Assembly: GCA_964610245.1 (NCBI GenBank)
Contig: CAZSVK010000002.1
Location: 1-37,196 of the forward strand
DNA from: an uncultured bacterium
GTDB taxonomy: Bacteria; Muiribacteriota; UBA6191; JACPRK01
Length of the DNA stretch: 37,196 bases
Direction of reading: 5' to 3'
The notes under the pieces are model-generated. The model was not told the DNA's origin, searched no databases, and worked only from the letters and a program-made list of their open reading frames with translations. A program made the translations under genes and the position numbers. Positions 1 through 37,196 of this stretch are shown here, piece after piece. Every line of letters begins with the position of its first letter. Position 1 is the first letter of the stretch.

Positions 1-2
1 TC

Positions 3-605
3 CCACCCGTCGATTCATCGTCCGTGTCTCTTGAATCCACCGGCATCTCTCCCGCGGACTGGAAGCTCGTGCACGCCACCACGCGCGATCCCCGGAACCG
101 CTACAGGCTCACCCTCGTCAAGCCGGAAGGAAACGGCCTGGCCTCCGCGGAACTGACGGGTCCGATCCTGCTCCACGACCCCCCGCAACTCATCCCCGGG
201 GGCGGGTTCCTGCTCCACGCGCTGGAAGCCGCGAAGGACGGAGACTGGAACGGAGTCGTGTTGCGCTTCGACGCCCGCGGAGCGCCGGCGGGCCGGCTCG
301 ACCTGGGCCGCCACGTGCGCATGTCGGCCTCGCGGCTCTCGCCGGATCGCCGCCATCTCGTCGCCCACCTGTGGCTCGGAAAGGGCAACTTCAATCGCTT
401 CATGCTGCTCGACGTCGAGAAGATGACCCTGGCGCCGCTGCGGGGGGGCGCCGGCCTTCCCGGGCCCCGGGCCGAGTTGTTCCGCAAGCTCGACGAGTGG
501 CTCTTCTGGCTCGACGACCGCCGGCTCCTGCACGTGACCGATCGCACGGTCTCGCTCGTGGAGCTGGACGGCACCTCTCCCCCCAGGCAACTGGCCGTCT
601 TCTAG
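3..605 (+). CDS. 3' part of a gene truncated by the window edge. Its C-terminal domain is paralogous to the C-terminus of the next gene (ABC-2-type permease with a large extracytoplasmic domain).
   Basis: The frame is open from base 3 (no stop upstream of the listed GTG at 24) to TAG 603-605. Codons are GC3-rich. The tail KLDEWLFWLDDRRLLHVTDRTVSLVELDG aligns by eye with EQWIEWVQWLDDDTALAGTPYLGLWRLDC at the end of 675..2981. Confidence 0.6.
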   Translation, partial: PPVDSSSVSLESTGISPADWKLVHATTRDPRNRYRLTLVKPEGNGLASAELTGPILLHDPPQLIPGGGFLLHALEAAKDGDWNGVVLRFDARGAPAGRLDLGRHVRMSASRLSPDRRHLVAHLWLGKGNFNRFMLLDVEKMTLAPLRGGAGLPGPRAELFRKLDEWLFWLDDRRLLHVTDRTVSLVELDGTSPPRQLAVF

Positions 606-674
606 TAACTCTCGCATTACTACCACCGGTCTACCGTCTACAGCCTACAGCCTGAAGCCCTAGGAGGCACTGTC

Positions 675-2981
675 ATGTTCTCGATGCTCTGGAAAGAATG
701 GCGTGAGAACCGGGCCATGTTGCTGGCCGTGCTGGTGGCCGTGCTGGCGCTGCTGCCGGCGCTGAGGGCGCTCGACATCATCCAGGACTTCAGCGACGAC
801 TATCTGGTGAGCCAGATCGTCATCGTGGTGCTCTCGGCCTGCATCGGGGCCAGCCTGGTCGGCTCCGAGGTCAGCCGCGGCACCCTCGATCTGCTCTGGA
901 CGCGGCCGGTCGCGCGGTGGCGCCTCTGGGCGGCCAAGGCCTGCTTCGGCCTCGTCGCCTGTCTGGCCATATGCCTGGCGCTCGGTCTCACCGTGCAGCA
1001 GGTCGAGCAGGGGGCCCAGCGATATCGCTTCACCCACTTCCTCGTCTGGCCCTACGAGGCGACGCTGGCGCTCACCTCGGGGCTGTTCTTCTCGGCCGTG
1101 GTGCACAGCCCGCTCACCGCTGGGCTGCTCGGGTTCGCCGTGGCCTTCCCCGTGGCGGCCGGCATGTTCGTGCTGCCGGTGCGCATCCCGCTCTTCTGGC
1201 CGGTGAGCGTGTGCGCGTTTCTGCTGGCCTCGGCGGTCACCTTTCACGCCGCCCTGGAGCAGAGCGCACGGCGGCGTTTCAAGTTCGCGCTGGCCGGCGC
1301 CGCCGCCGGGTTCTTGCTCTTCCCGGTGACCTACGGCGCCGGCAGGCTCGCGGCCGATGCGATGGGTCCCAGGCGTTTCGAGCGGATCGAGGAGTGCGCT
1401 CGCGTGCCGGGCAGCGATCGGCTGGTCATCGAGGCGCGAGTCGCGCCGTCGCTGTTCGAGCCGATGCGCTCGCCCGGCTCCTCTCCCTGGCAGGACGACG
1501 ACGAAGCCAGGCTGGCGGTCATGGATCCGAAGACCGGCGCTCTCTCCTGGCTCGCTTCGCGCGCCGTCAAGAGCTGGTCGGTCGACGAACTGACCGGAAT
1601 GCTGGCGGGCATCTCGACCTCGGTCTTGCCGATGAGCGACAGCTACCTCTGGGTCTGCTCGCCCACGGTCTCCAACCCCGCGGAGCGGCTCTTCTCGCAC
1701 CCCTTCTTCCCTCCGTGGCCCTCCTATCGCCATGACTGGTGGTCGATCGGCATGTACAGCCAGCGCGAGGCCCTTCGCGAACTGCTGCACCTGGCAGAGG
1801 GCGCCGGCGTCGCCGCGGCCCCCCCCGCGGGGAAACTCGGACGGCTGTTCCTGGCGGGCAACCACACCTCCGCCATCCGGAACCCCGACGGCGCCGGCAT
1901 GCTCTTCCAGTTCGACTCGCCCAACGACGCCGGCTTCGAACCCCGCATGCGCGGCCGGTGGCGGCTCGACCCCGAGCGCGCGACCGTCGCGCCGGCGCGC
2001 CCGCTCGACGACAAGGGCAATCCGCTCCCCGGTGCCCGGTTCGTTGAGAACAGTCTCTTCGCCGGGGCTCCGTACGACCTGTTGGTCCTGTCCGACGGGC
2101 AGTTCGGCCTCTGCCGGCTCGACGGTTCCAGCGTCGTCCGTCTCGACGGTGCCGGACTCGACGCATCCGAACGGCCTCTTGCCTCGCATTTGAAGGCGAC
2201 CTGGTCGCCGGATTGCCGCGAGGCGGTGCTCCAGCTCGCCGTCAAGGAGTTGCCCGACCATGTCGGAACGAGCTTCTGGCACGTCGATCGCGCCGCCCGG
2301 CGCTGCGTCCGCCTCGGCACGTCGGGCCTGCGCTTCACCGACTCGCTCCGGGCCATTCCGATGCCCGGCGGGGCCTATCTGGTGCCGAAGGAGACCGGCT
2401 CTTCCGAACGCACCGTGCTCTGGGCCGAGGCCGGCCCGACCGCCGCGGTCAAGGCGTTCGAGACGACCGGCCGGCTGTTCCTCCGCGCGCTCGACGCCGG
2501 CAACGTGGCTCATCCCTTCATGCTCGAGTGGCTGCCGAGAACGGGGCCGTTCGACCCGGACTGCCATGTCGACCGCACCGTTCCGACGGGCGGTCTGACC
2601 GGCCCCCGGCTGGGCATGTTTCACGAGGTCACGCCCAGCGGCGCCTGGCACCTGCTGGTCCTGAGGAGCCCGCGCGCAGGCGGTATCTCGGTGCTGCAGC
2701 TCGACCGGATGGGCTCCTACGATGTCCCGGCCGTGATGATGCGTGGCCGCAAGGCGCTGGTGCGGCAGGCGCTCGCGCCGGTCTTCCTGGTCGACGCGGA
2801 CCACGCCCGCCCGGAGCCCGTGGAGTTCGACCCCACCGAGCAGTGGATCGAGTGGGTCCAGTGGCTCGACGACGACACGGCGCTGGCTGGCACTCCGTAC
2901 CTGGGCTTGTGGCGGCTCGACTGCCGGTCGATGACCACTCGTCAGATCCTCGCCACCACGCGGGACTCGAACGACGACTGA
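675..2981 (+). CDS. ABC-2-type transporter permease-like membrane domain fused to a ~530-aa extracytoplasmic domain of unknown function
   Basis: ATG 675 is preceded by AGGAGG (662-667, 7-nt spacer). The N-terminus MFSMLWKEWRENRAMLL plus several hydrophobic helices in the first ~230 aa is the usual look of ABC-2 (NosY/YhaP-like) permeases. The rest is soluble with no motif I can name. The 801-aa antisense ORF 660..3065 is an R/G/P-rich shadow. Confidence 0.75.
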   Translation: MFSMLWKEWRENRAMLLAVLVAVLALLPALRALDIIQDFSDDYLVSQIVIVVLSACIGASLVGSEVSRGTLDLLWTRPVARWRLWAAKACFGLVACLAICLALGLTVQQVEQGAQRYRFTHFLVWPYEATLALTSGLFFSAVVHSPLTAGLLGFAVAFPVAAGMFVLPVRIPLFWPVSVCAFLLASAVTFHAALEQSARRRFKFALAGAAAGFLLFPVTYGAGRLAADAMGPRRFERIEECARVPGSDRLVIEARVAPSLFEPMRSPGSSPWQDDDEARLAVMDPKTGALSWLASRAVKSWSVDELTGMLAGISTSVLPMSDSYLWVCSPTVSNPAERLFSHPFFPPWPSYRHDWWSIGMYSQREALRELLHLAEGAGVAAAPPAGKLGRLFLAGNHTSAIRNPDGAGMLFQFDSPNDAGFEPRMRGRWRLDPERATVAPARPLDDKGNPLPGARFVENSLFAGAPYDLLVLSDGQFGLCRLDGSSVVRLDGAGLDASERPLASHLKATWSPDCREAVLQLAVKELPDHVGTSFWHVDRAARRCVRLGTSGLRFTDSLRAIPMPGGAYLVPKETGSSERTVLWAEAGPTAAVKAFETTGRLFLRALDAGNVAHPFMLEWLPRTGPFDPDCHVDRTVPTGGLTGPRLGMFHEVTPSGAWHLLVLRSPRAGGISVLQLDRMGSYDVPAVMMRGRKALVRQALAPVFLVDADHARPEPVEFDPTEQWIEWVQWLDDDTALAGTPYLGLWRLDCRSMTTRQILATTRDSNDD

Positions 2982-2985
2982 ACCG

Positions 2986-3003
2986 CGCCGGGGCCGGCCG
3001 GCG
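2986..3003. terminator. GC hairpin between convergent gene ends (possible bidirectional terminator)
   Basis: CGCCGG-GGCCGG-CCGGCG palindrome in the 44-bp gap between stops at 2981 (+) and 3026 (-). There is no U tract. Confidence 0.25.
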
Positions 3004-3025
3004 AGCGAGGCGGAGAGTGCCCGGC

Positions 3026-4735
3026 TCACCGACGAGAGCGCAACCGGTCGGCTCGTGCGAACCACGCGACATAGGGCGGCGCGAGATGTCGCGTCCGCTC
3101 GTCATCGACGAAGTGGCCGGGACCGTCGATCACCGGTCGCTCGCCTTCCAGCAGCAACACGATCCGTTCCTCCGGCAATAGCCACCATCGAAAGTCGACC
3201 CGGCCGAAGAGCGACGGCGTCATCCGGACGCCCTGCCGGTCGGAGCGGATCAGAAGACAGTAGCGCAGGTAGTCCAGGCCTCCGCTGGCGGAGGCATAGA
3301 CGCGCTCGATGCGATAGCCTGAACTCGCCAGCGTTTGCCAGTGAGCGCAAAGTTGCTCGTACACGAGCAGGTACCAGCGTGGCCGATGATGCGCGTCCAG
3401 CAGGAAGGGGCCGCGGGATGGGCCTGGCATGACCAGGCCTCCCAGATCGAAGAAGGGGCCGGTCCAGAAGTAGGCCATTCTCCCGGCCTGATCGCAGGCC
3501 AGCTCGCCGCGGGTGTCGACCGATCCGGAGAGATGGGTGGAGACTTCGCCATCGAACGAGTAGTTCGCGTAGTGGCCGTCCCCGAGCGAGAGGCGATCTG
3601 CGAAGCGCTGCAGCGATAGCTCGAATCCCGCGACCCCCTGCCGGGCCGAGACCAGGAGCGGATTGAACTCCAGAGTGCAGTGGTCGTCGGGTCCGGGCAG
3701 AACCTGCAGGTTCCCGGCGAGAACGAGAGCAAGCGTCGCACCGGCCACCACCCTCGTGCGGCCCGTCGTTGCCAACCGCAGATAGGCTTGCTGCGCCAGC
3801 AGCGCGATGAGACCGGCCACCGGCATGACGAAACGATAGAAGCAGATGTAGCCCGCATCCCCGCCGACCAACGCCACGAGCGTGAACTGGATCGTCACCA
3901 CGAGTGACATCCGGATCGCACTCCGCGAGCGCGCGATGCGCTCCAGACCTGCCAGTCCTATCAGAAACGGTAGGTTCCAGAAGAGCGCCGCCGCGACGTA
4001 CTGCAGCCCCGGCAGCAGACGCGCCAGTAGCTCTCCCCGCTGGTTCAGCAGCCGGCCATAGTAGATGTAGGGGACCACGCTTCCGAAGTAGCTCCATCGC
4101 ACGGCGAGGTACAGGAGCGTCAGGCTCAGATACGGCCACCACCAGTAGCTGAGCGAACGGGCGACGGTCCGGGCGCCCCCGGAGAGTACCCGGATGCATG
4201 AAAGCCCCAAGAAGAGAAACCAGCCATCGGCGCGGGCCAGGGTCAGGAGCCAGCAGACTCCGGCGGTCATCGCCAGACGGCCCGGGCTGGGGTGCGGCGA
4301 TTCGGCTACCCACAGGCAGGCCGCCAGGAGGGTCAGAAAGGAACAGAGCGGGGTTTCCAGGCCAGTCGTGATGGAGCGGGCGAAGGAGATGTTGGTTGCC
4401 AGCAGCAGGACAGGGAGCCACGCCCCGGCACCGGCACGGCAGGCCATCCAGCCGACCAGCGCGAGCTGCAGGACCCCGAACATGAAGGCCAAGGCGAGAG
4501 ATACCTGGGCCATGTCCGGCCACGCCCTGAAACCCGCTGCCAGCAGAAGCAGCCAGAGGGTGTTCGAGAACCCTTCCACGGGAGGCTCTTCGGCGTTGAA
4601 GCGTAGGCCGTGACCGGTGGCGAGGTTCCTGGCGAAGCGAAACCCGATGAAGGCGTCCTCCTCCAGCAGAGAGTCCGAGACTGCGATCTGCAGGCCCAGC
4701 AGTGCACAGCCCAGCAAGAGCGTCGCGACAAACAC
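3026..4735 (-). CDS. GT-C-fold-like integral membrane glycosyltransferase (ArnT / arabinofuranosyltransferase-like) with a soluble C-terminal domain
   Basis: Many hydrophobic helices. The first-loop motif LLEEDAFIGFRFARNLATGHGLRFNAEEPPVEGFSNTLWLLLLA resembles the D-A-x-I-x-F-R-x-A-x-N ... F-N ... E-G-x-S/T-N-x-L-W signature of GT-C membrane glycosyltransferases. The start is uncertain. The listed ATG 5020 adds ~95 R-rich, non-coding-looking residues. The first plausible in-frame start is GTG 4735. See the frame-break finding. Confidence 0.65.
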   Translation of the reverse strand: MFVATLLLGCALLGLQIAVSDSLLEEDAFIGFRFARNLATGHGLRFNAEEPPVEGFSNTLWLLLLAAGFRAWPDMAQVSLALAFMFGVLQLALVGWMACRAGAGAWLPVLLLATNISFARSITTGLETPLCSFLTLLAACLWVAESPHPSPGRLAMTAGVCWLLTLARADGWFLFLGLSCIRVLSGGARTVARSLSYWWWPYLSLTLLYLAVRWSYFGSVVPYIYYGRLLNQRGELLARLLPGLQYVAAALFWNLPFLIGLAGLERIARSRSAIRMSLVVTIQFTLVALVGGDAGYICFYRFVMPVAGLIALLAQQAYLRLATTGRTRVVAGATLALVLAGNLQVLPGPDDHCTLEFNPLLVSARQGVAGFELSLQRFADRLSLGDGHYANYSFDGEVSTHLSGSVDTRGELACDQAGRMAYFWTGPFFDLGGLVMPGPSRGPFLLDAHHRPRWYLLVYEQLCAHWQTLASSGYRIERVYASASGGLDYLRYCLLIRSDRQGVRMTPSLFGRVDFRWWLLPEERIVLLLEGERPVIDGPGHFVDDERTRHLAPPYVAWFARADRLRSRR

Positions 4736-5604
4736 CAGGGGCCTCGGACGTCGAAGCGCTTCCCCGACCTTCGGGCGTCTCTGAGTTCGCTGGCGGCCAG
4801 AAACCCGGTGGAGCGATTGAACGTCAGTCCCATCGAGGGATCGACCAGGAACCACGCCCTCTGGCTCTCGTGCCATAGCTCGAGACCAGCCCAGGCGCGG
4901 GCCCAAGGAGTTCGTCCCTCCCCGAATTTCACGAGCCGGCAGTCGAGCCCCGATTCGACCAGGAGCTGCACCGCAAGGCAGGCGACGGACAAGCTGTCTA
5001 CAGGTTCGTGCCTCGCCCACCTGGCGAAGACGGCCTCGGGGGAGAGCGGGGCTTCCCGGATCGGGCCTGGCTCGCCTCCCTCGAACGAGGGCTCACTTCC
5101 CATCAGCGATCGCAACCCGTGGCAGACGATCTTCGCGGCCTCGATGGAGCCACACGCTGCCCGGGTCTCGCAGGCCAACTGCAGAAGCCGCGCGTTCCCT
5201 CGAATGGAGGCCTCGGCCGGATGGGCCTGACGGATCGCGTGCGGGTACGACGGCGGCAGTTCCATCTGCCTTGCCGGCACTCGCACGCACTCCGGCAGCA
5301 GGACCATGCAGAGCAGCCAACCGCTCCCGGTGACGAGCGTGGCCACCAGGGCGAGCTTGCAGAGCCGGTCGATGGAGCGGCACCCAGCAGGGAGGCGTCG
5401 TCCAGCCGGCGCTTTCACCGGCCCCGGCGCATCGGGGGGTAGAGAGGACGGGCGCTGTTCAACCGGGCCTCTGGCCGGGCCCTTGCGTGGAGAAACGGCC
5501 GAGTTGCCGGGCGAGGTCCGGGAACGGGCCCGCGAGGCGAGGTTTCCAGCTCCCGCGGGAGCCCGACGTGTGCGCTTCACGGCGTCACTTCGGCTTGGTG
5601 ACAC
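4333..5604 (-). CDS. Membrane-anchored protein with a weak transglutaminase-like core. The frame appears broken or fused into the downstream glycosyltransferase near 4735-4765.
   Basis: Only codons ~1-290 (5604 down to ~4735) look like protein. They include the TM helix LCKLALVATLVTGSGWLLCMVLL, then SVACLAVQLLVESGLDCRLV ... RAWAGLELWHESQRAWFLVDPSMG, which is Cys ... Asp-Pro spacing like a transglutaminase core but with Arg where His is expected. From ~4735 to the stop at 4333 the translation is W/C/R/S-rich and overlaps the clearly coding glycosyltransferase frame. Confidence 0.4.
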   Translation of the reverse strand: MSPSRSDAVKRTRRAPAGAGNLASRARSRTSPGNSAVSPRKGPARGPVEQRPSSLPPDAPGPVKAPAGRRLPAGCRSIDRLCKLALVATLVTGSGWLLCMVLLPECVRVPARQMELPPSYPHAIRQAHPAEASIRGNARLLQLACETRAACGSIEAAKIVCHGLRSLMGSEPSFEGGEPGPIREAPLSPEAVFARWARHEPVDSLSVACLAVQLLVESGLDCRLVKFGEGRTPWARAWAGLELWHESQRAWFLVDPSMGLTFNRSTGFLAASELRDARRSGKRFDVRGPWCLSRRSCWAVHCWACRSQSRTLCWRRTPSSGFASPGTSPPVTAYASTPKSLPWKGSRTPSGCFCWQRVSGRGRTWPRYLSPWPSCSGSCSSRWSAGWPAVPVPGRGSLSCCWQPTSPSPAPSRLAWKPRSVPF

Positions 5605-8554
5605 CGCCGAACTGGCGTTCGAGGTAGCCGGGGCGCGCCCCTTGCCACCACGCGGCGAGCTTCTCCTGGGCGCGCCGGCACTCCTCGGGCGAGGCGGTGG
5701 GTGGCAGTCCGAGGTTCAGACCAGCTACGGTGGCCACTTGCAGCGCATAGCTTCGCCCCACGCCGGGGTCCGCGGAGTGCTCGAGCATCGCGTCGATCGC
5801 CTCGGGATACGGATTGGAACGGAGATTGACGAGCCACTCCCACTCCAGTCTCCACTTGCAGGCCGCCAGCCACGCCGAGAGGGTTTCGACCCGCCGACAG
5901 GTCATGGGATGGCCGGCCAGCTCAGGCGTTTGCAGCATCAAGTGATCCCGCTCCAGGAGGGACGATGGGTGCCGTTCCTGCGCCTTGCGCAGGTACGCCA
6001 GACCTGTCTCCGAGTCGCCTGCCCAGAGAAACGTGCGCCCGAGATCGCGCAACAGGCTGTTCTGCTCGGTGGCCCGGCCTTCCAGTTCAGCGGCATGAGC
6101 CAGCGCCTGCTGCGTGTTCTTGGCCTCGAGGAGGGCCCGGACCGCGAGATAGCCGCCCCTCACGCTGCGGTACCGTTCGTCACCGCGAGCGAAGGACGCG
6201 AGCCCCTCCGGGACCTTTCCCTGCAGGATCGACAGACGCCCGAGAACCTGGGTGGTGTCGGCCTTCCACTCGTCGATCTCGGCCGACTGCCGGACCAGCC
6301 TGGCCGCCTTGTCGAGCTGCCCGACGGTCATGTACTCGTTGGCAAGCGCGTTCAACTGAGCGGCAACGAGCAAATCATCTTCCCGTGGCGTGCGGCGCGC
6401 CAGCTCGGTCAACGTCTGTTCCGCCGCGGCGAAGTCGCGGCCCTCAATCTGCAGACGGCAGAGTTGCTGCACCGCGTGGCAATCGCTCGGGAATCGCTCG
6501 GCCGAACGGCGGTAGCACGCGGCCTCCGCCATCGGCGACAACCAGGCGCGATGGAGCTTGGCCTCGGCGACGGCCACCGTCTGCGAGTCGGGTAGCCGCT
6601 CGCGGGCCCGCGCCAGCTCGGGTTCGAGTTCGGCCCAGCTTGGCGCGGCGTGGCCTATCACGCTCAGCAGATCGGTCCAGACCGACGGGCTCCACGGATC
6701 CACATCCAGCTCGAAGCGCAGGGCGTCGAGGGCGCCATCCAGCCCGAGAAGAAGCGGTGGATGATTGGCGAACCGCTGGTAGACCAGCATATCCACGGCG
6801 TTACCGAGTTCCCAACCGGTGTGCAGGTCCGACACCTTGCGCGCACCGTGGCACAGATGGGCATCGAAGTCGGCCTGCTGCGCGAACGGATTGAGAGGCT
6901 CTTCCTGCAGCCAATCCTCGACCATCTTCACCCAGGCGGGCCCCGGAGACTGTCTGGCCTCGTTCTCCAGCGCGGACTTGAAGGCCGACGCCCGGGGCAG
7001 GCTCTTCTCGACCGCCTGCCGCATGGCATCCGCTTCCTGATCCACCCCCCAGCGCCACCGGGCGATGCAGTAGTACTCGGAGGCAGGCAAGGCCACAAGC
7101 TCCGAACGCAGCTCGAGTTCGTCGAGCTTCCGGGGACGCGCGACCGCCGCCTCGCAGGCCTGCGAACGAGGGAACTGGCCGTGCTCGCTCGCGAGGCGAC
7201 GTCCGGCCTCCGTCACCATGGCCGCCAGGGAGCCGTTCGGACCCGTCAGCATCGCCAGAAAGCTCGCCGCCCCCTGCGCGGCTCCCGCGGGCGGGCAGGC
7301 CGACGTGAGCCACTCGGTGCTGTACTGGCGTCCGAGTCCGACCCCGAGCCAGCGAGCGGTGCCCGCAACCAGGAAGGCCAGGGGCACTCCCCGCGCCCTG
7401 AGGTCGGCGACCATCGGTCCCATGGAAGGTGGGTCCATCGCCCGATCGACAGCCAACCAGTGTACGAACTCCGAGCCCGGCACTCTCGGGAGCTTGTCCG
7501 GGGCGCTGCGGCAGGCTTCGGCAAGCCAGCGGGCTCGAGGGAGGTCCCGGGCAAGCCACGGCTCCAGGAGCTTCATCGAAATGGAGGTGTGGCGCGCCGC
7601 GAGGCTGGCCAGGGCCCGGCTCAGGTCGACCGAGGACGACTCCACGTCGGTCAACCTCGCCAGCTCTCCCAGCGCCGCTCCTCGCACCAGCAGGCGTGGG
7701 CCTTGGGCCGCGTGGCCGCTGGTGAGAAGGTAGCCGAGGCGCGTGGACTCGGTGGCGGGCGTGGGCCACGCGCTGGGCAGCGCGGGGTTCCCGTCGGGCA
7801 GGGCTCCGTGCGAGAGCAGGTTCTCGAGAAGTGCGAGCGGCTCGGGCGGTACCAGCCGAAGCTCGTCGGCCCCGGGTGCCTGGACCGGACGCTTTGCGCC
7901 GAGTGCCAGAAGACCCTCGCGCCCCAGCTGCCACAGCGCGAGGGCAGCGCCGGCCGAGTCGCTCGCATCCCACTCGGCCGTGCCCAGAGTCCTCGAACCG
8001 GCTCGCGCGTCCGTCCCCTCGACCAGCAGCAAGCGCGCTCGGACCCGGTGGCCGTCCGCGGTTTCGACCGTGGGCAGCAGCCACCGGGAGGCCCCGAGCA
8101 GACCGCGCAATCTCGCCAGCTCACCCGGATCGGGCAGGCTGCCGTTCGCCGGCAGCGGTTGCGCCGCGGGCAGGGCCGCCTCGACGACCGCGGGGTCGAG
8201 GCAGCGGATCGCGGCCAACCGTGCCGCCCCCAGGGCAATCTGGTCCTGGAACACGCGCCACACGAAGCCGTCGAGCCCGACGCCGCGAGGATAGAGGGCC
8301 GGGTAGACGGCGGCCGCGTCCGTGCCGGAAGCCGGCTTCAACGGGCCGGGTTCGCCGCGCGCCTGCTGTGGCGGTCCGCGATGCTCTCGTGGGACCGACT
8401 CGCGCAGACCCCCGAGCGGGTCCACCGGGATGAGCCCCAGCCGGCTTCGGGCAATCTCGAGCAGCAGCGGGTGATACCAGAACACGACGCAGCCTGTGAC
8501 GAGCGCAATGAACAGCAAGCGTGACCAGGTCAGCTTCCGTGCCGGACTCCCCAT
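5585..8554 (-). CDS. N-terminally anchored 989-aa protein with C-terminal TPR-like helical repeats, function unknown
   Basis: ATG 8554 is preceded by GAGGGAGGG on the minus strand. TM helix WSRLLFIALVTGCVVFWY. The C-terminal third has TPR-like repeats (e.g. LANEYMTVGQLDKAARLVRQSAEID, GRTFLWAGDSETGLAYLRKAQERHP). The antisense ORF 6650..8524 is R-rich shadow. Confidence 0.7.
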   Translation of the reverse strand: MGSPARKLTWSRLLFIALVTGCVVFWYHPLLLEIARSRLGLIPVDPLGGLRESVPREHRGPPQQARGEPGPLKPASGTDAAAVYPALYPRGVGLDGFVWRVFQDQIALGAARLAAIRCLDPAVVEAALPAAQPLPANGSLPDPGELARLRGLLGASRWLLPTVETADGHRVRARLLLVEGTDARAGSRTLGTAEWDASDSAGAALALWQLGREGLLALGAKRPVQAPGADELRLVPPEPLALLENLLSHGALPDGNPALPSAWPTPATESTRLGYLLTSGHAAQGPRLLVRGAALGELARLTDVESSSVDLSRALASLAARHTSISMKLLEPWLARDLPRARWLAEACRSAPDKLPRVPGSEFVHWLAVDRAMDPPSMGPMVADLRARGVPLAFLVAGTARWLGVGLGRQYSTEWLTSACPPAGAAQGAASFLAMLTGPNGSLAAMVTEAGRRLASEHGQFPRSQACEAAVARPRKLDELELRSELVALPASEYYCIARWRWGVDQEADAMRQAVEKSLPRASAFKSALENEARQSPGPAWVKMVEDWLQEEPLNPFAQQADFDAHLCHGARKVSDLHTGWELGNAVDMLVYQRFANHPPLLLGLDGALDALRFELDVDPWSPSVWTDLLSVIGHAAPSWAELEPELARARERLPDSQTVAVAEAKLHRAWLSPMAEAACYRRSAERFPSDCHAVQQLCRLQIEGRDFAAAEQTLTELARRTPREDDLLVAAQLNALANEYMTVGQLDKAARLVRQSAEIDEWKADTTQVLGRLSILQGKVPEGLASFARGDERYRSVRGGYLAVRALLEAKNTQQALAHAAELEGRATEQNSLLRDLGRTFLWAGDSETGLAYLRKAQERHPSSLLERDHLMLQTPELAGHPMTCRRVETLSAWLAACKWRLEWEWLVNLRSNPYPEAIDAMLEHSADPGVGRSYALQVATVAGLNLGLPPTASPEECRRAQEKLAAWWQGARPGYLERQFGGVTKPK

Positions 8555-8675
8555 GACGGCCCTCCCTCACCAGCTTCCCACGACGGCAGTCGTCTTCCGA
8601 ATCCACCCCAACCTTACCCTACCGCCGGAGGCACGGCAAGGTGCCCTCTGGTGGTGGTGGAAACAGTGAGCCGCC

Positions 8676-10295
<1,620 letters not shown>

Positions 10296-10306
10296 CGCTG
10301 CCACGG

Positions 10307-13300
10307 TCACTCGGGAAGCTGGATCCAGACATCCTCCACGAGTCCGAGCAGGTAACCGGCGCCCGGCCGGGGTGCCGACTCGGGCGTCAGGCCGGGCAGG
10401 AACACCCTGAAATGCGAGAGCCCGTCCGCCCCCGGCGCCGTGTGCACGATAAACCGGCCTCCGCAGCGGGATTGCAAGGTGCTCAGGGTCTCTCCCGCGG
10501 GCACGCCGCGCGGATACCCCACCAGTGACAGCGGTCGCCTCGCGGCGAGCCACACTGCCGACCGCGGCCAGGGGCTTCCGAGCCAGTGGATGACGCGCGG
10601 CTGCTTCACGCCCAGGAGGACATAACCGGCCACCGCCTCCAAGCCGAACGCCGGGCCGCTCCCCGGCATCCAGGCCTCGAACCGGGCCGCGCCGCCCTGC
10701 GGAGCGACCTGCCGCGCGACCGCGCTGGCGCCGGTGTCGGCCAGCAGGCACGCCGCGTCATAGGCCCGGCCGTCGGTCGTCCACGGCGCGAGCGGCAGCG
10801 AGATCAGGTTGTTGCCGGGCCAGACTTGCAACGCCGCGGTGCTCCCCTCCCGGACCTCGATCGAACTCTCCGCGGCGGCCCGCCCCTCCTTCCCATCCTC
10901 GAGCCTCACCTCGAGCCGGAACAGTCCTGGATTGCCGGGGATGAAGCTGGCCGAGCGCGCCGGCGACGTGGTCGACGCGACCGGGCTGGGCTGAGACAGC
11001 ATCCTCCAGACGCAGCTCAGCTCGTCGCCGTCGAGATCGCTCGCGCTGGCCGTCACCGTGACGCGACGCCCGACCAGTTCGATTCCTCCGTGACGCAGGA
11101 AGACGACCGGCGCGTGGTTCGCGAGCACCTCCACGGCCGCGCTGGCCGAGGCGGTGAGACCGGTCGAGGCCCGGCCCTCGACCAGGAAGCGATGCGTGCC
11201 GGTCCGCGTCAAGATGACGCTGGGCGCGACGGACGCCGCGACCTCCGGGGCCGGGCCTGGGCCCCCGGCATAACTCCAGGTATAACCCAGCACCCCGCCC
11301 TGCGGATCGCTCGACCCGCTCGCGTCGAGCAGTACCGTCGGGGGCACGCCGTCGACCAGATAGCGGGGCGAACGGATGGTCAGCCGCATTCGAGGAACAA
11401 GGCCGAGCTTGATCGTGGGAAGCGTCAGCTCGACCGCGGCTGCGACGGAGACAGCCTGCCCGCTGTTCGCGTCTCGGGCGCCGATTGACGCGCCCGTGAC
11501 GCGCGCGGTCCCGGCGGCCAGCGCCCGCACGGCGAAGCTCAATGACGCACTCTGCCCGCCGCGCAGCTCCAGCGTCGGGCTCAAGGCGCCGGCCTCCAGG
11601 AGACCGGCAGGGCTCACCAGCAGCCGGGCGGAATCGAACCGAGCAGCGGCCTCGCCGTCGTTGGTCACTCGCACCGTGACGGTGGTGCCGGCCCCTATGA
11701 CTACCGAGGCGGCCGCGGCGTCAATCCGGACGATCGTCAACGCCGCGGGCCGCTGGATGTCGACCGACGCGAGCACCACCGGCCCCGCACGCTGCCAGCA
11801 GGGCAACCCGGAGTTGACGTCGACGGCGTCCAGTTCCACCAGGCTCGCCGTCACGCGGGCCGTCGCCGACACGGCTCGCGCCGTCAGTTCGATCGACGCG
11901 GTCGTCCCGCCAGTGAGTCGCAAGCCCTGCAGCGGGGCGGTCGAAAGCTCGAGGCCGGCCGTGCTGAACTGGACCCGGCTCCCCTGCGTCCGGGCCGTGG
12001 CCTGGCCCGCATTCGACAGCAGCACTCGAACCGGGAACTGCTGTCCGCGGCTGACGGTCGTGTAGGCGGAGCCCGGGAGGCTGACCACCAGCCGCGCCGG
12101 ACTCTCGACAGTCGTCAGCGCCATGGGACCGCTCGTGCCTCCGACGGCGGCGTGCGTCAGAAGGTCGGTGGCCGACAGGACCAGCGACGCGGAGACGGGA
12201 CCCGGCGACGCGTCAATCGCGGCAGTGCACCGGAACGTCTGCGTCACGGACGCCCCGCCGGCGACATGACGCAGCCCGGTCCAGCTCGAGGAGGTGATGC
12301 GGCCGCCCGCCGTCGCGAGCGCCAGACCCTCGAGCACGGCAGTCGTCTGGCCCGTGTTGGCGAGGGCCGCCGTGGCCGCAAAGGCCTGCCCGGCCGAGAC
12401 GACGGCAGGCGCCTGCCAACCGGTGAGCGAGAGCACGGCAGGCGAGAGCACGCGCCAGGCCGCCGTGGCGCCAGCCGGTCCGGCCGCCGACAGGGCCCGG
12501 CCCGGTTCCAAGGCCTCGGCTCCCCACACGGTCGCCGAGAGCGAAGTCACCCCGAGCGGCGCGGTGCCGAGAGGAGTCACGGTGAAGCTGAGCGTGGTCA
12601 CGCGCTCGGGCGACCAGGAGCCGATCGCCGGCCCCTCGATCCGGTACCCGTCCGCGGAGCCGCCGAGAAGCAGCGAGCCCCCGTCGATGCGCGCCTCGGC
12701 CTCGCCCGTATTCTCGACCACCACCCTCACCGGAACGCTCGCCTGGCCCCGCCCCACCTCGGCCGGGACCGGCCCGAAGTGTCGCACCAGCAGGGTTGCC
12801 GCTCGCAGGACCGTCACCTCTTGGGCCGCCGCCAGGTTCGTGGCCACCGGCACGGCGGCGCCACTGCTCGGGTCGACGGCATCGAGCACCAGGCTCGTCA
12901 CCGAACCGGCCCCGGCGGAGGTGGCCAGCACCGTGAACGGCACCGACAGACTCGCGCCCGCTTCGAGCCGCCAGGCCGACGTGACCCGACCGGCGGCGAG
13001 CGAACTGCCGGCGAGCACCAGGGAGGCCCGGCCCACCGTCACCGTCGTCGGCCCCTCGTTCCTCACCGACGCGGTGCATCCGAAAGACGCCCCCACCGAC
13101 AGGCGGGTGACGCCAACTCGCAGCTCGGTCACGTTCAGGACCGGCAACTCTCGCACGGTCCAGCGGAACGGCACATCGCACGAAAGCGAGATGTCGTCCA
13201 CGAACCACCCTTCGCCCTGCAGGCTGCCGTCGGAGGTGAACCGGAAGCGAAGCCGCAACTTCGAAACGCCGGAGAGACCCGGAAGCCCCACCTCGACCCG

Positions 13301-15529
13301 GCTGAACCCGGGCTGCACTCCGGAGACTCGGGTCCCGGCGACCTCCTTGAACGGACCGTTGTCGAGCGAGACCTGCACGCGCCCGAAGTCGTAGTTGGCC
13401 TCGGTGTCGTAAGACTGCCAGTAGCTCAGCACGGCGGTGCTGGCGCCGGTGACGGTCAGGTTGCGGCTGGTGATCGCAACGTCGAGGTTATTGGCGTACT
13501 TGCCCGCGGGAGACTCGTGGAAGGACGAGCCCGAGTGGGCCCGCTCGGTGGTCGTCGCCCAGGCGCCGGTGGAACTGAAATTGCCGAGCCCCTGTTCGGC
13601 ATCGTCGGCGAACACCGACACCCGCTCGGCGCCGGGAATGACCGTGACGATGGCCGTGGTCTGGCTCTCGACGTCGCGGGCCGTCAGCGTGGCGGAGACG
13701 GCGGTGTCTCCGAGCGGGGCGTCCGCCAGCACCCGCACGGCGAAGGTCAGCCACCGGGTCTCCGCGGCGGAGAGCAGCACCGGGGCGGCGGGCGCGGAGG
13801 TGACGGCGTATCCCGTCGAGCGGTTGTCGAAGGCCAGGCCGGGCTCCAGTACGAGACCCGTTTCGCCGTCGTTGCGAAGCTGCACCATCACGGCCACGTT
13901 ATCCTGCGGCCTGCTCACGACGGGTCGCTGCGCCTGCACCCCCAGGATCCGGGCGCGTCCGGAGAGCCCCACCTCGAAGGTCATCCGGTTGCCCGGGTCA
14001 CCTATGTTCCGCAGCACGACCCCGACCGGCCCCCGGGAGTAGGACCGGGTGTGAGGCGTGGTGTCGGGCGCCAGAAGTCGCTTGTCGCCGGTGCCCGGGA
14101 ACGGGTCGCCGCCGTCTCCGCGGTTGCCCCCGCTGGTCTTCTCCAGATCGTTTCTGCCGTCGGCCTGCAGTAACGCCACCATGAAGTGAGTGTCTTCGTG
14201 AGCGTTGCAGTCGTTGGCGCCCAGGCAGGTGGCCAGCAGGCTCTCGTCGATGTGCCAGGCCAGCAGGCCGTGGCCTGGCAGCGCGGCGTCGAAGCCGGTC
14301 GTGTCGCGGTTTTCGATCAGCAGGAACTCGTCGGGGGCGTAGCCTTCCCGGACCATCACCGCGTTGGGGCCCGCCGCAAGGCCGTCCAGGCTCCAGTTGC
14401 CGCTGGCGGTGACCTCGACCGGTCTGAGCCAGCCCAGCCGCATCTTGCACCAGGCCGAGAAGTGCGCGGGGGTCTTCTGGTCGTTGTTCCAGCTCCCCGC
14501 TCCCATGATGTCCCACTTCCCGACGCCCTCGGCCTGCGGCGACTGCGTGTCGTAGAGGTCGGGCAGCCCCAGGAAGTGGCCGGCCTCGTGGGCGATCACG
14601 CCCGGCCGGGCCATCGCCGCCTCGCCGGAGTCCCAGCCATAGACTTCGGGCTCGGTGTGGTAGGCCTGGATGCTGACGCCGTCCTTGACGATCGGCGAGG
14701 CGAGAGAGCCCTTGTGCGACCAGATGTGAGTGCTGGCGTTACCGCCGAACTCCTGCCCCCTGCCCTGGTGGATGACGTCGAAGTGATCGATGACGCCGTC
14801 GCCGTCGGAGTCGTAGGGCGAGAAGTCGAAGCCGGTCGCGTCGAGCGCGGCGATCGCGTCCGAGACCATCTCGCGGGCGCGGGTGTCGTAACCGATCAGG
14901 TCGGCGCCGTAGTAGTCGTGCGTTTGGGGCAGGGTCACCCACACGCTGACGACATTCCGAAAGTCGAGCTTCCCGTACGAGGCCTCGGCGAAGTAGTCGC
15001 GCACGCTGCCGGTCACGCCGTCGACGGAGTAGCCGATCTGGTTGAACAGGTTGTCGAACTCGGGCTGCGAGTAGGTGGGCGAGGTGTCGGCGAAGTTCGC
15101 CAGGATGACCAGACCTCGCAACGTGCCGGAGGTTGCGGTCGTGCGCTCCTGCGAACCGCCGGGCGCCGGGGCCGCGACGCCGGTCGCGCCCGACTGCGAC
15201 GCCGGCACCAGATGCGGCTGCAGCTTGGCCTCCCACGGCGAGCTCTTCCCGACCTGGAGCTTCGAGGGCAACACCGTGTCGGCGGGGCCCGGCTTCGCGT
15301 AGACCCACGTCCCGGACACGGCCTCCTTCAAGACGGTGAAGCCCTCGACCGTTTCGTGCCAGTGGAGGTGCTCGTCTCCGCGCAGCACCACGCGGATGCG
15401 CGTGCCGTCGGGCTGCGTCAGTTCGACCGAGGTCGGACAGGCCGGCACGGCCAGCGCGCCCGTCGACAGGAGGGCGAACAGTCCGACCGCGAGCGCAAGC
15501 TGCAGGGCAAGAGGTGGCAAGAAGGGCAT
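10307..15529 (-). CDS. Secreted M6-family (immune inhibitor A-like) zinc metalloprotease with a long tail of Ig-like (CARDB-like) repeats and two PKD-like domains
   Basis: Signal peptide [27 protein letters not shown] from ATG 15529 (the listed 15601 start is TTG). Zinc motif [14 protein letters not shown] at 14549-14590. At least 8 units of ~100 aa carry a recurring V-x-V-x-N-x-G-x-x-x-A-type core ([66 protein letters not shown]). PKD-like [21 protein letters not shown]. Confidence 0.85.
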
Positions 15530-15650
15530 GGGGCATGGGCCGCCGGGAGGGGCGGGGCCGGCGGCGGTGGTGACGAGGCGGCTGAGCAGAAGGGGGCGCA
15601 AGAGATGAATGTAGCTCGCCCGAGCCCGGAAAGCCCTCCCCCGCCTGAAC

Positions 15651-15720
15651 TCGCGTCAGCTCATGTCAGTGGGCATCAGCCCGTGTCAGCCGGCGTCAGC
15701 CCGCGTCAGCCGGGTCGCCG
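15651..15720. repeat. Six to seven tandem decamers (consensus CnGYGTCAGC) with GTCAGC at an exact 10-bp period, in the divergent control region
   Basis: GTCAGC/GTCAGT/ATCAGC at 15655-60, 15665-70, 15675-80, 15685-90, 15695-700 and 15705-10, with a degenerate GTCGCC at 15715-20. The array lies between the M6 protease start (15529, -) and the 105-aa ORF start (15772, +). Confidence 0.85.
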
Positions 15721-15771
15721 ATTAGGCTGCGCGGACCGGCGCCGCCCCGAGAGCGCCGGAAGGAGGTTCTC

Positions 15772-16089
15772 GTGAAGCTCGAGGCGCCCTGCCTTCCCTG
15801 GAAGGGCATGCGGTTCCTGGTTCCGTCGACGCCCTACTTGCCCCCATCCCATGCGGTGGTCGACGGCGTGCGCCGCCACGGCGGAGCGCTCGCCGGCCCC
15901 GAGGGGCCGGTGGATGTCGTGGTACTGCCGGAGAGGGCCGACCTGGCGCGGGTTCGACACGCCGCCGCGGCGCGCTGGATCGGGCAAGGCGCGCTCATCA
16001 TGTGGGAAGCCGCCTTCCTCAGGACGCTGCGGGCGCGCGACCCCGGCCCTTGGCTGGCGACGTCGAGTGCGGTAGGTTCGAGGCGATGA
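15772..16089 (+). CDS. Hypothetical 105-aa protein, translationally coupled to mce
   Basis: GTG 15772 is preceded by GGAAGGAGG (AGGAGG 15761-15766, 5-nt spacer). Codons are GC3-rich. The stop overlaps the mce start as ATGA (16086-16089). No recognisable domain. Confidence 0.55.
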   Translation: MKLEAPCLPWKGMRFLVPSTPYLPPSHAVVDGVRRHGGALAGPEGPVDVVVLPERADLARVRHAAAARWIGQGALIMWEAAFLRTLRARDPGPWLATSSAVGSRR

Positions 16090-16520
16090 AACCCCTCCTG
16101 AGAAGACTCGACCACATCGGCATCGCGGTGCGCGACCTGGAACGTTCTCTCGGCTTCTACCGGGATGTGCTGGGCCTGCGTCACGAGCAGACCTGCGAGG
16201 AGACCGCGCGCCAGCTCACCGCCGCGGTCCTCGACGGCGGCAACACGCATCTCGAGTTGCTGCAATCGACCGCGCCCGGCTCGCTCATCGAGCGCTTCAT
16301 CGAGAAGCGCGGCGAGGGCATCCACCACCTCTGCTTCGAGGTCGAGGACATCCAGGCGGCGCTGGCGCAACTCGAGCAGGCCGGCATGCGCCTGGTAGAC
16401 CGGCAACCCCGCCCGGGCGTGGGCGGCGCGCTGGTGGCCTTCGTGCACCCGTCGTCGACCGGCGGCGTGCTCCTCGAACTCTCGGAGAAGAAAAAACAAC
16501 CTTCCACGGGCTCTGTCTGA
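16086..16520 (+). CDS. mce: Methylmalonyl-CoA epimerase (VOC / glyoxalase-fold)
   Basis: LDHIGIAVRDLERSLGFYRDVLGL ... HLELLQ ... IERFIEKRGEGIHHLCFEVEDIQAAL ... VAFVHPSSTGGVLLEL is the typical full-length MCE pattern. Start ATG 16086 (MKPLL). Confidence 0.85.
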   Translation: MKPLLRRLDHIGIAVRDLERSLGFYRDVLGLRHEQTCEETARQLTAAVLDGGNTHLELLQSTAPGSLIERFIEKRGEGIHHLCFEVEDIQAALAQLEQAGMRLVDRQPRPGVGGALVAFVHPSSTGGVLLELSEKKKQPSTGSV

Positions 16521-16594
16521 GGGGTGTGTGGTGGAAGGTTGTCGAATGAAGAGATAGTCCTGCCGCCACTCTTATCGGCCGGTTTGGAGCGAGA

Positions 16595-16828
16595 CTTGAT
16601 TGGAAAGGGAGGGCCCTCTCGGGGGCGCCGCCCCCGAACCCCTGCAAGGGGCGAAGTTCGCCCCTTGACCCCCCGATGACTGGAGTGAGTCTTGCCTGCG
16701 CTCGAAGCTCAGAGTCTCGGAGATTGCCGATCAAGCCTCGACTCCTCTTCTCATTGCCGGGGTCCAGGGGCCCGGCTCGGGTCCCTGGCAGGGGTTCCGG
16801 GGACAGCGTCCCCGGCAGAACGCTTCGT
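16595..16828 (-). repeat. GC-hairpin intergenic element, copy A (core inverted relative to copy B)
   Basis: The reverse complement aligns with 24001-24175. Hairpins at 16620-16636, 16645-16667, 16764-16788 and 16797-16815. It lies between the convergent stops of mce (16520) and the PrsW-family gene (16848). Confidence 0.85.
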
Positions 16829-16847
16829 TCGACTGCTTCACACCCTC

Positions 16848-17603
16848 TCAGGCTTCCGGACGCTCCCTCTTCCGCAGCAGCGAGCGCCGGGGCTTGAAGG
16901 GCGACTGGGCCAGGGCCTTCTGGATCTCCCCCAGGAACCGCTCTCTCAGAAGGTAGAGGAGCCCCATCAGCACGCAGAGCGCGAGCAGGCCGGCGGCGGG
17001 CTGGTAGAGCGCCACGAAGTCGTAGGCCCCGTGCAGCAGGATGGCGGCGCCGAGTCCCTTCACGTAGAGGCTGCGGGTGAGTCGCGCCTTGAACCGGACC
17101 AGGCCCAGGTAGTAGCCGACGATCGCCGAGCAGGCGACGTGCAGGAAGCTCGAGAGCACCATCCGCAGCACCAGCACGCCGGCGCCGAAGCCGAGCATGT
17201 AGCGGGCGTTCTCGAGCGTCGCGAAGCCGATCGCCGCGCTGACCATGTAGACGATGCCGTCCATCGGCTCGTTGAACTCGGGCGAGCGGAACGCCCCGAG
17301 GCGCACCACGAGAAACTTGAGCGCCTCCTCGACCGGCGCGATGATGAGGAACGAATAGACGCCCACCTCGGCCATCGTCCCCTGGCTGACGACGAAGCGG
17401 AAGCCCTCGGGCCCGGGCAAGAGCAGCCGGATGAGGGCGCCTTCCGCCGCGACGGCGACGATGGCGGCGCCCATCCCCGCGGCGAAGGTCTTCAGCATCA
17501 GGCCGACCGGCTCGGGTTCGTAGACGTCCTGGCGGCGGATCCACCACAGCCACAGGACCGCGGGCACAAGGCAGACCAGGAAATAGGTCAGAGCGTGCGT
17601 CAT
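16848..17603 (-). CDS. PrsW-family intramembrane metalloprotease
   Basis: Polytopic membrane protein with the family motifs APVEEALKF, GFATLENARY and LLHGAYDF. Start ATG 17603 (MTHALTYF). The listed ORF start 17981 adds a non-coding-looking extension that overlaps the divergent gene. Confidence 0.75.
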   Translation of the reverse strand: MTHALTYFLVCLVPAVLWLWWIRRQDVYEPEPVGLMLKTFAAGMGAAIVAVAAEGALIRLLLPGPEGFRFVVSQGTMAEVGVYSFLIIAPVEEALKFLVVRLGAFRSPEFNEPMDGIVYMVSAAIGFATLENARYMLGFGAGVLVLRMVLSSFLHVACSAIVGYYLGLVRFKARLTRSLYVKGLGAAILLHGAYDFVALYQPAAGLLALCVLMGLLYLLRERFLGEIQKALAQSPFKPRRSLLRKRERPEA

Positions 17604-17631
17604 TGATCCGCCGGGACGGGCCGCCCATAAT
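17603..17631 (+). promoter_or_regulatory. Sigma70-like promoter candidate TTGATC-N17-CATAAT for the 301-aa orphan
   Basis: TTGATC 17603-17608, 17-nt spacer, CATAAT 17626-17631. GGGAGG 17644-17649 follows, then ATG 17655. AT-rich hexamers are rare in this sequence. Confidence 0.4.
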
Positions 17632-17654
17632 GAGGGTGACCCTGGGAGGCACTC

Positions 17655-18560
17655 ATGTCGGAAGGCACCAAGCGATTTGCTCTGAAGATAGGGGAGATCT
17701 ACGAAATAGACAAGGGCCTGGCAGCCGTGGAGAGCGACCTGCGCCGCTCGCGCAAGGCTCGTTTCTCGAACCTGCGTCCCGATCTGACGGCCCGCTTCCT
17801 GAGTTGCATCGAGCCGTACCAGGGCGCGGTGGAGGTCTACGCCCACGAGCAAGCAGACCTGAAACCGCTCCAGGGAAGGCCGCTGGGCCAGGTCGGCACC
17901 TGCAAATCCCAGTGGTTCCAGCACTTCCTGGGCGAGAAGGTCAACATGGGCGAGGTCCTGATGCCGACCGCGCTCTATCACGTCCTCTGGACCGACGAGA
18001 AGGTCTACCGGGTCTTCGGAATCAACGACCCGGCCTACATCGAGTTCATCTGGAAGAAGAACTTCATGGTGAAGATGGAGGACGAACAGATCTTCACCAC
18101 GGTCTACGACCGGGAAGAGGGGCTGGCGATCATCCGGGAAAAGGTCCGCAAGACTTCGGTCTTCCGGCTGCTCGTGCTGCCGCCGGCGCTGGTGTGCGAC
18201 ATCGTGCAGGACGTGATGCGTGGCGACTACCGGATGATCCTGTCACGGCGCGATCCGCTGGTGAAGGCGCTGGCCACCGATCCGGACGTGCGCTACGGCA
18301 GCGACGCCAAGATCTACATGATTTACGGCGGCGAAGAGGCCAACGTCGGCAGCATCCGGCTCAACCACGAGCTGTTCTCGGTCATCTGGCGCGAGAGCAA
18401 GGTCTTCGCCGTGATGAAGTACGAGAACCTGATCTTCGCCAACTATTTCGGACGGGCATTCGACACCGCCTGGAAGTACTCGAAGAAGCAGAAGCTGCCG
18501 ACCGGCTCCACGTCGCTCGCGAAGTCCCAGACGCCGAAGAACCCGATCCGCTCGAGCTGA
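17655..18560 (+). CDS. Hypothetical 301-aa soluble protein, no recognisable domain
   Basis: ATG with a GGGAGG RBS. Strong C/G-ending codon preference like its neighbours, although the protein is K/F/Y/I/E-rich. No TM segment or signal peptide. Confidence 0.8.
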   Translation: MSEGTKRFALKIGEIYEIDKGLAAVESDLRRSRKARFSNLRPDLTARFLSCIEPYQGAVEVYAHEQADLKPLQGRPLGQVGTCKSQWFQHFLGEKVNMGEVLMPTALYHVLWTDEKVYRVFGINDPAYIEFIWKKNFMVKMEDEQIFTTVYDREEGLAIIREKVRKTSVFRLLVLPPALVCDIVQDVMRGDYRMILSRRDPLVKALATDPDVRYGSDAKIYMIYGGEEANVGSIRLNHELFSVIWRESKVFAVMKYENLIFANYFGRAFDTAWKYSKKQKLPTGSTSLAKSQTPKNPIRSS

Positions 18561-18610
18561 GTCGCACATTCAGCAAGAACCCTGTCGGGCGCTCCGCTCC
18601 CGAACCCTCG

Positions 18611-18658
18611 CCAGGGCTGGGCTCCGGCCCTGGCAGGGGTCCGGGGACAGCGTCCCCG
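18611..18658 (-). repeat. GC-hairpin element, minimal copy D (two-hairpin module only)
   Basis: CCAGGGCTGG-GCT-CCGGCCCTGG (18611-18633) + CAGGGGT + CCGGGGAC-AGC-GTCCCCG (18641-18658). The order and spacer match 16764-16815. It lies between convergent stops at 18560 and 18683. Confidence 0.75.
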
Positions 18659-18682
18659 AGAGGTTTCCCGGCTCCCCCACCC

Positions 18683-21295
18683 TCACGGGTGCGAGCGCGC
18701 GACCCTAAAGCCGAGGTTATTGAAGCGGTAGGAAGGCAGGAACCAGCCGCGCGTCGAGACGGTCGCTCGCGGCACCTCGAACCGCCAGGCCTCGCGCTTG
18801 TGGCTGCCGGCCTGGCGCACCCGCTCCCAGACCTGCCGGAAGTTCAGCACCGACGTGGACCAGCATCCGCCGCGGCAGATGCGCTCGTTACCTCGCTCGG
18901 GGCCGGGCGGATCGGCCTCCGGAGCACGGCCGTAGTAGTCGGGGTCGTGCCAGTCGGAGCACCACTCCCAGACGTTGCCGCACATGTCCAGGCAGCCGTA
19001 GGGACTGGCCCCGGAGGGGAATGATCCGATCTCGGCGGTGGCCCGAGCCCTCAACCCGAAGGCGGCGAGCCGGGGCGCGGTTCTGCGGCCCACCAGGTCC
19101 TGCAACTCCTCGACGAGGTCGATGGGCGGCTGGCTGCCCCAGGGATAGCAGCGATCGTCGAGGCCTCGAGCGGCCTTCTCCCACTCGGCTTCCGTGGGGA
19201 GCCGAAGGCCGGCCCAGGCGCAGTAGGCGGTGGCGTCGGTCCAGTCGAGGCCGACCACCGGCTGCTCGTCGCCATCGAAGCCGGGATAGAGCGCCGGCTT
19301 GCGATGGCCGGTGGCCGCGAGGAACTGCCGGTACTGCCGGTTGGTCACCGGCGTCTTGCCGATGTAGTAATCGCTCAACGTCAGCGTTTTGACCGGCCTC
19401 TCGTCGGGGTCTCCTTGCTCGCTCCCGCGGACGAACGAACCGCCCGGGACGAAGATGAGAACGGAGCCGTCCGCCGCGTTGCGATACTCCCGGAAGCCGT
19501 CGCCGTTGCCGCCGAGCGGTTCGAAGCCGGGCACATCGGCCAGCTCGAGCAACCCTTCCGCCACGGTGCGGGCGCCTCCTGAGGCGGTGACGGTGAGCGG
19601 CAGATCCTTGTAGCCGGGCTTCCTCAGGAGCAGCTCGACCGGCTCTTGCCCGGGCAGGTTGAGCGCCATCGAGGTGACCCCGATCGCGGCGCCGTCGCGA
19701 AACACCTCCGCCCCGCTAGGCACGCTGGTCACCTCGACCAGACCGGGCCTGGACAGCAGCCGGATCTCGAGGTTGCGCTCCTCTCCGGGCTCCAACTCCA
19801 GCTCCAGGCTCTGCTCGTCGAAACCGCGGCCCGCGCGGAAGGTGAGGCGACGCTTGCCCGCCTCGAGATGGACCCGCGACGGAGCGGTCGAGATGCGCAC
19901 CTGTTTCTCGTCGAGGACGTCGGTGCCGACGGGGTCCGTGGTGATCTGGACGACCGCCATGCGCGGTTTGAGCGTCGCGCGCACCTCGTGCCGCTGGGCC
20001 GACCGGCCCTCGAAGTGAACCGTGGTCTCGTGATAGCCCTGCTTGCTCAAGACCAGCTCGCCCGATTCGCCCTCCATCACGGGGAAGACGAGGGGCGTGG
20101 ACCCCAGGGACGTGCCGGCGCGCAAGACCTCGGCGCCCGGCGGCGCGCTGACCACGGAGATCTCGCCGCAGCGCTTGGCGGGGCGGGCGACGACGCGGGC
20201 CGAACTGCCGGCGATGAGCCGGACCTCTTCGGTCACCGGGACGTAGGGCTCGGGCAGTCGGAAGCAGAAGGTGTAGGAGCCGGGAGGCAGCTTGAGGACC
20301 AGCGGAGTGTCGCCGTAAGCGGTGCCGCTGAGGTCGGTGACGCGGGCCGCCGGCGGATCGCTGTCCAGCGTCAGGGTGGAGAGTTCGCCGGAGCCGGAGC
20401 CCTCGATGGGCCTCGGCCTGCCTTCGGCCGGCGGTGGGGACGACGAGGCCTGGCGGGCCGAAACCGAGGCCGGCCGGCTGGCGGCCAGAACGTGACGCAG
20501 TGCGGCGGCGAATTCGGAGGCCCGCTGGAAGCGGCGCGACGGATCGGCCGTCAGCGCGGTCGAGACGATAGGATCGATGCGGGAATCGAGAGCCGGCGAG
20601 ACCCGGCTCGGCATGTCGAAGACCCCGAGCGGCAGCCGGCCGGTCAGGGCCTCGTAGGCGATGACCGCCACCGAGTAGATGTCGGCCCGGCCATCCACCC
20701 GGGCCGAAGCGGCTTGAGTCTCGGGCGCGGCATACGGCCATCGGCCGCGGGCGCCCTGCGCATCCTCCGTGCGGGCCTTCCAGCCCGCGGCGCCCAGCAA
20801 CCCGGCCAGACCGAGATCGGTCAGACAGCAGGGCGGCTCCACGAAGAGCTGGGCCGGAGTGAGGTCGAGGTGGTAGACCGCCTGGCCGTGGGCGTACTCG
20901 AGGGCGTCCAGACAATCGCAGAGGATGTCGAGAATCTGCTCGGGTCCGGGCCGCTGCTCGCCGAGCCATCGCGAGAAGGGCAGACCGCGCTGGAACCGGG
21001 AGACGATGGTGAACCGCCCCTCGTGCTGCAGGAAGTCGAACACCTTCGCGAGACCAGGATGCTCGAGGCGGGTCAGCGTGGACCCAACCAGGCGAAACCG
21101 TTCGGCAAATCCCGGGTCGGCGGTCAGCGCGGGCGCCAGCTCCCGGAGGACGCAGTCGCCGTCGCCCTCGGCGGGACGGCCCCGGTGGACCCGTCCTTTC
21201 CATCCCTCGCCCAGCAGTTCCAGGGTGAGGTATCGCCGAGGGGTAGCGGGAGCGCTCCGCGGGGTCTGTTCGTCCATCATGAGGGCAGCGGTCAC
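18683..21295 (-). CDS. Degenerate Ser/Thr protein kinase-like domain / 4 PEGA domains / C-terminal FGE-sulfatase-like (SUMF1-type) domain
   Basis: Kinase fold: LGEGWKGRVH, HLDLTPAQ (20849-20872), DLG, YAAPE. PEGA units: SDPPAARV, SAPPGAEV, TDPVGTDV, SVPSGAEV. FGE-like: PVTNRQYRQF, WTDATAYCAWAGLRLPTEAEWEKAARG, GNVWEWCSDW, RGGCW, LGFRVARS. GTG start 21295 (ATG alternative 21280). Confidence 0.85.
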   Translation of the reverse strand: MTAALMMDEQTPRSAPATPRRYLTLELLGEGWKGRVHRGRPAEGDGDCVLRELAPALTADPGFAERFRLVGSTLTRLEHPGLAKVFDFLQHEGRFTIVSRFQRGLPFSRWLGEQRPGPEQILDILCDCLDALEYAHGQAVYHLDLTPAQLFVEPPCCLTDLGLAGLLGAAGWKARTEDAQGARGRWPYAAPETQAASARVDGRADIYSVAVIAYEALTGRLPLGVFDMPSRVSPALDSRIDPIVSTALTADPSRRFQRASEFAAALRHVLAASRPASVSARQASSSPPPAEGRPRPIEGSGSGELSTLTLDSDPPAARVTDLSGTAYGDTPLVLKLPPGSYTFCFRLPEPYVPVTEEVRLIAGSSARVVARPAKRCGEISVVSAPPGAEVLRAGTSLGSTPLVFPVMEGESGELVLSKQGYHETTVHFEGRSAQRHEVRATLKPRMAVVQITTDPVGTDVLDEKQVRISTAPSRVHLEAGKRRLTFRAGRGFDEQSLELELEPGEERNLEIRLLSRPGLVEVTSVPSGAEVFRDGAAIGVTSMALNLPGQEPVELLLRKPGYKDLPLTVTASGGARTVAEGLLELADVPGFEPLGGNGDGFREYRNAADGSVLIFVPGGSFVRGSEQGDPDERPVKTLTLSDYYIGKTPVTNRQYRQFLAATGHRKPALYPGFDGDEQPVVGLDWTDATAYCAWAGLRLPTEAEWEKAARGLDDRCYPWGSQPPIDLVEELQDLVGRRTAPRLAAFGLRARATAEIGSFPSGASPYGCLDMCGNVWEWCSDWHDPDYYGRAPEADPPGPERGNERICRGGCWSTSVLNFRQVWERVRQAGSHKREAWRFEVPRATVSTRGWFLPSYRFNNLGFRVARSHP

Positions 21296-21323
21296 GCCGT
21301 GGAGACCGGCTCCACGACCCGAT

Positions 21324-22091
21324 TCAGACTTTAGTGTCCTCCGGGCCCCCCGTCAACCCGAGCCTCAGCGACAGGGGGACCTCCAGATCGGTCGCATCCA
21401 TCAGGGCCTCGTCCGCGAGAACCTGGCGGCAAGGCCCATCGGCGCGCACCCGGCCGTCGGCGAGCACGAGGCAGCGAGAGCAGACCTCCAGGGCCAGCTC
21501 GAGATCGTGGGTCGCAATCAGCAGGGTCCGCTGGCACGCCTGCAGCCATCGGATCAGCTCCCGCCGGTGGCGAGGGTCGAGTTCCGACGAGGGCTCGTCC
21601 ATCAGGATGACCGTCGGTTCGCAGGCGAGGACGGTGGCGATGGCGACGCGTTTCTTCTCCCCCAGGCTGAGGTGAAACGGAGAGCGCTCCTCGAAGCCCA
21701 GCAGTCCGACCAGCTCCAGCGCCGCCGCGACGCGCCGGTCGACCGCCTCGGCCGGCAGCCCCTGGTTGAGAGGCCCGAAGGCGACATCCTCGCGAACGGT
21801 GGGGCAGAAGAGCTGATCGTCGGGATCCTGGAAGACCAGGCCCACCCGCCGCCGGAGCTGGGCCAGGGTGGAAGGCCCGAGTTCCGCTCCATCGAGCAGG
21901 ATGCGGCCGGTGCCTCGCCAGATGCCGTTGAGGTTGGTCAGGAGGGTCGACTTGCCCGCTCCGTTGGCGCCCGCCAGGGCCACCTTCTCGCCCGCGTCCA
22001 TGAGGAAGGAGACGCCGCGCAGCCCTTCGCGGCCATCGGGGTACCGATACCCCAGCTCGTCGACCTGCAGCAGCGGTTCGCGGCCGCTCAT
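21324..22091 (-). CDS. cbiO: ECF transporter ATPase component (CbiO/EcfA-like)
   Basis: Walker A GANGAGKST, signature LSLGEKKRV, Walker B ILMDEPSSELD. ATG 22091 overlaps the cbiQ stop as ATGA. Confidence 0.85.
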   Translation of the reverse strand: MSGREPLLQVDELGYRYPDGREGLRGVSFLMDAGEKVALAGANGAGKSTLLTNLNGIWRGTGRILLDGAELGPSTLAQLRRRVGLVFQDPDDQLFCPTVREDVAFGPLNQGLPAEAVDRRVAAALELVGLLGFEERSPFHLSLGEKKRVAIATVLACEPTVILMDEPSSELDPRHRRELIRWLQACQRTLLIATHDLELALEVCSRCLVLADGRVRADGPCRQVLADEALMDATDLEVPLSLRLGLTGGPEDTKV

Positions 22092-22798
22092 CCCATCACC
22101 CCGCAGGCCAGCAGGACCGAGACCAGCAGCAGGGCCCCGGCGCATGCCGTGACCGCGGTGTCGGCTGTCCGCCACAGGAGCGGGCGAGCGAGCGGAAACT
22201 GGCCGGAGAATCCTCGGCTCACCATCGCCAGGTAGACGCGTTCGGCGCGCTCGTGGGCCCGGACGAGCAGCACGCCGAGCCCCCCGGCCAGCGCCCGGAA
22301 AGCGGTCCACGACCAGCCGCAGGTTCGCGAGCGCCATCCGAGTTCCATGTGCTCGATCTCGTCCACCAGGAGGAAGATGTAGCGGTAGACGAACGAGAGC
22401 ACGGCGAGGAAGAAGGCGGGTGCGCGAAGCCGGGCCAACCCGGCCAGCAACGACGGAAACGGCGTGGTCGCCGAGAGCAGCACGAGCGCCATCGCCGACA
22501 GCAGGCCCTTGGCCAGCAGCCCCCAGAGCACGACCCCCTCGAGGTGCCCGAGTGCCACGACAGCCAGGAACGGCAGCACCCAGAGCGCGCGCAGCAGCAG
22601 GTGCGTCGCGGGCACGCGAGACAAGGCGGCGGCCCCCACCAGCAGGCAGGCGAGTGCGCCCAGGACCGGGCCCTGATGCGAACGAGCCAGGGACGCGGCG
22701 AGCACGAAGGCCAGGGCCGCGAGGAACTTGGCCCGCGGGTCGAGCGCCTGCAGCAAACCGGGCAGACGGCCGTAACGATCCCAGAAGTCGTGTCTCAC
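22088..22798 (-). CDS. cbiQ: ECF transporter transmembrane (T) component, CbiQ-like
   Basis: Hydrophobic ~236-aa protein beginning LDPRAKFLAALAFVLA and ending with the Arg-rich coupling region ERAERVYLAMVSRGF. GTG start 22798 overlaps the upstream stop (GTGA). Confidence 0.75.
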   Translation of the reverse strand: MRHDFWDRYGRLPGLLQALDPRAKFLAALAFVLAASLARSHQGPVLGALACLLVGAAALSRVPATHLLLRALWVLPFLAVVALGHLEGVVLWGLLAKGLLSAMALVLLSATTPFPSLLAGLARLRAPAFFLAVLSFVYRYIFLLVDEIEHMELGWRSRTCGWSWTAFRALAGGLGVLLVRAHERAERVYLAMVSRGFSGQFPLARPLLWRTADTAVTACAGALLLVSVLLACGVMG

Positions 22799-23175
22799 TC
22801 GGTCTCCGGGCGATCGGGCGGCGCGGCCCCGGGCCGGTTCCAGAGCCAGGTGAGCCCCTTGCCGATCGCGAGCATCAGCACGACTCCGGCAAGGCCCGCG
22901 ACGGCCTTCGAGGCTCCGCCCTCGCCGAGCCCGGTGATCGCGTAGTCCGGGGCCAGAGCGGTCGGGAGCCTTTTCGCGACAGCGGGCTTGTCCTCCAATC
23001 CCAGCCTCTCGGCGGCAAACTCGAGCCCATCGGGCAGCTCCGAGGCCAGCGGAGTCAGCAGCAGCAGGGCGAAGAGGCCCGCCACCAGCCAGGCCAGCGG
23101 GATGCGGTGCGCCGGCTTCGCACCGCCGGCGGGTCTGGTGGTCGCGCGTCCGCCACTCCCGTCTCGTCGATTCAT
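22795..23175 (-). CDS. PDGLE-domain small membrane protein (takes the CbiN position in the ECF metal-uptake operon)
   Basis: TM helix + literal motif ELPDGLEFAAE + C-terminal TM helix. ATG 23175 overlaps the cbiM stop as ATGA. Only the 3' 381 nt of the listed 366-aa ORF 22795..23895 is real. Confidence 0.7.
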   Translation of the reverse strand: MNRRDGSGGRATTRPAGGAKPAHRIPLAWLVAGLFALLLLTPLASELPDGLEFAAERLGLEDKPAVAKRLPTALAPDYAITGLGEGGASKAVAGLAGVVLMLAIGKGLTWLWNRPGAAPPDRPETE

Positions 23176-23891
23176 GATTCGAGCCCCGTCAGCAGGTCGG
23201 GACGGTTGCGCTTCAGGAACCCGAGAACAGTGCAAGTGATCAGCGCCTCGCCGAGGCCGATGATGGCGTGGATGCCGCCCAGCAACGTGACGGCGCCCGG
23301 CAGCGACACGCGACCCGACAGCGCCAGCTCGAGCGCGCAAGCCAGCGATCCGGCCATGACCGACGCCCATGCCGCGGCCGCCACGACGGCCGTCGAGGGC
23401 ATCGCCCTGGTCAGCCGCCGGCCCAGCGAGAGCACCAGGGCCGAGCAGAGCACGCCCACGACCGCCATGTTCAGGACGTTGGCCCCGAGCGCGATCAGCC
23501 CGCCGTCCTGGAAGACCAGGCACTGCAGGACCAGCACGGAGGTCATCACCCAGATCGCGGGAGCGGTGCCCAGGCAGGCGACGGCCAGCGTGCTCCCGAG
23601 CAGGTGGCCCGAGGCCCCGAAGCCCACCGGGAAGTTGAGCATCTGCGCCGCGAAGACGAAGGCGCCCATCGTGCCCAGAAGGGGGATGGCGCGCTCGCCG
23701 CAGCGGGCGACGGCGAAGCGATACGAGACGGTCAGGGCGGTCGCCGAGAGGCCGGCCGTGACAAGGCAGGTGGGCAGATCGAGAAAACCATCGGGCAGGT
23801 GCATGAGCGCTCGACCGCATCCTAGCAAAGCACCGGGAACCGATCGGTGACTGCGTTCGCAGGGGGGGACGGGAGAGATCGGGTCGGGCAT
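23172..23891 (-). CDS. cbiM: ECF transporter substrate-capture component CbiM/NikM (Co/Ni type)
   Basis: MHLPDGFLDLPTCLVTAGL ... GTMGAFVFAAQMLNFPV ... SGHLLG ... VLQCLVFQDGG is a typical CbiM/NikM pattern. ATG 23891 has AGGAGG (23900-23905) 8 nt upstream but adds 29 aa before the conserved Met-His. The alternative start is ATG 23804 (MHLPDG). Confidence 0.85.
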   Translation of the reverse strand: MPDPISPVPPCERSHRSVPGALLGCGRALMHLPDGFLDLPTCLVTAGLSATALTVSYRFAVARCGERAIPLLGTMGAFVFAAQMLNFPVGFGASGHLLGSTLAVACLGTAPAIWVMTSVLVLQCLVFQDGGLIALGANVLNMAVVGVLCSALVLSLGRRLTRAMPSTAVVAAAAWASVMAGSLACALELALSGRVSLPGAVTLLGGIHAIIGLGEALITCTVLGFLKRNRPDLLTGLES

Positions 23892-23954
23892 GCATCTCAC
23901 CTCCTGAGGGCGCTGCCCCCAGTCCCCCGCCTTGAGCCTGGCCCGCTTCGCGGC

Positions 23955-24222
23955 CAGTCTCGATTGTTGAAGCTGGGGCGTCCGCCCCAGTCCCCCCTGG
24001 CCCCTGGACCCGGCGATGAGAAGAGCCGTCGAGGCTTGAGCGGCAATCTCATGCACTTTGAGCTGCGAGCGTGGGCAAGAGTCCCTCCAGTCATCGGGGG
24101 GTCCAGGGGAGAACTTCTCCCCTGGTGGGGTCTGGGGCAAGGCCCCAGTAGGCCGTTCTCTCCAGTTCCAATCAGGCCTTTCGAGATCTGTCCATGCGTG
24201 AGGACAGCGTCCCCGACAGAAC
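23955..24222 (+). repeat. GC-hairpin intergenic element, copy B (reference orientation)
   Basis: Hairpins at 23973-23990, 24103-24125 and 24132-24148, with a partial GAGGAC-AGC-GTCCCC at 24200-24214. The core aligns with the inverted copy A and with copy C. It lies between divergent cbiM and the holB-like gene. Confidence 0.85.
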
Positions 24223-24298
24223 TCGAATCAGAGCGGCTCCAGCGTTCCGCGAGCACACCCCCGCGGCTCTTCCTTATTCCCCTCTCCTCCACTATCCT

Positions 24299-25570
24299 GT
24301 GCTGGTGACGCTTCTGGACACACTGTTGCAGGACTCGGCCAACCATCCGATGCTGGCGAGGGTCATCGCCGGCGAGGTGGGAGGGCAGGCCTTCCTGGTG
24401 GATGCCGGGAGCCTGCCGGTGGTCCGCACTTTCGCGGCCCATCTGGCTCGGGGGATGGCTTGCCTGGGAACGGGGCGCAAGCCCTGCGGAACCTGCCCGG
24501 TCTGCCGGAATCCGCGGCCACCTTACCTGACGCACGTCACGCCGCTCGGGGTCGAGTTCCGCATCCAGCAGATCCATGAGATCCTGCAAGAGAGCACGCT
24601 GGCGGTGGAACCGGGGGCCCGGCGCGTCTACTTCCTCGACGGCATCGAGGCCATGAACGAGGAGTCGGCCAACGCGTTTCTGAAGGTGCTGGAAGAGCCA
24701 CCTCCGGCGGTCGTCTTCGTGCTGGCCACGGCGGCACGGCAGCAGGTGCTGCCGACGATCCGCTCGCGCTGCCATGCGCTGCACGTCGACTTTCCGTCGA
24801 CCGTCTCTCTGCTGGAAGGCGCGCTGGCCGGAAGCCCGGTCCCGAAGCCGTGGCTCTACGCGATCCTGGAGGTCTGGGGACGCAGCCCGTCGTTGCTGCA
24901 GCAGGCGGTGCAGCCCGAAGGCGGCCCGCCGGGCCTCTCGGCGTCGACGCCCGCGGCAGCCGCGCAGGAGCTGTTGGGGGCCCACGCGTCACGTCAGGAG
25001 ACCGAGGCGCTGGCCGACCCCGAGGCTGGCCTGTTCTGCGATCTGAAGCACGCGCTCGACAGCACCGCCTTCTTCCTCGGCGCGCTCGCGAGGGTGCTGG
25101 GGCAGGGCACGGCCCTCGCCGCGCTGGACGAAGCGGCCGCCCTGACCGGCTGGATCGACGGCGTGCGCGAGGCGGTCACCGCCGGGCTGCGTGCGCTGGA
25201 GTCGCAGCGCCGGAAGGTCCACGGCCCTTCCTACGTACACCCGTTGTTCGAGGACGAGATGTTCGAACGCTCGTACTACCGGCGAGTCTCGTTCCTGGCG
25301 GCCGATGCGTTCCTGCGCGCGGCGCTGCTGCTCGCGCGAGCTGCGCTGACCGCCGGAGAGGGTGTCGAGGGGCGGCTGCTGGCGGGGCTGGCCGCCGACT
25401 GTCCGGCGCTCGAGACGGCGCTGGGCCGAGGCGCCGGCTGGGCCCGGGAGGTCGAACGACTGGTCTCCCAGACACGCTCTCGCTACCAATCCAACGTGAC
25501 GCTGCGCTACACACTCGACGCTTTCCTGCTGTCGCTGGCCCTGCCGGACGCCACGGCCCCCCGCCTCTGA
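24299..25570 (+). CDS. holB: DNA polymerase III delta-prime subunit-like clamp-loader protein (HolB-like)
   Basis: Zinc module CGTCPVCRN, NAFLKVLEEPP, sensor motif PTIRSRC, and no Walker A GxxGxGK (usual for delta-prime). The start is uncertain. The listed ATG 24194 lies inside repeat copy B, so I prefer GTG 24299 (alternative ATG 24350). Confidence 0.65.
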   Translation: MLVTLLDTLLQDSANHPMLARVIAGEVGGQAFLVDAGSLPVVRTFAAHLARGMACLGTGRKPCGTCPVCRNPRPPYLTHVTPLGVEFRIQQIHEILQESTLAVEPGARRVYFLDGIEAMNEESANAFLKVLEEPPPAVVFVLATAARQQVLPTIRSRCHALHVDFPSTVSLLEGALAGSPVPKPWLYAILEVWGRSPSLLQQAVQPEGGPPGLSASTPAAAAQELLGAHASRQETEALADPEAGLFCDLKHALDSTAFFLGALARVLGQGTALAALDEAAALTGWIDGVREAVTAGLRALESQRRKVHGPSYVHPLFEDEMFERSYYRRVSFLAADAFLRAALLLARAALTAGEGVEGRLLAGLAADCPALETALGRGAGWAREVERLVSQTRSRYQSNVTLRYTLDAFLLSLALPDATAPRL

Positions 25571-26721
25571 TGGCCGCCGACCGCCCGTTCCGCCTGATGA
25601 TCTGCGCCGGGGAGGCGTCGGGCGATCTGCACGCATCGCACCTGGTCGAGGCGCTGCGCCGCCGCTGTCCGGCGCTCGAGGCGTACGGATACGGAGGCGA
25701 GCGCATGGCCGCCGCGGGCGTGGAGCTGATCGCGCGTCTGACCGATTACCAGGCGGTGGGCTACATCGAGGTGCTCGGCTCGGTGCCGGCGGTGGCCTAT
25801 CACTACTGGAAGGCGATCCGGCTGCTGGCCCAGCGCCCGCCCGACGCGCTGGTCGTCATCGACTTCCCGACCTTCAACCTGCCGCTGGCCGAGCGCGCCA
25901 CGGCCGCGGGCATCCCGGTGCACTACTTCATCCCGCCGAAGGTCTGGGGATGGAAGAAGGAGCGGGCAGCCCGCATTGCCAGGGCGGCGGCGAAGATCTT
26001 CGCCATCTTTCCCTTCGAACCGCCCCACTTCGAGGTACACGGGGGCAAGGTCTTCTACTTCGGCCATCCGCTCATCGACTTCGTACGGCCCGCGATGGCG
26101 CGCGAGGCCTTCCTGGAACAGCATCACTGGGCTCCGGACCGGCCGGTGGTCGCGCTGCTGCCCGGCAGCCGCCGCCAGGAGATCGCCTTCATGCTCGAGC
26201 TGTACCTGGAGACCGCCCGCCGCCTCGCCGACGCGGGCCTGGCCACGCAGTTTGCGCTGCCGCGGGCGGTGACGGTGCCGCGGCCGTGGCTCGAGGAGTT
26301 GCTGGGCCGGCCGAGGTTCGCGAGCCTGGATGTGCACATCGTCGACGGAGGGATCCACGACGTCCTGAGCGCCTCGACGCTGGCGCTGGCCACCTGCGGC
26401 ACGGTGACGCTCGAAACGGCGATCTGCGGCTGCCCGATGGTCGTCAGCTACGATGCGGGGCTGTTGACGCGCTGGCTGTTCCGCGACCGGCACCGTTTCA
26501 CCCACTTCGGTCTGCCGAACATCGTGGCGGGCCGCGAGATCTGCCCCGAACGCATCGGAGAACAAGCGAATGCCGATACGCTCTTCCAGACGGCCAGGGA
26601 TTTGCTGCAAGACCCGGCGTCGCTCGCGCGCCAGCGACAGGAGCTGGCCGCGGTGACGGCCCAGCTCGGCTCGCCCGGCGTCTTCGACAAGATCGCGGCC
26701 GAGATCTTGCGCCAGGACTGA
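25570..26721 (+). CDS. lpxB: Lipid-A-disaccharide synthase (GT19)
   Basis: MICAGEASGDLHASHLVEAL, YFIPPKVWGWKKERA, FPFEPPHF, LLPGSRRQEI, ATCGTVTLETA. ATG 25570 overlaps the holB stop by 1 nt (TGATG). Confidence 0.85.
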   Translation: MAADRPFRLMICAGEASGDLHASHLVEALRRRCPALEAYGYGGERMAAAGVELIARLTDYQAVGYIEVLGSVPAVAYHYWKAIRLLAQRPPDALVVIDFPTFNLPLAERATAAGIPVHYFIPPKVWGWKKERAARIARAAAKIFAIFPFEPPHFEVHGGKVFYFGHPLIDFVRPAMAREAFLEQHHWAPDRPVVALLPGSRRQEIAFMLELYLETARRLADAGLATQFALPRAVTVPRPWLEELLGRPRFASLDVHIVDGGIHDVLSASTLALATCGTVTLETAICGCPMVVSYDAGLLTRWLFRDRHRFTHFGLPNIVAGREICPERIGEQANADTLFQTARDLLQDPASLARQRQELAAVTAQLGSPGVFDKIAAEILRQD

Positions 26722-26761
26722 ACCCGACACCGGCCCTCCCTCCCCGATTCGAATCCGACCG

Positions 26762-28528
26762 ATGCCCGAGACCAGAGACGCAGAACAGAGAGCGGCGCGA
26801 TACCTCTTGCCGCACATGAGGCCGCTGGGCACGGCGCTCGTGGCCGCGGCGATCGTCGGGGTCCTGACGACGGCCGACGCGAAGATCCTCCAGATCCTGC
26901 TCGACGACGTGCTGCAGCCCAGGAACTACCGGCTGCTGATCTACACGCTCGGCGCCGTCATCGCCGTGCACGTGCTGAAGGGGGCGGCGCTCTTCACTTC
27001 GCGCTACCTGGTCAGCAAGGTCGGCCACCTGGTGGCTTGCACGATGCGCGAGGAGCTGTTCCGCCAGGTCGAGGCGCTGCCGCTGTCCTTCTTCCAGCTC
27101 AACCGCACCGGCCAGATCCTGTCGCGGATGTCCAACGACGTCCCGGTGGTGCAGAACGCGCTGGTCACGACCAACACGGCGCTCACCAACGTGTTCCAGG
27201 TGATCTTCTGCCTGGCGATGATGTTCTGGCTGGAGTGGCGTCTGGCGGCCTTCACGATCGTGCTGCTGCCGGTCATCAGCTGGGTGGTGCGGCTCTTCTC
27301 CGACAAGCTGCGCGCGGTCGGAATCCTGATGCAGAGCCGGGTGGGCGATCTGAGCGCGACGTTCGCCGAGACGGTCGGCGGCATCCGCGAGATCCAGGCG
27401 TTCGGCGCCGAGGAGCAGGAGCTGGAGCGCTTCCGGAAGGTCAATCAGGCCAGCTTCAAGGCGTTCATGAAGGGAGCCAAGTACACCTCGCTGACCTCGC
27501 CGATCGTCGAGCTGTTCCACGCGGCCGGCATGGTGATGGTGATCTGGCTGGGCGCCCGGTCGGTCATCTCGGAGAGTCTCACCGTGGGCCAGCTCGTGCA
27601 GTTCCTGGCCTGCCTGGGCATCATGTTCCACCCGCTCAGGACCCTGACCGAGATCCAGGCGGCGATCAAGCAGGCGGTCGGAGCGGCCGAGAGGGTCTTC
27701 GAGCTACTCGACGAGCCGGTGTTGATCCGGAACCGGCCGAACGCCCGTCCGTTGGCTTCGCTCGAGGGCCGGGTCGAGTATCGCAACGTGTCGTTCCGCT
27801 ACGGCGCGGAAGGAGCGCCGACGGTGCTGTCGGACCTCGAGCTGGTCGTTGAGCCAGGTCAGGTGGCGGCGCTCGTGGGCCGCAGCGGCTCGGGCAAGAG
27901 CACGTTCGTGAACCTGCTGCCCCGCTTCTACGACGTGACCGGCGGAGCGATCCTGCTCGACGGGGCCGACATCCGAGACATCGAGCTGCGCTCCCTGCGC
28001 GGATTCTTCGGAATTGTGCCGCAGGAGACCTTCCTCTTTAGCGGCACCATCGAGGAGAACATCGCTTTCGGGCGGCCCGGCGCCAGCCCGGAACAGATCC
28101 GGCAGGCGGCGCTCGACGCGAACGCGAGCGAATTCATCGAGCGGCTGCCAAGCGGGTTTGCCACGATCCTGGGCGAGCGCGGCGTCAACCTGTCAGGTGG
28201 GCAGCGGCAGCGCATCGCCATCGCGCGGGCGTTGCTGAAGGATCCGCGCATCCTGATCCTCGACGAGGCGACCAGCTCGCTCGACACCGAGTCGGAGGCG
28301 CTGGTGCAGGATGCCCTGCGCCGGCTGATGAAGAACCGCACGACGCTGGTGATCGCCCACCGGCTCTCGACGGTGGCCAGCGCGGACCAGATCGTTGTAT
28401 TGGAGAGTGGGAGTATCCGCGAGATCGGGACCCACGGCGAGCTGATGACGCGGCGAGGGCTCTACCACCATCTGTGCCGCGCCCAGTTGCTCGATGCCGC
28501 CCCCCCGGTGCCCGTGCCCGCGGCCTGA
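26762..28528 (+). CDS. msbA: ABC exporter, fused permease-ATPase, MsbA-like lipid A / lipid flippase
   Basis: Six-helix N-terminal TMD. Walker A GRSGSGKST, signature LSGGQRQRIAIARA, Walker B ILILDEATSSLD, H-loop AHRLST. It is flanked by the lpxB genes. Confidence 0.8.
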   Translation: MPETRDAEQRAARYLLPHMRPLGTALVAAAIVGVLTTADAKILQILLDDVLQPRNYRLLIYTLGAVIAVHVLKGAALFTSRYLVSKVGHLVACTMREELFRQVEALPLSFFQLNRTGQILSRMSNDVPVVQNALVTTNTALTNVFQVIFCLAMMFWLEWRLAAFTIVLLPVISWVVRLFSDKLRAVGILMQSRVGDLSATFAETVGGIREIQAFGAEEQELERFRKVNQASFKAFMKGAKYTSLTSPIVELFHAAGMVMVIWLGARSVISESLTVGQLVQFLACLGIMFHPLRTLTEIQAAIKQAVGAAERVFELLDEPVLIRNRPNARPLASLEGRVEYRNVSFRYGAEGAPTVLSDLELVVEPGQVAALVGRSGSGKSTFVNLLPRFYDVTGGAILLDGADIRDIELRSLRGFFGIVPQETFLFSGTIEENIAFGRPGASPEQIRQAALDANASEFIERLPSGFATILGERGVNLSGGQRQRIAIARALLKDPRILILDEATSSLDTESEALVQDALRRLMKNRTTLVIAHRLSTVASADQIVVLESGSIREIGTHGELMTRRGLYHHLCRAQLLDAAPPVPVPAA

Positions 28529-28533
28529 TTGGC

Positions 28534-29700
28534 GTGTCGAAGAGCGAACCCCACATTCTGCTGCTGGCCGGAGAGTTCTCGGGCAATCTCTACGGCGCCG
28601 CGCTCGTGCGAGAGCTGCGGCGGCTGGCGCCCTCTGCCCGGCTGACCGGCATCGGGGGCCGGCAGATGGCCGACGCGGGACTGCGGCTGATCCGCGACAG
28701 CTCGACCTGGGGCGGCATCGGCCTGGTCGAGTCGCTCAAGCGCTGTCACCTTTATCTCGTCTATCTCCAGCTCAAGGAGCTGATCCGCACGGACAGGCCC
28801 GACGTGATCGTGCTCATCGATTACCCGGGGTTCAACATGGCGGTGGCGCGGCTGGCGAAGTCGGCGGGCATCCCCACGCTCTACTATTTCCCGCCGGGGA
28901 AATTCACCGACACGGCCGAGTCGATCCGCGACGCCGCCCAGACCATCACGAAGGTCGCGGCGCCGTTCGAGCTGACCTACCGGCGCTATCGGGAGGCCGA
29001 GGCCGACGTGGAGTTCGTGGGCCACCCGATGTTCGACGTGCTCAAGTCCGACCTCGACCGGGAGCGCATCCGGGCCGACTTCGCCGTGAGTGCCCACCAG
29101 AAGGTCATCGGCCTGCTGCCCGGCAGCCGCCGCCAGGAGATCCGGATGCACACGCCAATCCTGGCCGAGTGCGCGCGGCAGCTCGCGCTGCTGCATCCCG
29201 AGGCGCGGTTCATCGTGCCGGTGGTCAACTGCAACATCCGGGAGTACGGCGACTTCGTGCAGGACACGGTGTCGCACCACCTGCGACGCGATGGCATCCC
29301 GGTGGACGTGACGGTCGATCGCACCTACGAGGTGATGGCCATCGCGGATCTGCTGCTGGTCTGTTCGGGGACCGCGACGCTCGAGGCGGCCTACTACGGC
29401 GCGCCGATGGTCATCGTCTACAAGACCACGGTGATGACCGAGATCCTGGCGCGGCTCTTCTATCCCGCGATGCCGCAGTACGTGGGCCTGCCGAACATCC
29501 TGGCCGAGCGCATGATCGTGCCGGAGTTCATCCAGCAGGATTTCGCTCCGGACAACATCCTGCGCGAGTGCCGGGACATCCTGGGCAGCCAGGAGCGGGT
29601 GACCCGGATGCGCAAGGATCTGCGGGCGGTCATCGACAACCTGGGTCCGCGAGGGGCCACCGAGAAGGTCGCCCAGCTGGCGCTCGAGCTGGTGAGCTGA
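28534..29700 (+). CDS. Divergent second LpxB-like GT19 glycosyltransferase
   Basis: LLLAGEFSGNLYGAALVREL, LIDYPGFNM, LLPGSRRQEI, VCSGTATLEAAYYGAPMV. GTG 28534 lies 6 nt after the msbA stop. The listed ATG 28474 would overlap msbA. Confidence 0.7.
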   Translation: MSKSEPHILLLAGEFSGNLYGAALVRELRRLAPSARLTGIGGRQMADAGLRLIRDSSTWGGIGLVESLKRCHLYLVYLQLKELIRTDRPDVIVLIDYPGFNMAVARLAKSAGIPTLYYFPPGKFTDTAESIRDAAQTITKVAAPFELTYRRYREAEADVEFVGHPMFDVLKSDLDRERIRADFAVSAHQKVIGLLPGSRRQEIRMHTPILAECARQLALLHPEARFIVPVVNCNIREYGDFVQDTVSHHLRRDGIPVDVTVDRTYEVMAIADLLLVCSGTATLEAAYYGAPMVIVYKTTVMTEILARLFYPAMPQYVGLPNILAERMIVPEFIQQDFAPDNILRECRDILGSQERVTRMRKDLRAVIDNLGPRGATEKVAQLALELVS

Positions 29701-29736
29701 ACGGGGGGGGCGGCACGAACGCATGAGGAAACGAAC

Positions 29737-30066
29737 ATGATGATGTCCGACATCCCCTTCGGAACGACCGACTGGGACAGCATCGAGCCCACGGAGCATC
29801 CCGGCGCTACCGGCAAGGCGTTCTGGCGTACCCGAACCTTCAACGGCATTCGAGTTCGGATGGTCGACTACACTCCCGGCTACCTCGCCGACCATTGGTG
29901 CCGGAAAGGTCACCTCCTGCTGGTGCTGGAGGGCGAGCTTCAGACCGAGCTGGCCGACGGGCGCACGGTCGTGCTGAAGCCTGGCCAGAGCTACCAGGTG
30001 GCAGACGATACTCTGGCGCATCGTTCGCGCACGGAGGGCGGCGCAAGGCTCTTCATCGTGGACTGA
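29737..30066 (+). CDS. DHCW-motif cupin-fold protein
   Basis: MSDIPFGTTDWDSIEPTEH ... AFWRTRTF ... RVRMVDYTPGYLADHWCRKGHLLLVLEGEL ... LFIVD matches the family end to end. GAGGA RBS sits before the ATGATGATG start. Confidence 0.85.
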   Translation: MMMSDIPFGTTDWDSIEPTEHPGATGKAFWRTRTFNGIRVRMVDYTPGYLADHWCRKGHLLLVLEGELQTELADGRTVVLKPGQSYQVADDTLAHRSRTEGGARLFIVD

Positions 30067-30277
30067 GGGGACGTGGCGCCGCTCGATCCGGCCGGCCGCT
30101 GACCGGTCGCAGCCGAGGCTACGCTACAGAGCGCATGCCGGAACTGCCCGACATCCTGGGGTGGCTCGCCCTCCGGGAGCGGCCTCGAAGGTCGGTCCGA
30201 CCGAGCCGGTGGTCATGCCCCACGATTGCCGGCGGAGCGCTTCGCTCCATCGGGTGCCCGAGCCGTGGGAACCGTTT

Positions 30278-31543
30278 CTACTGGCCCGGGCCCCACAGGA
30301 CCAGGGCGGAAGGCCGGATGGGGGAGCCTGCTCTCGGCTGCTCGAGAGAAGCCTCCAGCCGGAAGGTGCCGGCGCCGGTTACATACGAGAGCGGCGCGTC
30401 GGTGAACGGGTTGGGGGGCACCGGCTTCCCCGTCCAGCGCTCGAGTTCAGCCAGCTCGGAGGGCAGGCGGCCCTTCGCAGCCTGGAAACCCAGGAGTTGC
30501 AGCACGACGAGCAGTCCGCGCCGGTAGCACTCCGTTGTGGCGTGCTCCCGGACAAGGCTCGTAGGGTCAAGCGTCATGCTCTCCTGGATGCGCAGCGCCG
30601 CGACCTCGACCGGTGCCGCGAGTAAACTGGTCCAGGACGGCGCCGACGAGAACCTCAGCCGCCAGGTGTGACTGTACGACTCCAGCGCCGGCAACGAACG
30701 CGACGGTGGCAGGGCGAGAAGGCTCCGGATGCGGCGGCAATGCTCGGTCACGCGCCGGGAGACCAGGAGCTTCACCTCGTCGCGGAAGAGCCGGACGCCC
30801 CAGCGCACGATGCGATCCCGGCCGAGATACTCCCCTCGCGACGTCTGCTCCAGAAAGGCGTCGATCCGCGCTTCGATCTGGTCGGGCCGATCGCCGAGCA
30901 ACCGTTCGATGTCGAGGGGGGGCGGGGCGAGCCGGCCGAACTCTCGCAGCAGCATGTCGCGCTGGCCGGCCGAGAGCGGCTTGGCGGCCATGTGACGCAG
31001 CAGATGACGCAGGCTGGGCTGCTCGATCGCGCCCGCGAAGATGCATGGAAACACATTGGACTTGAAGTCGAAGGCGCCGTGCACGTCGCGAGCAAACGCC
31101 AGGCTCGCGAGGTTCAGTCTCACGTACGGAACCTCCTGCGACTGCCAGGCGAGGCCTCCGAGCAGCACGCGCAGCGCCTTGCTCGCATCGGAGATCGCGC
31201 AGTAGTCGGGGATGGCCGAGTCTTCGGTGAGACCCAATCGCTTGCGCGTGTCGGCCGGGGTGCGTGCCAGACCCGGCGGATACCAGGCCAGGAAGTCGTC
31301 CATGAACGGCCGCAGTCGCTCCAGCAGACCACGGTCCTCGCTCGAGAACGTGACCTCTTCGCCGGCGAGCGCGAGGAAGCGCTCGTTGTGGGCCAGTTCG
31401 GAGCGCGGCAGCCGCCCGAGAAACGGCAACGGGTAGTAGCGCGGTTCCTCGGCGGCAGACCAGCCGGCGGTCAGCGCTGTCAGCAACGCGCACGCGAGTA
31501 GCCAGGTGCGCCGAGTGGTGATTCCCTTGGCCAGGTCGAACAT
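30278..31543 (-). CDS. Hypothetical secreted protein (~421 aa)
   Basis: ATG 31543 gives MFDLAKGITTRRTWLLACALLTALTAGWSAAEE (signal-peptide-like). An alternative ATG 31579 lies 12 codons upstream. Codons are GC3-rich. No domain recognised. Confidence 0.65.
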   Translation of the reverse strand: MFDLAKGITTRRTWLLACALLTALTAGWSAAEEPRYYPLPFLGRLPRSELAHNERFLALAGEEVTFSSEDRGLLERLRPFMDDFLAWYPPGLARTPADTRKRLGLTEDSAIPDYCAISDASKALRVLLGGLAWQSQEVPYVRLNLASLAFARDVHGAFDFKSNVFPCIFAGAIEQPSLRHLLRHMAAKPLSAGQRDMLLREFGRLAPPPLDIERLLGDRPDQIEARIDAFLEQTSRGEYLGRDRIVRWGVRLFRDEVKLLVSRRVTEHCRRIRSLLALPPSRSLPALESYSHTWRLRFSSAPSWTSLLAAPVEVAALRIQESMTLDPTSLVREHATTECYRRGLLVVLQLLGFQAAKGRLPSELAELERWTGKPVPPNPFTDAPLSYVTGAGTFRLEASLEQPRAGSPIRPSALVLWGPGQ

Positions 31544-31717
31544 GCGATCCTCCGCGACTTCGATGAGGGCAGTGCTCATGCCAACGATAGCACCGGCCGC
31601 GGCAGACGTCAGCCGCTCCCCGATTTCGCGCTATCGGGGGATTGCCCCACAGATATCAAGTCACGGATTGTCAGGAAGCTCCTGAACGAAGGTCACCGCC
31701 TTCCGGCCGGCGAGCGC

Positions 31718-31969
31718 TCACGGGTCGTACCGGGGCGCCGCAAAGAGCTGCTCCGGCGTCAGCTCCAGCTCCGGGAACGGCCTCGAGCGCACGCGCTGGC
31801 CGCCGGCGGCCTCCGCGTGCAGCCGATAGCTGCCGGTCTCGAGGGTCAAGACGAGGATGGACCTGTCCGCGGGATTGACAATCCAGTACTCGGGGATCCC
31901 ATTTCGTTCGAAGAGGTCTCGCTTCTTGATGCAGTCCTTGCTCGCGGTCCCCTCGGAGAGGATCTCCAC
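31718..31969 (-). pseudogene. Truncated Uma2-family (DUF820) PD-(D/E)xK nuclease remnant, C-terminal half only
   Basis: PDLVVEILSEGTASKDCIKKRDLFERNGIPEYWIVNPADRSILV is the conserved Uma2 core. The ~100 N-terminal residues of the family are absent. The homology begins ~10 codons after the stop of the upstream giant ORF, in the same frame. Confidence 0.6.
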
Positions 31970-32002
31970 GACGAGGTCGGGCGGCCCCTCCGCCGAGCTG
32001 GC

Positions 32003-35000
32003 TCAGTTGCCCGTGAACTCCTGGAAGTCGGCCTCGGTGGCGCCCGATTGTTCCCACGTCCGGATCTCGACGGTCTGGGGCAGCAGCGGCGGAGGCCGGA
32101 CGGCCAGCGTTGCGTCGTAGATTCGCCGGCGCATCGGCGGCCAGTAGTGGCCGACCTTCAACTGAGGCGGATGGTTGGCCACCTGGGCCATCCGGATCTC
32201 GCTGCCCACGAACCGCTGGATCATCGGCGTCAGGATGTTCTGCAGCGAGCCGGCTTTCAGCTCTTCCAGGCCCCGGATCGTCGTCAGGTAGTGCACGCGG
32301 GCAGACCGGGCATTACCCAGGTAGTCGAAATGCCGGTTGCCGTTCTTGGGATCGTCCGAAGAGGAGGGGTCGTCGTTGACCTTCGCACCGACGAACACCA
32401 TCGAGACCAGATCCATCTGCGGCATGAAAAGCTCGTCGTCCATCATCGTGGTCACGGTGCCTTCCTGATCGGAGTACTTGCCGGCGGGAGGATGGCCCGA
32501 GAGCGTGGCGGCCTTCTCGTCGTAGACCAGGTTGTACAGCCGCTGGGGAGCGGTGAAGGAGCCAAGCTGGGGCGGGGTCAGGTCCTTCAAGTCGGGATCC
32601 GGGGCCGGCGGACGGAAGGCGGCGTACTGAGGCTCGTCGGCCGCCAGCCGCTGGATGACGACGTCGGCGACGCCGGTGGTTGAGGGCGTGCCATCCAGCT
32701 CTTCGCGCGTGAGGTCGCCGTCGGCCAGGGCAGCCGAGAAGGAGCCGCGGATGACGTCGTACGACGCCGTGGTCACCCAGAGGTTATCTCCGGCGTTACT
32801 GCTTCCGCCCTGGCCGAAGTAGCTCTGCAGTGCCGGCACCAGCTCCGAGGCACCGTTGGCGCCGGGCTGGAGGATGTCGGTCGAGGGGATGGGGGAACAG
32901 GTCGGGACGGGCGAAGCGTCGGGGTAGCGCACCCACTCGTGGGCCTTGGTCTCGTCGCCCAGGATCCGGGTCAGCATCTCCAGCTTGACGAGCCCCTTCA
33001 GCTCGTTGCCCAGGCAGCGCGTGGGGTGGCGCTGGTCGAACCAGACGCGGCCCATCGAGATCAGCGCCATCGCGACCCGCTCCCGCTCGGCCGGCGCGAC
33101 CAGGTCGCCGGTCGTGCCGTCCAGGTACTTCTCGACGTCCTCCGTGCGGTACTGGTAATAGGGCGTGCCGTCGATCGCGGAACCGTCGGGCATCTGGTAC
33201 TTCGGCTTGTAGTTCTTGCGGTGGGCAGGGTGGCAGTTGAGGTCGCCGCTGACGAAGATGTCGGCCTCGCAGTAGATCGTGACGTCGCGATCTGGGTTCC
33301 CCCAGATCGTCAGCGGCTTGGACGAGTAGATCAATCCATTGAAGTCGGCGGGGTAGTCTCGCCCGAGGGCGTTCGCGTCATCCGGCGGCGTCGGGCCGCC
33401 TTCGTATCCGCCCCGGCCGAAGTCCAGCTCGATCACGTCGTCCGGCAGTTCGCCCGGATAGTCGTGCATGTACTCCTTGCGGGTGGGCAGACCGCTGACG
33501 TCGACGCCGCCCGCGGCGGCCTGCTTGCGATAGAACTGCGGTTCCAGCCGCGGCAGCGAGAGGGCACCTCCGTGCTGGCCGTCGAGAACGTTTCCGCTCG
33601 CGGTCTCCAGGCCCGACGGTCCGGCAGAATCGTTTTCGGGCCCGAGTTCGACCGGCCTGCCCTGCAGGGTTTTCGGTTTCTGGAACGTGACCTGATAGGA
33701 ATCGGCGAACATCAGCGGCCCGCCCGAGCGCAGGCAGTCGAGGTTCAGGAAGCGCTGGATGGTGCCGTTCGGAGAGACGTTGCCCAGCCGCACCGTCTGA
33801 CCTCCGTAGAGGCGTCCGTCGGTGAAAACGTTGGAGTGATGCGAGTCGTTCGGCGAGCCCATCCCGAGCACGACCTTCTCGCCGTCGTAGATCACGTATT
33901 CGGTGAAGTTCGAGACCTCGGCGATGACCGAGATCCGGGTGTGGCGATCGAGCCTCTTGCCCGGGTCTTTCTTCTTGCCGAGGCTCTCGATCCGGACGAA
34001 CCGGGTGGCTTCGTCGACGGAGGGCGTCGCGGGGTCGTCGTCGATCGGCACGCGCCCGACCCGGACGGCGAACTCGGCGCCGAAGACCCCGTGGCCCACC
34101 CGGCCCGTGTAGCTCCCCTTGGTCGTGTTGGCGACGTCGATCTCGCTGTCTCCAGCCAGACGGACGGGCCTGGAGAGCGCTTCTTTCCACACGAAGTCGC
34201 CGGCGGCGTCCAGCTCGAGTTCGTGGGTGAGCCAGCCCTGGCTGTTGCGCATCTCGAGCAGCGTGCAGTTCAGACCGGCCTCTGCCGCGGTGAGCGCCGA
34301 GAAACTGTTGAGGACCGCGCCGGTCGCGCGCACGCGCGAACTCGAGTAGGTGGAGAAAGCCAGGACCAGCGTCGCCAGCAGGAAGATGATGGCGACGAGA
34401 ATCGGGAGGGCCAGGCCCCGCCGCTGACGAGAACGGGGCGGCAGGAGGCCGCGTCCCCAGGGCCAGGCCATCGCGCCGAGCGTCCACAGCAGGGTGAGCA
34501 GGCTCAGTACGGCGCCCACCCGGAAAGGCCAGGGCTCGTAGGTCATCTGCAGCCGGTGCTCCCCGGCGGCGACCTCGACCCCGCGAAAGAGGCCGTCGAC
34601 CTGGTGGATCGGCCGCTCGTGGCCGTCGACCCGGGCCTTCCATCCCGGGTACCAGCTGTCCAGCAGCACCAGCAGGCCGCGGCCTGCCAGCTCGAACTCG
34701 ATCGCCACGCGGTGCCGGCCGTACTCGGTCACCTCGCAACGCCGGACGTTCGCGGGCTTCAGCTCGCCGGGCGCCGAATCAGGCGCAGGCTCGTAGCGCA
34801 CCTCGTCGGGGATGGCCAGCAAGGTGGCGCTGGTGGGCAGTTCGCCGGGAGCGGAGGGCACGGCGCGGCCCGCGATGAAGGCCCGCGGCGTCACGCGATC
34901 CAGCCGGCGCACGACCACCGGGCCGACGCGGTCGATGACGGTGCCGCCGCCGTACTCCTCGTCGCGCGTCTCGGACCGCAGGACGAACTCGGCGCCGATC

Positions 35001-36892
35001 CGGGCCGCCAGCCGATCCCGGAGCAGGCGGGGTTGATCTCGCATGGCCTTGCCAAGGTTGTTCTCGGCCGAGATCCGGACCGACATGTACGAGAGCAGCG
35101 AATTGAACTCGTGGACGCTCGCGCGGAGCCCGATCAGCATCAGATCGCCGATCTCGAGGTAGTCGTAGAGCGTGAACTCCGGGCTGAACTCGGCCGTCGC
35201 CAGGTAGGGCAACACCCGGATGGGTGGGCGGCCCGCGCGCGAGTGCGGCACGGTCTGCATCGTCGGCGGGAGCCCGCTCAACTGCTGGTCGGCCTTGACC
35301 GGATAGCCGCGGAAGGTCTCGGCCATCAGGTCGCCCAGGAGCAGCGCAACCAGGAGCCACCAGAGGGTCCGCTCTTTCAGCTTTCCTCGAGCCGTGAGCC
35401 AGAGCAGGAGCTGGCAGGCCATCGCCAGACCGAGCGCGCCCAGCAGGGACGAGGTCCAGCCGGCGAGGAGAGTGCCGATGAACTCGTCCACCGCGCCCGC
35501 GAGATGGGCGCCGTGCTGGGCCAGGAAGAGCCTGGGCCAGGTCTGCCCTCCGAACTGGATAACTCCCAGGATCGCCGCCAGCACGCCGATTCCGAGCCAG
35601 AGCCCCCGCCGGAAGCCGGTCAGGCATGGGCGCACACCTGCCACCAGGCCGTGAAAGCCGAGCGAGCCGGCCAGCGTGAGGCCAAAGGCGGCCAGGAGCA
35701 TGTACTTCGCCGGGAAGCGGAACCGGCTCAGGCCGGGCACCACGCCGACGAACCAGGCGAAGACTGGAGTGCGGTAGCCGAGCGAGAGGAGGATGCCGGC
35801 GAGGCTGACCGCCAGGGCGATCGCCGCGGTGCGGCCGAAGCGCGGCGCGTCACTGGCGCACGACACCTCGCCCGGGCCGTCCGGGCCTCGCCGGGGCCGT
35901 AGCCTCCATCCCAGCGCCACGAGGGCCAGCAGCAGGAAAGGCAGCCCCCAGTACAGGTCGAGGTAGAACGGCAGCGCGCCCTCGTGGAAGCTGGTGAAGA
36001 AGTAGGGACTGCCCGGCTCGGGAAAGGGCGCCGGGATCGCGAGGTTGTAGAGGTTCCGGGGGTTGACGTCGTAGGAAGCTATCTCCTGGATTCGCAGCCC
36101 CTCTCCGCGATCGGAGCGGGTCACCAGCTGACCCAGCGGCAGGTACTGGTAGGCCAGCAGCAGCAGCGCCAGAACGCCCGCGGCGCAGCAGCCAGGCATC
36201 GCCCGCCAGCCGCCGAGGCGACCTGGCCAGGGCCTCAGCCATCCCGCCAGCAGCAGCCACCCGCCGGTGAACAGGACGTACTGCGGATCGGTTCCGCTTC
36301 CCTGGACTGCCAGGACGAGCGCGGTCCCCAGCAAGGCTCGACGGCTGCCCGTCTCGACATATCGATCGAAGACGAGCAGGGCCAGCGGCAGCCAGGTCAG
36401 CCCTCGCAGCAGCGTGGTCAGGTCGGCCGCGGAGCTGATCGTGAAGCCGCAGAACATCAGGCAACCGCCGCCCAGGAGCGAGGCGGCCCGCGACAGGCGC
36501 CAGCGCCGCAGCAGCGCGACCATGAACCACCCGGCCAGCACCACGTGGGCGACCACGAAGAGGTTGTAGGCCCGCGGAAACGGGAACAGCAGCAGGATGA
36601 GCGTGGGCGGGTAGAACACCGCGGAGTGCGGGTCCGCCTGGAACGGGTACCCCATCGTGATGAGCGGTTCCCACAGCGGCAGCTCGCCGGACAGCCAGGC
36701 GCGCGCCGTCATCACGGCGTCGGGGTAGTAGAACCAGAGCGTGTTCAGGAAGTAGAACGTCTTCCCGCCGAACAGCACCGGCCAGAAGAAGAGCGTCGCG
36801 GCCACGCCCAGCGCGCCCAGCAACGGCCCGTCGCGTTTTCCCCAGGGAGCCGGCCGAGACGCATGCTCCGATTCGTGGTTGGTTTCATCCAT
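32003..36892 (-). CDS. Bipartite 1630-aa ORF: a YfhO-family polytopic membrane glycosyltransferase-like half fused in frame to a PilX-N-like anchored ~820-aa secreted half
   Basis: YfhO-like: FYFLNTLWFYYPDAVMTARAWLSGELPLWEPLITMGYPFQADPHSAVFYPP ... LLDSWYPGWKARVDGHERPIHQVDGLFRGVEVAAGEHRLQMTYEPWPFRVGAVLSLL. Then RQRRGLALPILVAIIFLLATLVLAFS ... ALTAAEAGLN (34250-34423), which looks like a PilX N-terminal domain. No stop separates them. ATG 36892 is preferred over the listed TTG 36919. Confidence 0.75.
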   Translation of the reverse strand: MDETNHESEHASRPAPWGKRDGPLLGALGVAATLFFWPVLFGGKTFYFLNTLWFYYPDAVMTARAWLSGELPLWEPLITMGYPFQADPHSAVFYPPTLILLLFPFPRAYNLFVVAHVVLAGWFMVALLRRWRLSRAASLLGGGCLMFCGFTISSAADLTTLLRGLTWLPLALLVFDRYVETGSRRALLGTALVLAVQGSGTDPQYVLFTGGWLLLAGWLRPWPGRLGGWRAMPGCCAAGVLALLLLAYQYLPLGQLVTRSDRGEGLRIQEIASYDVNPRNLYNLAIPAPFPEPGSPYFFTSFHEGALPFYLDLYWGLPFLLLALVALGWRLRPRRGPDGPGEVSCASDAPRFGRTAAIALAVSLAGILLSLGYRTPVFAWFVGVVPGLSRFRFPAKYMLLAAFGLTLAGSLGFHGLVAGVRPCLTGFRRGLWLGIGVLAAILGVIQFGGQTWPRLFLAQHGAHLAGAVDEFIGTLLAGWTSSLLGALGLAMACQLLLWLTARGKLKERTLWWLLVALLLGDLMAETFRGYPVKADQQLSGLPPTMQTVPHSRAGRPPIRVLPYLATAEFSPEFTLYDYLEIGDLMLIGLRASVHEFNSLLSYMSVRISAENNLGKAMRDQPRLLRDRLAARIGAEFVLRSETRDEEYGGGTVIDRVGPVVVRRLDRVTPRAFIAGRAVPSAPGELPTSATLLAIPDEVRYEPAPDSAPGELKPANVRRCEVTEYGRHRVAIEFELAGRGLLVLLDSWYPGWKARVDGHERPIHQVDGLFRGVEVAAGEHRLQMTYEPWPFRVGAVLSLLTLLWTLGAMAWPWGRGLLPPRSRQRRGLALPILVAIIFLLATLVLAFSTYSSSRVRATGAVLNSFSALTAAEAGLNCTLLEMRNSQGWLTHELELDAAGDFVWKEALSRPVRLAGDSEIDVANTTKGSYTGRVGHGVFGAEFAVRVGRVPIDDDPATPSVDEATRFVRIESLGKKKDPGKRLDRHTRISVIAEVSNFTEYVIYDGEKVVLGMGSPNDSHHSNVFTDGRLYGGQTVRLGNVSPNGTIQRFLNLDCLRSGGPLMFADSYQVTFQKPKTLQGRPVELGPENDSAGPSGLETASGNVLDGQHGGALSLPRLEPQFYRKQAAAGGVDVSGLPTRKEYMHDYPGELPDDVIELDFGRGGYEGGPTPPDDANALGRDYPADFNGLIYSSKPLTIWGNPDRDVTIYCEADIFVSGDLNCHPAHRKNYKPKYQMPDGSAIDGTPYYQYRTEDVEKYLDGTTGDLVAPAERERVAMALISMGRVWFDQRHPTRCLGNELKGLVKLEMLTRILGDETKAHEWVRYPDASPVPTCSPIPSTDILQPGANGASELVPALQSYFGQGGSSNAGDNLWVTTASYDVIRGSFSAALADGDLTREELDGTPSTTGVADVVIQRLAADEPQYAAFRPPAPDPDLKDLTPPQLGSFTAPQRLYNLVYDEKAATLSGHPPAGKYSDQEGTVTTMMDDELFMPQMDLVSMVFVGAKVNDDPSSSDDPKNGNRHFDYLGNARSARVHYLTTIRGLEELKAGSLQNILTPMIQRFVGSEIRMAQVANHPPQLKVGHYWPPMRRRIYDATLAVRPPPLLPQTVEIRTWEQSGATEADFQEFTGN

Positions 36893-36940
36893 CTCGGCGG
36901 CCCCGTTGCGGGCCGACAAGGTACCCGCAAGCGCGAGGCG

Positions 36941-36949
36941 ATTGTAACA
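36941..36949 (-). promoter_or_regulatory. Extended -10 promoter candidate TGTTACAAT upstream of the giant ORF
   Basis: The minus strand reads TGT-TACAAT (reverse complement of ATTGTAACA, 36941-36949), about 20-50 nt upstream of the TTG 36919 / ATG 36892 starts. It is the only AT-rich hexamer in this intergenic stretch, and there is no convincing -35. Confidence 0.3.
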
Positions 36950-36991
36950 TGGCCTTCAATGACCGGGAGCGTGTCACAGGAAGGGCCCCAC

Positions 36992-37170
36992 CTGGGGGCC
37001 CTGCCCCCAGCCCCCCGCCAGGGTGGGAGCCCCACCCTGGACCCGGCGATGGCAGCAAGCCTCGGCCATGCTCCTCGAGGGCTGCCGAGCAAGACCAACT
37101 CACGCCAGCCATTGCCGGGTGCAGGGGAGTGCTACTCCCCTGCTGGGGTTCGGGGCAAAGCCCCGCGGGG
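36992..37170 (+). repeat. GC-hairpin intergenic element, copy C (same orientation as B, more diverged core)
   Basis: Hairpins at 36992-37010, 37018-37040, 37121-37143 and 37151-37165. Shared block CCCTGGACCCGGCGATG (37034-37050) as in copy B. It may continue to or past the window end. Confidence 0.75.
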
Positions 37171-37196
37171 CGCTGCAGACCGGTCGGCGCCGTGAT

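Follow-up and report, generated by a model that had tools for sequence, protein, structure and literature searches.

What kind of element is an intergenic cluster of GC-rich hairpins whose inverted near-duplicate occurs elsewhere on the same contig? The question is raised by a locus in the window (the whole stretch of bacterial DNA analyzed here, a complete contig of 37,196 nucleotides). An earlier note on this DNA had offered three candidates, namely a structured small RNA or UTR, a REP/MITE-like repeat, and a protein-bound cruciform, and had taken conservation of structure over sequence as an argument for a functional folded RNA or DNA element. Of these proposals, the REP/MITE-like repeat gains support, and the step from conserved structure to a functional folded RNA gains none. 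Judging from sequence comparisons, the two elements, here termed A and B, quite probably belong to a lineage-specific family of noncoding palindromic repeats that resemble MITEs, REPINs, and ERIC elements and that are miniature and non-autonomous. The elements occur in several copies, in either orientation and in every gene context, they differ in presence between strains, and they exhibit inversion, deletion, and nesting; these properties argue for repeat DNA and not for a conserved RNA gene.

A blastn comparison within the window bore out the inverted match that had been read by eye: the reverse complement of 16597-16775 aligns with 23996-24174 at 79.3% identity over 184 columns (E 4e-38). 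A repeat search of the window, which has a GC content of 69% and for which 243 inverted pairs were listed, also recovered inverted arms of 138 nt at 16624-16761 and 24009-24146 that are 80% complementary. All four hairpins of the earlier note (16620-16636, 16645-16667, 24103-24125, and 24132-24148) can be read in the sequence at those positions, and the CAAGGGGCGAA / CCAGGGGAGAA hairpin indeed carries two substitutions that affect both arms, from A-T to C-G at stem position 2 and from C-G to A-T at position 8. Annotation of the neighboring genes agrees with the statement that both elements lie outside genes. Element A has on one side a glyoxalase-family gene on the plus strand (16002-16520) and on the other a PrsW-family protease gene on the minus strand (16848-17981), with both stop codons facing it. 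Element B separates holB from a minus-strand CbiM/PDGLE gene whose start is at 23895.

As delimited by covariance model R1, element A is full length and occupies 16616-16819 (minus strand in the orientation of the model), with a score of 207.8 bits, an nhmmer E value of 3.7e-53, and a fold z-score of -4.5. On the plus strand, its parts follow each other as an X hairpin (16620-16636), a spacer, a Y hairpin (16645-16667), the core (16668-16763), a second Y hairpin (16764-16788), a spacer, and a second X hairpin (16797-16815). Element B, identified by its sequence and fold as well as by R1 (160.4 bits) and nhmmer (E 2.6e-48), occupies 23969-24152 on the plus strand and consists of an X hairpin (23973-23990), a degenerate left Y hairpin, the core (24010-24102), a Y hairpin (24103-24125), and an X hairpin (24132-24148). 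Both elements have a common tail of about 20 nt beyond one end of the unit (TTCCAATCA). Adjoining A, the tail is TGATTGGAAAGGGAGGGCC (16597-16615, minus strand), which resembles the tail after B and lies next to a flank that is 98.7% identical in contig L004 of a relative; past the end of B, the shared tail reaches to approximately position 24175.

Each full copy forms an imperfect palindrome, about 200 nt long (183-204 nt by the limits of R1) and 59-68% identical to its own reverse complement. The unit is built from two inverted double-hairpin modules, in which X hairpins (15-19 nt) and Y hairpins (23-25 nt) form inverted pairs, around a core of about 95 nt. This core is bounded by ACCCGGCRATG and CATCGSSGGGT, which are themselves inverted repeats with about 70 nt between them. 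Within a module, the order is Y (CCAGGGG-loop-CCCCTGG), a spacer (nGGGGTn), and X (CnGGGG-loop-CCCCnG). Read along the unit, the left arm consists of X (CnGGGG-loop-CCCCnG), the spacer rACCCCyG, Y (CCAGGG..-AGC-..CCCTGG), and ACCCGGCRATG, and the right arm consists of CATCGSSGGGT, Y (CCAGGGGnGA-ACT-TCnCCCCTGG), the spacer yrGGGGTy, and a second X hairpin. Predicted single-strand folds of the copies are multibranched, with z-scores of -2.7, -4.5, and -5.8 relative to shuffled sequences.

Further copies are present in the window, and blastn, nhmmer, and R1 agree on them: element C, an 82-nt derivative, and solo hairpin remnants. Element C is a diverged full copy at 36988-37170 on the plus strand, supported by its sequence, an R1 score of 144.8 bits, and a fold z-score of -5.8. 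It contains X hairpins at 36992-37010 and 37151-37165, Y hairpins at 37018-37040 and 37121-37143, and a perfect central stem of 13 bp, in which 37041-37053 pairs with 37108-37120. The derivative (18582-18663, minus strand; 65.2 bits with R1 and confirmed by alignment) is an internally deleted copy that retains an X hairpin, one hybrid Y hairpin, and an X hairpin; approximately 113 nt, comprising half of each Y hairpin and the core, are missing between the direct repeats CCAGGG and CCAGAG. Two solo X-type hairpins remain near B. One, CTGAGGGCGCTGCCCCCAG (23903-23921, plus strand), is about 50 nt upstream of B and was recognized because 36998-37029 of element C matches 23900-23931 at 87.5% (blastn). 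The other (24199-24222, minus strand), which has the conserved outer tail (reverse complement GTTCTGTCGGGGACGCTGTCCTCAC), is about 50 nt downstream of B and was recognized from a 95% blastn match between 16801-16821 and 24202-24222. Together, the two remnants suggest that B lies within an older, decayed element.

A gapped core pattern (CCTGGACC-CGGCRATG ... GGGTNNAGGGG) matches the window three times, in A, B, and C, and has 0 matches in 100 shuffled sequences. The repeat occupies at least four loci in the 37 kb, and more in relatives. Absence of further copies, named in the earlier note as part of a refutation, is not what the window shows. Pairwise identities among the copies are 65-82%, and since no pair exceeds approximately 82%, the copies give no direct sign of recent bursts.

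The proposal that compensatory changes preserve pairing was borne out in a larger set of copies. MAFFT alignments misplaced the X hairpins, and pairs were therefore counted in hand-aligned hairpins and in an alignment fitted to the model, which holds both strands of copies. In a hand alignment of 11 distinct Y hairpins, pairing extends to 109 of 110 cells, and seven of the ten stem positions exhibit at least two types of base pair; when partners were shuffled, 0 of 2000 trials reached 109 paired cells (mean 86). For the four hairpins at nine loci (model-fitted alignment, one strand each), 251 of 261 cells are paired, compared with a permutation mean of 210 and maximum of 223, and 34 cells exhibit changes on both sides, compared with a mean of 7.7 and a maximum of 15; these counts come from a small sample of related copies in an alignment that was fitted to the structure. 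As a control, sliding the partner by one to three columns left at most 131 of 235 cells paired. The long-range helices are more weakly paired than the four local hairpins: pairing in the central stem, which has a conserved GG/GG internal loop in most copies, amounts to 67 of 100 cells (67%), and that in the P1 helix to 46 of 58 (79%). In the nine-locus alignment, G-T and A-C mismatches are about equally common, so neither strand is marked as that of a folded RNA. Compensatory stem changes alone are no proof of RNA function.

Comparison with related genomes reveals how individual sites have changed. Syntenic contigs from three relatives were found via protein-cluster members and holB homologues; among named relatives, the one closest in holB is a Candidatus Riflebacteria MAG (55% identity). 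Nucleotide identity to the window is approximately 92-95% for contigs L004, L005, and L008, 86-93% for L006, L007, L009, L010, and L011, and 91-94% for L012 and L013.

At site A, the flanks are 94-99% identical between the window and L004 (98.7% for the flank that extends as far as GACTTGA), but the element itself matches at 82% only as the reverse complement and at 63% in the syntenic orientation. In L009, site A has the orientation found in the window, which makes the window orientation the ancestral one. The inverted copy of L004 is 82.0% identical to A and a non-orthologous copy is 82.4% identical, so the comparison does not establish a simple inversion; replacement or gene conversion is possible instead. 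The L009 copy has lost its far arm by deletion between two TCTCA repeats and has gained a 39-nt insertion in the loop of a Y hairpin. Upstream of this copy (L009 8903-9194, compared with window 16521-16847), a peptidase M14 gene takes the place of the glyoxalase gene, and the synteny breakpoint coincides with the edge of the X hairpin. Element A is old, vertically inherited, and common to three lineages, so that much of the variation is decay in place and not transposition. As a separate observation, the 79 noncoding bases that lead from the glyoxalase stop codon to element A (16521-16599) are 98.7% identical to L004, compared with 94-95% for the neighboring coding sequences; they have no Rfam match and could, from their conservation, represent a conserved 3' element.

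Other sites differ in other ways. Around position 18600, L004 carries a full element of 200 nt (3114-3313), which is collapsed in the window. At site B, the first copy in L004 is joined by part of a second one, namely its left half and core, in a nested or rearranged arrangement, and the corresponding spacer of L006 and L007 is unalignable and has no element detectable by nhmmer or the covariance model. At site C, the window is identical to L008 up to ATGACCGGG, that is, through codon 3 of a lipid-A-acyltransferase/Rce1-like gene, and just past this codon the element begins. The site is empty in L008 (94% nucleotide identity) and L006, where the coding sequence runs on. Site C offers the one clean comparison of a filled with an empty site, although its right junction lies beyond the end of the contig, which is 26 nt past the element and possibly chimeric; the other sites show no target-site duplication. 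The differences in presence could be deletions rather than insertions.

The same lipid-A-acyltransferase/Rce1-like gene contains a copy of its own in L008. The linker that joins the acyltransferase and Rce1-like domains of this gene (8069-9934, minus strand) contains, in frame, about three quarters of an element (L008 8740-8886). Both hairpins of this copy are still perfect, and its predicted translation is GAPLPNPREGRSSPLDPPVTGESLAHARGLESSEVP, including ...GRSSPLDPPVTGESLAHARGLESSEVP...; in the L006 orthologue, the linker has the same length but is unrelated. Gene contexts are accordingly varied: A and the deleted copy are between convergent genes, B is between divergent genes, C is at the 5' end of a gene, and one copy is intragenic. 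The ends of contigs L005, L010, and L011 fall within elements, and that of the window falls just after C, so that four contigs end in or next to elements, as expected if assemblies break at repeats.

On the repeat-family explanation, the most likely mechanism is that the elements would spread in trans, through an enzyme encoded elsewhere that recognizes the terminal hairpins on single-stranded DNA. The leading candidate for this enzyme would be an HUH/Y1 transposase of the RAYT or IS200/IS605 type. We suggest this specific step tentatively and regard it as rather doubtful; it is put forward because such enzymes are a known way for hairpin shape, and not sequence, to come under selection in mobile DNA. 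Selection on hairpin recognition in propagating lineages, with palindrome-templated correction as an aid, would preserve pairing in the stems as their sequence drifts, and correction of this kind might keep them paired even without selection. Nested palindromes would also be fragile, which could give rise to slippage deletions at the bases of stems, to inversion, and to a breakpoint at the edge of a hairpin. Effects on neighboring genes, such as termination or stabilization of mRNAs, would be secondary.

Such effects might instead be the reason that the hairpins are kept, whatever their origin. The elements would then serve the host in the manner of REP/BIME sequences, with hairpins kept as bidirectional terminators, as stabilizers of mRNA 3' ends, or as binding sites for gyrase, IHF, or other nucleoid proteins, and roles of this kind are among those proposed for REPs (Di Nocera et al. 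2013, PMC3733652). The positions of A and the deleted copy, directly past the stop codons of convergent genes, are consistent with this idea, as is the perfection of hairpins even in old or truncated copies (the intragenic copy of L008 and the copy of L009). However, B and C are at the 5' ends of genes, relatives are without the element at sites B and C, and consensus scans of the elements detected neither sigma-70 promoters nor intrinsic terminators, with no T-tract after the hairpins. We consider a host-serving function unlikely as an explanation, and it would in any case add to membership in a repeat family rather than replace it.

The elements could also be paralogous structured RNAs (small RNAs or UTR elements), in which the four hairpins and the central stem constitute a selected RNA fold. 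Strong covariation in four hairpins and predicted folds that are more stable than those of shuffled sequences are properties expected of such RNAs. Moreover, B is just upstream of holB and in the same orientation, and A is just downstream of the PrsW-family gene and on its strand. REP-like repeats, too, are described as often transcribed and able to act as RNA (Di Nocera et al. 2013, PMC3733652). Against these points, the element is symmetric on both strands, with the balanced G-T and A-C mismatches noted earlier, the central stem and P1 are only 67% and 79% paired, and neither promoter nor terminator consensus was detected. An Rfam scan of the whole window yielded 0 matches at gathering thresholds, and permissive scans around A and B yielded only chance-level matches (E above 5), in agreement with the earlier note, which had recognized no named RNA family. 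At the orthologous site A, a close relative has the opposite orientation; one copy lacks the core, an arm has disappeared in another lineage, and copies occur in convergent, divergent, 5'-proximal, and intragenic contexts. We therefore regard a conserved RNA as quite improbable.

Two narrower assignments were tried and rejected. A coding function was discarded because a seven-codon mini-ORF (MRRxVEA*) occurs only in A and B, stops interrupt the otherwise open frames of other copies, and no reading frame is open in all copies. Integron attC sites consist of R''/R' core sites (RYYYAAC ... GTTRRRY) that bound an imperfect palindrome and are located beside cassettes. The outer ends of the elements read GTTCTG[C/T]CGGGG, compared with GTTRRRY, and their neighbors are housekeeping genes, so an attC assignment was likewise dropped.

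The family is narrow. Scans of 185,579 species-representative genomes, JGI metagenome contigs, and IMG/VR with a strict core pattern yielded no further member, and the evidence comes from one lineage. Two pattern matches in metagenome contigs were rejected as chance since they are inside one family of protein-coding genes and have no palindromes. Element A had no blastn match among the plasmids of PLSDB, and a search with a concatenated pseudo-protein translated from the copies returned nothing. A profile built from three sequences and compared with 1.84 billion representatives gave two matches to unrelated repeat proteins, which were also rejected as chance.

One genome match deserves separate mention. 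A GC-rich insert in the dnaA-dnaN spacer of the Firmicute Acutalibacter sp. 1XD8-33 (NZ_RAZF01000021.1, L001 4543-4731) carries GTGGAGCTCTGCTCCAC-ACCTCG-CCAGGGGTTAGGCCACCCCTGG-ACCCGGCAATG, that is, a hairpin, a spacer, a hairpin, and a motif in the same order as in the left arm of the window elements. The insert scores 32 bits with R1 (E about 1e-5), was picked by pattern from 596 Gb, and is not a palindrome overall; an Rfam scan of L001 yielded nothing. Its likeness to the window elements may reflect either descent or chance. Under a more ambitious reading, the X-Y module together with ACCCGGCRATG would be the recognition site of an undescribed system for hairpin-directed DNA mobilization or rearrangement, in this lineage and perhaps beyond it. 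We consider this a long shot, kept in view because of the order X, spacer, Y, and ACCCGGCAATG in Acutalibacter, the inverted element at an orthologous site, and the copy in a protein linker.

The reversed orientation at site A also brings to mind an inverton, in which recombination between the inverted arms would flip the core and so regulate neighboring genes; the opposite orientations in two strains whose flanks are 94-99% identical are as such a switch would produce. Yet the flipped segment takes in the hairpin arms themselves, and the inverted copy, at 82% identity, is no closer than a non-orthologous copy. Orientation differs at one site only, and the comparison is between two assemblies rather than within one population. 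Neither an invertase nor a recombinase gene is present near A in the window or in the related loci, and the core has no promoter consensus, all of which makes an inverton very improbable. Finally, although short GC hairpins are common in a genome with 69% GC, chance palindromes or ordinary terminator hairpins have a negligible probability, given a similarity of 79% over 184 nt, a core pattern with zero expectation in shuffled sequences, and an architecture that recurs at at least four loci and in relatives; the earlier note, too, had argued against chance GC palindromes.

If the elements are repeats of the proposed kind, they matter for work on this lineage in several ways. Such repeats break metagenome assemblies, as in the four contigs noted above, and can pass for small-RNA genes. 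They mark places of genome rearrangement, and their copies can be used as strain-level markers, so recognition of the family and availability of model R1 would aid in finishing and annotating the genomes of this uncultivated lineage. The family is also a compact example of how nested palindromes decay, with slippage deletion at hairpin bases, inversion, nesting, a synteny breakpoint, and coding capture all represented.

Several observations concern other parts of the window. Exactly at the site of the deleted copy (18582-18663), L009 has a PIN-domain toxin gene with a small upstream ORF (L009 10920-12765). The repeat search also detected two LpxB-family paralogues (25839-26184 and 28797-29142), 2958 nt apart, with stretches of 71-85% identity and an MsbA-like ABC transporter gene between them. 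Right of approximately 29.7 kb, gene order differs between the window (29564-32003) and L008 (14990-21168) despite 94% identity, and L004 and L008, which come from the same sample, both end at window position 29.6-29.7 kb. A short ORF at 31718-31969 (minus strand) matches only the C-terminal part of the Uma2 family of putative restriction endonucleases and, from this partial match, is probably a gene fragment.

Among known repeats, Rickettsia palindromic elements (RPEs) are resembled by the L008 copy at 8740-8886, which forms an in-frame part of an interdomain linker in a real gene. This is, however, a single intragenic case, most copies in the present family are intergenic, and there is no sequence relation. 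Intragenic copies are reported for REPs as well (Di Nocera et al. 2013, PMC3733652).

With MITEs, the present elements have in common that they are small (under about 500 bp), noncoding, and present in several copies, with inverted-repeat ends, strain polymorphism, and nesting. Correia elements and Nezha are examples of MITEs. The terminal repeats here are double hairpins of about 50 nt rather than simple terminal inverted repeats, and neither the window nor the fetched loci revealed a parent insertion sequence whose ends match or a gene for a transposase. ERIC (or IRU) elements are enterobacterial imperfect palindromes of about 127 bp for which no transposase is known. They resemble the present family in being long intergenic imperfect palindromes with a conserved center, with size variants that arise from internal deletion or insertion, and with a presence that varies between related genomes. 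The unit described here has no sequence similarity to ERIC elements; it is longer, contains nested local hairpins, and belongs to a different lineage, one that is uncultivated and high in GC.

The closest parallels in architecture are with REP sequences and their doublets. In REP/REPIN-RAYT systems, a single-copy gene for a RAYT (a Y1 HUH transposase) is flanked by repeats; neither the 37-kb window nor the related loci (roughly 80 kb) contain a RAYT gene. REPINs and BIMEs are described as REP doublets that RAYT transposases mobilize and in which hairpins of the REP type, in inverted arrangement, fold together into one larger structure (Bertels & Rainey 2011, PMC3116915; Di Nocera et al. 2013, PMC3733652). 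Likewise, the present elements are short GC-rich imperfect palindromes, mostly intergenic, that form inverted pairs able to fold into a larger hairpin, with singlets, decayed copies, occasional intragenic copies, and compensatory changes in stems. The X and Y hairpins form inverted doublets as REPs do (imperfect palindromes of 20-40 nt). However, an arm here comprises two hairpins (X and Y) instead of a single REP, what separates the arms is a conserved core of about 95 nt and no short spacer, and the copies are only 65-82% identical, with no dominant master sequence seen. A GTAG or CGTC tag, left unpaired, is also described for one end of REP palindromes (Di Nocera et al. 2013, PMC3733652), whereas the tail after X is G-A-[G/C]-A-G-[G/A]. 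Individual tails read GAGAGG, GACAGA, or GGCAGAAC; AGTAGG follows X in B only, and CGTC occurs only inside the loop or stem of one X variant. A new class of system would be at hand only if a new mobilizing enzyme were found, and the elements are best read as a new family of a known kind of palindromic repeat.
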